A stretch of DNA of 64,000 nucleotides from a virus. The first letter of the stretch is position 1; every line of letters begins with the position of its first letter. The notes under the pieces were generated by a model, which was given only the letters and a program-made list of their open reading frames with translations, was not told the DNA's origin and ran no database searches. Location: the IMG/VR virus record IMGVR_UViG_3300047089_000152, positions 40,151-104,150 of that record; one strand, written 5' to 3'. This document shows, in pieces, positions 1 to 64,000 of this stretch. Made by a program: the position numbers and the translations under genes.

Positions 1-86
1 ACAATGATGGTACACTGTAGGTACGACAAGGGGTAAGTAGGTCGCCGCAGGGTGGCCGCATGCCCCCGGATCTGGAGGAAAAAAAG

Positions 87-506
87 ATGGTGCGTGTATG
101 GCAAGTTCGTCACACCTTCACATCCAGTAATGGTGAGACATACCGTAATGAAAAGGGAGGCGAGGTCGGTATAGAAACAAAGCCCGGAAGTCCGATCTGG
201 GTCAAACCAGATGACCTCGATGAATTGATCGAGTCGCTCCTGGAAGTAAAAAACCATCCTGTGGAGCCATACAAGGCACCGGGATTCAGAGAAAGAACCA
301 GCAGTGACGAGCAGATCGTGCGAGTGGATGGTGGTTACGCCTACACATGGCCAGGCGAGCCGCTCGCGATCGGTGACCGTGTACTGCTTCCCGAGAACTG
401 GCTCAGTGCCGTGAAACACGGTCACGGACCGTTCCAGGGAACGGTAACAGGCTTCGGCACCGACTACGACGGTGTAATGTCAGCCGTTATCAAAAAGATC
501 GACTGA
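87..506 (+). CDS. hypothetical phage protein
   Basis: ORF; ATG at 87 follows a GGAGG RBS; upstream TGGTACACT promoter motif at 8-16. Confidence 0.7.
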   Translation: MVRVWQVRHTFTSSNGETYRNEKGGEVGIETKPGSPIWVKPDDLDELIESLLEVKNHPVEPYKAPGFRERTSSDEQIVRVDGGYAYTWPGEPLAIGDRVLLPENWLSAVKHGHGPFQGTVTGFGTDYDGVMSAVIKKID

Positions 507-532
507 CGGGGGCGGCGGGGGGCCTTACTTGC

Positions 533-580
533 CTTGTGCGAAGCAACTACCTGACCTGGGACGCTAAGCGTACACCTGTG
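533..580 (+). repeat. 48-bp imperfect direct repeat, copy 1 (upstream of a promoter)
   Basis: CTTGTGCGAAGCA-N7-GACCTGGGACGCTAAGCGTACACCTGTG, repeated 1135 bp downstream. Confidence 0.9.
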
Positions 581-598
581 AAGGGGTATGCTGGTGAC

Positions 599-928
599 AT
601 GGCCAAAGGAAACCTCCCGTTCGAGTCCCTCACCGCGGCGACAGCCGCAGGTCCCGGAGCTGTGAACGACCTGCAAGACACCCTCGCGCTGCATTCGCTG
701 ACAGCCCAGATAACCGACTTTGCCGGTACAGGAAACTGGACGATCAGGCTGGAAGCCTCACTTGACAACGTAAACTTCGTGGCATTGCAGAGCCAGACCC
801 TCAACGAAGACGTCAACATTCACTTCGTCGGCGTGGTCACCTTCCCCGCCCGGTACGTCCGCGCTAACCTACTCCTAGACTCCGGGGTGACGAGCATCAC
901 GGTTACCGCCTGGGTGGCAAGCGCCTGA
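599..928 (+). CDS. hypothetical beta-rich, possibly virion-associated protein; leaderless
   Basis: TATGCT -10 box lies 6 nt before ATG 599; LEASLDNVNF-type beta-strand sequence. Confidence 0.7.
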   Translation: MAKGNLPFESLTAATAAGPGAVNDLQDTLALHSLTAQITDFAGTGNWTIRLEASLDNVNFVALQSQTLNEDVNIHFVGVVTFPARYVRANLLLDSGVTSITVTAWVASA

Positions 929-931
929 GCT

Positions 932-1645
932 GTGATGATCGCCCACTTCTACCACACGTGGGTCGACGGCGAATGGGAACGCCCCGCTGCCGCGCATGTG
1001 ATGGCTATGGGTGCGGCCGGTTTGCGCCCGGACGTGTTCGCGGTCGGGGTTGTGGGTTCGGCGGAACGACGTAAGGCCGCGCGGGGCTGGTGGCGTAAGG
1101 CTGCCGTGGCTGATTCGGTTGAGTTCACCGAAGCCGACGCCGGGTACGAGCAGGTGACGTTGCGGCGGTTGCGGGAATGGGTGGCTACAGCGGATCCGGC
1201 CACCCCAGTGCTGTACGCGCATTCTAAGGGTGCATACAACCTGTCACCGATCACGGCGGTACACCGGGACGCTATGACATCAGGTGTGGTACGGCGATGG
1301 CGTGGAGCCGTCGCCGCGCTGACGGACCACGACGTGGCAGGCTGTTTCTGGAGCCTGGGGACACAGCCGCATTTCACGGGGAATTTCTGGTGGGCGCGGG
1401 CGGGGTATCTGGCTGGCCTGCCGGTGGTCGCGGATACGGACCGGTTCGCGGCGGAGTTGTGGTTGGGTCAGGATGACCCGGCTTGGTGTGAGCTGGGGGA
1501 ATTCACTTATGCGGAGATGTGTGAAGCGGTGCTGGGGCGGCCAGAGTTGGACGCTCCGGGGTTGGTGATGCCTCCGGGCGTGTCCCTGCTGGGGTCTCCG
1601 GCACCTGCCGCAACGATTCCGTATGGCCGGGCCGAGCGTATGTGA
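932..1645 (+). CDS. putative glycosyltransferase-like protein
   Basis: LYAHSKG and PHFTGNFWWA...AELW motifs resemble viral GT-associated proteins. Confidence 0.55.
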   Translation: MMIAHFYHTWVDGEWERPAAAHVMAMGAAGLRPDVFAVGVVGSAERRKAARGWWRKAAVADSVEFTEADAGYEQVTLRRLREWVATADPATPVLYAHSKGAYNLSPITAVHRDAMTSGVVRRWRGAVAALTDHDVAGCFWSLGTQPHFTGNFWWARAGYLAGLPVVADTDRFAAELWLGQDDPAWCELGEFTYAEMCEAVLGRPELDAPGLVMPPGVSLLGSPAPAATIPYGRAERM

Positions 1646-1667
1646 GGTGCCAATAGTATTTGCTTTG

Positions 1668-1715
1668 CTTGTGCGAAGCAATTAACCGACCTGGGACGCT
1701 AAGCGTACACCTGTG
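1668..1715 (+). repeat. 48-bp imperfect direct repeat, copy 2
   Basis: matches 533-580 and runs into the extended -10 TGGTACAAT at 1714-1722. Confidence 0.9.
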
Positions 1716-1728
1716 GTACAATAGACCT

Positions 1729-2556
1729 ATGGCCACCTACAAGACGCTGCGCAGTGACGACCCGAAAGTCCAGCAAGCCCGGCAACGCGCCGGGAAAATC
1801 GTCGGGGCGATGAACGACCTCGCCGCCCTCGTCCAACAGTCGTGGGACGCGAAAGACTGGCGCGTCCTCGGCTATGACTCCTGGCAGAGTTACACGGTCG
1901 GGGAGTTCGGCCACGGCGACACCGCCATCAAAGCCCGGCAGGTCATCGTGTCCATGCTCCGAGGAACCGGACTGTCCCAACGCGCCATCGCCGCGGAGAC
2001 CGGCGCGTCCGTCGCGACCGTCAACAACGACATTGCCGACCTGTCAACCGCACCCCCGGAGGGTGACCCTACGACGATCGACCGGCGACCCCGGCCGACT
2101 GTTCAGGAACCTGAACAGTCACTCAGAGTAACCGGGCTGGACGGTAGGACACAACCCGCCAGCAGAGGAGGCATGACAGGAGACCAGCGCAGAGAACGGG
2201 ACCGGCTACTGCGGGCGCAAAGACGGCAAAGAGAAGCGGCCCTCCGCGAAACCCACGCCGCCGACGCCGCCCGGCCGGTACCTGACATGATCCACGGTCA
2301 CCCCGTGACCGTCACCTGCCCGATGTGCGTAGAACTGGCACGCCCAGCCCGCGAAGCACCCGTTGAACCACTAGCTGGACATTCCGTCGAAACCCGGCTT
2401 CGGCTGCTGTTCGCCGGGTTCCTCGACGGTCTCACCCCCGACCAGCTCACCGCCCTGCACGACCACTGGGACGAGATCATGAACGAAACCGTCACAGACC
2501 GGATCACTAGCTGGGCCGCCGTCGGCCGTACCGTCGCGCAGGAAAGGGCAAGCTGA
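1729..2556 (+). CDS. helix-turn-helix DNA-binding protein; leaderless
   Basis: GLSQRAIAAETGASVATVNNDI HTH; TACAAT 6 nt before ATG. Confidence 0.75.
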   Translation: MATYKTLRSDDPKVQQARQRAGKIVGAMNDLAALVQQSWDAKDWRVLGYDSWQSYTVGEFGHGDTAIKARQVIVSMLRGTGLSQRAIAAETGASVATVNNDIADLSTAPPEGDPTTIDRRPRPTVQEPEQSLRVTGLDGRTQPASRGGMTGDQRRERDRLLRAQRRQREAALRETHAADAARPVPDMIHGHPVTVTCPMCVELARPAREAPVEPLAGHSVETRLRLLFAGFLDGLTPDQLTALHDHWDEIMNETVTDRITSWAAVGRTVAQERAS

Positions 2557-2975
2557 TGAACGGTCAGACTGTCCCCCGGCCCCGGCCGTGCGCGTCGTGT
2601 CCGTACCGTAGAGACGTGCCGTCCGGTGTGTGGGCCGCGGAAGAATATGACAAGCTACCCCGCTACGACGGGGACACGGGTGAGCAGGCGATGGCCGGGG
2701 CGTTCGGCGTGTTCATGTGTCACCAGGCTGACGGGCACCTGTGTTCAGGTTGGGTAGCCGCCCACGACATGCAGCACAACCTGGCGATACGCATGGCCCG
2801 CGACGTGGACATGCCAGCGGTCCTGTCGTACACCACGGACGTGTCGGTGTTTGGTTCCGGTGCGGAAGCCGCGGCGCACGGCAAGGCCGACATCGAGACC
2901 CCGGGGCCGGAAGCTATGCGGACCGTGGAGAAGATCACCGTGGTACGCGGTAGGCGCGGGAAAGGGAAAGGATGA
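2556..2975 (+). CDS. DUF6283-like Cys/His-rich protein
   Basis: PCASCPYRRDVPSGVW...CHQ...CSGW motif. Confidence 0.7.
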   Translation: MNGQTVPRPRPCASCPYRRDVPSGVWAAEEYDKLPRYDGDTGEQAMAGAFGVFMCHQADGHLCSGWVAAHDMQHNLAIRMARDVDMPAVLSYTTDVSVFGSGAEAAAHGKADIETPGPEAMRTVEKITVVRGRRGKGKG

Positions 2976-3133
2976 GGCGGCCTAGGACGGAGCTGGAAGC
3001 GTACCGGTGTCCTGATTGCGGGTACACGGCGTTGATACAGCGGCTGGCTAGCCGGAGGAAGCTGACGGGGCATTTGAAGTGGTTGTGGTGTGTGCGGTGT
3101 GAGGTGCCCACGAATCATGTACTGGTCCCCTAG
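2972..3133 (+). CDS. 53-aa zinc-ribbon protein
   Basis: ATGA-coupled to the upstream gene; CPDCG...GHLKWLWCVRC...NH. Confidence 0.6.
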   Translation: MRRPRTELEAYRCPDCGYTALIQRLASRRKLTGHLKWLWCVRCEVPTNHVLVP

Positions 3134-3145
3134 CCTGGACGGTTG

Positions 3146-3154
3146 TGGTACGCT
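3146..3154 (+). promoter_or_regulatory. extended -10 promoter upstream of a pentamer mini-array
   Basis: TGGTACGCT, the same motif found before other mini-arrays and leaderless genes. Confidence 0.6.
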
Positions 3155-3169
3155 GTGGGTACAGCAAAC

Positions 3170-3303
3170 GGACCGGAAGGGAAAGGCTGGGCGCGGCAGG
3201 CATCGCAGCGGCCGGGATAGCAGCGGATCGGAGCGGCAGGACAGGATTGGCAGGGCACGGCTGGGCTAGGTGTGGCTGGGCTGGGAACGGAATGGATTGG
3301 ACA
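3170..3303 (+). ncRNA. GGH-NN pentamer mini-array (2 units), putative guide RNA
   Basis: 13 pentamers, GGCAG-GACA delimiter at 3235, then 12 more pentamers. Confidence 0.75.
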
Positions 3304-3370
3304 CTAGCCGCACCGCATGCTACAGTAGAGGTATAGTCAACGGACGAGGGCATGAAAGGAACAACGCACC

Positions 3371-4036
3371 ATGCCACCACGCAAGACCACCACAGGCGGA
3401 CCAGTCCAGCTCACCAGGCTGGCAGAAGAAGTCGCCCAAATCCACATCGCCGGGGCTACGCCACTTATTATTCATAAATGGTCGGAAAAGGCGCTCAACC
3501 AGATGCGGATCGCCCAGTCCGGGGCAATTAAGCCGCCCCGCGAACCCAAGAACGCCGAAGAAAACGCCCACGCGGCAACATACTGGGTCGACGTCGCCGA
3601 GACGATCCCCGGCATCCCCAGCGTCTCATTCAAGGCCGCCATGGTCGGAGCCTGCCGGTTCTTCGACGGCCTCCCCATGACGACAGCAAAATTGCTGTTC
3701 TTCGTCGACGGGGTCGTCAGCGAAGCCAAGGGCGACGCGCCAGCACGCGACCTGCTCGTCCCGATTATCTCCGGCCCTGGGGAAATGCGGGAAGACACCC
3801 CGCGCAACGACAACGGAAACCCGGACCTCCGGTACAGGAATCAGTTCTTCCCGTGGAAAGCCGTACTCAACGTGCGGTTCATGCCCGCGAAGATCGCCCC
3901 CGAATCCGTCATCGCGCTAGCTGACGCCGCCGGTCGTGGCGGTGTCGGAGAATGGCGTCCATCCGCACCGAAAAGCGCGACTGGCACATACGGCCAGTTT
4001 CGTGTCATCACCCGGAAGGAATGGGAGTCGGCCTAA
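3371..4036 (+). CDS. stand-alone Cas7/RAMP-like protein, putative guide-RNA-binding filament
   Basis: N-terminal strand IAGATPLIIH, GIPSVSFKAAM (cf. RAMP IPxSSxKG helix), C-terminal glycine-rich loop GRGGVGEWRP...GTYGQFRV; flanked by repeat arrays. Confidence 0.7.
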   Translation: MPPRKTTTGGPVQLTRLAEEVAQIHIAGATPLIIHKWSEKALNQMRIAQSGAIKPPREPKNAEENAHAATYWVDVAETIPGIPSVSFKAAMVGACRFFDGLPMTTAKLLFFVDGVVSEAKGDAPARDLLVPIISGPGEMREDTPRNDNGNPDLRYRNQFFPWKAVLNVRFMPAKIAPESVIALADAAGRGGVGEWRPSAPKSATGTYGQFRVITRKEWESA

Positions 4037-4037
4037 A

Positions 4038-4595
4038 ATGGCGACCATCACCGTCGAACAGCAGTGGGCGTTCAAATCGGGTGCGCGTGTCCCGGGTGGC
4101 GTCCACGCCGAGGATGTGGTGCGTGAGAAGGAACAGATGGAAGACCACCTGGGCCGCCTCGCCACCACGGAGGAAGCCGCGGAAATGGTCCTCCGCTGGC
4201 CTACCAAGTACAAGGCGCACCGGGCGTTCGCACCGGCAACCGAGAAAGAAGCACTCCACGAAGCAGTGGTACGCGGTGTTCGGAGCGCCTGGAGTTCCGT
4301 GATTCAGGTCGACGTCGAAATCACCGAGGTCACCAACCGGATTTCCGGTGATATCGAGATCGCAACCAGGCGTGTCGACGCACCCGAAGTGAGATGGTTT
4401 CACGCCGTGCCAGCACGCGTCGGCGACACGCAACGAGTTTATGACTCGTTGCCGAATATCGCAGCCGATGCTGACAAGGAAGCGGCGCTGTCCGAAGATC
4501 TCGCCACGCAAGCACGCAACTTCTCCGCAAAAGTAGCCAGCGTCACTGGCGAGCTGGCGCGGTTGCACAAGTTGCGCAGCACCGCCGGAAATTAG
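4038..4595 (+). CDS. partner protein of the Cas7-like gene, function unknown
   Basis: ATG 1 nt after the upstream stop; predicted helical; sits directly before the main array. Confidence 0.7.
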   Translation: MATITVEQQWAFKSGARVPGGVHAEDVVREKEQMEDHLGRLATTEEAAEMVLRWPTKYKAHRAFAPATEKEALHEAVVRGVRSAWSSVIQVDVEITEVTNRISGDIEIATRRVDAPEVRWFHAVPARVGDTQRVYDSLPNIAADADKEAALSEDLATQARNFSAKVASVTGELARLHKLRSTAGN

Positions 4596-4598
4596 ACC

Positions 4599-4636
4599 AC
4601 CAGGTTCCGGCCGGGGAAACTCGGCCGGAACCTGGT
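4599..4636 (+). other. 17-bp stem with GAAA tetraloop at the 5' end of the array (processing, stability or terminator hairpin)
   Basis: ACCAGGTTCCGGCCGGG-GAAA-CTCGGCCGGAACCTGGT. Confidence 0.8.
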
Positions 4637-4644
4637 CGGTAAGG

Positions 4645-5923
4645 GGAGTGGAGGGGCAGGGACTGTCGTGGCAAGGAACGGCAGGGCACGGAGTGGATTG
4701 GCAGGATAGGCTCGGCGCGGCCAGGCGGGGAGCGTTTCGGAGTGGCATGGATTGGCTGGGACTGGCAGTATCGGATCGCAGTGGTCAGGGTAGGCAAGGC
4801 CCGGCCAGGCGGGGCTCGGTATGGCCTGCACTGGCGGGGAACGCAATGGAGTGGCAGGACCGGTGTGGAATGGCTGGGACGGGAACGGCGCGGTAGGGAA
4901 TGGAGTGGCAGGAACGGTGGGGCCGGGCGCGGCGCGGCTAGGCTCGGCGCGGACGGGCATGGATTGGCTGGGCAGGACAGGATCGGAGAGCAGGGGGCTG
5001 GCGCGGCATGGCACGGAGAGGCAGGAGAGGAACGGTCGGGACAGGAGCGGCAAGGAGCGCACCGGCAGGCAGCGGCAGGGAATGGCATGGAACGGACTGG
5101 ATTGGCAGGACAGGACCGGCATGGCCAGGAGGGGCATGTCCTGGAATGGAATGGCAGGAATGGCTGGGTACGGCGGGGCCGGGCGAGCATTGGACAGGAC
5201 CGGCAGTCGCGGAAGGGCTCGGCAGGGACCGGATTGCAGCGGCGAGGATGGGCTAGGCAGGAGCGGAACGGCAGGGCATGGCCTGGATCGGAGCGGCTGG
5301 GCAGGATAGGCATGGATCGGCCTGGGTAGGCAAGGAGGGGCTGGGACGGGACCGGATTGGCAGGGCAGCAGTGGAGAGGCAAGCCGTGCAATGGCGGGGC
5401 GGGGCGTGGCATGGACTGGACCGGCAGGACTGGACTGGACTGGATTGGAGAGCAGGGCAGTGGCAGGGATCGTAGGGGTTCGGACGGGCAGGTTAGGCTT
5501 GGACGGGCTAGGCGTGGCATGGGCCGGCAAGGAACGGCTCGGAGCGGCAGGGATTGGCACGGCTCGGAGTGGCAGGACCGGACGGGTACGACGTGGCGTG
5601 GCTGGCATTGGCAAGGACTGGCAGGAGTGGATTGGCAGGGCCGGGCTTGGCATGGCGTGGCTGGGAATGGCGTGGCAGGACAGGTGGGGCTTGGCGGGCC
5701 GGGGATCGGCACGGATGGGCATGGCATGGCCCGGTAGGGCATGGCAGCATTGGACTGGACCGGACCGGCAAGGCTTGGCTTGGCTGGGATCGGATGGGAA
5801 CGGCAGGAGCGGAGCGGACTGTCGTGGCATGGCATGGCCTGGCGTGGCGCGGATCGGACGGGCAGGATAGGTCGGGCGTGGAATGGAACGGACGGGCTGG
5901 GCATGGAACGGCAGGATAGGAGT
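4645..5923 (+). repeat. main GGH-NN pentamer array, about 21 units, putative multi-guide precursor RNA
   Basis: strict 5-nt periodicity; GGCAG+4-nt delimiters at 4700, 4764, 4853, 4907, 4971, 5020, 5104, 5153, 5202, 5256, 5300, 5364, 5423, 5487, 5571, 5620, 5674, 5743, 5802, 5861, 5910; all spacings are 5n+4. Confidence 0.92.
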
Positions 5924-5937
5924 GACCCGCAGGGCTA

Positions 5938-5966
5938 CTGTCGGGGTGGGCCGCGTGCCCCGGCAG
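5938..5966 (+). terminator. hairpin at the 3' end of the array
   Basis: CTGTCGGGGT...GCCCCGGCAG inverted repeat. Confidence 0.5.
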
Positions 5967-5980
5967 AAGTTCGGCGGTGG

Positions 5981-6133
5981 ATGATCTTGTGCTCGTGCGG
6001 CCATCCTGCGGTCGAGCATGACCTGAACCGTTCGGAGACTAAGCGAACAGTTTGCCTGACCACCGAACGGACTACGAAATGTCCGTGCGTGCTATATTCA
6101 CCAGACCTTCGTGATACACTAGAGGTACAATGA
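5981..6133 (+). CDS. small Cys/His zinc-binding protein
   Basis: MILCSCGHPAVEH...C...CPC. Confidence 0.55.
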   Translation: MILCSCGHPAVEHDLNRSETKRTVCLTTERTTKCPCVLYSPDLRDTLEVQ

Positions 6134-6999
6134 ACGAGACCATAGAACGAGAAGACCGCAGGGCCGTCACCGCGCTCACCTCCGGGGAAAACGCCACGAA
6201 GGTCACCGTCAAAACAAGCGACGGCAACTACGAAGAACGACAGCTAACCGTCCACGGGCTCGCACGGCTGATTCCCGTGATCGCACTGGGCGACATGGAC
6301 CGGCTGATAGACGACGTGCGCGAACACGGCGTCCTCGAACCCCTGATCATGTTCCAGGGACAAGTCCTTGACGGACGCAACCGGCTCGCCGTAGCTTCGG
6401 TCGTCGGCGTACCCGTGCAGCTCACCGAATTCGACGGAGACGAAGCCGCAGCCAGAAACTTCGTCTGGTCCGCGAACGCTGCGAGGCGGCACCTGTCCGT
6501 CCCCCAGATCGCGCTGGCCGCTGAACGGTTCGGTTTCGTCGACGCCGCCAAAGCCGAAGCAGGCCCCGACGACCCCAACCTGGATATCCGCTCGACGGTC
6601 GCACCATGGGCGCGAATCGCCGCGCGAAAGGTCGGTGCGATCACCCCGGCTACACTGGAACGGTTCCAGCAAGCCAGGATCCCCGAGGCACCCGACACGA
6701 TGCGCCGGGTCGATTCCGGTGAGATCCGCCGGGTCGACGTCGCGGTCAAGGAAGCGGTCGCGGAGCGGACCGTGCTCACCGGCCGTCTCATCCAGGTTCC
6801 ACCCCCGGTTGCGCGTACCGCGTGGGACCGGCTGGGCTGCGCGCGGGGTGACGTTCTCGCCGCGGAACGCGCCATCCTGGCAGGGGACTGGGGTGGGATG
6901 GAAAGGGACCAGTTCGCTGTCCGCGCCCGTGAAATCCAGGGAGCCCTGATCAGGATTCAGAATTTGTATCGTTATGGATCGGGCGGCAGGACCGGTTAG
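6130..6999 (+). CDS. ParB/Srx-like N-terminal domain protein
   Basis: LIDDVREHGVLEPLI...VLDGRNRL...SANAARRHLS. Confidence 0.85.
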   Translation: MNETIEREDRRAVTALTSGENATKVTVKTSDGNYEERQLTVHGLARLIPVIALGDMDRLIDDVREHGVLEPLIMFQGQVLDGRNRLAVASVVGVPVQLTEFDGDEAAARNFVWSANAARRHLSVPQIALAAERFGFVDAAKAEAGPDDPNLDIRSTVAPWARIAARKVGAITPATLERFQQARIPEAPDTMRRVDSGEIRRVDVAVKEAVAERTVLTGRLIQVPPPVARTAWDRLGCARGDVLAAERAILAGDWGGMERDQFAVRAREIQGALIRIQNLYRYGSGGRTG

Positions 7000-7057
7000 G
7001 ACGGGCTAGGAATGGCTGGGCTGGGCATGGACTGGAATGGCAGGAATGGAATGGCTA
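6985..7057 (+). ncRNA. GGH-NN mini-array (1 full unit), putative guide RNA
   Basis: GGCAG-GACC + 9 pentamers + GGCAG-GAAT. Confidence 0.75.
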
Positions 7058-7323
7058 AGCCGGATTTCGCCCACGGCGTGCAAGGCTACAACTGGCACAA
7101 GTGCCGGTGCGAACAGTGCCGGGCGGCTAACTCCGCCCGGTCCCGTACCTCCCGCGCTGCCCGCAAAGCACGCACCGCGGCGGGTGACCCCGCCGTCCCG
7201 CACGGGACCAGGGGCGGGTACACCAACTGGGCGTGCCGGTGCCTGCCATGCTCCCAGGCCAACAGCGAGGCGTGCCTGGAATACCGGAACGCCCACAGTA
7301 ACCGTCAGGACATCGTGACCTGA
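7051..7323 (+). CDS. actinophage-type zinc-finger protein
   Basis: two HG..GY...CRC..C repeats. Confidence 0.75.
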   Translation: MAKPDFAHGVQGYNWHKCRCEQCRAANSARSRTSRAARKARTAAGDPAVPHGTRGGYTNWACRCLPCSQANSEACLEYRNAHSNRQDIVT

Positions 7324-7399
7324 CACCGTGGCCAGCCCCGTACCACTGGTGTAGTGTGACCGGGGTACGTTCAATGCTGGCGGAAACAGAAGGGCATAC

Positions 7400-8044
7400 A
7401 TGTTTACTTCTCTACGGCGCGGCCTCCTGGTCGCTGCTGCTACCGCTGTCGCGCTGGGTGGTTACGCCCTGAGTGCCAGCGCTGCTACACCTGGCTGTAC
7501 CGCAGTGGCGGGGAACGCCTGCGGGTCCTGGAACACTGAGGTGCCGGGACTGCCCGACCTCGACGTGCAAGGCGGCGCAGCGGTCAGCGGCAACAGCCTG
7601 ATCGTCTTCACCCGCAGCAACCATGACAAGGCCGAGGATTTCATGGTCCAGATCGTCGCACCGGGAGCGACCTCTAAGTACACGGTTGGCGGCTTCACGG
7701 CCGGGGTCACCACTCCTCCCGCTGGCAGCGTGGCTATCCGCTACGCGCCCAATGGCGTGGACTCCGGGCTTTGCGTCTCGACGGTCAACCCGAACGGGCA
7801 CGCTGCCGCGCAGCTTCGCGTGTGCAGCAATAACACCACCCAGTTCAACCCGTTCCAGACTTTCACCTCGCCTGTGGCGTCTGGTGACTTCACGGCGGTT
7901 CAGTTCACCGAGGTGATCCACGGCTACGTGATGACCGACCCCGCCAACAACGGCTCGATTGGCGTCAAGGGCGCTCGCGTCCAGGTGATCTTCGCCAACA
8001 ACCTTCATCACACCGGCCAGTTCTGGGGACAGAACGGCGCATGA
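7400..8044 (+). CDS. secreted protein, possibly ricin-B/beta-trefoil lectin-like
   Basis: signal peptide; GLCVST...AQLRVC and terminal QFW motifs. Confidence 0.55.
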   Translation: MFTSLRRGLLVAAATAVALGGYALSASAATPGCTAVAGNACGSWNTEVPGLPDLDVQGGAAVSGNSLIVFTRSNHDKAEDFMVQIVAPGATSKYTVGGFTAGVTTPPAGSVAIRYAPNGVDSGLCVSTVNPNGHAAAQLRVCSNNTTQFNPFQTFTSPVASGDFTAVQFTEVIHGYVMTDPANNGSIGVKGARVQVIFANNLHHTGQFWGQNGA

Positions 8045-8157
8045 CGAAACGGCAGGCGGCAGCCGGCGTGGCCTACGTGCTCTGCGCGTTCCTCGCCATC
8101 GCCGGCTTCTGCCTGCTCATCGCCGCGCTGATCATCGCCATGCCCGGCATCGACTAG
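8041..8157 (+). CDS. small membrane protein
   Basis: ATGA overlap; single hydrophobic helix, 38 aa. Confidence 0.5.
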   Translation: MTKRQAAAGVAYVLCAFLAIAGFCLLIAALIIAMPGID

Positions 8158-8170
8158 GAAAGGTTCACGC

Positions 8171-8785
8171 ATGAGATTCAGGAAACGTATTCTGGTAACC
8201 GCGGCGGCCCTGGTAGCGTTCGCCGGCCTGGCGCTGTCCAGCCCAGCTGCCCACGCCTCGACACCGTCGATCTGCGGGAACGGCGGCACCGGGTACTGCC
8301 TCAACGCCTGGGGTGGCGGCGGCACCGACCTGCCAGTCAAGATGTACAACGGCGGGGTAGCCAACGACGCCTACAACTTCCAGCAGATCGTGTTCATGTG
8401 CCACGACGGGCACGTCCACGCAGCCGCCCCGTACGGCCCGTGCCCGTTCAACAACAGCAGCCTGGACTCGCAGATGAACGGCGCGGTGATCTTCGAGATC
8501 GCCTCTGGCAGGGACGGCCTGTGCGTCGGTTCAACGTCCTCAACTGTCGGCTCGACGGAGGAAGCCTGCCCCGATAGTTTCGGTAACTTCGGCGGCTGGG
8601 GCACGATCTACGCGCAGGCGGGTAACTCCAGCTGTCAGAGCCCGAAGTTCTTCGCGGAAAGCCGGTACTGGTCAGACGCCTACGGCGGGCTGTCCAGCCT
8701 CGCGTCCGGAGGGAACGTAGGCAAGCAGGCGTTCACCTCCCCGAACACCTCGGGGGCGACCTGCTGGGGATGGGTCAACACCTAG
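8171..8785 (+). CDS. secreted cysteine-rich protein
   Basis: signal peptide ending AHA; 8 Cys; RBS GAAAGG. Confidence 0.7.
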   Translation: MRFRKRILVTAAALVAFAGLALSSPAAHASTPSICGNGGTGYCLNAWGGGGTDLPVKMYNGGVANDAYNFQQIVFMCHDGHVHAAAPYGPCPFNNSSLDSQMNGAVIFEIASGRDGLCVGSTSSTVGSTEEACPDSFGNFGGWGTIYAQAGNSSCQSPKFFAESRYWSDAYGGLSSLASGGNVGKQAFTSPNTSGATCWGWVNT

Positions 8786-8798
8786 CCCACGACACAAC

Positions 8799-8832
8799 GA
8801 AGCCCCGCCGGTGGGAACACCGGCGGGGCTTC
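8799..8832. terminator. hairpin terminator between convergent genes
   Basis: GAAGCCCCGCCGGTG-GGAA-CACCGGCGGGGCTTC. Confidence 0.8.
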
Positions 8833-8866
8833 ACTGTGTCAGAGGTCGCGCTGTACAGGGTTCACC

Positions 8867-9328
8867 CTACCAGACGCGGAAGAACATGGTGGGCCCTCCA
8901 CCCCACCAGCCTATCCACCCGATCTGCTGCCCGGTGGAGTGCGCACCGAAAGTCTGATGCCACCACGCGGTCACCAGCTCCACGTGACCCGACCCGTAGA
9001 ACGCCAAATCTCCACGCTGCGGGGCATACACGCGGTGCAGGTGCCCGGACGCCAGCATCGAATACGTCGAATGCGGCAGGGAGATCCCCGCGTGGGCGAA
9101 CGCGACCATCACCAGGCCGGAACAGTCGTAAGACGGCCCGGTGCCACCCCACGCATACCAGTGGCCGTAAGCGTTGGCCGTGGCCCAGTTCAACGCCACG
9201 TTCCCCGCATGCGAACCGCCCAGCACCATCGCATGCGACGTGGCCGCGTGGGCTGGCGGGGCCAGTGCCGGGGTGGCGAACAGCAGCCCACCCAGTATCG
9301 CCGCGACAGCCAGCAGCCGGCGCGTCAC
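8867..9328 (-). CDS. secreted NlpC/P60 (C40) cell-wall peptidase
   Basis: YAWGGTGPSYDCSGL...GDLAFY...GHV; signal peptide; GTG start overlaps the upstream stop. Confidence 0.9.
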   Translation of the reverse strand: MTRRLLAVAAILGGLLFATPALAPPAHAATSHAMVLGGSHAGNVALNWATANAYGHWYAWGGTGPSYDCSGLVMVAFAHAGISLPHSTYSMLASGHLHRVYAPQRGDLAFYGSGHVELVTAWWHQTFGAHSTGQQIGWIGWWGGGPTMFFRVW

Positions 9329-10146
9329 TTGCACACCCACTGGGCGAAGGTGTCACCGGACGCCTTGAACTTCGCGACGGCGTTGAGGGCGTTGACGTAC
9401 GGGTTGTAGAGGTTGCCCGGCACCACCTGGCCCAAAATTTGCCAAAGCGAGGTCGCCCCGGAGGGGTTGTATGCGTAGACGTTCCCGCCTGATTCGCATT
9501 CGGCGATCTCCGCGGCGTGCGCCGCCGCCCATGCGGGGCCGCCAGCGCTGATCCACAGGGCTTCCAGCCCCGCGTAGGAGTAGTGCAGCGAACCGGTCAC
9601 CGCGGACCGGCGGACACTGGACTGTCGGGCTACCGCGTGGGCAGCGGCGTGGCACGGCACGTCCCAGCCGTCCCTGTCGTTGTCACCGCACTCGTTGGGG
9701 TAGCCGTACGTGATACCCCACACCTTCCCGTTGCGGGTCACAGCGTGCCGTACAGCGGCATGCGGGGCATGGTAGGTGGACCCGAGGTGGAGCAGCTTCG
9801 GGGGGTCGGTGCACCGGGTCAGGTTCAGGACCTGGCCGGGGAAGATCAGGTTCGGGTTGCGCCCGATGGTCTTCTCGTTCTGGTGGTAGAACCCGGTCCA
9901 GTCGTTCGCGACCCCATGGCAGTACTGTACGGCCAGGCCAGCGAGGGTGTCCCCCGCCCGGACGGTGTGCTGTACGGGGAGTCCCGCGTGGACGGGCAGC
10001 GCAGCGACTGCCAGCCGCAAGCCGACAGTGTCCGGTGCAGGTCGCACAGCTACCGCCGCGGGCGACGCATACGCGGCCGGGATCAGGGTAAACGTGCTAA
10101 CAGTGGTGAAAGCGAGGGCGAGTGCACCCGCCAGCATACGTTTCAT
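9325..10146 (-). CDS. secreted LysM + lysozyme-like transglycosylase (Rpf/SLT-like)
   Basis: HTVRAGDTL...NPNLIFPGQVL LysM; IAECESGGN...SLWQI catalytic motif; signal peptide. Confidence 0.85.
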   Translation of the reverse strand: MKRMLAGALALAFTTVSTFTLIPAAYASPAAVAVRPAPDTVGLRLAVAALPVHAGLPVQHTVRAGDTLAGLAVQYCHGVANDWTGFYHQNEKTIGRNPNLIFPGQVLNLTRCTDPPKLLHLGSTYHAPHAAVRHAVTRNGKVWGITYGYPNECGDNDRDGWDVPCHAAAHAVARQSSVRRSAVTGSLHYSYAGLEALWISAGGPAWAAAHAAEIAECESGGNVYAYNPSGATSLWQILGQVVPGNLYNPYVNALNAVAKFKASGDTFAQWVCK

Positions 10147-10307
10147 CGGTGAGGTTTTCCTTTCGGGAAAGGTACCTCGCTGAAACGTAGACCAGCGCTC
10201 CCCTCGCTGTCACCGTTTCGTGATGAGTCTTCCTGATTCACCCGATAGTCCACGATTCACGCAGGTCAGCCGTCTGGGTGAATCGCCGCGGTTCGGTTAC
10301 AAGACGA

Positions 10308-10344
10308 GAAAATACCCCGCAGCGCAACGCTGCGGGGTATTTTC
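10308..10344. terminator. bidirectional intrinsic terminator
   Basis: GAAAATACCCCGCAGCG-CAA-CGCTGCGGGGTATTTTC. Confidence 0.85.
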
Positions 10345-10376
10345 AGGGAGCCCAGGGGCAGCCCTTTTTTCGAGTA

Positions 10377-10640
10377 CTAACGCAACCCGCTGAGTGGTCC
10401 GCCGGTCACCCCTGTCACGTCCGGGGTGTTGACACGAGGTCTCAGTCCCGGACGGGAAGTGTGCGGGGCCATGTATGCGGCCACGGTGTGACCGATCCAG
10501 GCGAGCGCGAACGGAAGCACGTCCAGGACCGGCTGCGGGACCCCGTTATGGAACGCCGGGATGTACGATACAAGCGCCCACACGACCAGCCCCGTCACGC
10601 CCCCTGCAACAGCCCCCGCCTTGACCTTGGTCTCTACCAT
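10377..10640 (-). CDS. holin
   Basis: VETKVKA start, two TM helices, YMAPHTSR tail typical of actinophage holins; TATGAT 6 nt before ATG. Confidence 0.75.
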   Translation of the reverse strand: MVETKVKAGAVAGGVTGLVVWALVSYIPAFHNGVPQPVLDVLPFALAWIGHTVAAYMAPHTSRPGLRPRVNTPDVTGVTGGPLSGLR

Positions 10641-10647
10641 GGGCGCA

Positions 10648-11433
10648 TCATAACCCGTGCACGAGGGTAATGATAGAGACAATCACCCCGGTAGCGACGA
10701 TAAGCGCTACGACGATCGACACGACCGCGTTCTGAGACAGCCGCTGGTCGGTGCGCGCCTCCGTGTGTCCCCTGTCTGAGCCCTCACCCCGGTCGATGCG
10801 TTCTTTCAGTTCACTGATCCGGTCGGTGAGACTCTTATCCAGCGCGGTGATCTGCGTCCCCACCAGGTCGATCTGCTTGGTGAAGTTCGTCTCCGTCTTC
10901 GTCGCGGCGGTGGTGTTCGCGTCGTTCTGCTGGGACACGGATTCTTTCTGGGCGAGGAGCGCAGCGTCCAGAGCCTCCTTGCTGGACTTCTTGTCTTGCT
11001 CGCCTCGCGTGTCCCGTTCGGTGAACTGCTGCTGGATCGCGTTGAACCGCTCCTCGTGGAGCTGACGCAGCCCTTCGACGGCGATCTTGATGTCTGTCTG
11101 GAGCCGTTCCCGCAGCGCGTCGGACTGCTCAGGGCCCTGGTTGATCACGCCATCCAGGATCTTCATGATCTTCTCAAGCCCGGCGATCCGCTGGGTCAGT
11201 AGCGCTTCCAGGGAGTTGACTGAGTTCGCGATGTCGATCTGCCGCTGGGTGGCACCTTCGCGGATGGTGACCTCGTTGCGGCCGATCCGGGCTTCCAGGA
11301 TTTCTTTGACGGAAACCAGTTCGCGGCGCAGGTCATCCTTGGCCTGGGAGACTGCGTTGTTGGTCAGCTCGGTGGGGTCCTGCGTCACCCACCAGCCTTG
11401 CCCCGGCGGTGGGCTTTGTCCCGGGTCGGTCAT
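10648..11433 (-). CDS. coiled-coil protein with C-terminal membrane anchor (lysis region)
   Basis: heptad-rich; C-terminal TM segment. Confidence 0.7.
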   Translation of the reverse strand: MTDPGQSPPPGQGWWVTQDPTELTNNAVSQAKDDLRRELVSVKEILEARIGRNEVTIREGATQRQIDIANSVNSLEALLTQRIAGLEKIMKILDGVINQGPEQSDALRERLQTDIKIAVEGLRQLHEERFNAIQQQFTERDTRGEQDKKSSKEALDAALLAQKESVSQQNDANTTAATKTETNFTKQIDLVGTQITALDKSLTDRISELKERIDRGEGSDRGHTEARTDQRLSQNAVVSIVVALIVATGVIVSIITLVHGL

Positions 11434-11478
11434 GCTTTTATTATCAGGGACCAGCAGTCACGGCGGTGTAACGAAATT

Positions 11479-11784
11479 TTAGGCGGGGCCGCGGACACCA
11501 GCCAGCGCGGAATCGAAGTTGAACGTCGCGGGCTGCGTACCCACCCCGTAGTACACCTGAGCGACCGCGAACAGGTTGTTCGACTTCGTCCAGAACGTCG
11601 CCGCGTCAGCGGAGGAGAACCCGAGCGTTACCAGCGCCGCGGTCTGCGCCGCCTGGTCCGCGCCGAGCGTAGCGATCCAGTTCCACAGCTTCACGACAGC
11701 CGACATGTCGGCCTGCATCCCCTTCGCGACGCTGGTGAGGATGTTGTTGGCCTGGTCGCTGCTCGTAGTGACACCTACGGTCAT
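11479..11784 (-). CDS. hypothetical tail-associated protein
   Basis: abuts the minor tail gene. Confidence 0.65.
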   Translation of the reverse strand: MTVGVTTSSDQANNILTSVAKGMQADMSAVVKLWNWIATLGADQAAQTAALVTLGFSSADAATFWTKSNNLFAVAQVYYGVGTQPATFNFDSALAGVRGPA

Positions 11785-14700
11785 TCAGTTCCTCCTCGTT
11801 TTCCTCGTACGGTACACGATCGCGGAGTGTCCGGTACCGACAGTGCTGGACCAGTTGCAGTACATCGCGATGGAGTGGCTGGCGGTCGTGTCGAACGCGC
11901 AGTTGACGGCCACGTTGTTGATGGTCGCGAACTGGTTGGCGATACCGCCGATGTTGACGCCTTTCCGTGTGACCCCGCCGTCTAGCGCGCAGTTTACGGT
12001 CCCACCGGCCCCGGTCGTCTGGACGGTGGCGCGGAGCCGCAGGCAGAACGCGTAGGTCAGTCCCGTCTGGTTGATGACCGTCCCGACCGTGACAGAAGAC
12101 GTACCGCTGAACGCCACACCGTCAAGGAAAAGGTCCAGTGTGAAGGTGGCCGACGTTCCAGCCGGGGTCGTATACGTCCCGTCGCATTCAAGCTCAAACT
12201 CGGACCCGGCGATGGCCTCATTCGCCACGTAGTTCAGGGTGCTCGACAGGATGTGCGGGATCGTCTGCGTGTTCATCGTGAAGTTCGTCAGGTCGACCAC
12301 GCACCGGTCGATGATCAGGTCGTTCCCGGCGCTGGACAGGTACCGGAGCCTACCCTGCGAGCTGGTATACAGCTGGCTGGCCCCGGACAGCGCCGCGGGT
12401 GCGCCGGACTGGCTGACCAGGGTGAGCTGCTGACCCATGATCCCGACCGGGTAATTGTTCCCGACCGTGTCCGTGCCCGCGACCGGGGCGATCGACGTAA
12501 TCAGGTTCCCCGCCCCGACCGAACCGGTGTAGGCCAGGTAGTCGGGGAGCGTGTCGGTGCTGACCGACAGGAATTCCGCCGCCTGGATGATCGTCGCGTC
12601 GACGAACCCGGCGTAGACCTGCCCGGCGGCGATCAGCGACGCGGTGAGCGTGCCAGTGGCGATGTTGGACGCGACGATGGTGCCCGCCGCGATCAGCGAA
12701 GATATGATCGTCCCCGCCTGGATCGTGTTCGTCGCGTTGAACGTGATCGGGTTCCACGCCGACCCGTTCCACTGGGAGATCAGGCCGGTGGCCGAGTTGA
12801 TCCAGATGTCGTTCAAGTTCGGGTTGGCGGGGGCGTTCACGGAGATCGTAACGGCGTTCCCGCCCAGGGTGTGGATGGTGATCCCCTGGTTCAGCATCGA
12901 CGGGGTGATCGACCCGTTCGCGATCAGCCCGGCCAGGCCCAGCGAGCCCTGCGCCTGGGAGGAGACGGGGCTCCCACCGGGGATCTGCGCGGTCTGGATG
13001 GTCCCCGGGTTGAAACCGGTCTCCCACGGGGTTTCGGGGACTGCGTTGAACGCGAACGTCCACTCCTTCGCGTTCAACGTCTCGTTGTAACCCCACACCA
13101 GCTGCTTGATGACCGTGCTGGTCAGGAACGACGGGGGGTTCGTGATCTGGAAGTAGTCACCCAGGTCAAGGTTCGGGAGGGTGGAGAACAGGGTCGCTGA
13201 CGTCGACCTGATCATCTTGACGGACACGACCGGGAACCGGACCTCGTCGACAGCCCCGACGTTCAGGAGGAAATTAGCTATGCCAGGGCATTGCGTGTCA
13301 ACCGCCGCGTTGACGCTGCGCGTGTACCCGTAACCGTTCCCGATACCGTTTGGCGGGTTCAATATCGACATCGCACCGGCCGTCAAAATAGCCTGCTGCG
13401 TGTACCCCGTCCAGTTCGTGATCGTGATATTGTTCCGGGTCATCTGGTCGTCATACGCCGGGGCGAGGGACGCGTCGATGACCGCCGCGGTGTAGTTGAA
13501 CGTGACCGACACGACCTGGTTCGCCATCGACGCGTTCGTCCGGTACCCCAGGCCGAACTGGTCTTTCGTCTCATACAGCAGCCCGCAGTCGGTGTCCTCA
13601 ATCGACTGGAGCACGTTGGAGATCGTGTCGTCCAGCTGGGGCCCCAGCGAAGCTGACGCGGAACTGGTCCCGATCGTCTCCGTTGCTATGCCCTGCTCGG
13701 CGCAGACGCGGGTGAACCTGTCCAGCGCCTTCTCACCCACATACCCGTTCAGGGCTGTAGCAGCCGCGACCATCGACGTGGGGGCACCGTAGTTGACGTG
13801 GAGATGCCCGAACGCCGTGTCCATCAGCGCGAACGCACGCGAAACCTGAATCCGGGTGACCGCGGCGATCGTCGCGGTGGTCAGCGTGCCCGTCACCGAC
13901 TCGGTGATACCGGAGGCTCCCTGCTGGATAATCCTGAGCGCGAAGTTGATGTTACCACCGGAAGGGACAAGTTCCATGGACACCAGGTACGATGCGCCTT
14001 TGACGTTCGTCGTGGTCGTCCCGGAGAACACCACCGCCCCACCGGAGTTCACCCCCTGCATTTGCAGGGTCCCGGCCGCGTTCAGGTACAGCTCGAACTT
14101 CCGCACCGTCCCCGACGGGGAGTCGATCTCGACCAGGTTCCAGTTCGTGGTCCCAGAACCTGAATCACCCGCAGGGGGCACGGTAAGCAGGAACCGGGTC
14201 ACGTTATTCGTCGGTGTCCCACCGGCAGGGACAGTCGCGATGATAGAAGCCCCGTTAAGGACCGGGATCGCGTCGCTGCCGTGGAACGACTCACTCGACG
14301 CCAGCGACAGTCCCGCCTGCCCCCCCACGAACTGCTGCAACGCGTTTGCTGTGCCAGCCGGTGACCCGAACGGTACCAGCTGCCCCGACCCTGTCCCGTC
14401 CTCGCACGGCCAGTACGCCTGCACCGCAGGGCCCGTCAGGTTGTCCACGTACCGGCGGAACGCAGAACCTATCGTGGTCAGCTGCTGGGAGATGCGCCGC
14501 CAGATCCCCGACGCGACCACGTCCACGGACACGTCCCGGCCGGACGGGTCCCACCGGGGTGGCCACTCTGACACTTCACCCCAGAACCGGAAACCGGCAT
14601 AGTTCTGACCCGCCGTCGACGTGGCCGACAGGAATACCCTGATCTGCGTGTTCCTAGTGATGTTCGGGAAATACGCCCCGGCGCTGTTTTTCGGGGTGAA

Positions 14701-15027
14701 CCGGCCGTCCCGGTCGTTCAGGGTCAAAGTCAGCTGCGCGGGCTGGATTGTCGACGTCCAGTCCGCCCGTCCCATCCCCGTGATCTGCACCGGGTTCCGC
14801 TGGTACACGTACTGGGTGACGTCCGTCCACACACCGCCCAGCAGCAGGTCAACCCGCAGCCCAAGCCGCTGCGCGGGGAACGTCGACGCTGTGACAGTAG
14901 TACCCGGGATCCCCGCCAGCCCCGACGCGGTAGCCAGCTGAGCCAGCACAGCCGTGGTCGACACCGTCGACTGGAGGGCGGTACCCGCACCGGAAGCGAG
15001 CTGCGCGGGGGCATTGGTGGCTGGCAT
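11785..15027 (-). CDS. large minor tail / tail-tip protein
   Basis: 1080 aa directly after tape measure; LTLNDRDGRFTP, YWPCEDG motifs; repetitive beta-rich C-terminus. Confidence 0.85.
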   Translation of the reverse strand: MPATNAPAQLASGAGTALQSTVSTTAVLAQLATASGLAGIPGTTVTASTFPAQRLGLRVDLLLGGVWTDVTQYVYQRNPVQITGMGRADWTSTIQPAQLTLTLNDRDGRFTPKNSAGAYFPNITRNTQIRVFLSATSTAGQNYAGFRFWGEVSEWPPRWDPSGRDVSVDVVASGIWRRISQQLTTIGSAFRRYVDNLTGPAVQAYWPCEDGTGSGQLVPFGSPAGTANALQQFVGGQAGLSLASSESFHGSDAIPVLNGASIIATVPAGGTPTNNVTRFLLTVPPAGDSGSGTTNWNLVEIDSPSGTVRKFELYLNAAGTLQMQGVNSGGAVVFSGTTTTNVKGASYLVSMELVPSGGNINFALRIIQQGASGITESVTGTLTTATIAAVTRIQVSRAFALMDTAFGHLHVNYGAPTSMVAAATALNGYVGEKALDRFTRVCAEQGIATETIGTSSASASLGPQLDDTISNVLQSIEDTDCGLLYETKDQFGLGYRTNASMANQVVSVTFNYTAAVIDASLAPAYDDQMTRNNITITNWTGYTQQAILTAGAMSILNPPNGIGNGYGYTRSVNAAVDTQCPGIANFLLNVGAVDEVRFPVVSVKMIRSTSATLFSTLPNLDLGDYFQITNPPSFLTSTVIKQLVWGYNETLNAKEWTFAFNAVPETPWETGFNPGTIQTAQIPGGSPVSSQAQGSLGLAGLIANGSITPSMLNQGITIHTLGGNAVTISVNAPANPNLNDIWINSATGLISQWNGSAWNPITFNATNTIQAGTIISSLIAAGTIVASNIATGTLTASLIAAGQVYAGFVDATIIQAAEFLSVSTDTLPDYLAYTGSVGAGNLITSIAPVAGTDTVGNNYPVGIMGQQLTLVSQSGAPAALSGASQLYTSSQGRLRYLSSAGNDLIIDRCVVDLTNFTMNTQTIPHILSSTLNYVANEAIAGSEFELECDGTYTTPAGTSATFTLDLFLDGVAFSGTSSVTVGTVINQTGLTYAFCLRLRATVQTTGAGGTVNCALDGGVTRKGVNIGGIANQFATINNVAVNCAFDTTASHSIAMYCNWSSTVGTGHSAIVYRTRKTRRN

Positions 15028-15035
15028 CTAACGGC

Positions 15036-18000
15036 TCACCTTTCCTGTAAGTGACTGCCCCAGGCGCGCTGGACCGATCCGCCGCCCTTGACCTTGACGT
15101 TTTTCTTCAGCCACGAGATCAGGAACGCGTCGAACGCGTTCCCCGACGGGGTGATCTCGAACGTGACGGTGGGGCCACCTGAAGCGCTGACCGCCTCATT
15201 CCGCCCGGTCCCGTTGTACGCCATCGTCAAACCGGGTTTCAGCCATCCGCCCCGGTCATAATTGACCATCCCGCCCAGCATGAACGGTGCCACCGAGGAG
15301 ATGAAAGCCCCCAGGTTCCCGGCGACGTCACCACCGTACGTGTGGGTCACCGGGGGTAGCACCGGGCCGGGGGGCGGGGGAGTCACCCCGGGGTGCGCCG
15401 CGATGAACGCGTTCGAGTAGCCGAGCATCTTGGAGATAGCGTTGACGGTTGCCTTGTCCCTGCCTAGTTGCGCTTTCCAGCCCTTCACCGGCCCGGCCAG
15501 GGATTTCAGGCTGCCAGCCGCGCGGATCTCCTTGTCCAGGCCGAGTTCGTTCACGCCCAGCTGGCCGCGCCACGCACGTTCAACGGTCAGCTCGCTGCCC
15601 AGCACACCCAGACGGCGGGTCTCATCCGCGGCTGTCGCGGCCCAGAACTTGTGCTGCCCGGAGGATAGTCCCTTAGCCCCGGCCAGCGCCTTGGCCCGGC
15701 TGACCGCTGCTTGCATCGCTGCTATCTGCTGGTTCACCACGACCGGACCCCACGCGGCGCCGAACCCGCCCCCACGCTTAGACTGCCATGCCCTCAGATA
15801 CGCGGACCCGCGTGACGCGACCGACCCGCCGGCAGCGTACCCGGGGACCATGCCACCCGAACCGTAATATCCGACACCGCCAGGGTGCGCGTAATACTGG
15901 TTCCACGCGTTCACCGGGTTGCCGTACCGCTGCGCGATGTACGCGTACATCCAGGACAGCTGCGGGCCTGCGTGCGACCCTCCAGCAGCCTGCGCGGCGA
16001 ACGGCATCTTCGTCGGGGGCAGCGCCTGCGGGATGCCGTACGCACCCGAGGAGGGGTTCCGCGCGAACCGGTTGTATCCGGCCTCGTGCATTTCCAGGGT
16101 GTTGAACGACGGCCACATCGACGAAGGCCACGGGAACATGCTCCTGGCTATGGCCAGGTTGGCTGCCGCATCCCCGCCGGTAGGCCCAGCACCGGACACA
16201 CCCCCTGAAGCAGCCGCGGCAGCCGCGGCCTTCACCGCGGCGGCCTCGGCGGCTTTCAGCGCGGCCCGCATCATCGACACCATCGACGCTTGCATCGTGG
16301 TGCTGAACTGGTGGTACTTATTCACCGCGTACTGGCCGGAAAGCACGGTCCGGTCACCGGCCTGGACCAGGCCACCACCTGAGAACCCGGGTAGCATCCC
16401 CCGCAGGTGATCAACCGCACCGGCGTTGACCATCTTCGTCGGGACGACCACCTCACCGGGCATCAGCATCGCCGCGACACTATCCTTACCGGGCGTACCC
16501 CCGGTGACATACCAGCCCGCCGCGGCCTGCTTCTGCTTCCCTGTCGCCGCGTTGATCTCCGACAGGGAAAACGAACCCTTACCCGTCATGAGCAGCTCGA
16601 ACGCCGCGGACTTAGGTATCCCCAGCACCTTCGCGATCATCCCGGCGATCTTTCCGGTGCTGTCATTCGCGGCGCGGCCAGCGGTGACAATCTTGTTCGC
16701 CGTGTCCACCAGCGCCTGCGACCCGCTATGCGCGGCTGCGGGCAGCTTAGAACCAAGCCTCTGATCCATAGCGTCCAGGACCGCTGTCGCCTGCGGCCCC
16801 TTGATACCCAGGTCTGCGAGGTCTTTCAGCAGGGTCTGGCGGGCCCCGTGCCCGGCCGCTGTTGCTTGCGTCCCGTGAATGACAGATTTCGCGTACGCGT
16901 TCATCGCGCCCTGCAACCCGACCGCGTTCTCCACCGCGACCGCCATGTCCTTCGACAGGTCCTGAGCCAGCGTCGCACCCAGCTTCTGCGCGTCCAGGGA
17001 CATGTTCGAGAACGAGATCGCCGCTGCCGCGGCGGCCTTCTGAGCCGCACCCAGCGGGTCCTTCGTTTTACCCGCCCATTTAGATAGCAGCTGAAGGTTC
17101 GTGGTGGCCGGACCCCCCGCTTCCTGCGCCAGAGCAGAGATCTCCGCCGCGGCCACCTTCGATGTCCCGGCCATCGGGATCATCACCTGCACGACTTCCT
17201 TGATCGCCGCGATCTGCTGAGACGAAGCAGTCCCGGTCAGCCGGAACGCGTCAGCCATCTGCGTCGCAGCGTTGAACGTGTCCTGGAAGTCGGTTTGCAG
17301 CTGCAACGACGCGTCCGTGACCCTGCGGGACACACCCGTCAGGCCGGTGCCCAGCCCGGAAATCGCCGCGCCCGCCACACCCGCGTCGTTGCTGAACCGT
17401 TTCAGCGTGTTCGCGAACGTCAAGAACCCGGATACGGGGCCCGCCACGATCTTGTCGAAGGTGTCAAACGCCGTGTTCAGCGACTGGACGTTCTTCAGCT
17501 GGTCGGACTGCGCGATAGTCAGCACGTTGATCGCGCTGCCCAGCTGGGTCGCGCCCACCCCCATGTTCGCGTAACCCTGAACGACACCGTTGATCTGAGT
17601 AAGTGCCTGCGTCCACTGCTTGCTGTTCCCCAGGAAATCGGAGACCTTCACCCCGGCCAGCGCCGCCAGGGCCATCGCCCCGGACAGCCCGTCAGTCCCG
17701 AACGCGTGCGTGATACCAGCTAGCCGGCCCGTCACCAGGGTCAGCTGGCCCGCCAGCTTGTTATGCTCCTCAGCTAGCCGCTGCACGTCCTGCGCCGCGT
17801 TGGATATGCCGCTAGCCTGCAACGCGATCTGCAACGCGGCCAGGTTACCCCCGGACGTTTTCAGCGCGCCGCTGAGCTTGCCCGTCTCATTCGACAGTTT
17901 CGCTGTCGTCTGCGACAGGGCGTTACTGAGCGTGTTGATGAGATTCAGGGGGGTCGCGTGGGCGACCAGCCGGTCCATTGACTCGTTGAACCTGTCAACC

Positions 18001-19778
18001 GCCGACTTGCCCCGGCCCAGCCACAGGTACAGAGCCGTCAGCGCCGCGACCGCGACCACCCCGATCGCGATCCACGGGTTAGCGGCGATCAGCCCCCCGA
18101 AAGACTTCGCCAAAGCAACCACCCGGCCCGGGAGAGCCTTAAGGTTGTTACCCAAGTCGCGGAACGTCGCCCCGAGGACAGCGAATTTCGTCCCCCCGCC
18201 CGCCGCTGCCAGGTCCTTCACAGCGGTCCCGGCCAGTCTCGTCCCCACCGCCGTCGCGGCGAGCTGTTCCAGCGGTCGCAGCAACCCGATCAGCGCGGTT
18301 GTTGCCAGCCCTGACCACAACCAGATCCCGTGGACAGCCACGACCACCGCGAGTATCGGCAACGGCAGTTTCGTGAAAATGTCGAAGAGTCTCGCGGCGG
18401 CACCGACGATGCTCAGCAGAGCCTCAGCGATACCGGTCTGCTGGGTGACCCGGATCAGTCTCCCGAACGCGTCACCCAGCGACACGGCGATACGGCCGAA
18501 CTCTTGCAGGTCACGCTTACCCGCGGCCAGGAAGTTCGACAGGCCGGAACCGCTAGTCGTAGCCAGGACGGTGATCTTAGCGGCCAGCCGGTCGATGAAA
18601 GCGCCCGTATCGACGGCGAGCTTGTTGAAAAGCCCGGTCTTGGTCCCTACGATCGCGATCGCGTCACCGTACAGCTGCCACACCTGCGGCCGGACCGTGT
18701 TGTGAAGCTTCTCCAGGTTCCCCGTCATCGGCGGGATCGTCGCGTTCAAAGCGTCGGAGACCGTGTGAATGTTCTGGAGCCTGTTGAACACTGCGCGGGC
18801 CGCGTCAGCCCCCGCGATACCGAACGCTGCCAGCCCCGCAGCTGCGGTGACCAGCGCCGGGATGATCACGGCGAGGGTTTCTATAACGGTATCCAGGGCG
18901 ATATGCCACCCCGACACGGCGGACAGCCCCCCGAACAGCGCCACCCGGGCGGTCAGCGCCCCGATACCGAACCGGCCGAACGCCCCAGCCCCCTGTATCA
19001 GCCTGTTGTTCGTCGCCGCGACCACAGGGTTGAGCCGTTTAAACGCCTCCTCCAGCCCGAGGAGCTGCCCCTCAGCCGCGGCTAGCCCCGCCAGGTCGAC
19101 CTTCCCGCCCAGCTTCAGGTCAGCGGCCTCACGTTTAAGCTGATCTATCGCCCCTTCAGACACCGCGATAGCCGTTATCAGCGCCTTGGCGTCGGCGCCC
19201 ACCACGATTTTCCTCGCGTAACCCTTCAGCAGCGCGATCTGCGCGAGGACAGCGTCGAGTTCCTTCTCAGCCTTGTTCCTGTCGACGTCCAGGGGCAGAC
19301 CTTCAGGGTCACCCAGCGAAGCGCGCAGGTGGAACGCTTTTTGTTCCAGCCTCGCGATCTGCAACAGGGCCTGCTTCGCGTCCGCGTCGATCTTCAGACC
19401 CGAAGCGTCCTCCCGCAGCTGCGCCAGGTTCGCGCGTTCCTTCGCGATCGCAGCGTCTATCTTCCTGGTGTCCGCGTCCATCGCGATTTTCGCGACCGTA
19501 TCCGCTAGCCCCTTAAGTTGCAGCTGCAACTTGCGGATAGTAGCCTCTGCGGGTTTCCCGTTCGCCCCGATCTTAACCTCGGCGAGCTGCCTGTTCAGGT
19601 CAGTCATCCGCGCTTTCAACGCGGCTATCTGCCCGCGGGCCTGCGTGGTGTCCGCGGTGACAGGGATTTTCCCCTCAAGCCCCGCCAGGGCCTTCGTCAC
19701 ACCGGCGATCGCCTGGCTGCGGAACATCTTCGTGTCCGCCTCAATCGAGACGAACACCTCACCGATACGGCTAGCCAC
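15036..19778 (-). CDS. tape measure protein with C-terminal lytic transglycosylase domain
   Basis: 1580 aa, Ala/Leu-rich helical; HEAGYNRFARNPSSGAYGIPQALP SLT motif; YDRGGWLKPG. Confidence 0.93.
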   Translation of the reverse strand: MASRIGEVFVSIEADTKMFRSQAIAGVTKALAGLEGKIPVTADTTQARGQIAALKARMTDLNRQLAEVKIGANGKPAEATIRKLQLQLKGLADTVAKIAMDADTRKIDAAIAKERANLAQLREDASGLKIDADAKQALLQIARLEQKAFHLRASLGDPEGLPLDVDRNKAEKELDAVLAQIALLKGYARKIVVGADAKALITAIAVSEGAIDQLKREAADLKLGGKVDLAGLAAAEGQLLGLEEAFKRLNPVVAATNNRLIQGAGAFGRFGIGALTARVALFGGLSAVSGWHIALDTVIETLAVIIPALVTAAAGLAAFGIAGADAARAVFNRLQNIHTVSDALNATIPPMTGNLEKLHNTVRPQVWQLYGDAIAIVGTKTGLFNKLAVDTGAFIDRLAAKITVLATTSGSGLSNFLAAGKRDLQEFGRIAVSLGDAFGRLIRVTQQTGIAEALLSIVGAAARLFDIFTKLPLPILAVVVAVHGIWLWSGLATTALIGLLRPLEQLAATAVGTRLAGTAVKDLAAAGGGTKFAVLGATFRDLGNNLKALPGRVVALAKSFGGLIAANPWIAIGVVAVAALTALYLWLGRGKSAVDRFNESMDRLVAHATPLNLINTLSNALSQTTAKLSNETGKLSGALKTSGGNLAALQIALQASGISNAAQDVQRLAEEHNKLAGQLTLVTGRLAGITHAFGTDGLSGAMALAALAGVKVSDFLGNSKQWTQALTQINGVVQGYANMGVGATQLGSAINVLTIAQSDQLKNVQSLNTAFDTFDKIVAGPVSGFLTFANTLKRFSNDAGVAGAAISGLGTGLTGVSRRVTDASLQLQTDFQDTFNAATQMADAFRLTGTASSQQIAAIKEVVQVMIPMAGTSKVAAAEISALAQEAGGPATTNLQLLSKWAGKTKDPLGAAQKAAAAAAISFSNMSLDAQKLGATLAQDLSKDMAVAVENAVGLQGAMNAYAKSVIHGTQATAAGHGARQTLLKDLADLGIKGPQATAVLDAMDQRLGSKLPAAAHSGSQALVDTANKIVTAGRAANDSTGKIAGMIAKVLGIPKSAAFELLMTGKGSFSLSEINAATGKQKQAAAGWYVTGGTPGKDSVAAMLMPGEVVVPTKMVNAGAVDHLRGMLPGFSGGGLVQAGDRTVLSGQYAVNKYHQFSTTMQASMVSMMRAALKAAEAAAVKAAAAAAASGGVSGAGPTGGDAAANLAIARSMFPWPSSMWPSFNTLEMHEAGYNRFARNPSSGAYGIPQALPPTKMPFAAQAAGGSHAGPQLSWMYAYIAQRYGNPVNAWNQYYAHPGGVGYYGSGGMVPGYAAGGSVASRGSAYLRAWQSKRGGGFGAAWGPVVVNQQIAAMQAAVSRAKALAGAKGLSSGQHKFWAATAADETRRLGVLGSELTVERAWRGQLGVNELGLDKEIRAAGSLKSLAGPVKGWKAQLGRDKATVNAISKMLGYSNAFIAAHPGVTPPPPGPVLPPVTHTYGGDVAGNLGAFISSVAPFMLGGMVNYDRGGWLKPGLTMAYNGTGRNEAVSASGGPTVTFEITPSGNAFDAFLISWLKKNVKVKGGGSVQRAWGSHLQER

Positions 19779-19781
19779 AGG

Positions 19782-20219
19782 TCACACCTGACCCTGGAGA
19801 GCCCACAAGGACTCCATCAAGAACGGGTACGGCCTCGCACCAGGATGATGCACGAGCGGCCCGAAATACCCCGTCGCGTAATTCGACAGCGACCAGGCCC
19901 CAGACGATTCGATGACGTGCGGTTTCGTGCCCCTCTCCAGGAACTGCGCCGCACCCGACGCGGACACCTCAGACCACGGCGTATCCGAACCGATCGCATG
20001 CAGATACGAATGGATCGAAGCGGCCGTCCCACCCGGTGGGGTCGACGTCCCCGGCCGCCCGCTCTTACCCGGCGACCCCACCACCCGCTTACGGACCTTC
20101 GCCCGGGCATACACCGCCGCCCGGCCACCCAGCTCCTGCATCAGATGCGCGACAGGGCCAAGAGGGTCATTCAGGAAAGCGCGGATCTCAGCCTCGCTGA
20201 ACTTCACGCGTACACCCAT
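19782..20219 (-). CDS. HK97 gp10-like tail completion protein
   Basis: FLERGTKPHVI...VHHPGARPYPFL. Confidence 0.8.
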   Translation of the reverse strand: MGVRVKFSEAEIRAFLNDPLGPVAHLMQELGGRAAVYARAKVRKRVVGSPGKSGRPGTSTPPGGTAASIHSYLHAIGSDTPWSEVSASGAAQFLERGTKPHVIESSGAWSLSNYATGYFGPLVHHPGARPYPFLMESLWALQGQV

Positions 20220-20497
20220 CAGACCTCCCCGTCCCATTCGACACCCAGCGAAGCCATATGCTCGCGGAGCTGATCCTTCGCCGTCGATTCCGCACCCTGA
20301 TCTGCGTACAGCTCGTCCATGAACTGCTTCTTCTGCTCCTCATCCAGCGGGTTAGTGATACACGCCAGGGCTAGGTTGCACGCTTGCCGCGGGGTGAGCG
20401 ACGTGATACCGCGGCCTGTCTTGTAGATCTGACCGCCGTCGATTTCCGCGAAGTGCTCTGCCGCCCAGCCGAGGAGCTGGAAGGCGACTCGGTAGGG
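20219..20497 (-). CDS. tail assembly chaperone -1 frameshift extension (GT-type)
   Basis: -1 frame opens at CCC TAC: PYRVAFQLLGWAAEHFAEIDG...MDELYAD...EV*. Confidence 0.65.
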   Translation of the reverse strand, partial: PYRVAFQLLGWAAEHFAEIDGGQIYKTGRGITSLTPRQACNLALACITNPLDEEQKKQFMDELYADQGAESTAKDQLREHMASLGVEWDGEV

Positions 20498-20964
20498 CGC
20501 GCCGCGATCAGCTTGATCGCCTGGGCCACCACATCCATCAGTTCCTCAGCATCAGCCTTGCACCGCACCGCATGATCCTGGAACCTGTCCCAGTCACCTT
20601 CACCTGCGAACGCGCAGTCCCGGGCAGCGGCACTTTTCCCCGCTTCCTTACAGCCAGGGCAGTTACCGCACGGATCCTCATCTTCCAGGATCACGTCCCG
20701 CAGGATCTCATACATCGCCGCGTACGCCCGGTCATCATCGGTCCGCAGGTTCGCCGCGTGGCTGAACTTCAGCAGCGGCATCAACCCGACCTTCTCCGAA
20801 ACGCGGAAAGACTCCCCGGCCAGCGTGATAACCCTGGCCGGGGAGATGACTTCCCCGGACAGCTCCGGGTCTGTTGCCTGCTGTAGCTCGATCGCGCCGC
20901 GTTCCGCAGCGTCGTCCATCTCTTCGTAGTCCACCGGGACAGAACCTCCTTGCCTGAGTAGCAT
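20371..20964 (-). CDS. tail assembly chaperone (G)
   Basis: follows the major tail gene; ends RPT plus Ser-rich tail; exact start uncertain. Confidence 0.75.
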   Translation of the reverse strand: MLLRQGGSVPVDYEEMDDAAERGAIELQQATDPELSGEVISPARVITLAGESFRVSEKVGLMPLLKFSHAANLRTDDDRAYAAMYEILRDVILEDEDPCGNCPGCKEAGKSAAARDCAFAGEGDWDRFQDHAVRCKADAEELMDVVAQAIKLIAARPTESPSSSSAGRQSTSRKSTAVRSTRQAAVSRRSPRGKRAT

Positions 20965-21025
20965 GAATGGTGCCGTTCCCCAGCGGCGTGGCAGCGCCCC
21001 TTACCGGGGCGCTGCCACTTACGGA

Positions 21026-21484
21026 TCAGGTACCAGCGATACCGGAAGACGGGTAGCGGATGATCGGCGTTGCAGCATTCCACGTCGACTTCAGGCTGAC
21101 CGCAGCGGAGACACCACCAGCAACCGAGTAGTCCGGCAGGACCGCGCCGAAGAAGTACTGGCCGGGGGCGGTGCCCTGCGCACCGATAGTCGACGGGTAC
21201 AGGTACATGTTCCGCGAAAGACCATCCGTCGCAGCCACATACGTCTGCGCCGTGGCCGTGTCATAGAACCCCGAGAAGTCACCCGACGCGTCGGGCAGGC
21301 CAGCGACCCAGATCAGGTTCGGGTCACCCATCGCGGTCACGTCAACCTTGTTCACCACGAAGTTGATAGACCAGTCAGTCAGAAACGCCATCGGCGACGC
21401 GATAGCCGTACCGGTAGCGAGACCACCACCGGGACCGGTGACCCCGACGTAAACGATCCCGTTACGACCGTGGATACGTGACAT
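21026..21484 (-). CDS. major tail (tube) protein
   Basis: SRIHGRNG...DWSI...DVTAMGD...GLPDASGDFSGFYD. Confidence 0.85.
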   Translation of the reverse strand: MSRIHGRNGIVYVGVTGPGGGLATGTAIASPMAFLTDWSINFVVNKVDVTAMGDPNLIWVAGLPDASGDFSGFYDTATAQTYVAATDGLSRNMYLYPSTIGAQGTAPGQYFFGAVLPDYSVAGGVSAAVSLKSTWNAATPIIRYPSSGIAGT

Positions 21485-21502
21485 TTGCTGTGCTCCTTCT
21501 AC

Positions 21503-22558
21503 TCAGTGTTCCAGGAGTTCCAGCAGGCGTTTCGCGTTGCTGGTGAACGTGCGGTCAGCGATAGCCTCACGCGCTTTGTATGCCGCCTGTTCCCGTTCAC
21601 TATCGTGGGCGAGCCACCAGCGGATCTGATCCCCTGCCTCTTCCGGGCTGGAGAACGTAGGGAGCATGTCCAGCACCGAATCCCCCTCCGCGCGGGGATC
21701 GCGGAGGTAGAAAAGCCCGCACGCCGCTTGTTCCACCTCACGGGGCCCCATCGCCCACGGGACGGCGGTGCTGTCAGCGTCCGCGTCGTCGTATTCGCGG
21801 CGGTAAAAGTTGATGCCGCACTTCGCGTTGCGGTACACCTCGGCCACTTCGCTGTTGTCGACACAGTCGTCAATGTCATGGCCCATGAACCTGCGCAGCG
21901 GAGACTTCGACGCCCCCGGCCAGCAGCCCCCCAGCAGCACGTCCAGGCCGTCCAGGTTCATCCGCTCGAAAAAGTCGATGCGGGACTGGAACCCCGTCCC
22001 GATGAACGCCAGGTCCGCCGCGAGGTCCACGTTGACAGGGCCCGTGCGAGGGTAATGCACGGAAGGCCGGTACGCGTGCGGCGCATACTCCGCGACGGCA
22101 CCTAGCTCCCGGTACTGCTCAATGTTCACCGGGTCGTTCAGCAAGACGATGTCGCTGCATTCCGCGCGTTCCAGCTGCATCTTTTCCTGGTACGGCGACT
22201 CGGTGGCGAGCAGGACAACTTTCATCCGCCGCTGCTGAAGCAGGGCCATCAGCCCCGGGGTGACGAAGAAACCGGAAACGAAAATAACCGCGTCTGGCCA
22301 GAACGTGAAAGCCGCATGAGAGATGCCCTGCATCGCCATGCGCAGCGCGTCCTCGTCGTTCATCGCCCGGCGTACCAGCGGGTGCCCCGACTCGTCCACG
22401 TCCCCCGTGGAAATCAAAGCATGACCGTAAAATTGTATACGATCATCAGAATTAAAACTGGCAACTTCACACCCAAGCTCCCGCAGCGCCTCACACCAAC
22501 CGTCATGCACATCAGCCACAGAAAAATTTGGGCCTGGATGTACCACTAGTATGCGCAC
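21503..22558 (-). CDS. glycosyltransferase (CgeB / Glyco_trans_1_2-like, GT-B)
   Basis: DLAFIGT...R, YRNAKCGINF, GPREVEQAACG; likely GTG start at VRILVVHPG. Confidence 0.8.
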   Translation of the reverse strand: MRILVVHPGPNFSVADVHDGWCEALRELGCEVASFNSDDRIQFYGHALISTGDVDESGHPLVRRAMNDEDALRMAMQGISHAAFTFWPDAVIFVSGFFVTPGLMALLQQRRMKVVLLATESPYQEKMQLERAECSDIVLLNDPVNIEQYRELGAVAEYAPHAYRPSVHYPRTGPVNVDLAADLAFIGTGFQSRIDFFERMNLDGLDVLLGGCWPGASKSPLRRFMGHDIDDCVDNSEVAEVYRNAKCGINFYRREYDDADADSTAVPWAMGPREVEQAACGLFYLRDPRAEGDSVLDMLPTFSSPEEAGDQIRWWLAHDSEREQAAYKAREAIADRTFTSNAKRLLELLEH

Positions 22559-22582
22559 GGAAGCATCATCCTGTCCTAAGTG

Positions 22583-22591
22583 TGGTAGGAT
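22583..22591 (+). promoter_or_regulatory. extended -10 promoter of a mini-array
   Basis: TGGTAGGAT, 7 nt before the first pentamer. Confidence 0.65.
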
Positions 22592-22598
22592 AGTAATT

Positions 22599-22667
22599 GC
22601 ATTGGAGGGGCATGGCATGGCACGGCCCGGAGTGCTGGGGTGGGGAACGGAATGGATGGGCAGGATA
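22599..22667 (+). ncRNA. GGH-NN mini-array (1 unit), antisense to the late operon
   Basis: 12 pentamers + GGCAG-GATA, intergenic. Confidence 0.8.
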
Positions 22668-22689
22668 GATCCAGGTTGGTGCGCATCTT

Positions 22690-23100
22690 TTACAGGTGCG
22701 CACCAACCTGGATCAGAAATGAGCATCCCATGTATTGCTGGCCGGCGTATTCGGTGAGTCCGTAGGTCATCACCTGCAATACGACCGTGAACTCCACCGC
22801 CCCGCCCAGGGTCGGGTCAGCCTGCACCGCCGCGTTGATGCTTTTAGTACCGGACGTGGACACGTAGTCGTCGATTACGTCCTGGCCGGAAGCGTCGTTC
22901 GCGGCGGATACCAGCACGACGGCGAGGAGATTGACCTGGGTTTCGCCGTCCATCGTGATGCCGTAATTGACCGCTGGCCGGTTCGGGATTATGACCGCGC
23001 ATGGCGGTATGACCTGCCCGGGTGCGATCGCGTGTACGTTCAGCCCGGTGGTGGATAGCCGGGTTGCGAGCGCGACCCTGATCGCTTTGACGTTAGCCAT
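22690..23100 (-). CDS. tail terminator / tail completion protein
   Basis: position; SINAAVQADPTLGG motif. Confidence 0.7.
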   Translation of the reverse strand: MANVKAIRVALATRLSTTGLNVHAIAPGQVIPPCAVIIPNRPAVNYGITMDGETQVNLLAVVLVSAANDASGQDVIDDYVSTSGTKSINAAVQADPTLGGAVEFTVVLQVMTYGLTEYAGQQYMGCSFLIQVGAHL

Positions 23101-23181
23101 CTACGGGCGGTCCTTGCATGTATGGCCCTTCTTGGTCCAGTAGACCTTCCCGCATATGCCGCACGCTTTCGTCATCCCCAT

Positions 23182-24117
23182 CTATACGCCGACTTTCCCG
23201 CGGCCTCTGATGTAGCAGCGGAGCTGCTCCGCGATCCACGGGTTAGGATTCAACCGGACAATGCCGAGGTCAGCCATACCCATGACACCCCAGGGGGCGT
23301 CTTTCAGCTTGAACCAGTCCGAGGCGATCAGCAGCGCCGCCTGGGTAACCACGGGCGGGACCTGCGGCCAGCCGAACACGCCGGTGATCTGGACCCGGTC
23401 GAGGTGGACGAACGGCCAGATGAACGGGAACCAGTTCGACTGCCCGATCACCTGAACCTGCGTGTACGGTTTCGGTTCACCGGAGGCGAGCTGGTTGAAC
23501 TGGCCGTCGCCGACGCGGAGCATGTAGTTGGTGTTCTGCGTCCATGTCGTCTCGTACACCCCGTCCCCGTCACTGTCGATTTTCAGGGACGTGACGGACA
23601 CCAGGTCATCGACGGGGAGCAGCCAGATGTCCTGCGGCTGGTATGTGCGCGTGTCGGTGAACCGGAAGAAATGCCTCCCGCAGTACGTGTCAATCCACCG
23701 TGACGTCGCCAGGCAAACCGAAGCGATCACCGAATCGGTGGCAGGGTCGGTTTGCCCGAGTCGGTCTTTCAGCTCCTCGGGTCCCACGTACCAGCGTGGC
23801 TGGTCCAGCGCCAGTACCCGCCACGTTCCGGGCTGCACATCTGATGCGGTACCAGTGCCGATGAAGGCGTAAGACCAGAGGCCGTCGATGTTTGCGACCG
23901 CGGGGGAGCACGGCACGATCAGCTGGTACACGCCCGTGCTGGTCTTGGTGATGTCAGCCGGGGCAGTGCCAGCGAAGGTGTGGATTGTCTGGGTTGCGGC
24001 CGGGTCGGTGATTACGCACGACACGGCGGTCGGGTCGGTGGGGGTGCCGGACACGGTGAATGTCGCGACGATCGTGGCAAGCTCGTTCACATTGTCGTAA
24101 AACACCGTCGCAGTCAA
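23182..24117 (-). CDS. head-tail adaptor (gp6/gp15-like) with N-terminal Ig-like domain
   Basis: YVGPEELK...SRWIDTYCGRHF...FGWPQVPPVVTQAALL. Confidence 0.8.
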   Translation of the reverse strand: MTATVFYDNVNELATIVATFTVSGTPTDPTAVSCVITDPAATQTIHTFAGTAPADITKTSTGVYQLIVPCSPAVANIDGLWSYAFIGTGTASDVQPGTWRVLALDQPRWYVGPEELKDRLGQTDPATDSVIASVCLATSRWIDTYCGRHFFRFTDTRTYQPQDIWLLPVDDLVSVTSLKIDSDGDGVYETTWTQNTNYMLRVGDGQFNQLASGEPKPYTQVQVIGQSNWFPFIWPFVHLDRVQITGVFGWPQVPPVVTQAALLIASDWFKLKDAPWGVMGMADLGIVRLNPNPWIAEQLRCYIRGRGKVGV

Positions 24118-24129
24118 ACGTGCCTCCTG

Positions 24130-25839
24130 TCAGGTCACTGATCCTGTTCCGGTATTCCCGGTCACCTTCGTCGTGCCATCTCTCGGGTCGCTGACCCCGC
24201 TGACGCCCGCCTTTCCGGTGACACTGCCCGCACCAGAATTACCGGTGACGGTGCCCGCACCGGTCTGACCGGTCACCGTTACTGTCACCTCGGCGCTTAC
24301 CAGCAGCGGAGGCGGTATGAAAACGTACGTCCCGGCTCGCCATTCCGCCCGCCCTGTGAGGACCGGTTTCTGCGGCTGCGCGCGGAGCGCGTGACCGAGT
24401 GGCCTGACGGGTGGCCCGGTCTGCGCGTACGGGCCACGCTGCGAACCGACACGACCCCGGGTGGGTGGCGGCGGCTGCCTGCGGTAGATCCCCACAGGAC
24501 CGGACTGCGGTTTGACCGGTGGCCCGGCTTGCGCATAGGTTCCTGCGGCGCGGATTACCCGTCCGCCTGCTGTCGGGAACCTGCGGGCTACGACCGGATG
24601 CCCAAGCGGGTATATCGGGGGCCCGGCTTGTGCTGAGATCGCGGTGAACGTCCCGGCCCGGCTGGATACCCGACCGTGCGGTAGTAGCGGCTGCCTGGCC
24701 TGGACCGGACCCGTAGCGGGCTTGACCGGTGGCCCGGCCTGCGCGAAGGTTCCGCGCCGTGTGGAGGTGACACCGCCACGGGTCGGGAACCGTCGTGCCT
24801 GAACCGGGTGACCCAGCGGGTAGACGGGTGGCCCGGCACCGATGATGACCAGGGTGAACGTGCCTGCACGGCTGGTGGTGCTGCCACCGCGTCGTGCTGC
24901 TGGCTGCGCCCGCACCGGACCCGTAGCCGGTTTGACGGGTGGGCCGAGCTGAGCGTATGTTCCGTGCTGGGATGCGACCCTGCCCCGGACGGGCAGCGGT
25001 GGCTGCCTGCGTCCCAGGCCGACAGGCCCAGATGCGGGTTTTACCGGTGCACCCAGCTGCGCGTAGACGCCAGCCCGGGTGCTGGTACTACCACCACGTA
25101 CCGGGAACCTGCGCGCCGCAACAGGATGACCCAGCGGATAGACCGGAGGGCCGAAACCGGTGACGACCGTGGTGAACGTGCCGGCCCGGTTAGCTACCCG
25201 GCCGACACGCTGTGCCGCTGGTTGCGCGCGGACTGGCCCGGTAGCGGGTTTAATCTGCGCACCTAGCTGCGCGTAAACACCAGCGCGGCTGCTGGTGCGG
25301 CCACGTGGCGGAAGCCCGCGTAGCTGTGTTGCGACCGGGGCAACCAGTCGCCGTACAGGTGCGCCGAGTTGGGCGTAGACCCCGGCGCGGTTCTTGACGC
25401 GGCCGGTCAGGAACGGGACAGCGGGTTGCGCCTTGACGGGGCCGCGTAGCTGCCTTACTGGGGCACCCAGCTGGGCGTAAACCCCGGCCCGGCTGGTGGT
25501 GCTGCCACCGCGGGCCGGGAGCCTGCGTGCCTGTACCGGCCTCCCGGTCGGATAGACCGGTGGGCCCGCCTGCGCTGCTGTAGCGGTGAACGTCCCGTCG
25601 CGGGACAGTACCCTGCCACCGGCCTGCGCGCCCGGCTGAGCCTTTACTGGTGCGCGCAGGACCCGTACTGGTGCGCCCAGCTGGGCGTAGACACCGGCAC
25701 GGTTCGCGACCCTGCCGCCACGGGCGGGTAGCTGTACTGGTGCGCGGACCGGCTTATGGAGAGCGCTTGCGGGTGCGCCGGGTGGCTGCGCCCGGATCAG
25801 TACCGGCTGGATTGGCTGGCCGCGCCCGAGGATAGCCAT
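24130..25839 (-). CDS. basic Arg/Pro/Gly-rich repeat protein
   Basis: many 30-40 aa repeats such as GGRVxSRAGxYAQxGPPVxPxxGPVxA. Confidence 0.75.
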   Translation of the reverse strand: MAILGRGQPIQPVLIRAQPPGAPASALHKPVRAPVQLPARGGRVANRAGVYAQLGAPVRVLRAPVKAQPGAQAGGRVLSRDGTFTATAAQAGPPVYPTGRPVQARRLPARGGSTTSRAGVYAQLGAPVRQLRGPVKAQPAVPFLTGRVKNRAGVYAQLGAPVRRLVAPVATQLRGLPPRGRTSSRAGVYAQLGAQIKPATGPVRAQPAAQRVGRVANRAGTFTTVVTGFGPPVYPLGHPVAARRFPVRGGSTSTRAGVYAQLGAPVKPASGPVGLGRRQPPLPVRGRVASQHGTYAQLGPPVKPATGPVRAQPAARRGGSTTSRAGTFTLVIIGAGPPVYPLGHPVQARRFPTRGGVTSTRRGTFAQAGPPVKPATGPVQARQPLLPHGRVSSRAGTFTAISAQAGPPIYPLGHPVVARRFPTAGGRVIRAAGTYAQAGPPVKPQSGPVGIYRRQPPPPTRGRVGSQRGPYAQTGPPVRPLGHALRAQPQKPVLTGRAEWRAGTYVFIPPPLLVSAEVTVTVTGQTGAGTVTGNSGAGSVTGKAGVSGVSDPRDGTTKVTGNTGTGSVT

Positions 25840-25842
25840 GGC

Positions 25843-26700
25843 TTACCAGACCGACCCGTCCATGCCAGCGGTCGTCGGCGTGGACAGAAGTTTGGGTATC
25901 GCGGTTGTGGCCGGAGGTATCGTAGCCGGCCAGGGTTCCTGCCTGCGGCTACGGCGGCTACGGCGGCTACGTCGGCTCACCACGAATGGCTGCGGCGAGT
26001 TCGGTGCGGACTCTGTGACGCGGACAATAAAGTCCATCGCGTCGATGGCGACGCTCGATGTTCCACCACCGGGCGCTGACTGATTCGTGCCCCAGCCCAT
26101 GCCGATTACGCCGCCATTACCGCTAAGCGTGTTACACGTAGCTGGGAAGTTAGATAGGGCGCTGGGCCCCGTACCCGTGATGTTCTCCGTGCCAGACAGG
26201 GCCGCGTTCTGCCCGCCGTAACCCCACACAGTCAGGTCGGTTGCGTTCCCGGCCAGCGAGGCGTCAGGGAGTGCCGTGGTGTAGGTCGCCTGGGTGTGGA
26301 CATTGCTGCTTACTACACCGGCCCCCACCGTGGACCGCAAGGCCATGATGTCGAATTCAGCCCACGTGGTCGCGCCGAACGTGACAGTGAACGTACTGTC
26401 CGAGGTGGCCGAGCCGACCGCACCCGCCGCTACCCGGTAGCCAAGCCAGAACGCGTCGTTGGTGCTGGCCCCGCCGACGATCTGGTTTTGCAACGCGGTG
26501 AACCCGGCCACTGTGCAGGTTGAGTGCCCGGAGCCGGTGGTGTTCGGGATGGCGATGACGATGAAGTCGCCGCCGTTGACGGCGCTGCCGGTCCAGGTGA
26601 CCACCGTGCTGCTGGTGATGATTCCTGCGGTGCCCGTTAGGCCGCCGTTGATAGTCCAGCCGGTGCCGGCGGTCTGCCTGCCGATAAAGGACCAGCTCAC
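25843..26700 (-). CDS. putative virion structural (beta-sandwich) protein
   Basis: Thr/Gly/Ala-rich; C-terminal RRSRRSRRSRR. Confidence 0.65.
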   Translation of the reverse strand: MSWSFIGRQTAGTGWTINGGLTGTAGIITSSTVVTWTGSAVNGGDFIVIAIPNTTGSGHSTCTVAGFTALQNQIVGGASTNDAFWLGYRVAAGAVGSATSDSTFTVTFGATTWAEFDIMALRSTVGAGVVSSNVHTQATYTTALPDASLAGNATDLTVWGYGGQNAALSGTENITGTGPSALSNFPATCNTLSGNGGVIGMGWGTNQSAPGGGTSSVAIDAMDFIVRVTESAPNSPQPFVVSRRSRRSRRSRRQEPWPATIPPATTAIPKLLSTPTTAGMDGSVW

Positions 26701-26766
26701 GTGGGCTCACCCCCTCCGATCAGGCGGGTGGCCCGCGACGGCTGGCTTTCTTCACCTAACTGCTAG

Positions 26767-27252
26767 TTACGGGGCGTCAGGAGGTAGCGCATAGGCGTCG
26801 AACGGGAACCCTACGGTACCCGGAAGGCTCCCAGGCTCCCAGGCTGCCAGCATCCCCCAGAACCCGAGAGGCAGAGAGTGGCTTAGCCCGGAAGTGGCCA
26901 GCCGGGCCCTGGCGAGGATACCGGAACCAGTATCTGCGATAGTCACTCCTGTGACGTCCGTCGATATGAAGGCCACGATGCCGCCTGCTGGTGACAGCTG
27001 AATACCTCCTGAGAAGGTATTCCCTGCTGTGGCCGGTGTCCAGGTGCTGCCGCTATCGTTGGAAAGGTCGATGCCCAAAACCACGTGCACCGAGGCGTCC
27101 TGGTAGTTAATCCCGTTGACTACGTTCTTGTCTATGAGTATTGCGATCAATCCGGTGGTAGCGGAGATTGTTAGTGCATCAGAATCAAAGGTAGGAGAAT
27201 GTGCGGTTACCTGATTGTACTGGATAGTAAGACGGTAGTCAGCGGTACCCAT
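26767..27252 (-). CDS. putative virion structural protein
   Basis: ORF within the operon; lower GC than its neighbours. Confidence 0.6.
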   Translation of the reverse strand: MGTADYRLTIQYNQVTAHSPTFDSDALTISATTGLIAILIDKNVVNGINYQDASVHVVLGIDLSNDSGSTWTPATAGNTFSGGIQLSPAGGIVAFISTDVTGVTIADTGSGILARARLATSGLSHSLPLGFWGMLAAWEPGSLPGTVGFPFDAYALPPDAP

Positions 27253-27255
27253 TTC

Positions 27256-27864
27256 TTAGCTCTCTCCGTAGAGTTTCGCATAGTTCGTAATGACCGTGTT
27301 ACCCGCTGTCGCTGCACCGAGAGACAGGGCGGGCCACAGCGTGTACGACTGGCTGGTGTCGTAGGTGGCAAATGTGGACGTGCCCGCAGGACCCGGCATC
27401 AGGACCGTGTTGGTTGCTACGACGTTGTACGCGGCGGTGACGAACGCATTGGAGATGTACCGGCCGAACGTCACCAGGGTACTGCCCGTACCGAGCGCCA
27501 GGGTTCGTATCCCGATGTTGATAATGGCATCCCACGCCACGGTGGTCGCGGCCTGCCCGGGGGTGAAAATTGCTGTGCTACCCAGCGTGCTCGTCGTGGC
27601 GAACGCAGGGTTAGCGACCAGCGGTGTGGTGTATAGGAAAAACTGCCACGTCGGAATTGTCGCTGTCGCTGTCGCTGTCCCGCCCATTTCGAGTTTCAGC
27701 GACGATGACCAGCTGCCCACCTTGTCGAAGTACCCGGCGGGGATGATGATCGGCGGGTATGTCAGGATCATGGATGAGCCCGGCGTGGTCGTCGGTGAGG
27801 ACACCGTGGCCGCTCCGAAGAAAGCGTACAGCAGCTCGACGCCGACAGGCTTGTAACCGGACAT
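27256..27864 (-). CDS. putative virion structural protein
   Basis: Thr/Ala-rich beta protein; RBS GAAGGGA. Confidence 0.65.
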   Translation of the reverse strand: MSGYKPVGVELLYAFFGAATVSSPTTTPGSSMILTYPPIIIPAGYFDKVGSWSSSLKLEMGGTATATATIPTWQFFLYTTPLVANPAFATTSTLGSTAIFTPGQAATTVAWDAIINIGIRTLALGTGSTLVTFGRYISNAFVTAAYNVVATNTVLMPGPAGTSTFATYDTSQSYTLWPALSLGAATAGNTVITNYAKLYGES

Positions 27865-27877
27865 TCAGTGTCCCTTC

Positions 27878-28348
27878 TTACTCGTGCCAGCTCAGGTTGA
27901 ACGCCAGGTTCGGGGACACCCCGGCCGTGGTCGAAGCCCGCACACCAGTCCACACGTTCGCCCCGGACACAAGGTAATCCTCACGGGACAGCGGCCACTG
28001 TATCAGCACCCCCCCGGTCGGGGGCAGATACCACGTCTTCGTGACGACCGGGCCAGTATTAGCCCCGGGCGTGATAGGCGGCACCCACGCGATCATGGTG
28101 GCCGCGACCGCCTGCGCAGCCGCGGACAACCTGTTCGGTGTGTACGTCGTGTTGGTCGGGGGACCAGCCGTGTACCGGACCAGGTCGATCTTCACGCCCT
28201 GCGCCGGGGTGGACGCGTCCATCGTGACATCCAGCCACGTGATAATCGCGTCGCTAGTAGAACCGGCGGACACCACGGCGCAGACAAGCTGGTTCGCGGT
28301 GTTCGCAGTCAGCGCCAGCGACCCCGTGATCCCGTAGATGGCACCCAT
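27878..28348 (-). CDS. putative virion structural protein
   Basis: coupled to the upstream gene; composition similar to 28654-29169. Confidence 0.65.
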   Translation of the reverse strand: MGAIYGITGSLALTANTANQLVCAVVSAGSTSDAIITWLDVTMDASTPAQGVKIDLVRYTAGPPTNTTYTPNRLSAAAQAVAATMIAWVPPITPGANTGPVVTKTWYLPPTGGVLIQWPLSREDYLVSGANVWTGVRASTTAGVSPNLAFNLSWHE

Positions 28349-28614
28349 CAGGCGCTCGCACCCCACACAAGGAGCCAGCCAGCATCAGCAGCCAGCCCCG
28401 CCGGGATCGTCAGGACCGTCCCGGTGATCGTGATGAACGCAGCCGTGCCGATCACCGTCGCACCCATGATGAACGCCTGCTTCGGGGAAGAAAAATCAGC
28501 CGACAAGTCGACAGTGTCAGCGCTAGTGACCTTCCGCAGCGCATACAGGCAGCACCGGTCCGCTTCCCCGCTGGAGAACGCCTTGACGACCTGCGAGCCA
28601 GTCAGAACAGCCAT
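28348..28614 (-). CDS. hypothetical protein
   Basis: ORF with RBS. Confidence 0.6.
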   Translation of the reverse strand: MAVLTGSQVVKAFSSGEADRCCLYALRKVTSADTVDLSADFSSPKQAFIMGATVIGTAAFITITGTVLTIPAGLAADAGWLLVWGASA

Positions 28615-28653
28615 CGCGTACCCCTCTCGTTTCTCGGAACCGCGCGGAAAGGG

Positions 28654-29169
28654 TTACTCGGTGAACTCGATTTCCCCGGTGAACGTCGTAGCCGTGCCCG
28701 CCGAGGACGCGGTGACGAAAATCCCGAACTGGGTCGAGATCGGGATGTTGATCTCAAAGCTGGGCGTCACCCATTCACCCCAGTTGGAGCCCGCGGTGAA
28801 CGGCACCGGCTGCGACCACCATTCCGTGGTCGCAGTCAGGCCAGTGATCGCCGCGGCTGACGTGCCACCAGCAGTGAAAAACGTCGTAGCCGCGGCACGT
28901 GCGACACCGGACAGCTGCTTAGCGACGGCTGCCTGACCACCCGCCTGCGCGCCGGTGTTCGTGTTGATGGAGAACACGACGGAGGCGTTCGCAGGGAACG
29001 AAGCAGCACCCATCACGCCACAGCGGATCGCGGAAATGTTACAGTCAACAGTCGCCGTGGTCACCCCGTACAAGATCGGGATCGGGGTCGCCACCGTGGA
29101 GGTAGCACCGGTAGGAAGCCACGTCGACGTGTCGAAAACGCCGATCTTGTAAGCGCGCGCAACAGCCAT
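28654..29169 (-). CDS. putative virion structural protein
   Basis: RBS AGGAG; Thr/Ala-rich. Confidence 0.65.
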   Translation of the reverse strand: MAVARAYKIGVFDTSTWLPTGATSTVATPIPILYGVTTATVDCNISAIRCGVMGAASFPANASVVFSINTNTGAQAGGQAAVAKQLSGVARAAATTFFTAGGTSAAAITGLTATTEWWSQPVPFTAGSNWGEWVTPSFEINIPISTQFGIFVTASSAGTATTFTGEIEFTE

Positions 29170-29228
29170 CTTGTTCTCCTACTAGGTGGTTCCGAGCAGA
29201 TGGCAACCGCCATGCCGCCGTTTTAGTG

Positions 29229-29747
29229 TCAGACCGTGACGTTGAACACGGCTGTGACAGCCCCGCCAGCTGGCGTAGGCCAAAGGATCGTGAAAGTCCC
29301 CGCGGTGACACCCTGAGCCCCGCCGAAGTAGTTGAAGCACAAACCCTGCTTCGCGACCGTGCCCGCGGTGATCGTGGAGTCGTACACGAAACACCCGAAC
29401 ACGTTCGCGAGGGTGACGTTACCGCCACCGGCGAGGTTCGCCCCGCTGAAACAGACCGACGAGGAGCCCGTGTCAATCGCGAACGTCTTCGTGCCCAGCG
29501 CCCGGCCGCCGGAAACCCAGTTGGTTACGTCGGTGACCTCGTTGGTGGTCGTCCAAGTCCCGGTGTTGAAACCGGTCGAGCCGACCGCGGCTGTCTTGTC
29601 CGGGGCTGTCGTGTTGTTGAACAGGGCCACGTTGATCGTGTCAGCGCTCAGGTTCGCGAATGTGGTCGGCGCGGCGGTCGTCCACAACCTGCCGAGCATC
29701 GGGTTGAGCATCGCCTGCTGGAAGATGCCGCTCACGGTCCAGGCCAC
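29229..29747 (-). CDS. putative virion structural protein
   Basis: ADTINVALF...GGRALG...GTFTILW; GTG start after GAGGAG. Confidence 0.7.
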   Translation of the reverse strand: MAWTVSGIFQQAMLNPMLGRLWTTAAPTTFANLSADTINVALFNNTTAPDKTAAVGSTGFNTGTWTTTNEVTDVTNWVSGGRALGTKTFAIDTGSSSVCFSGANLAGGGNVTLANVFGCFVYDSTITAGTVAKQGLCFNYFGGAQGVTAGTFTILWPTPAGGAVTAVFNVTV

Positions 29748-29885
29748 GTCACTCCTCGTCTTCCTGTTCGGGGGGTGGTGGCACGCCGCCGGTCGCTGTG
29801 GCGAGCTGAGCCTGAACCATGACACCCGGCGTGTGCGTTTCCCCGGTGTCCCCGCCGTATTCGTGGGTGACTTCGGGTAGTTCAC

Positions 29886-30218
29886 TCACCGGGCGTCTCC
29901 TAGCCGGGCCTGCGCGAGCCCTGCGTTGACCGCCACGTCCGTTCCGTCGCGTCTGGTGGTCCGGACCGCCATGTACGGTTTCCCGTCGTCTCCGCGCGAC
30001 TGGACCTCACAGGCGAGGTAGTCGGCGCGTTCAACCGCCTCAACCTTGCAGTCGGTGCCCACCCGGACCAGGGGGGCTGTCAGCGCGTGCAGACCCGGGC
30101 AGGTGTGGAACCGGGACCCGTTCGGTGGCAGCGCCGGGGTCCGCTCAGTCAGGTCACAGTTCGGGCAGAACCAGTCATCGAACGTGCGGAGCAGCGGGAC
30201 GGTCACAACCGCAGCCAC
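29886..30218 (-). CDS. hypothetical Cys-containing protein
   Basis: WFCPNC...FHTC. Confidence 0.6.
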   Translation of the reverse strand: MAAVVTVPLLRTFDDWFCPNCDLTERTPALPPNGSRFHTCPGLHALTAPLVRVGTDCKVEAVERADYLACEVQSRGDDGKPYMAVRTTRRDGTDVAVNAGLAQARLGDAR

Positions 30219-30733
30219 ACACCCCGCCGCGACTCCCAGTCATCCGTGACAACCAGGTACTTCTCCGCTGGCGGCTGGGTTTCCAGGTTCATGCAGATGA
30301 TCACCGCGCCACGGCGCACCTTGGAATACACCAGCCGTTCCAGGTCACGTTGCACCTCACGGTCCCGGAACGGCCGGTTGAAAAACACGATGTCGAACTT
30401 GCCGTAAGCCTGGAAATCAAACGCGTCACACTCCGCCACGTTCAAGCCCTGCCCCTTAGCGGCCTGCACGAACTCCGCGACCCGGTCGAACCCCGTCACA
30501 TCCAAGCCGAACAGGTCCCGGGCCAGCATCATCTTCGTACCCGGGCCGCACCCGACCTCAAGGAACCCCGCACCCGGAGCCTCCGCGATCGCCTCGATCA
30601 GCAGCACCAGGTACTGCGCCACATCCGAAGGCATCCACCCGGCGAACATTTTCTCGTCGCCGATATCAACCTTCTTCTGCCATTCCCGTTCGATCTGCCG
30701 GACGCTGGTCAGCAGGCCACGAACGTCGCTCAT
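30203..30733 (-). CDS. class I SAM-dependent methyltransferase
   Basis: FLEVGCGPG motif I; FDIVFFNRPF. Confidence 0.85.
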   Translation of the reverse strand: MSDVRGLLTSVRQIEREWQKKVDIGDEKMFAGWMPSDVAQYLVLLIEAIAEAPGAGFLEVGCGPGTKMMLARDLFGLDVTGFDRVAEFVQAAKGQGLNVAECDAFDFQAYGKFDIVFFNRPFRDREVQRDLERLVYSKVRRGAVIICMNLETQPPAEKYLVVTDDWESRRGVWLRL

Positions 30734-30863
30734 TCCGCGTTACCCTCCGGGGTGCCGTACCTGTCCTTGATGTACGCGATCATCACCGCGATCTGCGCTG
30801 ACCTAGCCGCCGCTTCACCCGACACGTGCCATTCCCCTGGCTGTTCCCCGCCACGGGTCTCGG

Positions 30864-31877
30864 TCACCGGAACAGGTTCTGGTACGTGGTCTCCCACAGC
30901 TTCCAGCCCTCCTCTATGGTGTACTGCCGGGCCTGTTCACGGGCCGCCGCGCCCATCTTCTCCCGCAGCGAATCATCGGAGGCCAGCTCCGACATGTAAC
31001 CCAGCCATTCGTGGTCCCGTTTCACCAGGAACCCCGTCTCGCCGTGCTTCACGAAATCACGGTACGGATGCCAGTCCGACGCGATCACCGGGATACCCAG
31101 CGCCCCGTACTCCAGCGCTTTCAGGTACGACTTGGACGCGTTAAACCGGGTAGGCGCGACCGGGGCCAGGCCGATGTCCCAGTCCGGGGACGTGTAAAAC
31201 CCCCGCGGGTTATCAGTGACATGCACCCACGGGGTGAACACCACCCGGCCCCCAGCCTTGAACGTCGGCCGGTAATCAGTGCCGCCCAACCGCAGGTCCC
31301 AACCGGGGAACCGTTTCAGGAAACGGCGGACCGCGGGTGACACCAGTCCCACATCCGCGCCGTGAGAAGCACCACCAGCCCACCCGACCGCAGGACGTTC
31401 CCGCCGTTTCCGCGGATAGTCACACACCCATGCGGGGATGTGGTTCGGCAAGACCACGACGTTACTGTTGTACTCCGACAGGACCTCCGCCAGCGGCTCC
31501 GTGGAACACGTCACCACATCAGAAACTTCCACCGCGTGGATGGCCGCGTCCAGAATGTCCGGGCGCTGCCACATGTGGTATGCGACGAAATTCTCCGGGG
31601 TGACATGGAACACGTCGTCGTCCAGCTCATACACCAGCCGGGTAGCGGGCGTGCGGGCGTCCCGGAAAATATGCACCCCACCCGGCTTGTTGAACCTCTG
31701 CCCCACGATCACGTCATGCCCGGCCATCGACGTGGCGTTGATTCCCACCCCGCCGTCGTCGACGCTCCCAGACGTTGTCGTCACGTCGTAGCCGTGCGCT
31801 GCGAACTGCTCCATCGGCAGGATCATCCGGTACCAGGCACACCCAGAACCACCGTCGTGACCCGCGAAGATCCTCAC
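30864..31877 (-). CDS. GT4-like glycosyltransferase
   Basis: DIGLAP...FNASKSYLKALEYGALGIPVIASD...HGETGFLV. Confidence 0.9.
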   Translation of the reverse strand: MRIFAGHDGGSGCAWYRMILPMEQFAAHGYDVTTTSGSVDDGGVGINATSMAGHDVIVGQRFNKPGGVHIFRDARTPATRLVYELDDDVFHVTPENFVAYHMWQRPDILDAAIHAVEVSDVVTCSTEPLAEVLSEYNSNVVVLPNHIPAWVCDYPRKRRERPAVGWAGGASHGADVGLVSPAVRRFLKRFPGWDLRLGGTDYRPTFKAGGRVVFTPWVHVTDNPRGFYTSPDWDIGLAPVAPTRFNASKSYLKALEYGALGIPVIASDWHPYRDFVKHGETGFLVKRDHEWLGYMSELASDDSLREKMGAAAREQARQYTIEEGWKLWETTYQNLFR

Positions 31878-32043
31878 TCCCCGTCAGTGTCCTTCCACCA
31901 GTGGTTATTCTCGCATTCATAGTAAGGCTGCTCGGTATTGTCGTCCTGGCTCGTCGCTGTCGGGGGAAGACCGCACGACGGGCACACAGACACGACGCTA
32001 GTCCTTCGGCTTCTTAGGCTTAGGCTTCTTCTTCAAGATCTGC

Positions 32044-32268
32044 TTACCCACGCTGCCCCTCCTGCGCCTCGGCTATGGTGTACCTCACGTAGGACTCGTC
32101 CAAGCCCACGTCAATACCAGCCTGGGCGACCTTCGCCACCTCAGCCGGTGGCAGCCCAGACTCAGCCGCGGTCGAAGCAGCCCAGAAAAACCCCTTATGC
32201 CGCTCCCCCACGGGCAGCCCCGCCACGAACGCGGCGAGACCATCCGCGTTACGCGCCGGCGTCGTCAT
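32044..32268 (-). CDS. hypothetical protein
   Basis: ORF overlapping the upstream stop. Confidence 0.55.
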   Translation of the reverse strand: MTTPARNADGLAAFVAGLPVGERHKGFFWAASTAAESGLPPAEVAKVAQAGIDVGLDESYVRYTIAEAQEGQRG

Positions 32269-32869
32269 CCGGTACCAGACCCCAGGCCAGGCAGCCGATC
32301 ACGTCGGTGACCCCGAACTCATCCGCGACACCCGTGATCTCAAACCCCGGGTGTCCCGTGCTACCCGACCGGCCATAGTCGTGGAACGCTATCCACCCGC
32401 CCGGCTTCACCAGCATCAAAGCCAGCCCCAGATCGCGGGTCACGGACTCCGCGGAATGGTGACCGTCCAGGAAAGCACCGTCGACCCGGACGCCGTTAGC
32501 GGCCAGCTTCGGGACCTCTTCCTCGAACCGGCCCCGGATCGCGACAACCCTGTCGTCAACCTTGTAACCGATCAGGTTCGCGATGAAACCGTCCCACGTT
32601 TCGTACGGCCCGGCATGGTCATCGCCCATGTGCCAGTCGACGGAGTAGACCTTCTCAGCGACGCTGGCCATAACGATCGTGGAGTAGCCGTAAAACGAAC
32701 CCAGCTCCAGGACCGTGCACCCCGCGGCGAGGCGGGCCAGCTCCGCAGCCTCCGTGATAGTGACCGCGGACTGGAGGCCCCCGGCGGGGAAGATCGGGGT
32801 CCGGTCAGATTCCCCACGTGCTGCGGCCCGCCACCGTCCAGTACGAGATACCCGGTTCGGCGTGCTCAT
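32249..32869 (-). CDS. Methyltransf_24-like O-methyltransferase
   Basis: VLELGSFYGYST, FLDGHHS, LVKPGGWIAFHDY; start uncertain. Confidence 0.8.
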   Translation of the reverse strand: MSTPNRVSRTGRWRAAARGESDRTPIFPAGGLQSAVTITEAAELARLAAGCTVLELGSFYGYSTIVMASVAEKVYSVDWHMGDDHAGPYETWDGFIANLIGYKVDDRVVAIRGRFEEEVPKLAANGVRVDGAFLDGHHSAESVTRDLGLALMLVKPGGWIAFHDYGRSGSTGHPGFEITGVADEFGVTDVIGCLAWGLVPDDDAGA

Positions 32870-33476
32870 GGTACCAGCGTAGCTCCTCATCCAAGTCGGA
32901 GTAATCCTCGTACCAGGCGACGTGATCCGCGACGTACGGGTGCCCCGTGCGGATCGCGGACAGCGTGATGTCGAATCCTTCTTGCAACGGCCGGTACATC
33001 GCCAGGGTCGTGTCGACCGGGGCCTTGTACACACCGTCATCCAGGGGGGTGTCCCAGAATTGCTGTTCCCACTTCAGCACGTGGTCCTTGCGCTGGTACG
33101 TATCAGGGATGCGGTCCAGTCGCAATCCCATCCCAGCTTTGCCGTACTCCGGGTAGGCGTCCAGCAGCCGGTACAGCCTGTCGGGCCAGTCCAGCGGGCA
33201 GTCATCAGACGGGATCACGTCACAGTCGGTGACCACGTACAGGTCGTCGCTGCACAACTGGCGGAACGGCTCCCAGCCCCACAGGCTCCTCGGGTGGCCG
33301 CCACCGTGGAGCAGTATCTCCACCCCCGCAGCGTTCATCGCTTTCAGCCAGTCCCCCGCGAGGGGCCAGCTGGATCCCATGTCGATGATGACAGGTTTCA
33401 GTCCGGCTTCGGTCATCGCGGTCAGGCACAGGTGGGCGTATGTCACACGGTCCCGGCAGATAATGAAGGCGCGCAT
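32805..33476 (-). CDS. GT-A fold glycosyltransferase
   Basis: IIDMGS, YVVTDCDV (DxD), APVDTTLAMY; TACAAT 6 nt before ATG. Confidence 0.75.
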   Translation of the reverse strand: MRAFIICRDRVTYAHLCLTAMTEAGLKPVIIDMGSSWPLAGDWLKAMNAAGVEILLHGGGHPRSLWGWEPFRQLCSDDLYVVTDCDVIPSDDCPLDWPDRLYRLLDAYPEYGKAGMGLRLDRIPDTYQRKDHVLKWEQQFWDTPLDDGVYKAPVDTTLAMYRPLQEGFDITLSAIRTGHPYVADHVAWYEDYSDLDEELRWYHEHAEPGISYWTVAGRSTWGI

Positions 33477-34101
33477 ACCGGCATTGTAAGCGGAACACGG
33501 ACGGATAGACATCGCTGGTTTCCGCGTCGACGTTCGCGTACTTCACTCCAGCGTCAAGCCACTTCTCCACCAGGTTCCAGTCTTCAATCCAGCTTGGCGG
33601 TCCCCACGTCCCGTATTCCAGCGTCGACCTGCGGTGCATGATCATCGGTGAACCAAGATTCCCGCAGGCCAGCGGGCCCCAGCCGAGCACGGTCTGATGG
33701 GCGTGGTGGGATACCATCCTGGATACCGCGAATCCCGCTTCCGGGTCCGCTTCCAACGCGGCGACCAGCAGCGAGCAGTGTTCCGGGCGCAAAGCGTCGT
33801 CATCGTCGCAGTAGGTGATGTACTCGCCTGCTGCGGCTTCGACCCCGTGGACCCGCGCCCAGTGGCCGTAGTTTTCTTGTTCGTTGGTGACGTGGTAGTC
33901 CATCTGGTAGTACGCAAGGTTCCGCCACCCGGCCAGCCACGGCTTGCGGAGCTGCCCGCCGAGTATCTCGTCGGGCCCGTCGGAGACCACGATGTGTTCC
34001 ACAGCCGGGTATGTCTGGGCTTGCACAGCGGGGACGCACCGGCCGAGGAGCAGTTCATGCCTGCGCCACGTCGGGGTGATCACTGAGACCAGAGGGATCA
34101 T
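33220..34101 (-). CDS. GT2 glycosyltransferase
   Basis: VSVITPTW, IVVSDG, YCDDDD, EDW; long C-terminal overlap with the next gene. Confidence 0.85.
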   Translation of the reverse strand: MIPLVSVITPTWRRHELLLGRCVPAVQAQTYPAVEHIVVSDGPDEILGGQLRKPWLAGWRNLAYYQMDYHVTNEQENYGHWARVHGVEAAAGEYITYCDDDDALRPEHCSLLVAALEADPEAGFAVSRMVSHHAHQTVLGWGPLACGNLGSPMIMHRRSTLEYGTWGPPSWIEDWNLVEKWLDAGVKYANVDAETSDVYPSVFRLQCRYARLHYLPGPCDIRPPVPDRDDRSRTETCHHRHGIQLAPRGGLAESDERCGGGDTAPRWRPPEEPVGLGAVPPVVQRRPVRGHRL

Positions 34102-34760
34102 GCCAGGGATGCTAGCAGCCGTGGCAGGTCTGCGGGCCACTGATTGTTCAGGAACTGGGAGTAGGCGATCTCATCCCGTGAGTACGCTTCGATGCAGTTG
34201 GCCTTCTCGTATCCCAGGTCCCATGCGCCTTTACCGGCGGAGGGGTGCATGTGTTCCATGATCACCCCGGGGCAGTATGCGAGGTGGGTTGCCTGCCCGA
34301 GGACCTTCCAGAAACAATCCTGGTACAGGTGCTCAACATTAGGCGGGACCATGTAACCCAGTCCGAGGATCAGGTTGGATGTCATGACGCACGCGGTCGG
34401 GACTTTCGCGGACTGGAACAGGTCATCCCCGTACGACACGCCCGGCCACCCGCCCAGCGCCGCGGTCAGGATCACATCCCACTTAGGTGTCCTGGGACGG
34501 TGGTCGTCGCCGAGGAAACCGATGAACTCGTACTTCGGGGCGTATTCCACGGCGAGCACGTTGATGATCCGGCCCAGGCCGCGGGGTTCGGAAAGAACCC
34601 GCACGTCACCTGCTTCAAGATAGCCGGGTAGTTCCGGGTCGTCGTCGTCGACAGCGACCAGCAGCTCAGCGTCGACGGTCACATCCCCCCACGTTTCGCG
34701 GAGCTGCTTGATGTTACCGGGCCGGCCCCGGGAAGGGCACAGCATCAAGGTGCTAGCCAC
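34098..34760 (-). CDS. GT2-like glycosyltransferase
   Basis: PSRGRP, VDDDDP, FLGDDH, EHMHP. Confidence 0.8.
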   Translation of the reverse strand: MASTLMLCPSRGRPGNIKQLRETWGDVTVDAELLVAVDDDDPELPGYLEAGDVRVLSEPRGLGRIINVLAVEYAPKYEFIGFLGDDHRPRTPKWDVILTAALGGWPGVSYGDDLFQSAKVPTACVMTSNLILGLGYMVPPNVEHLYQDCFWKVLGQATHLAYCPGVIMEHMHPSAGKGAWDLGYEKANCIEAYSRDEIAYSQFLNNQWPADLPRLLASLA

Positions 34761-36090
34761 GGATACCCTCGGGGACGCGGATTGTACCCAGCCCGTAGAA
34801 CGGCCGTCCTTCAGCGGGTGCGGGGCGTTCCGTCTGCCGTTCCCACGCAAGTCCCGTCTCGGCGCAGTAGTCGTCCAGCGCCGCGGCTACAGGGAAGTCG
34901 GGGCCGCCCGCTACCTGCGCGACCCACGGGGCACCCATCACGTAGTCGCCCTTGGACAGCTCCGGGTCGTGACACAGGATCGTGCCGCCCGGTTTGACGC
35001 GGGGCGCGTACCGTCGCAGCTCAGCCATCGTATGGTCGTAGGTGTGGGACGTGTCGATGAAAAGCACGTCCAGCACGCCGGGGATGAAATCGGCTGCTTC
35101 TTCGCTCATGTCGTCGCCCGGCAAGAACGACCATAGCTCAGTGTCAGCCCACCAGGGCGGCACCATCACCGGGCCGATGTCCATGCTGTACACGTGCCCG
35201 CCGGTGGCGCTAGCACCGGCTAGGAGAGCGGAGGTTGACTGTCCCGTCCGGGTTCCCAGCTCCGCTACGACCGGCTTGTCATACTGGCGGACCGCTTCGC
35301 GGATCAGGGGCATCTGCTCTACGATGTCGGACCATTCGACCATACGAGCCTGGTATTCCGCTTCGAGTTCTTTATGCCACTTCAGGGCCATGGTGTCCTC
35401 TCGACGCCACCCGGTGTACGGCTCCCGGTGAAAAGCCTGGTCGTTCAGGTTCATGCTGGCGCGCCACCCGCCGCCACCTTCAACGTAAGTCTGGTCGGGC
35501 GGGAACCCGTTGATGTCCGGGCGGTCCTGGTGCACGTAAATACCGGGGTAGACCAGGACTCGCGCTTCCCGCCCCGCATACTCGAACCAGGTATCCAACG
35601 CTGGCAGCGGTGTCAGCCTCCCGACCGCACCCAGCGCGTCGGCGTGGACGGCAGGGAAACACGTCAGCCCCGGGTAGTTCCCGTCCAGGTAGGCGATGCT
35701 CCCCGGGGGCTGGGCGCGGAGCAGGTCATCCCACCCTTGCGTCTGCATGGTCGCGTCGTCGGACCACGTCGGGAGAAACCATTCCCCGGTCGCGCGTTCA
35801 CACAGAGCCGCCCAGTAATGCGCCGACCTCGCATACCCGTACCGTTCGGGCGACTCCCAGACAAGGTCGGCTTTCAGCTGGAACGCAGCCGCCGCGGTCG
35901 GGAGGTCGTCGGGGTCGCGGGCAACCAGGATTTCCAGCAGGTCCGGTCGTTTCGCTGCTTCCCGCAGCGACAGTATCGAAGCGGTCAGCCTGTCCGGGCG
36001 GCCCCGGGACGGTACCGTCACCGAGATCACCCCCGGCCGCCGCCGCGCCGGGGGGCACAGCCGCAGCGGGATCATCGGCTCGTCAGTCAC
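34753..36090 (-). CDS. fused GT2-like glycosyltransferase + Methyltransf_24
   Basis: N-terminal PSRGRP/WSDD; C-terminal ELGTRTGQST, LFIDTSHTY, VKPGG. Confidence 0.85.
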   Translation of the reverse strand: MTDEPMIPLRLCPPARRRPGVISVTVPSRGRPDRLTASILSLREAAKRPDLLEILVARDPDDLPTAAAAFQLKADLVWESPERYGYARSAHYWAALCERATGEWFLPTWSDDATMQTQGWDDLLRAQPPGSIAYLDGNYPGLTCFPAVHADALGAVGRLTPLPALDTWFEYAGREARVLVYPGIYVHQDRPDINGFPPDQTYVEGGGGWRASMNLNDQAFHREPYTGWRREDTMALKWHKELEAEYQARMVEWSDIVEQMPLIREAVRQYDKPVVAELGTRTGQSTSALLAGASATGGHVYSMDIGPVMVPPWWADTELWSFLPGDDMSEEAADFIPGVLDVLFIDTSHTYDHTMAELRRYAPRVKPGGTILCHDPELSKGDYVMGAPWVAQVAGGPDFPVAAALDDYCAETGLAWERQTERPAPAEGRPFYGLGTIRVPEGIRG

Positions 36091-37237
36091 GGACAATCCT
36101 CGGTTCGGGTAGCGGCACGATGAACGTGCCCGTGTACCCGCGTTTACGCAGCACCGGTATCAGGCCGCCCGCGATGTCCCACGCCAGGATCAGCGCGTGG
36201 GGTGGCTGATCGGTGAACAGCCGTTCCTCATCCACGATCGGCACGTCCGTGCCGGGGATGACAGCCCCGATCTTCTCACTACCGGCAATCTCACACGCGC
36301 ACGTCAGGTACCTGGCTATGTTCGCGTAGTTGATTAGCGGGGTGGCGCGGGTCGGGGCGGTGACGGCGTAGACCGGGCCGTCTTCCGCGGCCCGCTCCAG
36401 TATTTTGTTCAACGCCAAAGCCAAATAGCCTGCGCGTTCTTCAAGGTCTGCTTTTTCCCACCGGGCAACCACGCGGAACGAACCACCGTGCATCCCGATC
36501 CGGTTCCAGGACACCACCAGCAGCCCATGCTGTGCCAGCAGCCACGACAGGGAAGCCGGCGAGAAATACCGCAGGTGCTCATGGTAGATCGTGTCGATCT
36601 GAAGGTCCTGGACGACGTTGTGCCAGTCCTGGTTGTCGATGATCAGCGTCCCGTCAGGGGCGAGTAGTTCTTCCACCCCGTCCAGGAAATCGTGCGGGTC
36701 ACCGACGTGCCCGAACACGTTCGACGCGGTGATCACCTTCGCGACCCCGTGCTCCTCGGCTATCTCCGCGGCCAGCCTGTCAGTGAAATATGCCTGGACC
36801 ACTTTGATTGACGTGTCGTCGCACCGTTTCGCCTGGTCCGTCGGTTCGATTAGCATCAGCCGCGGTTCGGGGTCGATCTTACGCAACGCCCGTAGCATCG
36901 TCCCGTCGTTACCGCCGATGTCGATGACAAGATCACCCGGCATCACCAGATCCGAAACCGCGCGGGCCTGTTCAGCGAAATGGTCCCGCAGCGCCCCCGT
37001 GTTCCCCGTGATGTACGGGTAGTCGGCGGGGAAACGTTCTTTCTCCAGCACGATGTAGTCCAGCTGGACCAGGGTGCACCGCCCGCAGCGGACCAGCCGC
37101 AGCGGGTACCGGCGGGACGTGTCCTTGCCGGGCATCGCCTGTGGTAGCGGCTGCTCCCCCATGTCCAGGACCGGGCCCAGGTAAGGGCTGCCACACGACC
37201 CGCACTCGGTGACCGGTCCCTCATGCACGGTCCGCAC
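36083..37237 (-). CDS. NDP-hexose C-methyltransferase (Methyltransf_13/14; TylC3/EryBIII-like)
   Basis: CGSCGS zinc site, LDMGEQPL, CxxCTLVQL, DIGGNDG, DTIYHEHLRYFS, terminal VPLP. Confidence 0.9.
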   Translation of the reverse strand: MRTVHEGPVTECGSCGSPYLGPVLDMGEQPLPQAMPGKDTSRRYPLRLVRCGRCTLVQLDYIVLEKERFPADYPYITGNTGALRDHFAEQARAVSDLVMPGDLVIDIGGNDGTMLRALRKIDPEPRLMLIEPTDQAKRCDDTSIKVVQAYFTDRLAAEIAEEHGVAKVITASNVFGHVGDPHDFLDGVEELLAPDGTLIIDNQDWHNVVQDLQIDTIYHEHLRYFSPASLSWLLAQHGLLVVSWNRIGMHGGSFRVVARWEKADLEERAGYLALALNKILERAAEDGPVYAVTAPTRATPLINYANIARYLTCACEIAGSEKIGAVIPGTDVPIVDEERLFTDQPPHALILAWDIAGGLIPVLRKRGYTGTFIVPLPEPRIVRD

Positions 37238-37356
37238 CCCGCAAATCTGCCAGCATCTCCGCGATCTCGCGCCGCTCCACGCCGGTATCTGTTGCGTAAC
37301 TCAGCTGCGACAGAGCCAGCCTGGCTATCGTAACCTGTCGACAATCCCAGATCAGG

Positions 37357-38319
37357 TTAACCATCGGGGTGCTCCCGGTACCAGTCAGACGTCAATGCCA
37401 GCCCAGCTTCAAAGCTGACCTGGGGTCCGTCGTAGCCCAGTGCCATGATCTTCCCGATGTCCGGTAGCCGCCGCGAAGGACTGCCCTGCGGGAGGATACC
37501 AGTCTCGATTTTGATCCGCCGGAAATACCGTTGCGCCACGGCGTAGGCCACATCCGCGACAGTCCGCTCATCCATCGTGCCCAGGTGGTAGATCTCCGCG
37601 CCACGCGGCGACTTGTCCAGCAGCGTCACGAACTGTTCCACGCAGTCACTGATGTAGCAGAACGACCGGGTTTCCTCACCGCTACCCTGGATCAGGAACG
37701 GGACCGGGTCCAGGGTGGAATTCGCCAGGCCGTTCATGCGCTGGCAGAACTCCGGTATCACATGCCGGGTGCCCATGTCCGGCCCGTAAATGTTGTGGGG
37801 CCGGACGATGATCAGCCGGTCCAGGATCCCGGTCCGCTGCCACGCCAGCGCGGCCAGCTCGGAAGCGATCTTCCCGCCCCCGTAGGAGTAGCGGGGGTTC
37901 AGCGGGTCAGGGACTACCAGCGGCACGGTCTCCGGGGTCGGCCACACCGGGGGTGTCTCGTACGCCTCGGAAGAGGAGACCAGCAGAAGTTCCCGGCAGC
38001 CCGTCACCCGGCACGCTTCCAGGACGTTCACGATGCCGCGCAACGCCACGTCCAGAACCTGCCGGGGTTCAGAATAGAAAGTCTGGGTGCCTTGCAGATA
38101 CGCCAGGTGCAGGACCCGTTCACAGCCGTGCATCGCCCGGGTCACCACGTCAGGGTCGCGGACATCACCGTTGACGATCTCGCAGGCTACCCCCGCCAGG
38201 CGGTCCGGCCGGCCGCGGCTCATGTCATCCAGCACCACAACGTCGTGGCCGTCACCGGCAAGCCGCCGGGTCAAAGCCGAGCCGATGAAACCGGCACCGC
38301 CGGTAATCAGGTATCTCAT
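37357..38319 (-). CDS. NAD-dependent nucleotide-sugar epimerase/dehydratase
   Basis: TGGAGFIG, SSSE, YGGGK, RPHNIYGP. Confidence 0.92.
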   Translation of the reverse strand: MRYLITGGAGFIGSALTRRLAGDGHDVVVLDDMSRGRPDRLAGVACEIVNGDVRDPDVVTRAMHGCERVLHLAYLQGTQTFYSEPRQVLDVALRGIVNVLEACRVTGCRELLLVSSSEAYETPPVWPTPETVPLVVPDPLNPRYSYGGGKIASELAALAWQRTGILDRLIIVRPHNIYGPDMGTRHVIPEFCQRMNGLANSTLDPVPFLIQGSGEETRSFCYISDCVEQFVTLLDKSPRGAEIYHLGTMDERTVADVAYAVAQRYFRRIKIETGILPQGSPSRRLPDIGKIMALGYDGPQVSFEAGLALTSDWYREHPDG

Positions 38320-39107
38320 CCGGTCATGCTATCCGCACGGGGACGGAACCAGCCAGCCGGGCAACGTCTTTCATGGACCCACCGGGGCCACGTATCGTCC
38401 ACGTCCACCGGGATCATGCCGCCCTGATACCCGAACCGGCCGAACGGGTTCGCACCGTCATGGTAGAACCGGTCATCTTCGTACCCAGCCGCCAAGTCGG
38501 GGTTGCATTCGACATGACAGTGCGCGTCCATCTTCGCGGCGATACTATCCCGGCCGCCCAGCCACGTCAGGTGGTGACCAGCATCGGGGATCACCGGGCC
38601 GCGGCTCCACGTGTCCCGACGCACCGACGACAAAGGCCCCGTAATACCGGCAGGGCACAGCGTGGACGTGCGCAGCGGCGCACCCCACAGCCAGTCGACC
38701 GCGAACATGCAGCAAGCCATTTCCAGGACACCCGTCCTGTGTTCTCCCACCGCGCGCATCGCCGCGTAGTTCGGTATCTCATCGACGTCAGCCAGGATCA
38801 GCCAGTCATCAGCAGACGCCCCGTCCAGCCCAGCCCGGATAGCGTCACGCTGCGCAGCCTCACGGTCCATCGGGGCGGCCCCTGCCATCCCCGGGAGGCT
38901 GTCAGCGACCACGTGGACGATGCGGTCTTTCCACGGCGCGAACCGCTCCTTATTCGCCGCGTAAACGAGAGGTTTCGGGTGTCCCTGATGGTCGACCCTG
39001 GCCTCAACCAGGACGTGCCGGTAGATAGGCCAGTCTTCCATCTGCACCAGCCGGCATTCCAGCACGTCCAGCTCGTCGCGGAACAGGAACGTGTCCCAGA
39101 TTTTCAC
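38316..39107 (-). CDS. GT17-like (beta-1,4-GlcNAc transferase) glycosyltransferase
   Basis: DTFLFRDELDVL, HPKPL, EAAQRD, ADVDEIP, GHHLTW. Confidence 0.8.
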   Translation of the reverse strand: MKIWDTFLFRDELDVLECRLVQMEDWPIYRHVLVEARVDHQGHPKPLVYAANKERFAPWKDRIVHVVADSLPGMAGAAPMDREAAQRDAIRAGLDGASADDWLILADVDEIPNYAAMRAVGEHRTGVLEMACCMFAVDWLWGAPLRTSTLCPAGITGPLSSVRRDTWSRGPVIPDAGHHLTWLGGRDSIAAKMDAHCHVECNPDLAAGYEDDRFYHDGANPFGRFGYQGGMIPVDVDDTWPRWVHERRCPAGWFRPRADSMTG

Positions 39108-39327
39108 GCCGCCCATGACCTCCGGTCGTGCCGGGCTACAGCGGGACCGCGCCCACCGGGACACGCACCGCGTGCACATGACGGTCGGGTCGTACGGGTC
39201 CAGTCGCGTCCATGCGCCACACCAGAAACAGTACCCCACGGCATAAGCCCTCCACGGACAGGCTGCCGGGGTCTAGGACAGCGGTTATGTATAACCCTGA
39301 CCGTCGTTAGCATCATAGCGTCCCATG

Positions 39328-39336
39328 TGGTACGCT
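39328..39336 (+). promoter_or_regulatory. extended -10 promoter of a mini-array
   Basis: TGGTACGCT. Confidence 0.65.
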
Positions 39337-39351
39337 TAGAGTCCGAGCCGA

Positions 39352-39429
39352 GGCAGGATGGGATTGGCATGGCGCGGCAAGGTAGGGCTCGGATCGGCAA
39401 GGAATGGATAGGAACGGCAGGAGTGGCAG
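39352..39429 (+). ncRNA. GGH-NN mini-array (1 unit)
   Basis: GGCAG-GATG + 11 pentamers + GGCAG-GAGT, followed by a hairpin. Confidence 0.82.
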
Positions 39430-39431
39430 GG

Positions 39432-39460
39432 TGCGGTCCTCTCGTATCGGGAGGACCGCA
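39432..39460. terminator. hairpin between the mini-array and the convergent radical SAM gene
   Basis: TGCGGTCCTC...GAGGACCGCA. Confidence 0.7.
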
Positions 39461-39477
39461 TCTCCATTTTCCAACCG

Positions 39478-40761
39478 TCATCCTGCCGCCATATGTGAGT
39501 CGAAGAAATTATCCTTCGGGCCGATATGGGAACGGAACTTGTACTTACGGATCAATTCCTCGCGGATTCCCACGAGGTCTTCTGAACTGAGTTCCGCCGT
39601 GCGGACCACGGAATCGGTACCCATGTTCTTTTGCCCGTAGGCGCCAAGTCCTTCTCCAGTAAATATCAGGTCGGTAGCTATTCCCTCGTCCATTTCCCGC
39701 CTGAATTCTGTGCCGCGATAAGGATAATAGATAGCAATCTGCGCATCATCTATCCCTGACGTGCAGATGAACCGTTCAGTCTCCGCGATCGTAGCGCGTG
39801 TCTCGCCGGGTAGCCCGATCATCACGAATGCTTTCACGGTGATGCCCGCATCCTTGCAGTACCGGACACAATCGTAATTCTGCGTGGCGGTTGTCTTCTT
39901 ATCCATCCGGTCTAGCATCTGCTGCGACCCGGATTCCGCACCAAACGCCACCTCGACACACCCCGCATCGGCTAGCGCCGCGGCGAACTCCGCGGTCATG
40001 AATTTCGCGTGCACATTGCAGCGAAATCTTAGCCCGGAGCGCTTGAGTAGGTCCAGGTACGGCTGGCACTTCCCCAAATTAATTGCAAAAAGATCATCAT
40101 ACAAATACACGCCCTCATACCCGAGCGTCACGATGTCGTCCAGTTCGGCCTCGGCGTTGCCCAGCGAAGTCCACCTGGTCAGCGTCCGCGCGTCTTCACA
40201 GAACTTGCACGCCATCGGACAGCCCCGGCCGAGCATCATCGTGGTCGAGTTCAGCCCGGCCAGGGTGTACGAGTAGTTTTTCAGGAACCCAGGCTCACCC
40301 AGCCGGTCCGGGCGGGGCATCGCCGCTAGTTCCTGCCGGGGGATCTGGTCGTTGCTCATGACAGGAACCGTTTTGTTCTGCACGATGCCTGGCAGTGCCC
40401 GCTCCCCGTCGCCTGCCACCAGGTAGTCCCACAGCCCGGCCTGGTCGTCTGCGTTCATCTCCCGGCCGTAATGCCGGACGTGCGGGCCGCCTGCCACCAG
40501 AACTTTGGACGGCCAGCGGCTCCTGATCGCGCGGGCTATCCGGTTAGCCTCGGCGCGCTGCGGTGTCATCACCGAGACGCCTACTATGTCAGCGTCCGCG
40601 AACTGGTCCAGATCCTCGACGTCGTATTCGTCTACGACGCTGATCTTAGTACCGGGGGCCTGCGCGGCCACCGCGGATTTCAGGTACAGCAGGCCGAGGG
40701 GCGGGTAGATACGGTCGTCGTCCAGGAACGGGGACCGGCAGGAAACCAGGGACAGTTTCAT
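39478..40761 (-). CDS. cobalamin-binding radical SAM enzyme (class B methyltransferase-like)
   Basis: PPLGLLYL, GGPH, GDGE B12 domain; GRGCPMACKFC; GAESGSQ; IGLPGET. Confidence 0.92.
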   Translation of the reverse strand: MKLSLVSCRSPFLDDDRIYPPLGLLYLKSAVAAQAPGTKISVVDEYDVEDLDQFADADIVGVSVMTPQRAEANRIARAIRSRWPSKVLVAGGPHVRHYGREMNADDQAGLWDYLVAGDGERALPGIVQNKTVPVMSNDQIPRQELAAMPRPDRLGEPGFLKNYSYTLAGLNSTTMMLGRGCPMACKFCEDARTLTRWTSLGNAEAELDDIVTLGYEGVYLYDDLFAINLGKCQPYLDLLKRSGLRFRCNVHAKFMTAEFAAALADAGCVEVAFGAESGSQQMLDRMDKKTTATQNYDCVRYCKDAGITVKAFVMIGLPGETRATIAETERFICTSGIDDAQIAIYYPYRGTEFRREMDEGIATDLIFTGEGLGAYGQKNMGTDSVVRTAELSSEDLVGIREELIRKYKFRSHIGPKDNFFDSHMAAG

Positions 40762-40773
40762 GCACGCAGACTA

Positions 40774-40953
40774 CTATGTCTGCTTCCACACGCCAGGGCC
40801 GGACTCGAAATCGGACGTGGCGTGACCTGACATGTCACACGGGCCACCCTCGATCGCGTCGTCCCATCCTGCCACGGAACCCTCCGCGGTAGCGTCGTAA
40901 GGCTGGCCGGGCACGTTAGGCGGTGACGTGATCGGGTCCGGTGCTTTAGCCAT
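40774..40953 (-). CDS. small acidic protein
   Basis: MAKAPDP...; RBS GGGAG. Confidence 0.55.
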   Translation of the reverse strand: MAKAPDPITSPPNVPGQPYDATAEGSVAGWDDAIEGGPCDMSGHATSDFESGPGVWKQT

Positions 40954-40957
40954 AGTT

Positions 40958-41230
40958 TCAGACTCCCTTCCATCGGGAAGCGTCAGAGGTTCCGTCTGGC
41001 GCCCACCCGGCGCCTGTCGGCTGGCCGCTGTCCATGTTAGCGGCCCCGCCGTCGATTGTTTTACGCCACCGGTCCCACGTGTAATTACTTCCCGGTGTCG
41101 CGTCGTAGGCATGTTCAGGTTCGGACTGCTCGGCGGGGTCCTGCTGACCTTCCGCCGTAGGGTCGTAGCCTTCCTCATCCTGGTACGGCTGAATGTTCGT
41201 GTCAACAACCGGGAACTGGACGTACGGCAT
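40958..41230 (-). CDS. small acidic protein
   Basis: two YDxT motifs, also present in the next gene. Confidence 0.6.
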   Translation of the reverse strand: MPYVQFPVVDTNIQPYQDEEGYDPTAEGQQDPAEQSEPEHAYDATPGSNYTWDRWRKTIDGGAANMDSGQPTGAGWAPDGTSDASRWKGV

Positions 41231-41236
41231 GGCGTA

Positions 41237-41563
41237 TCACTTCTCCCGTACAACTTCAGGTACGGTCGTGGGTTTCCACGAAGGGGCACCCGGGGGTGTC
41301 CAGTTCTCACCCTTGGCTTGCGGTTTGCCGTCCTCACCGGGCTGGACTGACTGCTGCGTCTCCACTACCGGGGCTTTCGACACGACCGGGGCACCCACGT
41401 TCCAGCCCAGGTCACCCGACGCGCCACCCGGGGCGGTCATCGCGTTGTTCTCGAAGATCTGATCCCCGGCATGCTGAGACGTGGGCACCAGCACCGACAC
41501 CGGGTCTGGTTTCAGCGCCCCTGACAGGTCAGCGTAGCTGCCCTTGTTCACCCAGTCAGCCAT
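41237..41563 (-). CDS. hypothetical protein
   Basis: RBS AGGAGG. Confidence 0.6.
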   Translation of the reverse strand: MADWVNKGSYADLSGALKPDPVSVLVPTSQHAGDQIFENNAMTAPGGASGDLGWNVGAPVVSKAPVVETQQSVQPGEDGKPQAKGENWTPPGAPSWKPTTVPEVVREK

Positions 41564-41585
41564 ACGGCCCTCCTGTGGTCCCTTT

Positions 41586-41864
41586 TCACCCGCGGCCCGG
41601 CTTGTCCCCGGTATACAAGTGGTAGTGCTCGCGTATGCTGTCGCGTTCCGGGGGGTCCGGGTGGTGCCGGTGACAAGCCACCCACGCGGTGCCCTCCACC
41701 GGGAACCGTCCTATCCGCAGGCACCGGGGTTCGTGGCAGTTGTTCTTCCGCACATGCACGTACACGTTCGTCACGATACCCACCGTGAACACTGTCACCG
41801 CGAAAAAACCCGACCAGAACAAATACCACGGGCTGTTCGCGCTGTCCAGGCCCATCCAGTGCAT
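41586..41864 (-). CDS. small membrane protein with Cys/His motif
   Basis: WYLFWSG TM segment; NCHEPRCLRIG...CHRHHP. Confidence 0.6.
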   Translation of the reverse strand: MHWMGLDSANSPWYLFWSGFFAVTVFTVGIVTNVYVHVRKNNCHEPRCLRIGRFPVEGTAWVACHRHHPDPPERDSIREHYHLYTGDKPGRG

Positions 41865-42033
41865 GACTACTTGGTCCGGTCATCCTTGTAATCATGACAC
41901 TTGTCGCCGTTAGCGACAGTGGCCAGTTCCTTACCTGCCTGCGCCACCAGCCCCGCCCCGGCCGTGTTCGACGCTGCCGTCCCGGAAATCAGGCCCGGCG
42001 CGCTAGCCGGGGGGTAGACACGCGCCAGGTCAC

Positions 42034-42582
42034 TCACCCGTGATACCTGCCACCGCGCAGCACCCGGCCCGAACCCGGCTGGAACTTCCCGCCAGGAACC
42101 GGTTCGTTACCCGCGATGCCGGGCAGCTGCGGGCCACCCGTCCCGTACCCCTGGTCGTTGGCCTGGGTGGAATCGTGCGGGCCTTCCAGGTCATCGGAGA
42201 CCATGTCGGACTTGTACGTCCCCGAAAACGGGGAACCCGGCCTGGTGTAACTCACCGAAGATGCACCACCCGCATTATTCGGGGTCGTGCCGGTACCCGG
42301 AGCACCCGTCTGCGTGATCTCCGCGTCGGTGATACCAGTCAGCCCGTCAACCAGCTGACCCGGTTCGACCGTCGGGTCGGTGTCACCGGCCCCGCCAGTC
42401 GTCCCCGGCGCGCCCGTCCCAGTAGGCAGCGGCCCACCGAAAATCGCTGCGCCCCAGTCACCAACCGGGTACTGTCCCGGCTCGTTCGTCGGGTCATTCG
42501 ACGCCGACGTCCCCGACTGCCTGTTTCCCTTACCGGAAACCTGGCCGCCACCGTCAGGAGTCTGACTCGGCTCAATAGGCAT
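42034..42582 (-). CDS. Gly/Pro/Thr/Asp-rich low-complexity protein
   Basis: DPTxEPGQ and TGAPGT repeated; RBS AGGAGG. Confidence 0.65.
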   Translation of the reverse strand: MPIEPSQTPDGGGQVSGKGNRQSGTSASNDPTNEPGQYPVGDWGAAIFGGPLPTGTGAPGTTGGAGDTDPTVEPGQLVDGLTGITDAEITQTGAPGTGTTPNNAGGASSVSYTRPGSPFSGTYKSDMVSDDLEGPHDSTQANDQGYGTGGPQLPGIAGNEPVPGGKFQPGSGRVLRGGRYHG

Positions 42583-42630
42583 AACTGCCTCCTTCTGCCC
42601 CCCGAAGGGAGCGACCCTTTTGATCTGCTT

Positions 42631-42927
42631 TCACCCCTGGCGGGGCAGCCCGAACTTCGCGTTACCGAACTGCACCGCAACCGGCGAGCACGCCACGCAC
42701 TGCTTCGTACTGTGATCGTCGCTGTCCGTGCTGACCAGCTGCCCGGGCAGCGCGTAATGCCCGCACGCCAGCCGCGGTATCTCACCGAACTGGCGGCACT
42801 TCGGGCAGATCACCTGACCGGTCCGCAACCTCAAAGCGTCAGCCGTAGCGCCGATGCGCCGCCCGCAGGAAGTACAGCGTTCCGCGGGCGTCGTATCTGC
42901 GCCCTTCAGCTTCCGCTTGTTACTCAC
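42631..42927 (-). CDS. zinc-finger protein
   Basis: three CxxC motifs plus CGH. Confidence 0.6.
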   Translation of the reverse strand: MSNKRKLKGADTTPAERCTSCGRRIGATADALRLRTGQVICPKCRQFGEIPRLACGHYALPGQLVSTDSDDHSTKQCVACSPVAVQFGNAKFGLPRQG

Positions 42928-43307
42928 GGACGCTGACCGTATGTCTCCATCAGCTGCTGCTTCGTCGACCCGGCCGCCTCATCCGGGTCCGCTCCCTGAG
43001 TAACCGCATGGTCGACCCAGTCCTGCTTCGGTGCCGCAGGGCGTGGCGGTCCGTCCGCCGGTGCAGGCTCAGGTTCCTCTTCTTCAGTATCCACGGGGCC
43101 CGCACCAGTATTCGCCGGTTCCGAAACGGGCACCTGCGGGGGAACGTATGCAGGCGGGTCATCTGAATCCGACACCCACACTGCCAGGCCACCCCGGATC
43201 AGGTCCGCGCCCTCAGCCGCCGAAACTTCCAGCTGCCCGTACGGGGGCTGCGGCCACGCCGCGTCGTTACGGCTCCCCGAAATCCCGACAATCATCCGCA
43301 CAATCAC
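42924..43307 (-). CDS. capsid-adjacent protein with small helical C-terminal domain
   Basis: KQDWVDHAV...TKQQL motif, directly after the capsid gene. Confidence 0.65.
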   Translation of the reverse strand: MIVRMIVGISGSRNDAAWPQPPYGQLEVSAAEGADLIRGGLAVWVSDSDDPPAYVPPQVPVSEPANTGAGPVDTEEEEPEPAPADGPPRPAAPKQDWVDHAVTQGADPDEAAGSTKQQLMETYGQRP

Positions 43308-43379
43308 GATAAGACTCCCTCAGCGACGGCCCCGTTGAAGCCAGGGGAGCGGGCTGCTGCCCGCCCCCCTGGACGTATA

Positions 43380-44621
43380 CTACGTGGCCGCGCCAGCGAA
43401 GTACTTCAGAGCACCGGTCTGGTCCACGAGGACCCCGTCACCACGCAGGATGGCGCGGAAGGTCACCAGGTCGGTGGAGAACGCGAAGTCGTCGGACCGC
43501 TCGAACCGGACCCCGCCGACCAGACGCACGAAGTACTGCGAGAAGTCACCGAAAACAATGGACTTCGCGGACAGCGCCTGCGCGGGCATGAACGGGTCAG
43601 CGACCAGCGGCTTACCCAGCAGAAGGTCCGGGGACCCGAGCACCGCGGAAGGCTCCCAGATGGGGCGGCCGACAGTGTCGGTGATCTTCCTGAACCCGCC
43701 GATCGTCTTGTCAGCCGCCAGCCAGTAGCAGCTGCGGGACTGACGGTACGGGGCGATCACGGAGTATTCCAGGTCGACCAGGTTCGCATAGCTGGGCGCA
43801 CCGGAAACACCGGTCGTGGTGCCGGTAACGCCGAGGGTCGCACCGGTGATGACACCACCGGATACACCGTTGATGCCGTTGACCAGAGACGTGCCGAACA
43901 CGTTACCGATCGCCCGCCCGGCCTGCATCGCGAGATAACCCAGCAGGTCAACCGCGGTGTCGTCGATCAGTTCACGCGCCGCCTGGATCATGATGCCGAA
44001 CTTCACCGCACCGAGGGTCTGCATCGAGAACGCAGGGTCGGACAGGGGAAGCGCGGAAGCCTGCGAAGCGGTCAGCGCCGTCGAATGCGCAGTCGTCTTC
44101 GGAACCTGGAGCGTTTCACCACCACCAGTGTTCAAAACGGTCGGCCCGCACTGCATGACACCCGAAACCTCAATGAGGTGGGAAATCAGCTGGTCGTAGA
44201 AGTCCGTCGGGATAATACCCGAAACGGCTCCCTGCGTGGACTGCAAAACACGGTAGTTGATCGGACCCGGCGCCTGCCGGCGGATCTCCAGCGCCCGCGG
44301 GGCACCTTCCTCACCACGCGCCCACTTGCGGATCTCATCGTTCATGTTCCGCTGCGCCGGGCTACCAGCACCACCCTCACGCGGGCGGCCCTCAAGGTCG
44401 TTGAACGCGTCGTCGGCGGCCTTCGCGCGCTTCTCCGTCTCCAGAACCGCGCCGATGCGCGTGTCCAGCGTGCGCATCTCCTCCTGCATCGCGTCCCACT
44501 TACCCTGCTCCTCCGGGGTAAACGAGCGGTTCTCCGCAGCGGCGTCCTCGGCGATCTTCTTCGCCTCGTTCCACACGCCGAGCCTGCGGTCACGCAGCCT
44601 CTTCGCGACTTCACTAGCCAT
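43380..44621 (-). CDS. major capsid protein, HK97 fold
   Basis: N-terminal delta coiled coil; IPTDF, ARELIDD, GRPIWEP...LLGKP, FGDFSQY, FRAILRGDG. Confidence 0.95.
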   Translation of the reverse strand: MASEVAKRLRDRRLGVWNEAKKIAEDAAAENRSFTPEEQGKWDAMQEEMRTLDTRIGAVLETEKRAKAADDAFNDLEGRPREGGAGSPAQRNMNDEIRKWARGEEGAPRALEIRRQAPGPINYRVLQSTQGAVSGIIPTDFYDQLISHLIEVSGVMQCGPTVLNTGGGETLQVPKTTAHSTALTASQASALPLSDPAFSMQTLGAVKFGIMIQAARELIDDTAVDLLGYLAMQAGRAIGNVFGTSLVNGINGVSGGVITGATLGVTGTTTGVSGAPSYANLVDLEYSVIAPYRQSRSCYWLAADKTIGGFRKITDTVGRPIWEPSAVLGSPDLLLGKPLVADPFMPAQALSAKSIVFGDFSQYFVRLVGGVRFERSDDFAFSTDLVTFRAILRGDGVLVDQTGALKYFAGAAT

Positions 44622-44803
44622 GACTGGCCCTTTCCCTTGGTACGGACAGATCTGTAAGAACCTGCTCCGTCCGCACCCGGGGAGGGTGGCTACGGCCGAG
44701 GTAACAATATTCAGTTGTACGTCATCTACCGCACATGGGGCATTTGCCCACGGGCGGGTAACACTGGAGGTGCCCGCATTTACTGCATCTCCAGTGCCTC
44801 ATG

Positions 44804-45016
44804 TCACACCGGGTTGGGTCGGCCCACGTCGGTGTGCGGGTCGCTGCCCGCGAACCCGGCGTCGGTGTGGTCGACGTGCTCCGCCCCGATCCCGGACGTT
44901 TCCGTTCCGAGGACGACACCCAGGTTCCCGGGCTCACCGATTTCCCCTTTCGGGTCGGTGCCGGTGAACACGTTCGTGTCCGACGTCGCCGGATGCGGTA
45001 CCCCCACGTCAGGCAT
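44804..45016 (-). CDS. small acidic protein
   Basis: ORF between protease and capsid genes. Confidence 0.5.
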   Translation of the reverse strand: MPDVGVPHPATSDTNVFTGTDPKGEIGEPGNLGVVLGTETSGIGAEHVDHTDAGFAGSDPHTDVGRPNPV

Positions 45017-45022
45017 GGCCGG

Positions 45023-46018
45023 TCACTCGTCGTTGGCGTAGGGGTCTTCGGCGTTGTCCAGCAGGTCCAGCATGGCCAGCGCACCCGTCAGGGTCTTCTT
45101 CCGCTCCTGCTTGGCCTTCGCCTGCCGCGGGCCAGTATTGTCGGTCCGCTTGAAGAACTCCATCGCCCTGTTCTCGACCAGACGCTCCCGGACCTCTTCC
45201 GGTTCGGCCTGCGCCCACTGAGCCAGCGAGTACACGGCACCGTTGATAGCCCGCGCCGCCGCTGTCGCGTCCGGATAGGCAGGGTCCAGTACCGGGGCCA
45301 CGTCGATCAGCTGCACCGCGTGCAACGTCCGCATCGGATACCCGAACTGGTCCGAAACCCCCCACTCATCCCCACCCGGGAACACCCGGAAAGCGAAAGA
45401 CGAGTGGCAGATGTCGCCGCGCTGCACATATTCCAGCACGTCCCTGCGGGCCTGCGGGGGTTCCACGTCATACATCAGCCCGGTCGAGTCGATACCCAGC
45501 TTCAGCGTGTTCGCCCGGGTAGTACCCAGCAGCGCGTCGTCGCTGTGGTTGTACCGGCACACCACATCCGGCCACCCGTCCTGCTTGGATTCATCGAACG
45601 CGTTCCGGTTCACCTGCTCCACGAAACCGCCCAGCTTCCTGGACAGCTTATCGAAACACGCCGCGTAACCCCAGATGTGCTGCGCCTTGTCCTGTTCCGT
45701 CCGCACTTCCAGCGGGAACCGGACGAACCGCCGCTCAGGGAACGAACCAGAATCCGGTTCCATCCCCCCGAACGCACGCGCCGCGCCCGTCACGTTCACG
45801 CCATGCTTACGCGCAGCACCGATGATCGCCGGCATCGCGTCCTTACCGAACGGCGAATTAGGAGCCTGCGACAGCGATAGCCGCACCGCGGCGGCATCGT
45901 GTATCGGGAAGTGACGCTTGTCCCGCGGCGTTGTGCGCCCGCTCATGTCACGCATCCCGCCAGGCTCAATCAAAGCGAACTGACTGTCAAGCAGGTTGTG
46001 GGTGTCCAGCTCAGCCAT
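45023..46018 (-). CDS. HK97-family prohead protease with N-terminal extension
   Basis: GYAACF...LGGFVE, YNH, LGTT, SSFAF, DVAPVLDPAYPD; extension RHFPIHD...VRLSL. Confidence 0.92.
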   Translation of the reverse strand: MAELDTHNLLDSQFALIEPGGMRDMSGRTTPRDKRHFPIHDAAAVRLSLSQAPNSPFGKDAMPAIIGAARKHGVNVTGAARAFGGMEPDSGSFPERRFVRFPLEVRTEQDKAQHIWGYAACFDKLSRKLGGFVEQVNRNAFDESKQDGWPDVVCRYNHSDDALLGTTRANTLKLGIDSTGLMYDVEPPQARRDVLEYVQRGDICHSSFAFRVFPGGDEWGVSDQFGYPMRTLHAVQLIDVAPVLDPAYPDATAAARAINGAVYSLAQWAQAEPEEVRERLVENRAMEFFKRTDNTGPRQAKAKQERKKTLTGALAMLDLLDNAEDPYANDE

Positions 46019-46049
46019 GTCTCCTGTCCTTCTCTTTGTACTACGCCGG

Positions 46050-46406
46050 TCAGGATTTCCTGGCGGGCCGGGCCTTATTCATAGATTTCGCGGGCTTTTT
46101 AGCCGCGGGCTTAGCCGCAGCAGGCTTCGCTTCGGCAGCAGGCTTCGCGGTCTTCGCGGCAGCTGAATCGCCCTTACCCTGCGAGGATGGCAACTCCGGG
46201 TATTTCCGACGGACCGCTGCCTGAACTTTTGCCTTCTCCGCAGGCGTCCCATTCGCCGCAACTCGTGACAGGGCGTTAGCGCCCCGTGCCTTAGAGTTAA
46301 TAGGGTATGCGTCAGCACCACCAGGACCACCACCAGGCAGCGCATACGACCCAGCCGGCGCGGCAGTATTAGGCGCAGGCTTACCGGTCTTCTTCCTCGG
46401 TGGCAT
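46050..46406 (-). CDS. basic head-region protein with Lys/Pro/Ala-rich tail
   Basis: YALP...YPI...NALSR...VRRKYP, similar to the protease N-terminal extension. Confidence 0.7.
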   Translation of the reverse strand: MPPRKKTGKPAPNTAAPAGSYALPGGGPGGADAYPINSKARGANALSRVAANGTPAEKAKVQAAVRRKYPELPSSQGKGDSAAAKTAKPAAEAKPAAAKPAAKKPAKSMNKARPARKS

Positions 46407-46425
46407 ATAATCTCCCTTAGTGCCA

Positions 46426-46499
46426 GGTATGGAGGGGTGCGGCTTGGCGTGGCTTGGCGGGGCGCGGCGGGGATTGCATTGGATTGGATTGGCAGGAAC
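46426..46499 (+). ncRNA. GGH-NN mini-array (1 unit)
   Basis: TATAAT at 46406-46411; 13 pentamers + GGCAG-GAAC; then a hairpin. Confidence 0.8.
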
Positions 46500-46500
46500 G

Positions 46501-46535
46501 TCACTGACCTGCACCTACGCGGTGCAGGTCAGTGA
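46501..46535. terminator. 15-bp hairpin between the mini-array and the portal stop
   Basis: TCACTGACCTGCACC-TACGC-GGTGCAGGTCAGTGA. Confidence 0.8.
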
Positions 46536-48164
46536 TTCCCGTTGTGTCCGTTTGAGCTGGCCTTCGGCGGAATCCACGGCCCGACGAACTCGGGGCCAAG
46601 CGCATCATCACGTTCCGCCTGGCGGACCGCTGCGACAATCTTCGCGAACACTTCCGGGTGGACACTGGAACCATCGCCGCGCACGGACGTGATCTCCTTG
46701 ACGATCTCCTGGAGAACATTCGGCGGGACGAACCCGCCCGCACCCGCAGCACCAGCCGCACCCGCCACGGCAGGCCCGTTCGCGCCCAGAGCACCAGGCA
46801 CGTTTATCCCAGGCGGGGCGTTCCCCGCACCAGGCCCCGACGGCTGACCCGTACCCGGCGGCAACCCCACCGGCTCCTGACCAGCCTGGAGTTCTTGCAG
46901 ATACTCGACCAGCAGCCGCTGTTCCAGGGTGACCTGCGGGAGGAACGAATTCGGGATCGCCCGCGTCGACCGGGCCATCGCGACAATCGCGTCCAGCGGG
47001 ATCGTGTCCTTACCCATCTGCTGCGGCAACGGCTCCAGGTCCTCCGTGTCACGCATCTCATCAATCGACTTGAACCCGATGTCCCGCCACGTCTTGTAAA
47101 TGTTCGCCCGTTCAGCCAGGTCAGCTTTCAGCAGCGCGTCAGTAGCGAACCGGGCGTAACGGTTCGCCGGTAGCAGCTTGAAGAACGCGGTCTCCAGCCG
47201 GACCAGCCACGGGCGCAGCGCCTCGATGATCTGCAACGCACCCTGCTGCACCGTGGAATACGTCAGCGAGTCGCCACGCTTACCACCCACCCGGTCAGGA
47301 GGCAATCCATAAACAGCGGCGAGCTGCGTCGCGTTCATCTGCATCGCCTCAATAAACTGCGCCTCCGACGGCGGAACAGTCACCGGGTGATAATCCCAGT
47401 CACGACCGTATACCAAGGGGGTCCTGTTGCGAATCGACTGGTTCAGTGCGCTGCGGATCTCCGCAGCCTGCGACGGGTCGATCTCGATCTCGTTGTTCTT
47501 GAACGTACCCGGAGGGAACCCGCCGGCCTTGAACCAGTCCGTCCCGAACCGGGTAGCCTCCAGGCCATTCAGGATCGTCAACGCGAACGCGCGCAGCGGA
47601 GAGATACCCTCCGTGCGGCCAGCAAGACTGAATGCCTTGATGTGGAAATATTCGTCGCGCTGCATCAACCGCCCGTAAAAATACACGCGGGACCGAAGCG
47701 GATTGTACGGCTGCGACTCGTCGTCAATGACCGTGATCATCTCCGGGGGCATCCACTGGATCTGCGTCGGATACCCGTACCCGTCACGCCCCAGAATGTA
47801 TCCCCACGCGTTACCGTGCAGCAAAAGCGCGGTCAAGCATTCATAAAGCCAATCCATAAGATTTGTTGACGGGGACGGGTCGTCGAATATCGACGGGCCA
47901 TCCCACTTCTTCTGCCCCGCACCCGGCGTTTTAATGTAAACTTTCAGCGGCAACGACGCGATGTACTCAGCGATCATCCGCACGCACGCGTACAGCGGTG
48001 TCAGTCTTAGCGCCTCGTCGGCCCCGTAAAACGAACGGGACGGATGCGCAGGGCCACCAGCACTGAAGGGAAAGTAAATACGGCGAGTCCCACGGCCTCC
48101 AGGGCACGCCAGAAATAACACGACTCTCAGTTTTACTCGCCAGTACCCGCTCGACCAGACCCAC
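46529..48164 (-). CDS. HK97-family portal protein (apparent frameshift near codon 30)
   Basis: YACVRMIA...SLPL, LLLHGNAW, GISPL, AQFIE, YSTVQQ; natural N-terminus MGLVERV lies in another frame. Confidence 0.9.
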
Positions 48165-48221
48165 CAGATCACCCCCCTTCTTTATCTTGCGTTCCCTGCT
48201 AGATACCCTTATTATTGATTC

Positions 48222-48917
48222 ATGTCACGAACAGCGATAGACCTCACTGGGCAACGCTTCGGGCGTCTGACCGTACTGATACGCGACCGCACACGCCGAG
48301 GAGCTACATACTGGCGCTGCCTCTGTGATTGCGGCAACGAAAAGACCGTCGCTAGTGCTTCGCTACGCCGTAGCGCCACGACAAGCTGCGGCTGCGCCCA
48401 CCGCGAGATGCTGATAGCGCGCAACACCGGGCGCTGGCCCGAGCCGTTCTCAGTCCCTGGATCGCCATCCGCGCCGAAACCAGGATCAGGGCCGAAACCA
48501 AGCGTGCTGCATAAACCGACGTACCACTCCTGGTACGGCGCGGTCCGTCGATGCACCAGACATGACGACCCTGGATGGCCACGATACGGAGGTCGCGGTA
48601 TCACGGTCTGCGAACGCTGGCTCGATTACAAAAACTTCCTGGCCGATATGGGCGAGAGGCCCCCCGACAGGACACTCGACCGGATCAACAACGACGGGGA
48701 CTACGAGCCAGGCAACTGCCGCTGGGCCACGATCCAGCAGCAGTCCCGCAACACAAGCACCTTCAAGCTGACCCCTGCCAAGATCAGAGAGATACTGGAC
48801 CTTAGCAAGGCAGGTCTGGGTCCGGGGCAGATCGCCATACAGACGGACATCAGCTACAGGAATACGCGACTCGTCATCTCGATCGCGGAGGTTGTACGGG
48901 CGGCCTTGGTCGCGTAG
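48222..48917 (+). CDS. HNH homing endonuclease
   Basis: DLTGQRFGRL...CLCDCG; YGGRGITVCERW...TLDRINNDGDYEPGNCRWAT; antisense insertion beside the portal; leaderless (TATTAT + 6 nt). Confidence 0.9.
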   Translation: MSRTAIDLTGQRFGRLTVLIRDRTRRGATYWRCLCDCGNEKTVASASLRRSATTSCGCAHREMLIARNTGRWPEPFSVPGSPSAPKPGSGPKPSVLHKPTYHSWYGAVRRCTRHDDPGWPRYGGRGITVCERWLDYKNFLADMGERPPDRTLDRINNDGDYEPGNCRWATIQQQSRNTSTFKLTPAKIREILDLSKAGLGPGQIAIQTDISYRNTRLVISIAEVVRAALVA

Positions 48918-49120
48918 TATGTCCGTGCCGGGTTACCTCACGGAAGTCACGGTAGCCCGGCTCAGGCCCCCGCCTGTATGGGTACACGCGTATCCCGAAG
49001 CTTTTAAACGGAGGGAACGGGCGTGGTCCGCCGTCACACGCGGAGGGGGCACAAAGCTTTAACGCGGGTCCCAGTGCTCGTAGTATCCGCGTGACTGGTC
49101 GGCTAGCGTGCAGGTCATGG

Positions 49121-49360
49121 TCAGCCCCGTTCTGGTTGCGGTGCGGGTGTGACGGTCACGTGCGCGCCGACACGGTAGCCGTACCGGACGGCGAGGCAGC
49201 AGAACACTACGCTGCGCCACAGCGAACCCGTCAGCCAGCCGATCGCGAAGAAAAACGCCGTGACCAGCGTGATGATCATCACGCCCGCGCGGACCTGGCT
49301 GGCGTGTTCAGCTATCTGCTCGACGGGTACGGCTGATAGTGGCCGGGTCGCGGTTGCCAT
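49121..49360 (-). CDS. small membrane protein
   Basis: hydrophobic core; RBS GGAGG. Confidence 0.6.
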   Translation of the reverse strand: MATATRPLSAVPVEQIAEHASQVRAGVMIITLVTAFFFAIGWLTGSLWRSVVFCCLAVRYGYRVGAHVTVTPAPQPERG

Positions 49361-49367
49361 GTTCCTC

Positions 49368-50267
49368 CTACAATCCCTTGTCGGTCATCCACGTCTGCGC
49401 GGCCTTGGCTACCTTCGCGTTTCCGCCGATGTGGTGGAGCTGCACCCACGGGTGGAGCAGCGTGGCGAACGCGACGTCGTCGGTGTTGTGACCCGGGACA
49501 GGCACCGGGGGTACCGGGACAGGGACGGGTGCGGGGGCGGTCAACGGCAGGGACACGGTCGCGTCACCCTGTTCGGCTAGCAGCCGTTCCAGTGTCGCGT
49601 AGGAGTAGCAGAATGAGCCGTCGACACCGAACCCTGTGCCCCACGAATTGTCCAGGAACAGGATCTTCTTGTCGACGTCCTTGCCGCGGCACAGATATTC
49701 GTGGCCACCCCGGATCTGCGCGCCAGGGCTGACGGCTACGAGGCCGCTGCTATCGGGTCGGTCCATCGAGTCATACCAATTCGACCCGATGCCTACCGGG
49801 CCTGCTTCCAGCGCGTCGAGGACGTCTGCGAGGGAGAAGCAGTGCAGGTACCCCGAAATCCAGCCCATGTTCTTCGCGACCTGCGCCGCCGACGGCCCCG
49901 ACGAACCATTGTCGTTGGGAGGGTAGGGACCATCCCCGTCGATGGTCTCAGCCCCACTGTAGATCCGCAGCGCCAGCGGCTCATCCAGAGGGATGTGACC
50001 GGCTGGTAGCGCGTCGAACAGGGGTCCCGTGCCGAGCGCACCAACCTGCTCGTTTCCGGTGCAGGACCCGACGTTGCCCTGATCCAGGATGGGGATCTGC
50101 CGGGGCCACAGCTGGGTCGTTAGCCCCGCCGCGGTCCGCTGCCACGGATATGCGCGGTTCCGCTCGTCATGATACAGATTCCGCCCCAAGGGCAGGGGGT
50201 TCTCGGCTGATGCAGCCTGCCAAGGGATGCGGGCACGCTGGGTGGACCATGCGGTCACTACAACCAT
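49368..50267 (-). CDS. papain-like cysteine peptidase (possible endolysin-type)
   Basis: LDQGNVGSCTG, GGHEY, NSWG catalytic motifs. Confidence 0.8.
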   Translation of the reverse strand: MVVVTAWSTQRARIPWQAASAENPLPLGRNLYHDERNRAYPWQRTAAGLTTQLWPRQIPILDQGNVGSCTGNEQVGALGTGPLFDALPAGHIPLDEPLALRIYSGAETIDGDGPYPPNDNGSSGPSAAQVAKNMGWISGYLHCFSLADVLDALEAGPVGIGSNWYDSMDRPDSSGLVAVSPGAQIRGGHEYLCRGKDVDKKILFLDNSWGTGFGVDGSFCYSYATLERLLAEQGDATVSLPLTAPAPVPVPVPPVPVPGHNTDDVAFATLLHPWVQLHHIGGNAKVAKAAQTWMTDKGL

Positions 50268-50279
50268 GAGTCTCCTACG

Positions 50280-50288
50280 TGGTACACT
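50280..50288 (+). promoter_or_regulatory. extended -10 promoter of a mini-array
   Basis: TGGTACACT(GTAGGTAC), identical to positions 8-24. Confidence 0.7.
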
Positions 50289-50303
50289 GTAGGTACAGAA
50301 AGG

Positions 50304-50362
50304 GGATAGGAGCGGCAGGGCTTGGCCTGGAGAGGATCGGCTGGGATTGGATTGGCAGGCTT
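50304..50362 (+). ncRNA. GGH-NN mini-array (1 unit)
   Basis: 10 pentamers + GGCAG-GCTT. Confidence 0.78.
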
Positions 50363-51934
50363 TTAGCCGATAGATCGCAACGGGTTATAGCCTCGCCTCA
50401 GTCTGTTATATGCCCAGTGGGCGATGGTCGCGGAGGTCAGCGCGGTGATGTTTGACGCGCTGTTCTTCCGCGACCATCCTCGCATCCCGTCGCCGATGTC
50501 CCTGGTCTCCGCGCGGGCCACAGCGGACCGCAGATAGGGTGCCTCGTCGGGTCCCAGCTGCCCGAGCTGTTTATCGCGGATCGCGGTGACCATCAGGGTG
50601 AACGCCTGCGCCTCCTCAGCGGAGGTCACCTTCATCAGCTCGATCCCGCGGTTTTCCGCGTCGTCCATCAACGCGGAGGCGGGTGCTGTCTTCGGGATCG
50701 CGATACCCAGAGGCCGCCACTTCTTCCGCAGCTCCATTAGTTTCGGGACGACCCACGCGGTACCGGGCCGGAAGCAGTCCTGGGGTTGTTCCACGATGAC
50801 GATCCCGTCGGAGGGACGCATCCACGCCACGGAGATACACGCGGCGGTCAGGTCTGGTGTCACGTCGACAGCGAAACATACCGGGGTCGCGGTCCCGCCG
50901 AGGATAGACGTTTCGCATGCGTTCCACTGGTCCTCGGAGACGGCCAGCCATCCTTCTTCGTCGGTGGGCCAGTGTCCCGCGCCGAGACGTTCCACGTTGA
51001 ACGCGTCCTCGGGCATGCTATTCAGTTCCCACGCCACATGCTCAGCGGTGATCCGGTAGCCCAGAGCGGGGTTCGCTTTCGCCCAGGACAGCGGGTCGTC
51101 CCGGTCGTCATGCTCGGGGCAGACGATGAACTCGTTGGACCGGCGTCCGGTCCGCTCGTCGCGGGGGCATAGCTCGTTGTGCGGCCGGATCGACCACTCG
51201 AAGTAGGCGAGCCGTTCATCGTCGCCGCGGATACCGCGCCTGCGCACGGATGCTAGCTGGGTGGAGTCAGGGTAGCCAGCCGAGGCAAGGTACCACAGTT
51301 GCGGGTTCGGGACCGCGGACATGGTAGGCATAGAAGCGCCGACCTGGTCGACTGTCAAAATCATCGCCTCGTCCCAGACCAGGCAGTTACACGTAAACGA
51401 ACGGCCTGAACCACGGGACCGGGCGAGGAACCGGAGCCGGGGCGCGACTGTCTTGCGGATCAGTTTCGCGCGGGACCCGAAGATCAGCGCGGGGGAGGGT
51501 CGTAGCAGGACCGCTTCCTCACCGTGTGAGGTGATCACCGATTTGATCCGGCGGGACAGTTCCTCGGAGTTACTGATCCGGTCTTTCAACCGGAGGAAAT
51601 GCTCGTTGGACGCCTTGAATTCGTGGGCCGTGTGAATGATCAACGGCTCCGATAGCTCGAACAGGCCGAATAGTTCCCGGCCCTCCACGATGGCGTTTTT
51701 CCCGTTCTGCCGGGATAGTACCTCGGCGACTTCTTTCGCCGCCCATGTCCCGTTCGGTCGGGTGCCGAGCGCGTTTTCCAGTGACCAAGCCTGCCACGGG
51801 TCCCACTCGAAACCGACCGATTCGCAGAACTCGACGCACTCCAGCCCCGTCTGGTTCGAGGCGCTGACGGGCAGTGAGGAGATCCTTGGTTCCTGCACCC
51901 CGTACAGTTCGTCGGGTAGCGCGGGCATTGCCAC
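50363..51934 (-). CDS. terminase large subunit
   Basis: SRQNGKN Walker A, HTAH, WDEA Walker B, ANPALG, FAVDV nuclease motif. Confidence 0.95.
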   Translation of the reverse strand: MAMPALPDELYGVQEPRISSLPVSASNQTGLECVEFCESVGFEWDPWQAWSLENALGTRPNGTWAAKEVAEVLSRQNGKNAIVEGRELFGLFELSEPLIIHTAHEFKASNEHFLRLKDRISNSEELSRRIKSVITSHGEEAVLLRPSPALIFGSRAKLIRKTVAPRLRFLARSRGSGRSFTCNCLVWDEAMILTVDQVGASMPTMSAVPNPQLWYLASAGYPDSTQLASVRRRGIRGDDERLAYFEWSIRPHNELCPRDERTGRRSNEFIVCPEHDDRDDPLSWAKANPALGYRITAEHVAWELNSMPEDAFNVERLGAGHWPTDEEGWLAVSEDQWNACETSILGGTATPVCFAVDVTPDLTAACISVAWMRPSDGIVIVEQPQDCFRPGTAWVVPKLMELRKKWRPLGIAIPKTAPASALMDDAENRGIELMKVTSAEEAQAFTLMVTAIRDKQLGQLGPDEAPYLRSAVARAETRDIGDGMRGWSRKNSASNITALTSATIAHWAYNRLRRGYNPLRSIG

Positions 51935-51936
51935 GG

Positions 51937-52230
51937 TCAGCCCTGACCGCCGTGTTCGCGGAGTAGCCGTTCCTCGCGCTTCTTGCGCAGCTCGTCGATT
52001 TTGTCTCCCTCAGCGCCGGGTGGTGCCATCTCGCGGAGCTGTACGGAGCAGAGCCGTAGTTCGCGGAGGATGACGGACAGGTCGCGGGGTTCGAGGTGCC
52101 GGGTGTCTGCTTCGGCGGCGAGGGTGAGCATGGCCTGTGCCACGGTGCCGCTGGCTACGGTTTCGGGGAAGGTGCGGAGGTCTCTGCGTACGGCTCGTTC
52201 GATCGCTCCGATTTTGCGTCTGGCTGGCAT
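51937..52230 (-). CDS. terminase small subunit
   Basis: directly upstream of TerL; DKIDELRKKREER tail. Confidence 0.75.
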   Translation of the reverse strand: MPARRKIGAIERAVRRDLRTFPETVASGTVAQAMLTLAAEADTRHLEPRDLSVILRELRLCSVQLREMAPPGAEGDKIDELRKKREERLLREHGGQG

Positions 52231-52381
52231 GCCCCTCCCCCGGTCTCCGGTGATACACTGTAGGTAACGGCGAGTGGTGCACGCCCCTACCAGGTGCACG
52301 AATGTGAGACTCATAGAAGGGCGCTGGCAACCCTGGACCTCGCCAGAAACCAGCACTTATTCGCTGGTAAAGGAGTGTGCG

Positions 52382-52738
52382 GTGGCTAAGGAACACGAAC
52401 AGTACCTGCGTGAGCTGCGACGACAAGGCTACATCACGGTCCGTAAGACACGCAGCAACCACCTGCGTATCTTCTGCCCGTGCGGGTGCCTCGTCTCGAC
52501 CCACTCCGTGAACGGCGGCACCGACCACCGTGGCCTGCTGAACTTGAAATCAGAGGTCAAACGGCACGAGCTACGGCATCGCGACAGCGACAGCCAGGCA
52601 CAGCAAACCGGTCGGGGGAACCCAGTCGGGGATAGTGAAACCGGACGCCACGACCGAGATGAACCACAACGCGCCGAACACCAGCGCCGCGACGATCAGC
52701 ACCCAGCGAAGCAGATTACGGTCGAAAGCCACTGGTAA
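52382..52738 (+). CDS. HicA-like protein (tentative)
   Basis: LRRQGY..RKTRSNHLRIF.P.G pattern. Confidence 0.45.
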   Translation: MAKEHEQYLRELRRQGYITVRKTRSNHLRIFCPCGCLVSTHSVNGGTDHRGLLNLKSEVKRHELRHRDSDSQAQQTGRGNPVGDSETGRHDRDEPQRAEHQRRDDQHPAKQITVESHW

Positions 52739-52762
52739 CCACCACCTATAGGAGAGAGCTAC

Positions 52763-53110
52763 ATGAGCGTCAACCTGAGCGGAGCACTCCCGTCCGGCGA
52801 CGGGAACGGGCTGTCAGAGATCGTCTATGACCTGAACGACGCCGGGAAGATTCACGTGTGTATCTGCCTGGTCTCCGGTAAGAAAGCCACCACGGACATC
52901 GAGTCGGGTGACACGGTGACGACGGCGCGTATCCGCCGGATTGAGGTGATACGCGACGAGGAAGACATGCGGCTAGCGGAGAACCTGATGCGGCGGGCGC
53001 TGGACCGTCGGACCGGTCGTGAGGCCCTGCCGTATGACCTGGAAGAGGAAATCCGGGGGGCGTTCCCTGAGAATGTCGAGGATCTGTCGTCTGAAGACCC
53101 GGGTCAGTGA
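52763..53110 (+). CDS. hypothetical protein
   Basis: RBS AGGAG. Confidence 0.7.
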   Translation: MSVNLSGALPSGDGNGLSEIVYDLNDAGKIHVCICLVSGKKATTDIESGDTVTTARIRRIEVIRDEEDMRLAENLMRRALDRRTGREALPYDLEEEIRGAFPENVEDLSSEDPGQ

Positions 53111-53158
53111 CCCTAAGACAGACTCCTCCAATGCCACAATAATCCACGGAAAAAAGAA

Positions 53159-53473
53159 ATGCAAGAGGTGAGGCGCGTGAGTTCAGAAGATCCTGGGCAG
53201 ATCTCTCTGCTTGACGCGATGTTCGGGTCGAATACCGTCCTGATCCACAAGTCCGGAGAGTCCGCGCCGGGTGATTACGCCCGGGCGCTGCTCGGCCAGC
53301 AGGTCCGGGTAGTGCTGGGCTACGAAGACAGCGAGGGTGACGTGGACCGCGGTATCCCCGTGATCACCGAGGGGCAGCTGCTCGGGTTCGGGCAGGGCGG
53401 CGATTTCGAGATCCTCGAAGATGACGGTTTTGTGCATTACTGCTGGCCGATGCTGAAGGTCGAGCGGCGCTAG
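53159..53473 (+). CDS. hypothetical protein
   Basis: ORF; SSEDPGQ also ends the previous gene. Confidence 0.55.
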   Translation: MQEVRRVSSEDPGQISLLDAMFGSNTVLIHKSGESAPGDYARALLGQQVRVVLGYEDSEGDVDRGIPVITEGQLLGFGQGGDFEILEDDGFVHYCWPMLKVERR

Positions 53474-53500
53474 ACTGTCGGTAGCCATTGGGGAGGCACC

Positions 53501-54088
53501 GTGAGACAGCCGAAGCATAAGCGGACAGTGGCGCAGGCAGCCGCGGCGCATAAGTTCGCAGCGGCGGGCCGCGCGTCGCAGGCTAGGACACGGGCGGCTG
53601 CGATCGCGAAGACGGGTAAGCCGCCGCCCGTGTCGAAGAAACGGCATCAGGCCGCGTTGAAGTGGGCTGCTGCGGGACGCGCGTCGCAGGCCCGGGCGCG
53701 TGCACATCTCAAACCGCTGCCGAAGAAGCAGCCGACGCTGGGTGAGTTGCCGTGCGCACCGGCCGCTATCGCGGAGCACCTGTTCGCCGCTACCGGTGTG
53801 GCCGTGCCGGACGCGGATATACTGGCGTTGGGTGAGAACATGCCCGGTGGCTGTCTCTGGGAGTACCTGGAGGCAGCCGCCACAGCCGGGCTGGGCGGTG
53901 TGCGGCTGGCCGGTTTCTGGCAGTGTGACGAGGATCTTTTTATCCCTGGCCTGGTCTACGGGGTGGGGATGCTGGGCGGGTATCACGCTGTTCTGTCTCA
54001 CCCGCGCGGGCTGGTTTCGTGGGGGCTGCTACTGCCCCGGCTGGGTGTCCCGCGTGAGGCGTGGCACCTGGAGTGGGCCACCGCATAG
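53501..54088 (+). CDS. hypothetical protein with basic repeated N-terminus
   Basis: AAAGRASQAR occurs twice. Confidence 0.6.
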   Translation: MRQPKHKRTVAQAAAAHKFAAAGRASQARTRAAAIAKTGKPPPVSKKRHQAALKWAAAGRASQARARAHLKPLPKKQPTLGELPCAPAAIAEHLFAATGVAVPDADILALGENMPGGCLWEYLEAAATAGLGGVRLAGFWQCDEDLFIPGLVYGVGMLGGYHAVLSHPRGLVSWGLLLPRLGVPREAWHLEWATA

Positions 54089-54115
54089 CTGCTACACTCG
54101 TGGTACGCTAAGCGT

Positions 54116-54361
54116 ATGACGAATCCTTCGTTGTTCACTGCGCGGCCAGCGAACCGGCCACCCCCACCCGGCCCCCGGCACGACCCCCTCCACATGGCCG
54201 AAGGGCTGAGATACTGCTGGTGCATATGCCCCCGCTGCTTCATCCGGTACGGAGAAGGTCACGGGGGCATCTGCTGCTGCCGGGAATGCCCCTGCGCCGC
54301 ATCCTACGAGGCCACCAAACCCATGTACGTCCCGCGTAAGACCGGAGAATCCGATGGCTAA
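54116..54361 (+). CDS. small Cys-rich protein; leaderless
   Basis: TGGTACGCT + 6 nt + ATG. Confidence 0.6.
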   Translation: MTNPSLFTARPANRPPPPGPRHDPLHMAEGLRYCWCICPRCFIRYGEGHGGICCCRECPCAASYEATKPMYVPRKTGESDG

Positions 54362-54611
54362 CCCGAACTCAGTGCTGACCCGGGCCCGGTTCATTATCGC
54401 CCAGTGGCTTGACCCGTACCCGGACCGGGGTGAAGCATGGTGCATGGACTGTGAGCTGAACGGCGGCCGGACCCTGATCCTGAACGCCGCCGGGCACGTG
54501 AACCACGTCGAGAAGCACCGCGAAACCAGCGTCGACGGGACCGCCAGCAGCATCGGCATGCGCGTCAACTGGGGTAACGTAACCCCCACCGAAGATGAGG
54601 ACCTTTTGTGA
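54354..54611 (+). CDS. hypothetical zinc-finger-like protein
   Basis: CMDC...HVEKH. Confidence 0.55.
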   Translation: MANPNSVLTRARFIIAQWLDPYPDRGEAWCMDCELNGGRTLILNAAGHVNHVEKHRETSVDGTASSIGMRVNWGNVTPTEDEDLL

Positions 54612-55999
54612 GAGTCGCTGCTGTCGTCATCCGCGGTGACGCCCGGAACCTGCCCCTGCCCGATGGCAGCGTCGACCTGATCGTCACGTCCCCGCCGTAC
54701 TTCTCGCTGCGTTCCTATATCGACGCCGACGGGATGCACTATGACGGGCAGATTGGGTCGGAGACGACACCCCGCCAGTTCATCGACGCGCTCCTTGCGT
54801 GCACGGTGGAGTGGCGGCGGGTGCTGAAACCGTCCGGGTCGATGTTCATCAACCTGGGCGACACGTACTCGTCGTGGCAGGGGGAACGCAAACACCACCC
54901 GCGTGACCTGACAGGGGAACGTGCCTCACGCGGGGAAGGTGGCGGGAACCTGCGCAGCGCCCCCGGGGTGTGGGGTGTCCCGGCGAAGTCGCTGATCGGG
55001 GTTCCGTGGCGGTACGCGCTGGGCTGCGTCGACGAACTCGGGTTGATCCTGCGGCGGGACATCATCTGGTCCAAGTCCAACGGCATCCCCGAATCAGTCA
55101 AAGACCGGGCCCGGACCGCGCACGAATACATCTTCCACCTGACCAAGCAGCAGCGCTACTTTTCGGCGGTAGATGAGATACGGGAGGACCACGCCCCGGA
55201 GTCGTTCGCGCGGTTCGCGCCCGGGCAGAAGCAAGCGGGGCTGTCCCGTCGCAGCAACTACGGGGGGCAGCCAGCTCACACGCTGAGCCTGGAAAATAGC
55301 CTGCACCCCCTAGGCCGGCTACCAGGGTCGGTGTGGGAGTTCCCGGTGCAGCCTCTTGTCGGCCCGGCCTGCCGGATAGTGTGGGACGGCCGGACGATCC
55401 GCTGGTTCGGGACGTGGGCTGAGGGTGAGAAGCACATGCGGATGCTCGCCCGGGAATGGTGGTCGTGGCCGCCCGGGTCGGGTCGTCCCAGCCTGCGCAG
55501 CGAGGCTGAGCATTTCGCTGCGTTCCCGATGGAGCTGCCCCGGCGTATCATCCAGGGCTGGTCCCCGGACGGTATCTGCGTCGCGTGCGGGCAGGGCCGC
55601 CGCCCGGTCAGTGTTGTCACGGATAAGAAAGCCACCGGCTACGACACGCGCATCGTTCCCATGTCACGCGACACGGTCCACGGCCACGACGGCAGGGGCG
55701 GGAAGAAAATCCTCACCACCCGGGGTATTACCGGGTATGCGTGTGACTGCCCGGACACGTCCGCGCCGACCCGTCCCGCTGTGGTACTCGACCCGTTCGG
55801 TGGTACGGGGTGCACCGCGATGGTCGCCGCGGCGAACGGCCGCATCGGTATCACCGTCGACTACTCCCACACCTACTCCCGGTTCGCACGGTGGCGGACC
55901 AGCGACGCGTCCGAACGGGCCAAGGCCATGCAGGTCCGTAAACCCCCGCCACCGCCGGACCCTCGGCAGCAGCCGCTGTTCGACATGGAGGAACTGTGA
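54608..55999 (+). CDS. site-specific DNA methyltransferase (N6_N4_Mtase, beta class; SPPY suggests m4C)
   Basis: VTSPPY, LKPSGS, HEYIF, HFAAFP, VLDPFGGTG. Confidence 0.92.
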   Translation: MRVAAVVIRGDARNLPLPDGSVDLIVTSPPYFSLRSYIDADGMHYDGQIGSETTPRQFIDALLACTVEWRRVLKPSGSMFINLGDTYSSWQGERKHHPRDLTGERASRGEGGGNLRSAPGVWGVPAKSLIGVPWRYALGCVDELGLILRRDIIWSKSNGIPESVKDRARTAHEYIFHLTKQQRYFSAVDEIREDHAPESFARFAPGQKQAGLSRRSNYGGQPAHTLSLENSLHPLGRLPGSVWEFPVQPLVGPACRIVWDGRTIRWFGTWAEGEKHMRMLAREWWSWPPGSGRPSLRSEAEHFAAFPMELPRRIIQGWSPDGICVACGQGRRPVSVVTDKKATGYDTRIVPMSRDTVHGHDGRGGKKILTTRGITGYACDCPDTSAPTRPAVVLDPFGGTGCTAMVAAANGRIGITVDYSHTYSRFARWRTSDASERAKAMQVRKPPPPPDPRQQPLFDMEEL

Positions 56000-56283
56000 C
56001 ACTATGCGAGCAGTGCGGCCTGTCACCGCCAGCGTTCCCCGGTGCCAGGGGAGCGGGCGGCAGTTTCTGCGCGTCCTGCATTGACGAGAAAGCGCACCTG
56101 ATCCTGGACGTGCTAGAAGTCATCCGCAACTACAGCCCTGACGTGGAGGAAATGTAATGTCAGTATCCACGATACTCATCGCCGGGTTCCTGATCATGCT
56201 GGCCGTGCTGGGGCATACCGTGTGGCATGGTGGGGAGATCGCAGTGGCGAATTTTGTCGTGCAGCTGTTCACCGGCGGGCACG

Positions 56284-56667
56284 TCACCGGCTGAGACGGT
56301 CGCGACGGGCTCGCTGGTAATCACGGCGCTTCGCCTTACATAGTCCACAGCGGCAGTTACGTTTGCCTGTCTTTCCGCCGCCGTGTGCTACCGCCCTGTT
56401 TTCCCCGGTCTCGGCAGATTTCTCCTGGTGACAGGGCCTGCATAGAAGCTGACACTTGTCTACTTCCGTCAGGAACCTGACCAGGGACCAGTTAGTCGAC
56501 TCGGAGATTTTCCTTATCTTGCTACCAGGAATCACATGATCAAAGTCCAGATCCTCGCTGCTACCGCAGCGAGCGCACTGGCCACCCAGACGCTCCCGTG
56601 CCAGAGCTAGTCTTTCTGTACATCGCCGGCGCTGATACTCACGGTGCCACTCCACACTCATGGCCAT
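56284..56667 (-). CDS. HNH endonuclease directly downstream of the tRNA
   Basis: CARCG...LDFDHVIP...KCQLLCRPCH. Confidence 0.88.
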   Translation of the reverse strand: MAMSVEWHREYQRRRCTERLALARERLGGQCARCGSSEDLDFDHVIPGSKIRKISESTNWSLVRFLTEVDKCQLLCRPCHQEKSAETGENRAVAHGGGKTGKRNCRCGLCKAKRRDYQRARRDRLSR

Positions 56668-56669
56668 AG

Positions 56670-56743
56670 TAGCGGAGACGGGATTTGAACCCGTGTCCCA
56701 GGATTATGAGCCCTGGATGGTGACCGAACTCCAACACTCCGCA
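56670..56743 (-). tRNA. tRNA-Met(CAT), initiator-like; no encoded CCA
   Basis: cloverleaf: acceptor GCGGAG/CTCCGC with U1:U72 mismatch, anticodon arm CAGGG-CTCATAA-TCCTG, T arm ACGGG-TTCAAAT-CCCGT; TACAGT -10 box upstream. Confidence 0.9.
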
Positions 56744-56854
56744 CGGCCACTGTAGCGCAGGACGTCATAAACCACAAGGGGGGTTGGAGCGTGCCCGGCA
56801 CCCGACGCACGGCGCGAACCGGGCACATCTCCGCGGTCAGCGTATCATGGCCGG

Positions 56855-57091
56855 GTGGCAGGGAAGAGGGTAGTGATCAGTGTCCGTGTTTCTGAGGCTG
56901 AGGCTGAGGCTATCGACGGTGTCCGTGGCGGTCTGGGTCGTGCGGCGTGGGTTGAGACTGTTGTGGAGGCGGCGTTGCGGCAGGGTGAGACGGCGAAGAA
57001 GAAGGTGAAGCGGGACGCTGATGCGTGTCCGCACCCGCGGGGCCGGGTGATCAAGGGGTTCTGTTACCGTTGTGGCGGGCCAGCTACCTGA
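56855..57091 (+). CDS. ribbon-helix-helix DNA-binding protein; leaderless
   Basis: VISVRVSEAEAEAID...RAAWV; TATCAT + 6 nt + GTG. Confidence 0.7.
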   Translation: MAGKRVVISVRVSEAEAEAIDGVRGGLGRAAWVETVVEAALRQGETAKKKVKRDADACPHPRGRVIKGFCYRCGGPAT

Positions 57092-57407
57092 CCGGGTGCC
57101 GGTCACCTACCAGTGCTGCAAGTGCGGGGCTGCGTTCATTGTGTGGCAGGGTGACGGCGAACCGGACGAAGACATCTGTCTATGCTGGGGTTGCATCGAC
57201 AGGTTGCTTCCGCCACGTTAGGGCTTTGCGAATCCGGGTGTTCTCCTTTCCGCCCGGGCGGAACCCCGGGGATACCACCGTGCAGGAGCCGGGTATACAG
57301 AGGCCCGGTAGGACGCTTGATGTTGGCGCACCACGTCCCGTGCACCACGCGGCAGGTCTCCGGGTTATCCGCTTGCCCCCCTCGGACGCTAGTGGTACAG
57401 TAAGCGT

Positions 57408-57638
57408 ATGAGCTACTTGTGTGACAGTTACTGCTCGCACGGTGGCCGGTGCGAGGGCATGCCCGGCCACGACGGTGCCCACGACAGCGGGTACTGCACC
57501 TGGGCTGACGCTGAGGCGCTGACCAGGGAAGCCGCTGACAAGGTGCTGCGGCGCAGCCCGGCAGGCGCTGAATACCTGGACATATTGCAGCCCCTCGCGG
57601 ACGAGATCGAAGCCAGCCTGGAACAAGGATCGGAGTAG
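57408..57638 (+). CDS. small Cys/His protein; leaderless
   Basis: TGGTACAGT + 6 nt + ATG. Confidence 0.65.
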   Translation: MSYLCDSYCSHGGRCEGMPGHDGAHDSGYCTWADAEALTREAADKVLRRSPAGAEYLDILQPLADEIEASLEQGSE

Positions 57639-57642
57639 AGGC

Positions 57643-58056
57643 ATGTGTAACCCGGTTTCGACCCTGCACCCTGACATGCTGCTCGACAAGGGCACCCATC
57701 TGGGCTACGAGTTTGAAGTCACGTCGAACCGGCTGGGGTACCGGTGCGGTTATGTCCGCGTCCCGGCCGGGCATCCGTGGCACGGTAAGGGCTACGACGA
57801 TGTCGAGCCGTACCCGGAGGTGCACGGCGGGCTGACGTTCGCCGATGCGGACATGGACTGCGGGAAGGGCGGTGAAGATTCCGCGTGGTGGTTCGGTTTC
57901 GACTGCGCACACCACATGGACGCCCCGGACCCGAACCTGCCCGGCTACAGCAAGCATTACATGTCCGAGCTGCACGCGTTCGGCACGGTCAAGACCACAG
58001 AGTACGTCGCCGCTGAATGCCGTCGTCTGGCTGAGCAGGCAGCGTCGGCCGCGTGA
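57643..58056 (+). CDS. conserved phage protein
   Basis: CGYV..P..HPW...VHGGLTF...WWFGFDCAH. Confidence 0.8.
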   Translation: MCNPVSTLHPDMLLDKGTHLGYEFEVTSNRLGYRCGYVRVPAGHPWHGKGYDDVEPYPEVHGGLTFADADMDCGKGGEDSAWWFGFDCAHHMDAPDPNLPGYSKHYMSELHAFGTVKTTEYVAAECRRLAEQAASAA

Positions 58057-58674
58057 ACGAACGTTCCAGGCTGCTGGTACAGCTGACGGTCGCGTCGGTC
58101 GTTATCATGGGTCTCGTTCTGGTTTTCCTGCTGCTGCTGGGCGGGGTTATCTGAACGGTTTCGGGTTTGATCACCCGGGTGTCCGGCGATTGCCTGTAGG
58201 AGCCGTCCTGCCATAACGGATCGGGGCAACAGGAAACAGACCGTCACAATTGAAGGGAGTACCGCTATGAGGAAGCAGGTCCTGCCGGGCAGGTAACGCC
58301 TAGCAGGAAGGGAGGTGAACCCTCCCGATGCCACCGCACAAGGGCGGTAAGAAGAACCGCAAGTGGGGCCGCAACCGCGTCAAATGCGCACGGTACGCCG
58401 CTGAGCACCGCCGGACCCGTAACAACCCGGCGCGTACCCGCCGCGAGAAAGAGCGCACCCCGCACTAACGAGGTGAGCACGATGGATACCGCACATGAGG
58501 GGACGGGAGCCCTGGTCCGCCGGGGCTACCCGCCGTGCCCGCTTGGCTGGGCGTGCAAATATTTCAGCACCGTGCACAGCGACGCGCTCATCCGAGACAT
58601 ACTGGAGTCGCTGTGCGTACGTGATGGTCTGTCCCTCCAAAGCACGGCTGAACCGGGTGATCCCGCTAGGAACT

Positions 58675-59100
58675 ATGAACTCGCTCAACGCCTCGGCATC
58701 GGTCACGTATTCGGCTTGCCCCGTGCCGGGTTACAGCATCAGCGACGGGTGGCTATTGTATGTCGGGCGGCTGGGCGGTAAGGATGTCACTGTCGTCGGG
58801 GATGTGAGCCACGTAGAGATCACTATCGCATCGGGTGGTTTCCCCTATACCCAGAACAACATGTACGTCAACGCCACCATGATCCCGGCCGGGCAAGGTG
58901 CACTGTTGTGGGACACCACCGATAGCGATGACAGCGCTGGGCGGGCTTTGTGGGAGAGGGTCAGGGACTGGACTGACCGCCGGAAGGAACGCAAGGTGCC
59001 TGTCGAACTCCAGGCGCTGCTGGACCTCGCCCGGCGGCACCAGGCCGAGTACGATGATCTGCGTGAGAAGCTGGCTATCCTGCGCGCCTTGGGGGGATAA
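58675..59100 (+). CDS. hypothetical protein
   Basis: ORF; start uncertain. Confidence 0.5.
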   Translation: MNSLNASASVTYSACPVPGYSISDGWLLYVGRLGGKDVTVVGDVSHVEITIASGGFPYTQNNMYVNATMIPAGQGALLWDTTDSDDSAGRALWERVRDWTDRRKERKVPVELQALLDLARRHQAEYDDLREKLAILRALGG

Positions 59101-59203
59101 CAGGCCCCGGTGCTCACATTGTCACGGTTTGCTTGTCAACGGGAGATGCCCGATGGGGCATCCTCAGTACTACACACCGCCGTCCGGGCGTTAAACGGCT
59201 GAT

Positions 59204-59404
59204 ATGCCACGACATGACTGGAACACGAACTCAGCCCATTCTCAGAAGCCGCACCACAAGCGGATGCATTCCCCCGCCCGGGGTAAGGGCGGGGACAGGA
59301 AACTGAAAGCGGTCAAGCGGGGGCTGCCTGAACTGGCCAGGAAGTTCGACGGGCCGCACCGCCGTGACAGGACGGAAACTGACAGCCAGGGGCAGCGCGG
59401 GTGA
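59204..59404 (+). CDS. small basic protein
   Basis: ORF only. Confidence 0.4.
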   Translation: MPRHDWNTNSAHSQKPHHKRMHSPARGKGGDRKLKAVKRGLPELARKFDGPHRRDRTETDSQGQRG

Positions 59405-59428
59405 GTACGCGCGGGTTACGATGCTGTC

Positions 59429-60544
59429 ATGGGACTGATACCTGCCGCTGCTTTCCCCCTGTCAACGTCGGGGGCTCATATCGTCGGTGCTGACTCGGTG
59501 AACTACCGGCTCGCCGGGGTGAACTGGGAGGGTGCGCACCAGGACAACCGTGTCGCGGGTGGGCTGGACAAGCTACCCCGGTCTGAGATAATCTCCCGGA
59601 TCGTGTCGTGGGGGATGAACCATGTCCGGTTCCCGTTCTCCACCGGGATGATCAACAACAGCAACGGCACCCCTTACACCACGCCGGTACCGTTGTCCCG
59701 GGTCGCGGCCAACCCGGACCTGGTCGGGCTGACCCCGTGGGAGGCGTATCAGCAGATTGTCGCGGACATGACCGCGGCCGGGTTGTATGTCATCCCCAAC
59801 AAGCACCTCAACTACCCGGGGTGGTGCTGCTCGGACGTCGACGTGAACGGGTTCTGGTACAACGACAACTGGCCCAGTTCGGTGTTCCTGAACACGTGGT
59901 CGCAGGTCGCGTCGGCGTTTGCTGGTAACCCGATGGTCGGCTACGACATTCACAACGAGCCCCGCAGCGCGGTTATCAGCGGGGTCACCCGGCAGCCGTC
60001 GTGGGGTGACGGCAACGGCCTGACCGATTTCCGGCAGATGTACCAGACCACCATGGGCAGGATCCGGGCGGCTGACCCGGACTGCCTGGTTTTCTGCGAG
60101 GGCCTGTCTTACGCGGGGGACCTGACCGGCTGGGCGTCGCACCCGGTCACCGGGGCGAATATTGTCGCGTCGATGCACGACTATGCGTGGTTCCACCCGT
60201 CGGGGCAGTCGCGGACGGCTTATTACAACCAGATGGACACTAGCGGCGGGTACCTCGTGCAGAACGGCACGGTCCCGTTGTGGATCGGGGAGTTCGGCCA
60301 GAACATGGACACCCGCGCCGCGATGACGACCGGGTGGATCGCGAACTTCATGTCCTACGCCGGGGCGCGGAACCTGAACTGGTGCTGGTGGTCGCTGTCC
60401 GCGCAGGCTGTGAAGGGCACCGAGCCGGGTACGAACGTGGTGAAGGTGCTGGACGGGAGCCGTGAGGGTTTCGGGCTGATGTGCGGGCAGGACTGGGAGG
60501 GGTCTAACAGCGAGATGATCGGCCTGCTCCAGACCATCATGTAA
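59429..60544 (+). CDS. GH5 glycoside hydrolase (cellulase/endoglycoceramidase-like); leaderless
   Basis: GVNW, NHVRFP, HNEP (acid/base Glu), HDY, WIGEFG (nucleophile), WWS; TACGAT + 6 nt + ATG. Confidence 0.9.
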   Translation: MGLIPAAAFPLSTSGAHIVGADSVNYRLAGVNWEGAHQDNRVAGGLDKLPRSEIISRIVSWGMNHVRFPFSTGMINNSNGTPYTTPVPLSRVAANPDLVGLTPWEAYQQIVADMTAAGLYVIPNKHLNYPGWCCSDVDVNGFWYNDNWPSSVFLNTWSQVASAFAGNPMVGYDIHNEPRSAVISGVTRQPSWGDGNGLTDFRQMYQTTMGRIRAADPDCLVFCEGLSYAGDLTGWASHPVTGANIVASMHDYAWFHPSGQSRTAYYNQMDTSGGYLVQNGTVPLWIGEFGQNMDTRAAMTTGWIANFMSYAGARNLNWCWWSLSAQAVKGTEPGTNVVKVLDGSREGFGLMCGQDWEGSNSEMIGLLQTIM

Positions 60545-60567
60545 GACACCCGTGGTACACTAAGGGT

Positions 60568-60708
60568 ATGACATGCCTTAAATGTTCGTGTGGTAAGACG
60601 ATCACCCGCCGCGAGAACAAGCTGAACGCCGGGCTGTGTAACAAATGCTTCGAGCAGGCGCTAAGAGTCACGGCCCGGGAAGTCGCGAAGCGGCTGGGTA
60701 AGAAGTGA
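60568..60708 (+). CDS. 46-aa zinc-finger protein; leaderless
   Basis: TGGTACACT + 6 nt + ATG; CSCG...CNKC. Confidence 0.6.
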   Translation: MTCLKCSCGKTITRRENKLNAGLCNKCFEQALRVTAREVAKRLGKK

Positions 60709-60820
60709 ACTGTCCCGAGTGCGGCAGCAGCAAAACCGGGTGCTACAAGACCATCCGGCATAAGCACGGCTACGCGCACTACTGGCGGTGCGACACGTGC
60801 GGGGCCGGATGGCAGACAGG

Positions 60821-61318
60821 ATGACGAACGTGACCAAAGCTGTCCTGTGGGACCTGGATTCCACGATCTGCAACACCAGGCACCGGCAGCCGATGATCCC
60901 CGCGATCCGCGCCAAGGCAGGGCCCACGTGGGAGGATTACTCCAGGGCCTGCACGGATGACACGCCCGTCGAAGGGACCATCGCGCTGGTCCGGCTGCTG
61001 GACAGCATGGACCCCTTGGCCGCTGTCCGGCAGTACGCCGTGTCCGGCCGCAGCGAATGCGCCCGGGACGCGACCCTGGAATGGTTCAAACGCCACCAGG
61101 TCCCCATCGACGACGTGTTCCTCCGCCCGGACGGGGACCACACCCCCAACGGCCGGTACAAGGTCGGTGTCATCCGGCGGCTCCGCGAATCCGGCATCGA
61201 CGTCGTGCTGCTTGTCGAAGACTGGAAGCAGACCGCGGATTACATCCGCGAGAAGACCGGGGTGCCCGTCCTGCTCGTCCAGGGCGACTACGACCCCGAA
61301 GCGGGGGATAACCCGTGA
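60821..61318 (+). CDS. HAD-family phosphatase (polynucleotide kinase/phosphatase-like)
   Basis: WDLDST, SGR, K, VED motifs. Confidence 0.85.
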   Translation: MTNVTKAVLWDLDSTICNTRHRQPMIPAIRAKAGPTWEDYSRACTDDTPVEGTIALVRLLDSMDPLAAVRQYAVSGRSECARDATLEWFKRHQVPIDDVFLRPDGDHTPNGRYKVGVIRRLRESGIDVVLLVEDWKQTADYIREKTGVPVLLVQGDYDPEAGDNP

Positions 61319-61522
61319 AGCGCACCTGGAAGCCTAAACGCAGCCGCCGCCTGTGGTTCCCGTTCCGCGTCAAACTTGACCCGCCCGGGGCGTGGTCCAG
61401 GCGTTCACGCCGGCAGAAGCGGAACAAGCCGGAGGCCCCGGGATGAGGAACCTGCTGACCACGATCAACTGTGCCGCGCTCGTCCCGGTCACGAACCTGC
61501 GCGGCGGGAAAGGAAAAGGACG

Positions 61523-61867
61523 ATGAGCGCCCTACTCGAATACGCTGGTGTCCCCGCAACGCGATGCGACGCCAGCGGCACCCACAACCCGCGCCCGCTC
61601 CGGTTCGTGTGGCATCACGTGCAACCCCACGAAGCCGGCGGCCCCACCGTCCCCGCTAATCTGGTACAGGTCTGCGACTCGTGTCACTACACCATCCACC
61701 GGATCCTGTGGGTCATGGCGCAGATCGCGTTGCAGAAACCCGTCACCGATGTGCAGCGCGCATACATCACCAACCCGCCCCGGCAGGCGCAGCTCGCCCT
61801 GGCATCCAAAGGTTACGACGCGTGCGTCGCCGCGGGTACCATCGCGCAGATACCCAACGAAGGATGA
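61523..61867 (+). CDS. HNH-motif protein
   Basis: HHVQPHEAGG...NLVQVCDSCHYTIH. Confidence 0.75.
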   Translation: MSALLEYAGVPATRCDASGTHNPRPLRFVWHHVQPHEAGGPTVPANLVQVCDSCHYTIHRILWVMAQIALQKPVTDVQRAYITNPPRQAQLALASKGYDACVAAGTIAQIPNEG

Positions 61868-62298
61868 GGATCCTGGTGACCGGGTCCAGGGACTGGCCTG
61901 CCGGGTTCCTGTCCTGGTCCAAGATCGCCATAAAGATCACCGAAGCGGCCGGTGACACGCCCCGCAGCACGGTCACCGTCGTGCACGGCGCGGCCCGCGG
62001 GGTCGACACGTACGCCCATCAGGCCGCGACCGTCCTAGGGTTCACCACCGAACCCCACCACGCCGACTGGGACGCACCGTGCCAACCGGAATGTGACCAC
62101 GGCGGACGCAGGCAACGCAAAGACGGACGCACCTACTGTCCCGCCGCGGGTAACTACCGGAACCAGGAAATGGTCGACGCAGGGGCAGACGTGTGCCTCG
62201 CGTTTTACATCCCCGGCCTGCCCTGCGTCGGGACCAGCGACTGCGACCGGCGGGCCACCGAAGCGGGTATCCCCGTCGTCAGGATCGGGAAGACGTGA
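61864..62298 (+). CDS. YspA/SLOG-family (DUF2493-like) protein
   Basis: RILVTGSRDW, VHGAARGVD, AGNYRNQEMVD, GT. Confidence 0.85.
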   Translation: MRILVTGSRDWPAGFLSWSKIAIKITEAAGDTPRSTVTVVHGAARGVDTYAHQAATVLGFTTEPHHADWDAPCQPECDHGGRRQRKDGRTYCPAAGNYRNQEMVDAGADVCLAFYIPGLPCVGTSDCDRRATEAGIPVVRIGKT

Positions 62299-62419
62299 GC
62301 TGCTTCAAGGAGTACTGCCGGTGTCTGTGCGAGAAGTGCCTCCGCGCCCGGCAACGTAAACCCCGGTCCCGGCACTGCAAAATCCACTCCAACAACTGCC
62401 ACCTGAACTGCGGGAAATA

Positions 62420-62611
62420 ATGAACCTCAACGACGAAGACCGACGCTGGCTGGACAAGGCCGGACGGAAACACCGCGCGCAGCAGGCAGACGCCCGCCGC
62501 GGCCTGTACACCATGCGGAGGGGACTGTCCGCGTACTGCGCCTGCTGCTCATGCGTCAAACGGTACTGCAACTGCACCAGGTGCAGCTGCGGATGCGAAC
62601 GGCGACGGTGA
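62420..62611 (+). CDS. small Cys-rich protein
   Basis: metallothionein-like CxC tail. Confidence 0.5.
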   Translation: MNLNDEDRRWLDKAGRKHRAQQADARRGLYTMRRGLSAYCACCSCVKRYCNCTRCSCGCERRR

Positions 62612-62615
62612 CAGC

Positions 62616-62798
62616 GTGGACGCCCACGAGAAACGCCTCACCGACAAGTACAACAAGGCCGTCGACCGGCTCAACCAGGTCAGGAAAGGCGATCCGGCGC
62701 ACATCCCCGCCGCCGCCGCGGTCAGCGCCACGCTCCGCGCCCTGCGGAAATACCAGGCCGACAAGAAAAAATTCGATGCCACCAGGAAGTCCCGCTAA
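62616..62798 (+). CDS. small basic protein
   Basis: ORF only. Confidence 0.5.
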   Translation: MDAHEKRLTDKYNKAVDRLNQVRKGDPAHIPAAAAVSATLRALRKYQADKKKFDATRKSR

Positions 62799-62962
62799 CC
62801 GGAGGGTCGCGGTTCATCACTTTCTTACCGGCCCGTGGGCGAACCTAACTCACCCCAGGTCACAGCGACACACCTAAACGGAGGCTCACCCGTGAGAGGC
62901 TGCGGGAAACACTGCGACCGGTCCATCCCCTACCACTGCCCCCACACCTGCTGCCACGGAAA

Positions 62963-63220
62963 ATGACACTAGGCACCGTCGTCATCGCAGGCCGCACTTA
63001 CCAGGTCACCGGCCTGCGGCTCCACGGCGGGAAAATCCGTATCACCGCCCACGGACTCGGCCCAGCACCAGCAGTCACCGGCCAGCCCGCCACCATATTC
63101 GGCGACGACGGCATTGGCGTCTGCCAATCCTGGGACTGCAACCTCCCCGGACTAGCCGAAGACGAATGCGTCCACATCGACCTCCCCATCCAAATCGCCC
63201 ACCTGGAAGTAGTACCGTGA
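62963..63220 (+). CDS. hypothetical protein
   Basis: ORF, coupled to the next gene. Confidence 0.55.
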   Translation: MTLGTVVIAGRTYQVTGLRLHGGKIRITAHGLGPAPAVTGQPATIFGDDGIGVCQSWDCNLPGLAEDECVHIDLPIQIAHLEVVP

Positions 63221-63543
63221 CCTGCGACTGCCCCGACCCTGTCGTATTCGGCTGCCACTGCGCACCACTCACCTTCAACACCGGGGAAACCTTCACCATC
63301 AGTGGCGGCTGCGGATACATCAACGACGCCGGCTACCACGTCACCTACGACAGCCGCGCCAGCCGCTACACCGCCACCCCGATTCCGATCCCGATCCCAA
63401 TCCAGTTCAGCTACGGCAACGCCACCCTCTACATCAACAACCAGGAAATCGGCGTCACCACCGGCCCCATCCAAATCCAGTACACCCGATGCGAATCCGG
63501 CACCGACGTGTACGGCAACGTAATCGAAGCACACGGCCTCTGA
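63217..63543 (+). CDS. hypothetical protein
   Basis: GTGA overlap start; TCDCPDP..FGCH resembles the start of the following ORF. Confidence 0.5.
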   Translation: MTCDCPDPVVFGCHCAPLTFNTGETFTISGGCGYINDAGYHVTYDSRASRYTATPIPIPIPIQFSYGNATLYINNQEIGVTTGPIQIQYTRCESGTDVYGNVIEAHGL

Positions 63544-64000
63544 CCATGACCTGCTACTGCCACGACCCCCTCGTCTTCGGCCACCTGTTCTGCGCACACT
63601 GGGAAACCCAACCCAAAACCGCCAACCCCCTCACAACATACTGGCGTCCCCCAGACTTCCACCAAGCCGCCACAGCCGCCCGGGCCTTCCACAACCTAGC
63701 CCAAGCCCTCCGAACCCCCCCAAAGCCGCCACAACCCCCTGCAACCCCCCCAGAACGGAGACAACCACCCCCATGTGCGTCAGAACCCGCTGCAACCTAA
63801 CCTACTGCGGCTGCGGCTGCCCAGACTGCCTCACAGCACGCCGCAACCGCCGCACCATGTCACACAAACACTGCCGACGCCACACCAAAGACTGCCACTG
63901 GAACCGAGGCGCAACATGACCCCCGAACAAAAAGCACTCGACGCGAAACTCTGGTGGACCACCGTCAGACCCTGGCTCGCCCAAATCACCGGCTCCTGGC

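Follow-up and report, generated by a model that had tools for sequence, protein, structure and literature searches.

A VIPR system consists of a Cas7-like Vipr protein and vrRNAs of 9-16 GGY/NN pentamers, whose NN pairs read double-stranded DNA while passing over one base per pair, usually at a codon wobble position; silencing works from either strand, the E. coli system that has been studied requires GGY, and a natural target is counted at an NN match of at least 80%, a level at which zero self hits were reported (bioRxiv 10.64898/2026.04.26.720920). According to a structural preprint, filament assembly and unwinding run from the 3' tail toward the 5' end (bioRxiv 10.64898/2026.04.26.720927). 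In a third preprint, solo vrRNAs are defined as lying more than 20 kb from any vipr gene, and those published hijack the Vipr of another element and aim at decoys, vipr genes, and arrays (bioRxiv 10.64898/2026.10.15.759431). The first descriptions of VIPR date from 2026, and the phages in which it has been investigated are those of E. coli and Pseudomonas. To our knowledge, no acquisition machinery is known for VIPR guides.

Virus-borne CRISPR mini-arrays and solitary repeat units, carried by archaeal viruses and phages, aim at close relatives, and the free-standing homing endonuclease genes of T-even phages sit beside a resistant allele of their cleavage site. The window analyzed here, DNA of a soil-type phage with 64% GC, is the final 64 kb of a 104,150-base virus record, and at 46426 it carries what we read, with a probability of roughly 80%, as a stand-alone VIPR vrRNA gene inserted in antisense orientation at the junction of the portal gene and a small head gene and aimed at the small gene of related phages.

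Insertion between two head genes

On the minus strand, the genes around the cassette run in the order portal, small K/P/A-rich gene, prohead protease, major capsid protein.

46529-47950, minus strand: portal gene (Phage_portal PF04860), stop codon at 46529-46531 and gene start farther upstream; the cassette runs antisense into its 3' end
46417-46528, no strand assigned: inserted DNA of about 112 nt between the portal stop and the ribosome-binding site of the small gene, where relatives have 4-14 nt in the alignment
46050-46406, minus strand: small K/P/A-rich head-module gene of 118 aa (MPPRKK...), with a DUF6582-like lead only, whose conserved KPAPNTKAP codons are what the guide would read
45023-46018, minus strand: prohead protease (Peptidase_S78), next downstream of the small gene

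The small gene begins about 120 bases from the portal stop, with an ATG at 46406-46404 and a GGGAG ribosome-binding site five bases upstream of it. None of the 37 related loci found in IMG/VR by portal and small-protein searches has a pentamer array at the junction of the two genes, and in some 20 relatives without the cassette the portal stop abuts the small gene. Judged from these alignments, the cassette is an insertion between two head genes.

The junction is a variable one. L019/L021:223-452 carry a different insert of 230 nt, some loci hold about 800 nt of other DNA (L008:5410-6208), and L006, L010, L016, and L017 are also listed for variation there. Several relatives have no small gene at all, which marks it as accessory, and those phages would thus be immune to the guide at 46426. 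The small gene of this phage (46050-46406) is also unusually AT3-rich, at 42% versus 19-24% in the portal, protease, and capsid genes.

Structure of the guide cassette

The cassette occupies 46399-46535 on the plus strand, and its parts are as follows.

46399-46411, plus strand: likely promoter GGTGGCATATAAT, with the -10 hexamer TATAAT at 46406-46411, 14 nt 5' of the first unit
46426-46490, plus strand: guide tract of the stand-alone vrRNA, 13 pentamers (8 GGY, 4 GGA, 1 GCA)
46491-46500, plus strand: end punctuation GGCA/GGAACG (read straight through the slash)
46501-46535, plus strand: closing hairpin, arms 46501-46515 and 46521-46535, 15 perfect pairs, 5-nt loop, fold z = -3.6

The tract keeps a strict 5-nt register, with GG at the start of 12 of the 13 units and a pyrimidine at position 3 in 8/13 (GGTAT GGAGG GGTGC GGCTT GGCGT GGCTT GGCGG GGCGC GGCGG GGATT GCATT GGATT GGATT, then GGCA). 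A sequence-only reading of this DNA had reported a mini-array at 46426, a 15-bp hairpin closing it, and a perfect TATAAT overlapping the start codon of the divergent gene. Its string of NN pairs (AT GG GC TT GT TT GG GC GG TT TT TT TT) was reproduced exactly and all 15 pairs of the hairpin were recovered; the hexamer is present, but its overlap with the ATG comes to one base only. The other figures of that reading were recovered as well. The distal arm of the hairpin includes the last portal codon and its TGA stop, and the outer seven pairs are built from the conserved end of the portal gene (TCACTGA). No U-run follows the hairpin on its 3' side, and a consensus terminator scan returned no U-tract terminator.

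The TATAAT was formed within the spacer between the Shine-Dalgarno sequence and the ATG of the minus-strand small gene and is absent from the relatives in the alignment; a simple sigma-70 consensus scan found no two-hexamer promoter near the cassette. The sequence GGTGGCATATAAT is related to a motif, GTGGTAnnnT, that lies 7-15 nt 5' of four other arrays. This motif occurs 10 times versus 4.6 expected, eight of them on the plus strand (window positions 1713, 3145, 22582, 39327, 50279, 54100, 57392, and 60552), where four stand directly 5' of pentamer arrays and the rest 5' of plus-strand genes, and it is probably the -10-type promoter class of this phage. Among GenBank phages, blastn found nothing similar to the region.

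Vipr homolog and other arrays of the phage

Two other features of the window bear on the identity of the cassette.

3371-4036, plus strand: vipr gene, some 42 kb from the cassette, putative effector for its guide
4640-5924, plus strand: main staggered vrRNA array of 1.3 kb, units of 8-16 pentamers split by GGCA/GGA

A profile built from 50 homologs of the protein encoded at 3371-4036 had as its sole PDB match 36pp, "SUSP1 Vipr protein" (E 1.4e-6), including the GVGDWRP loop, and an AlphaFold model made from the alignment (pLDDT 88) matched the Cas7-type RAMPs Cmr4/Csm3 (Foldseek E 1e-5). The phage thus encodes a Vipr homolog with a predicted Cas7-like fold. The open reading frame 3' of vipr (within 3936-4595) has no match in Pfam or PHROG, and Vipr was not found in five records of relatives, one of them 97% complete.

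Period-5 GG arrays occupy seven regions of the window, all on the plus strand, and no CC equivalents appear at the same threshold. The main array has the same mixed GGY/GGA scaffold as the cassette, and because it stands beside vipr we accept this scaffold as a "related consensus" of the kind that the VIPR paper allows. The GGCA/GGA mark of the cassette recurs at the unit borders of the main array and at the 3' ends of the solo guides at 22599 and 39346, which have hairpins of 19 and 16 bp in the equivalent place, each of a different sequence. Solos 6979 and 50294 are without a comparable hairpin.

Match to the phage's own small gene

The best 1-nt-skip match of the guide in the whole 104-kb genome (about 208,000 positions, both strands; the runner-up scores 18) lies 35 nt from the guide tract.

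46353-46391, plus strand: the phage's own near-target, small-gene codons 6-18 (KTGKPAPNTAAPA), 19/26 guide bases (73%)

The earlier proposal that the array matches the 5' end of the divergent head-region gene is thus borne out. Read as xNN, the site gives GC GG GC GC GT TT GG GC GG TT CC GT TT, so that 9 of the 13 pairs agree and units 5-10 do so consecutively, the same count and the same run of six as first noted. In all 13 codons, 6-18 (K6-A18 on the minus strand), it is the wobble base that is skipped, both in the phage itself and in its relatives, and the mismatches of the own allele include units 11-12, near the 3' end of the guide, and unit 4. When the 13 pairs were permuted, 2.9% of the guides reached 19/26 in the small gene and 0.7% reached 9/13 pairs, with 12% as the genome-wide figure; a score of at least 17/26 in the small gene was attained in 29% of trials. 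With a K/P/A-rich gene and a guide full of TT, GG, and GC, low complexity contributes to the score, and the self match taken by itself has only moderate significance (p about 0.01-0.03). At 73%, this best match in the phage's own genome also means that the guide has no self-target of 80% or more. T-ending codons make up 6/13 at the own site (core CCT GCG CCT AAT ACT) versus a mean of 1.7 in the sites of 15 relatives, an excess that the AT3-richness of the whole gene leaves unestablished.

Match to the small gene of related phages

At the same site, the small gene of relatives matches the guide at 21-23 of 26 bases (81-88%) versus 73% for self. Alleles at 23/26 include KRKKPAPNTKAPK, AKKKPAPNTKAPK, and KGKKPAPNTKAPK, another, KGKKPAPNTKAPA, scores 22/26, and further alleles score 21/26. 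The sequence-only reading had suggested a search for homologs with similar N termini, and it was such alleles at the homologous position, AKKKPAPNTKAPK, KRKKPAPNTKAPK, and KGKKPAPNTKAPA among them, that the search returned. A natural target at 80% or more under a gapless 1-nt skip is thus present in the IMG/VR relatives and in the small-gene homolog of an Actinocrinis MAG.

The family is broad enough to show how this allele stands out. A search of 5.8 billion proteins gave 120 homolog clusters, at least 49 of which have alleles at 21/26 or better under a best-case codon reading, and conservation across the family peaks in the KPAPNTKAP core. At the position after NT, 96 clusters have K and 19 have P, E, Q, R, or D, the motif is missing in 5, and A occurs in none of the 120; this phage has A, a K-to-A replacement that takes a multi-base change. 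With the K restored, the own allele would score 21/26 (81%), so that this unique change brings the self match from 81% down to 73%, under the published 80% criterion.

It had been recognized beforehand that the low complexity of the K/P/A-rich sequence might account for the match in shuffling tests. Composition-preserving permuted guides reached 23/26 in the loci of relatives in 2 of 3000 trials (p about 7e-4), and the match survives this test. The signal is also confined to the expected register, with 23 at a 1-nt skip versus 17-18 at skips of 0, 2, and 3, and ten guides from the main array, used as a control, gave nothing comparable and no convincing targets in the head-region loci. Low complexity as a full explanation is ruled out by the shuffles and by a signal at the 1-nt skip only.

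The collections contain no perfect counterpart of the guide. The exact full 26-base target pattern had no match in IMG/VR and a 24-base pattern none in the metagenomes, where a 22-base pattern found two contigs (best 23/26); the 20-base core had 23 matches in GTDB genomes, of which only the Actinocrinis MAG (L076) has a small-gene homolog, and most of the others, in unrelated taxa, resemble random hits to low-complexity sequence. Across the viral, genome, and metagenome collections, 23/26 was the highest target score, and guide unit 1 (AT) is matched in no allele found. The guide had been decoded as KKKKPAPNTKAP, a variant of the neighbor's N terminus; related alleles do exist, but neither the four-lysine allele nor a perfect match was seen. 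The Actinocrinis sp. contig (Actinomycetota; L076:4346-4384) carries a 23/26 target, PKKKPAPNTKAPK, in its small-gene homolog and may hint at the host range of the phage family. In low-GC phage contigs (L038, L040, L044-L050, L054, and L061), repetitive K/P/N-rich proteins of the NKPAPNTNAPTPVN type match the guide core at 23/26 by chance, which calls for caution in target calls for low-complexity guides.

These data bear on the reading that the cassette is a decayed or inert pentamer repeat whose likeness to the K/P/A-rich gene stems from low complexity shared by the two. The ease with which permuted guides reach 17/26, the matches of the core to unrelated low-GC proteins, the single GCA unit, and the want of a known perfect target would all fit such a relic. 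Pair order nevertheless matters for the 23/26 in relatives, the codon register holds at the homologous site at the 1-nt skip only, promoter, end mark, and hairpin are intact, and the adjacency of guide and near-self site recurs at three other solos, and we consider a chance origin quite improbable.

Adjacency of solo guides and near-self sites

For four of the five solos, the genome-best 1-nt-skip match lies within 40-720 nt of the guide itself, the best self matches being 90% (6979), 79% (22599), 83% (39346), and 73% (46426). The chance of four in five adjoining their best self match is about 2e-7 by a simple binomial estimate, and this clustering argues that the adjacency at 46426 is nonaccidental. 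The match of solo 6979 is 18/20 and that of solo 39346 is 20/24, each at its own neighboring DNA (window 6949-7038 and 39356-40110). Both exceed the self level of 80% at which the VIPR paper reported zero hits, so that this line may not split self from target in the present subtype. The self match of the fifth solo (50294; window 50304-50353) never rises above 65%, and in the fetched relatives this guide has a borderline 16/20 match only (L036, L037, L053, and L057).

Such proximity would also be expected if the guide served the phage's own regulation, the partial match allowing the Vipr-vrRNA complex to damp or time the small gene and the protease and capsid genes downstream of it. The best genomic match is only 35 nt away, four of five solos share this arrangement, two of them at 83% and 90%, and the self site overlaps the region upstream of the TATAAT; in a variant of this idea, the site, 15-53 nt upstream of the cassette -10, could feed back on the guide's own promoter. 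The own site, on the other hand, matches worse than most alleles of relatives and falls below the published 80% line, and the family-unique K-to-A change lowers the match where a self-regulator should stay complementary to its operator. Self-regulation therefore appears unlikely to us.

Assignment to VIPR

The cassette resembles staggered-array VIPR (10.64898/2026.04.26.720920) in its pentamers with a fixed GG-trinucleotide and a variable NN, its 13 units within the range of 9-16, its reading at a 1-nt skip that falls on the codon wobble, the Vipr RAMP encoded by the same phage, and a target of at least 80% in competing phages with no self match of at least 80% for the cassette guide. It differs from it in a scaffold that mixes GGC/GGT with GGA and one GCA and in its place 42 kb from vipr, inside the head operon and on the opposite strand; its 3' end is GGCA/GGA followed by a plain hairpin, unlike the pseudoknot tail of SUSP1, and no SUSP1-like pseudoknot was seen at the cassette. 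The cassette is like the solo vrRNAs of phage satellites and VIPR-null phages in being a stand-alone guide with its own putative promoter and tail, distant from vipr, and unlike them in residing in a VIPR-positive phage, beside that phage's own diverged copy of the target; term searches of the solo preprint turned up no account of a guide linked in this way to a diverged target copy (bioRxiv 10.64898/2026.10.15.759431). Because the testable defining features of a VIPR vrRNA are present, we file the cassette as a VIPR vrRNA gene, and on its sequence features it is a real stand-alone VIPR guide gene.

A different kind of element could in principle occupy this position, namely a G-rich spacer, prone to quadruplex formation or bound by protein, or an antisense RNA, with either one governing how the small gene is translated or how stable the portal transcript is. 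In favor of this, a GG at each fifth base might allow two-tier quadruplexes, the cassette lies within the small gene's 5' leader, and its hairpin takes in the portal stop codon. This reading leaves unexplained both the 1-nt-skip spelling of the neighboring gene family and the presence of the same architecture in the 1.3-kb array beside the Vipr gene, and an Rfam search of the cassette region found no family; we hold it to be highly improbable. A quadruplex or leader element was rejected as an explanation on the grounds of the codon-register match.

Proposed mode of action and ecological implications

The cassette looks like a weapon against relatives that is kept beside an immune copy of its target. 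From the -10-type promoter (TATAAT with the GTGG-type upstream motif), transcription would head away from the small gene and give an RNA of some 110 nt that holds 13 GGN/NN units and the GGCA/GGA end mark and ends at the strong hairpin. Vipr protomers supplied from the locus 42 kb away would cover the repeats so that the 13 NN pairs are exposed, and the resulting filament would read duplex DNA, leaving out one base at each pair. Because the guide spells the conserved KPAPNTKAP and its lysine-rich flank, the filament may bind the small gene in co-infecting or resident relatives, and because this gene lies inside their portal-protease-capsid operon, a filament sitting there could stop the head genes from being transcribed. 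At a distance of 35 nt, the copy in the phage itself would stay below the binding criterion through its TG variant at the 3' side of the guide and the unique K-to-A change in the core; the mismatches at units 11-12 would favor self-avoidance if the 3' to 5' directionality holds in this subtype. With the guide kept 35 bases from the immune allele, recombination would be unable to yield a self-targeting genome. The anatomy, the insertion, the match statistics, the survey of alleles, and the Vipr homolog are observed, and we infer transcription, Vipr loading, and silencing, as well as 73% being too low and 81-88% being enough in this subtype.

A wider reading, tentative but possible, is that the cassette makes up, together with the mismatched allele beside it, a single linked module of weapon plus immunity and that the solo guides of this lineage are born at, or kept beside, their target gene. 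If so, in mixed infections the guide would silence the head operons of relatives and only recombinants that inherit both guide and immune allele would survive, so that the module could spread like a homing element, without a nuclease. The adjacency of guide and near-self site at three other solos points to linkage selection or a local origin of guides, and if guides do arise locally, this adjacency would be a first handle on how VIPR guides are made.

By analogy, the cassette may be likened to viral CRISPR mini-arrays, where a minimal guide hits a conserved gene of relatives and the allele of the carrier is mismatched, although these have contiguous spacers between CRISPR repeats, whereas here NN pairs are interleaved in pentamers and the effector is another one. 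It would likewise parallel the T-even homing endonucleases in having a weapon gene between conserved genes, the neighboring gene of relatives as target, and an own copy made immune by a few substitutions, with tight linkage perhaps holding weapon and immunity together as it does there; unlike that protein nuclease, the guide would act by RNA-guided binding, and there is no sign that the target genome is cut or that the cassette is copied into it. What appears distinctive against the VIPR preprints is a solo guide in a VIPR-positive phage, beside a diverged copy of the target that carries a family-unique escape substitution.

The cassette offers a clean natural example of VIPR in a GC-rich actinophage-type genome, in which the self copy can be compared directly with the target and the relatives; its guide is directed against the best-conserved codons in a family of accessory head-module genes. 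The own 39-bp site and those of the relatives are a ready pair for measuring mismatch tolerance in a new VIPR subtype. A relative with a portal 84% identical (L015:857-951, minus strand) carries a solo of the same build, with the GGTGGTACGTT motif, 14 pentamers, and a tail, GGCA/GGCTATAACC, that resembles window 50294-50368; its guide is a different one, so that relatives, too, are armed with guides.

What the first reader, a model, noticed from the sequence alone, without database searches (positions are those of the whole stretch)
50148..50362. Mini-array at 50304 matches the adjacent cysteine peptidase gene, more weakly
Guide NN: ta gc ag tt ct ga tc tg tt tt. Positions 50148-50177 read as xNN: ta gc cg tt cg tc tc tg ta ag (5/10 exact, 3 half matches). 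The guide decodes to H-D-S-R-N-L-A-Y against self H-D-E-R-N-R-A-Y. One mismatch is a synonymous Arg switch (AGN versus CGN), one of the few silent changes (Arg, Leu or Ser) able to escape a wobble-skipping code.
Basis: partly seen in the sequence, partly recalled or inferred. Interest (0 to 1): 0.72.

Follow-up and report, generated by a model that had tools for sequence, protein, structure and literature searches.

The report
Lone VIPR guide beside resistant peptidase
A 55-base five-letter repeat between the terminase and peptidase genes of this soil phage is a stand-alone guide-RNA gene of the recently described VIPR silencing system; its code spells a conserved peptidase motif as rival phages carry it, while the phage's own copy has a unique change there, so it looks like a weapon kept next to its own antidote.

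Summary
At 50304-50358 (+) there are 11 GG[A/C]NN pentamers. Read by the one-base-skip rule, they match 50148-50177, codons 31-40 of the peptidase gene, at 5/10 dinucleotides (13/20 bases).

On its own this match is at chance level: 17 sites in the 104-kb genome score 13/20.
- **System.** The repeat type is the guide RNA (vrRNA) of VIPR systems (2026 preprints). The phage encodes a Vipr-family RAMP at 3371-4036.
- **Non-self alleles.** Relatives' peptidase alleles fit the guide better than the phage's own. HDSRNLAY alleles reach 16/20.
- **Predicted allele found.** The AGR-Arg allele exists in IMG/VR contig L035, where 8 consecutive units match exactly (16/16). No shuffled guide out of 1000 exceeded 14/16.
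- **Conditional null.** Given a chance 13/20 self match, the probability that any relative's allele reaches 16/20 or more is 0.006.
- **Own copy.** Among 79 family columns that are at least 95% conserved, the phage's peptidase deviates at only one, Ser35 to Glu, inside the footprint.
- **Replicate.** Relative L012 has the homologous cassette at the same junction with a different guide. That guide fits the other phages' peptidase at 25/28 and its own at 20/28.

Best reading: a solo vrRNA aimed at rival alleles, linked to a resistant allele.

The scan has noted this layout before, both in this genome and in other genomes. Expression and silencing are untested, and the last two guide units match no known allele.

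The parts
50280..50296 (+). Promoter-like motif TGGTACACTGTAGGTAC (extended -10: TGG + TACACT) just upstream of the array
   Evidence: The motif TGGTACRCTNNRGGTAC has 20 copies in the window against 4.3 expected (0 of 100 shuffles reach 20). Almost all copies are on the + strand at starts of + strand units, including 3146 in front of the vipr locus and an exact copy at 8-24. The generic sigma-70 scan finds nothing here because there is no -35 element. Promoter function is inferred.
50304..50358 (+). Solo vrRNA array: 10 guide units GG[A/C]NN (50304-50353) plus a terminal GGCAG (50354-50358). It is antisense to the late operon. The GGCAGG end lies 4 nt before the TerL stop codon (50363-50365).
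   Evidence: All 32 such arrays in the genome lie on the + strand. The GGCAG|G ending is the same as at the 1-nt-overlap boundaries of the 1.27-kb array.
50148..50177 (-). The phage's own near-target: peptidase codons 31-40 (LYHDERNRAY), 13/20 to the guide (12/16 for the 8-unit core, codons 33-40)
   Evidence: Glu35 (GAG) replaces an otherwise near-invariant Ser. Arg38 (CGC) stands where about half the family has Leu.
49368..50267 (-). Papain-like cysteine peptidase gene (299 aa), the gene whose non-self alleles the guide fits
   Evidence: PHROG 16701 'peptidase', E 2e-42. PDB 3ois cysteine protease, E 2.4e-6. No Pfam hit.
49906..49946 (-). Site in this phage's peptidase (TIDGDGPYPPNDNG) that the solo guide of relative L012 matches at 25/28
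50363..51934 (-). Terminase large subunit gene; its stop codon lies 4 nt after the array's 3' end
   Evidence: PHROG 9, E 4e-60; junction alignment.
3371..4036 (+). vipr gene (RAMP protein that would load the guide), 46 kb from the solo array
   Evidence: A profile of 36 homologs hits only PDB 36pp 'SUSP1 Vipr protein', E 6.5e-6. The AF2 model has pLDDT 86.7. Its Foldseek top hits are all Cas7-type RAMPs (Csm3, Cmr4, Cas7-11), E about 1e-5.
4645..5914 (+). Main staggered vrRNA array of the same system (context)

Best explanation
50304-50358 is a stand-alone (solo) guide-RNA gene of the phage's own VIPR system.

Inferred steps:
1. It is transcribed on the + strand from the phage's recurrent extended -10 promoter at 50280-50288, antisense between the terminase and peptidase genes.
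2. The RNA is cut or ended at GGCAG|G, as in the main staggered array.
3. Vipr protomers (gene at 3371-4036) coat the RNA, one per GG[A/C] unit.
4. The exposed NN pairs read double-stranded DNA by the published rule of two paired bases and one skipped base, with the skipped base on the codon wobble.
5. In a cell shared with a rival phage, the complex would sit on codons 33-40 of the rival's peptidase gene. It would block transcription of that gene and of the late genes downstream (portal and so on).
6. The phage's own copy would be spared.
7. Close linkage would keep the guide and the resistant allele together.

Shown here:
- The guide spells H-D-S-R-N-L-A-Y, the conserved 'D-x-R' region near the N-terminus of the papain-like peptidase, as most related phages encode it. 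The match is 16/16 in L035, 15/16 in L018/L020/L021 and 14/16 in the 75%-identity relatives.
- The phage's own copy reads H-D-E-R-N-R-A-Y, scoring 12/16, or 13/20 over all ten units. That is below the 0.8 identity used in the VIPR papers.
For: - **Repeat grammar and system.** 11 GG[A/C]NN units ending in GGCAG, on the same strand and with the same grammar as the 31 other + strand arrays in the genome. A Vipr-family RAMP is present. The rule and the solo vrRNAs are published.
- **Non-self fits better than self.** In 29 IMG/VR relatives the guide's best hit in the locus is usually the homologous peptidase site, at 14-16/20 against 13/20 for self.
- **Predicted allele found.**
- **Shuffled-guide null.** 2.2% of shuffles reach 16/20 or more anywhere in 172 kb of relatives. 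For the 8-unit core, none of 1000 exceeds 14/16, while the real guide reaches 16/16 and 15/16.
- **Conditional null, which accounts for homology.** Given a chance 13/20 on self, P(any of the 14 distinct alleles reaches 16 or more) = 0.006. P(8 or more of 14 score above self) = 0.002.
- **Own allele is singular.** Of 116 homologs, 113 have Ser35 and only this phage has Glu. Of 79 columns that are at least 95% conserved, self deviates only at position 35.
- **Independent replicate.** L012 has the homologous antisense cassette at the same TerL|peptidase junction, carrying a different 14-unit guide. That guide matches the peptidase of nearly all relatives, including this window, at 25/28, and its own copy at 20/28.
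- **Empty site.** L013 and L014 have only 10 nt between TerL and the peptidase gene, so the cassette is an insertion.
- **Same layout for the phage's other solos.** Their unique genome-wide best hits lie next door: 18/20 at 6949, 20/24 at 40076, 16/20 at 46354.
- **A plausible rival exists.** The near-complete relative G005 (119 kb) has no Vipr and no arrays. Its only site at 15/20 or more is the peptidase site.
Against: - The self match alone is at chance level, with 17 equal sites in the genome.
- The best non-self scores only just reach the 0.80 literature threshold over 10 units. They fall to 0.73 if the terminal GGCAG unit is counted.
- The two 3' units (TT TT) match no allele whose DNA could be read. 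GGATT units do pair in other solos of this phage, so they cannot be dismissed as filler.
- There is no terminator or conserved tail after the array.
- The third scaffold base is A or C, not the pyrimidine of the studied systems.
- L035 was found by searching for the pattern, so its 16/16 is partly selected. The 15/16 alleles were not selected this way.
- There is no expression, loading or silencing data, and the mismatch tolerance of this VIPR type is unknown.
Confidence: 0.72

Rival explanations
1. Decayed or orphaned guide. It is a genuine vrRNA cassette that once matched a peptidase allele. It has since drifted (TT TT units, no tail) and no longer silences anything, or its true full-length target is unsampled.
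For: The last two units match no known allele. The exact 10-unit pattern finds only an unrelated 32%-GC marine contig and nothing in genomes. It is the weakest self match among the phage's solo guides for which a neighbouring match was found.
Against: The array keeps perfect GG phasing over 11 units, the exact promoter motif and the GGCAGG end. Eight contiguous units are exact on a real allele. Protein-level alleles with N before H (P0222, P0223) exist and would raise the match to 17-18/20, though their DNA could not be read.
Confidence: 0.14
2. Self-regulation. The partial match (13/20) to the phage's own peptidase gene, or simple antisense transcription across the TerL-peptidase junction, tunes expression of the phage's own late operon.
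For: The guide is adjacent and antisense to its own gene. Another solo (6989) matches its own neighbour at 18/20, so self-binding is not excluded in this phage.
Against: The self score is no better than 16 other sites in the genome. Relatives' alleles match better than self, the opposite of what a self-regulator needs. The published surveys found no self-targets at 0.8 or above.
Confidence: 0.07
3. Chance resemblance. The array is a VIPR guide, but its real target is an unrelated element (host, satellite or another phage), and the peptidase match is coincidental.
For: 13/20 on self is chance level. An unrelated GC-rich contig (L056) also reaches 16/20 through the other eight units.
Against: The shuffled and conditional nulls argue against it. 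The match is at the homologous site, in frame and on the wobble register, in many relatives. L012's guide at the same locus also targets the same gene. L056 shares no homology with this phage.
Confidence: 0.05

Closest known systems
Solo (orphan) vrRNAs of VIPR systems in SUSP1-family phages and F5 satellites (bioRxiv 10.64898/2026.10.15.759431)
   Same: It is a stand-alone pentamer guide more than 20 kb from any vipr gene. It is wobble-aligned to a coding target in a conserved enzyme motif. The self-match is lower than the match to relatives, which the paper reads as avoiding autoimmunity.
   Different: - The phage here is VIPR-positive.
- The guide sits antisense inside the late operon, directly beside the phage's own diverged copy of the target gene. 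That linkage is not mentioned in the paper.
- The target is a structural-module peptidase, not vipr, vrRNAs, satellites or REP decoys.
- There is no 40-nt conserved tail.
VIPR systems with staggered vrRNA arrays (bioRxiv 10.64898/2026.04.26.720920, fig. S18; structures in 10.64898/2026.04.26.720927)
   Same: Five-base units with fixed GG and variable NN. vrRNAs abut with a 1-nt overlap (GGCAG|G). A small Vipr RAMP is encoded with a partner gene. The target code is the 1-nt skip rule.
   Different: The third scaffold base is A or C rather than a pyrimidine. The host range is high-GC soil-type. None of this type has been tested experimentally.
CRISPR mini-arrays and self-sparing spacers in phages and other mobile elements (established knowledge)
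   Same: A mobile element carries a guide against competitors and escapes its own guide through target mismatches.
   Different: There is no repeat-spacer structure, no adaptation genes and no PAM. The code is gapped, and the guide lies next to the homologous self gene.
Free-standing homing endonucleases beside the resistant allele they protect (established knowledge)
   Same: A weapon against the neighbouring gene's foreign alleles is kept in tight linkage with an immune allele, at a variable gene junction.
   Different: The predicted action is RNA-guided binding and silencing, not cleavage and gene conversion. No evidence of drive was obtained here.

Membership tests
VIPR vrRNA (family level) | Tandem 5-nt units with a fixed trinucleotide (GGY or a related consensus) alternating with a hypervariable NN, 9-16 units | tested here: met
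   11 in-phase units with invariant GG, third base A (6) or C (5), and varied NN. The paper allows 'a related consensus', and non-canonical trinucleotides are reported.
VIPR vrRNA (family level) | A cognate Vipr RAMP protein is available | tested here: met
   The profile for window 3371-4036 hits only SUSP1 Vipr (36pp), E 6.5e-6. The AF2 model (pLDDT 86.7) matches Cas7-type RAMPs.
VIPR vrRNA (family level) | A natural target matches the NN string by the 1-nt skip rule at 0.8 or above, with the skip on the wobble | tested here: met
   16/20 = 0.80 in L018, L020, L021 and L035, in frame with the wobble skipped. The 8-unit core is 16/16 in L035. The threshold is only just met.
VIPR vrRNA (family level) | No self-target at 0.8 or above | tested here: met
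   The maximum in the phage's own 104-kb genome is 13/20 = 0.65.
VIPR vrRNA (family level) | The RNA is expressed, bound by Vipr, and silences its target | not testable with these tools
   Only a promoter-like motif and sequence inference are available.
Solo vrRNA as defined in 10.64898/2026.10.15.759431 | [quoted passage not shown] | tested here: met
   The only Vipr homolog examined is at 3371-4036, 46 kb from the array. The definition was read.
Type II (SUSP1 / P. fulva) VIPR | GGY scaffold and a conserved 3' tail or pseudoknot after the repeats | tested here: not met
   The third base is A in 6 of 11 units. There is no conserved tail or stable fold downstream (z = -1.5). The array ends at GGCAGG, 4 nt before the TerL stop. 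It is therefore not filed as type II.
Staggered-array VIPR type | vrRNA ends are defined by 1-nt overlapping unit boundaries | tested here: inconclusive
   The solo ends in the same GGCAG|G as the internal boundaries of the 4645-5914 array. Processing cannot be seen from sequence.

The most novel reading that the evidence does not exclude
Solo VIPR guides are maintained as linked 'poison-antidote' modules. Each is inserted at a gene junction next to the phage's own resistant allele of the gene it silences in rivals. Recombinants that inherit the guide therefore also inherit immunity, giving an RNA-guided form of marker exclusion or allele drive. The homologous cassette in L012 carries an entirely different guide against another motif of the same gene. 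This would further imply that guides at a fixed locus are renewed against the neighbouring gene, possibly by a still unknown local guide-writing process.
Probability: 0.3. Interest if true: 0.85.

Novelty: new variant of a known kind. Interest (0 to 1): 0.56.

Why it matters
VIPR was described only in 2026, in enterobacterial and Pseudomonas phages. There, solo guides attack rival VIPR loci, satellites or decoys. This case adds several things:
- It extends solo guides to a high-GC soil phage with an A/C scaffold.
- It shows a correct in-silico prediction of a target allele from the gapped code alone.
- It adds an independent replicate (L012) of a layout not found in the solo-vrRNA paper searched for it: the guide sits beside the phage's own altered copy of the target.

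If real, this layout explains how a phage avoids shooting itself. It shows that conserved enzyme motifs are the chosen targets. It also suggests that six-fold-degenerate codons (Ser TCN/AGY, Arg CGN/AGR) are the only silent escape routes. Finally, it gives a simple genomic signature for finding targets and self-immunity mutations of RNA-guided inter-phage warfare.

Tried and rejected
- **TRAP-like idea.** My first idea was a TRAP-like protein-binding repeat (11 triplets spaced by 2 nt) or a G-quadruplex tract. I dropped it once the VIPR papers were read and the RAMP gene was verified.
- **Rfam.** Nothing at this locus; the only hit in the window is a tRNA at 56670-56743.
- **GenBank phages.** blastn of the region gave no match.
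- **GGATT as filler.** I tested whether the unmatched TT TT units are non-reading filler. This was rejected, because GGATT units pair with the neighbour target in the 39356 and 46426 solos.
- **Exact 10-unit target.** The metagenome scan gave one chance hit in a 32%-GC marine contig. The genome collection gave none.
- **3'-anchored 8-unit pattern.** 20 IMG/VR hits, none in a peptidase. One is GC-rich but unrelated (L056).
- **N-H-D-S-R-N-L-A-Y pattern in IMG/VR.** None found.
- **Main-array guides.** They show no clear hits in relatives G005 or G001.
- **RNA fold downstream of the array.** Uninformative, z = -1.5.
- The codons of the closest relatives (P0122-P0128) and of the HVNHDSRNLAY alleles (P0222, P0223) could not be read.
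- **Unrun script.** It was redone from the stored files.

Full report
**What is there**

The window is positions 40151-104150 of a 104,150-bp IMG/VR virus record. It is high-GC and carries a late operon on the minus strand:
- terminase large subunit, 50363..51934
- a papain-like cysteine peptidase, 49368..50267
- a small membrane protein
- portal, 46529..48172

The 95-nt gap between the terminase and peptidase genes holds, on the plus strand, 11 in-phase pentamers GG[A/C]NN at 50304-50358, ending in GGCAG. Reading 50148-50177 as xNN gives 5 exact and 3 half matches out of 10, or 13/20 bases. The skipped base falls on the wobble of peptidase codons 31-40, LYHDERNRAY.

**What kind of thing it is**

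The genome has 32 such arrays on the plus strand and one short run on the minus strand. They include a 1.27-kb block at 4645-5914, where arrays abut through a one-base overlap, GGCAG|G.

My first idea was a TRAP-like protein-binding repeat. Notes from this scan pointed to the VIPR system, and I checked that in the sources. The key paper is bioRxiv 10.64898/2026.04.26.720920. It describes:
- phage-borne Vipr RAMP proteins
- vrRNAs made of GGY/NN pentamers, whose NN pairs read double-stranded DNA while skipping one base
- the skipped base lying mostly on the codon wobble
- 'staggered' arrays with 1-nt overlaps

The structural paper shows one protomer per repeat. A third preprint describes solo vrRNAs, an identity score with a 0.8 threshold, and shuffled-guide nulls.

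I also tested the protein. A 36-sequence profile of the gene at 3371-4036 hits a single PDB sequence, 'SUSP1 Vipr protein', at E 6.5e-6. Its AlphaFold model has pLDDT 86.7 and matches only Cas7-type RAMPs, at E about 1e-5. So the phage has a VIPR system. The array at 50304 lies 46 kb from vipr, which makes it 'solo' by the published definition.

Just upstream, at 50280-50296, lies an exact copy of the phage's recurrent motif TGGTACRCTNNRGGTAC:
- It has 20 copies against 4.3 expected, nearly all on the plus strand.
- One copy stands in front of the vipr locus.
- It contains an extended -10 element.

Promoter function is inferred. No terminator or conserved tail follows the array. It ends at GGCAGG, 4 nt before the terminase stop codon.

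**Is the peptidase match real?**

Taken alone, it is not: 13/20 is the genome-wide maximum but is shared by 17 sites. I therefore fetched 29 IMG/VR loci encoding peptidase relatives. In most of them the guide's best hit in the whole locus is the homologous site, and it scores higher than in the phage itself:

| Allele | Where | Score |
|---|---|---|
| NVYHDSRNRAY | 75%-identity relatives | 15/20 |
| NVYHDSRNLAY | L018, L020, L021 | 16/20 |
| LYHDERNRAY | this phage (self) | 13/20 |

A pattern scan of IMG/VR for the eight-unit core returned nine stretches. One of them is a 64%-identical peptidase homolog, L035. It reads GRNVLHDSRNLAYPW with Arg = AGG, so eight consecutive guide units are exact.

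Three nulls support a real relation:
- **Shuffled guides against 172 kb of relatives.** They reach 16/20 or more in 2.2% of trials. For the eight-unit core they never exceed 14/16 in 1000 trials. The real guide reaches 16/16, and also 15/16 in alleles that were not found by pattern search.
- **A null that respects homology.** Given a chance 13/20 on self at this site, the probability that any of the 14 distinct alleles reaches 16 or more is 0.006.
- **Alleles beating self.** The probability that eight or more of the 14 alleles score above self is 0.002.

**The phage's own allele**

A search of the 5.8-billion-protein collection gave 116 homologs with a clear site:
- 113 have Ser where this phage has Glu35, and no other has Glu.
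- HDSRNLAY is the commonest motif and is the one carried by the closest relatives, at 78-82% identity.
- In an alignment of 115 sequences, 79 columns are at least 95% conserved. The phage deviates at exactly one of them, position 35.
- The second difference, Arg38 for Leu, is a common polymorphism.
- Among IMG/VR alleles, the Ser codon is TCN in 18 and AGC in 7. Arg is CGN in all except L035.

**An independent replicate**

One relative, L012, has a cassette at the same junction. It shares the promoter-like flank and the antisense orientation, and its GGCAGG directly abuts the terminase stop. Its guide is entirely different, with 14 informative units. That guide decodes to T-N-D-G-D-G-P-Y-P-P-N-D-A-G.

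It matches the peptidase of nearly every relative at 25/28, including this window at 49906-49946. It matches L012's own copy (MIDGGAGYPPEDEG) at only 20/28.

The same junction varies among the other relatives:
- L013 and L014 have an empty junction of 10 nt.
- L008-L011 have a gap of about 265 nt that appears to hold a small ORF.
- L004, L005, L007 and L017 have about 2.1 kb of inserted DNA.

The cassette is therefore an insertion at a variable spot.

Within this phage, three other solo guides have their unique genome-wide best hit next door: 18/20 at 6949, 20/24 at 40076 and 16/20 at 46354. The 97%-complete relative G005 (TerL 83% identical) has no Vipr and no arrays. Its only site scoring 15/20 or more is the peptidase site.

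**Mechanism proposed**

Shown:
- the repeat grammar and the presence of a Vipr gene
- the promoter-like motif
- the better fit to non-self alleles
- the singular self substitution
- the replicate in L012

Inferred:
- The RNA is made early and loaded by Vipr.
- The filament binds codons 33-40 of rival peptidase genes and blocks transcription of the rival's late operon.
- The phage's own Glu35/Arg38 allele is spared.
- Linkage keeps the guide and the immune allele together.

**Weak points**
- The 10-unit score only just reaches 0.80.
- The two 3' units (TT TT) match no allele with readable DNA, and GGATT units are not filler.
- Alleles with Asn before His exist at the protein level (P0222, P0223).
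- An unrelated GC-rich contig also reaches 16/20 through the other end of the guide.

**Comparison and novelty**

The element is a VIPR vrRNA of the staggered-array kind and a solo by the published definition. It is not type II, having an A/C third base and no tail. Self-match below non-self match is published for vrRNA-targeting solos. Placement directly beside the phage's own diverged copy of the target gene is not mentioned in the solo-vrRNA paper I searched for it. This scan has already noted the same layout for other solos of this genome and in at least four other genomes, so this instance is a further and weaker example. What it adds is a confirmed allele prediction and an orthologous, retargeted cassette.

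Noticed in passing
window 6949-6977 (-) and 6989-7043 (+): The solo guide at 6989 matches its own genome at 18/20 (0.90) only 40 nt upstream of itself. That is above the 0.8 threshold the VIPR papers use for targets, so it is a possible self-target or autoregulatory site.
   Followed up: partly
window 49906-49946 (-); L012:2859-2933 (-): The solo guide of relative L012 matches this phage's peptidase (TIDGDGPYPPNDNG) at 25/28. This phage is therefore itself a predicted target of an L012-type rival.
   Followed up: yes
TerL|peptidase junction: window 50268-50362; L013:2975-3012; L008-L011; L004/L005/L007/L017: The junction is a variable cargo spot. It is empty (10 nt) in L013/L014. It holds a gap of about 265 nt, apparently with a small ORF, in L008-L011. 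It holds about 2.1 kb of extra DNA with apparent genes in L004-type contigs. It holds vrRNA cassettes here and in L012.
   Followed up: partly
window, 20 sites, e.g. 8-24, 3146-3162, 6112-6128, 50280-50296, 52251-52267, 60553-60569: The recurrent plus-strand motif TGGTACRCTNNRGGTAC (20 copies against 4.3 expected) looks like the phage's own extended -10 promoter class for plus-strand (non-structural) units and for solo guides.
   Followed up: partly
window 48222-48917 (+): An HNH endonuclease gene (PHROG 374, E 2e-62) lies on the opposite strand inside the minus-strand late operon, between the peptidase/small membrane protein genes and portal.
   Followed up: no
window 49121-49360 (-): A 79-aa protein with a hydrophobic stretch directly follows the peptidase gene and is conserved in G005 (62% identity). 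Together they could be a lysis pair (peptidase plus holin-like protein). This was not tested.
   Followed up: no
L015, L016, L022, L023, L026, L027 against other relatives, at the codon aligned to self codon 35: The invariant Ser is encoded by TCN in 18 alleles and by AGC in 7. This silent codon-family switch removes two guide matches. It could be escape from such guides or neutral drift.
   Followed up: partly
window 56670-56743 (-): A tRNA gene, the only Rfam hit in the window.
   Followed up: no
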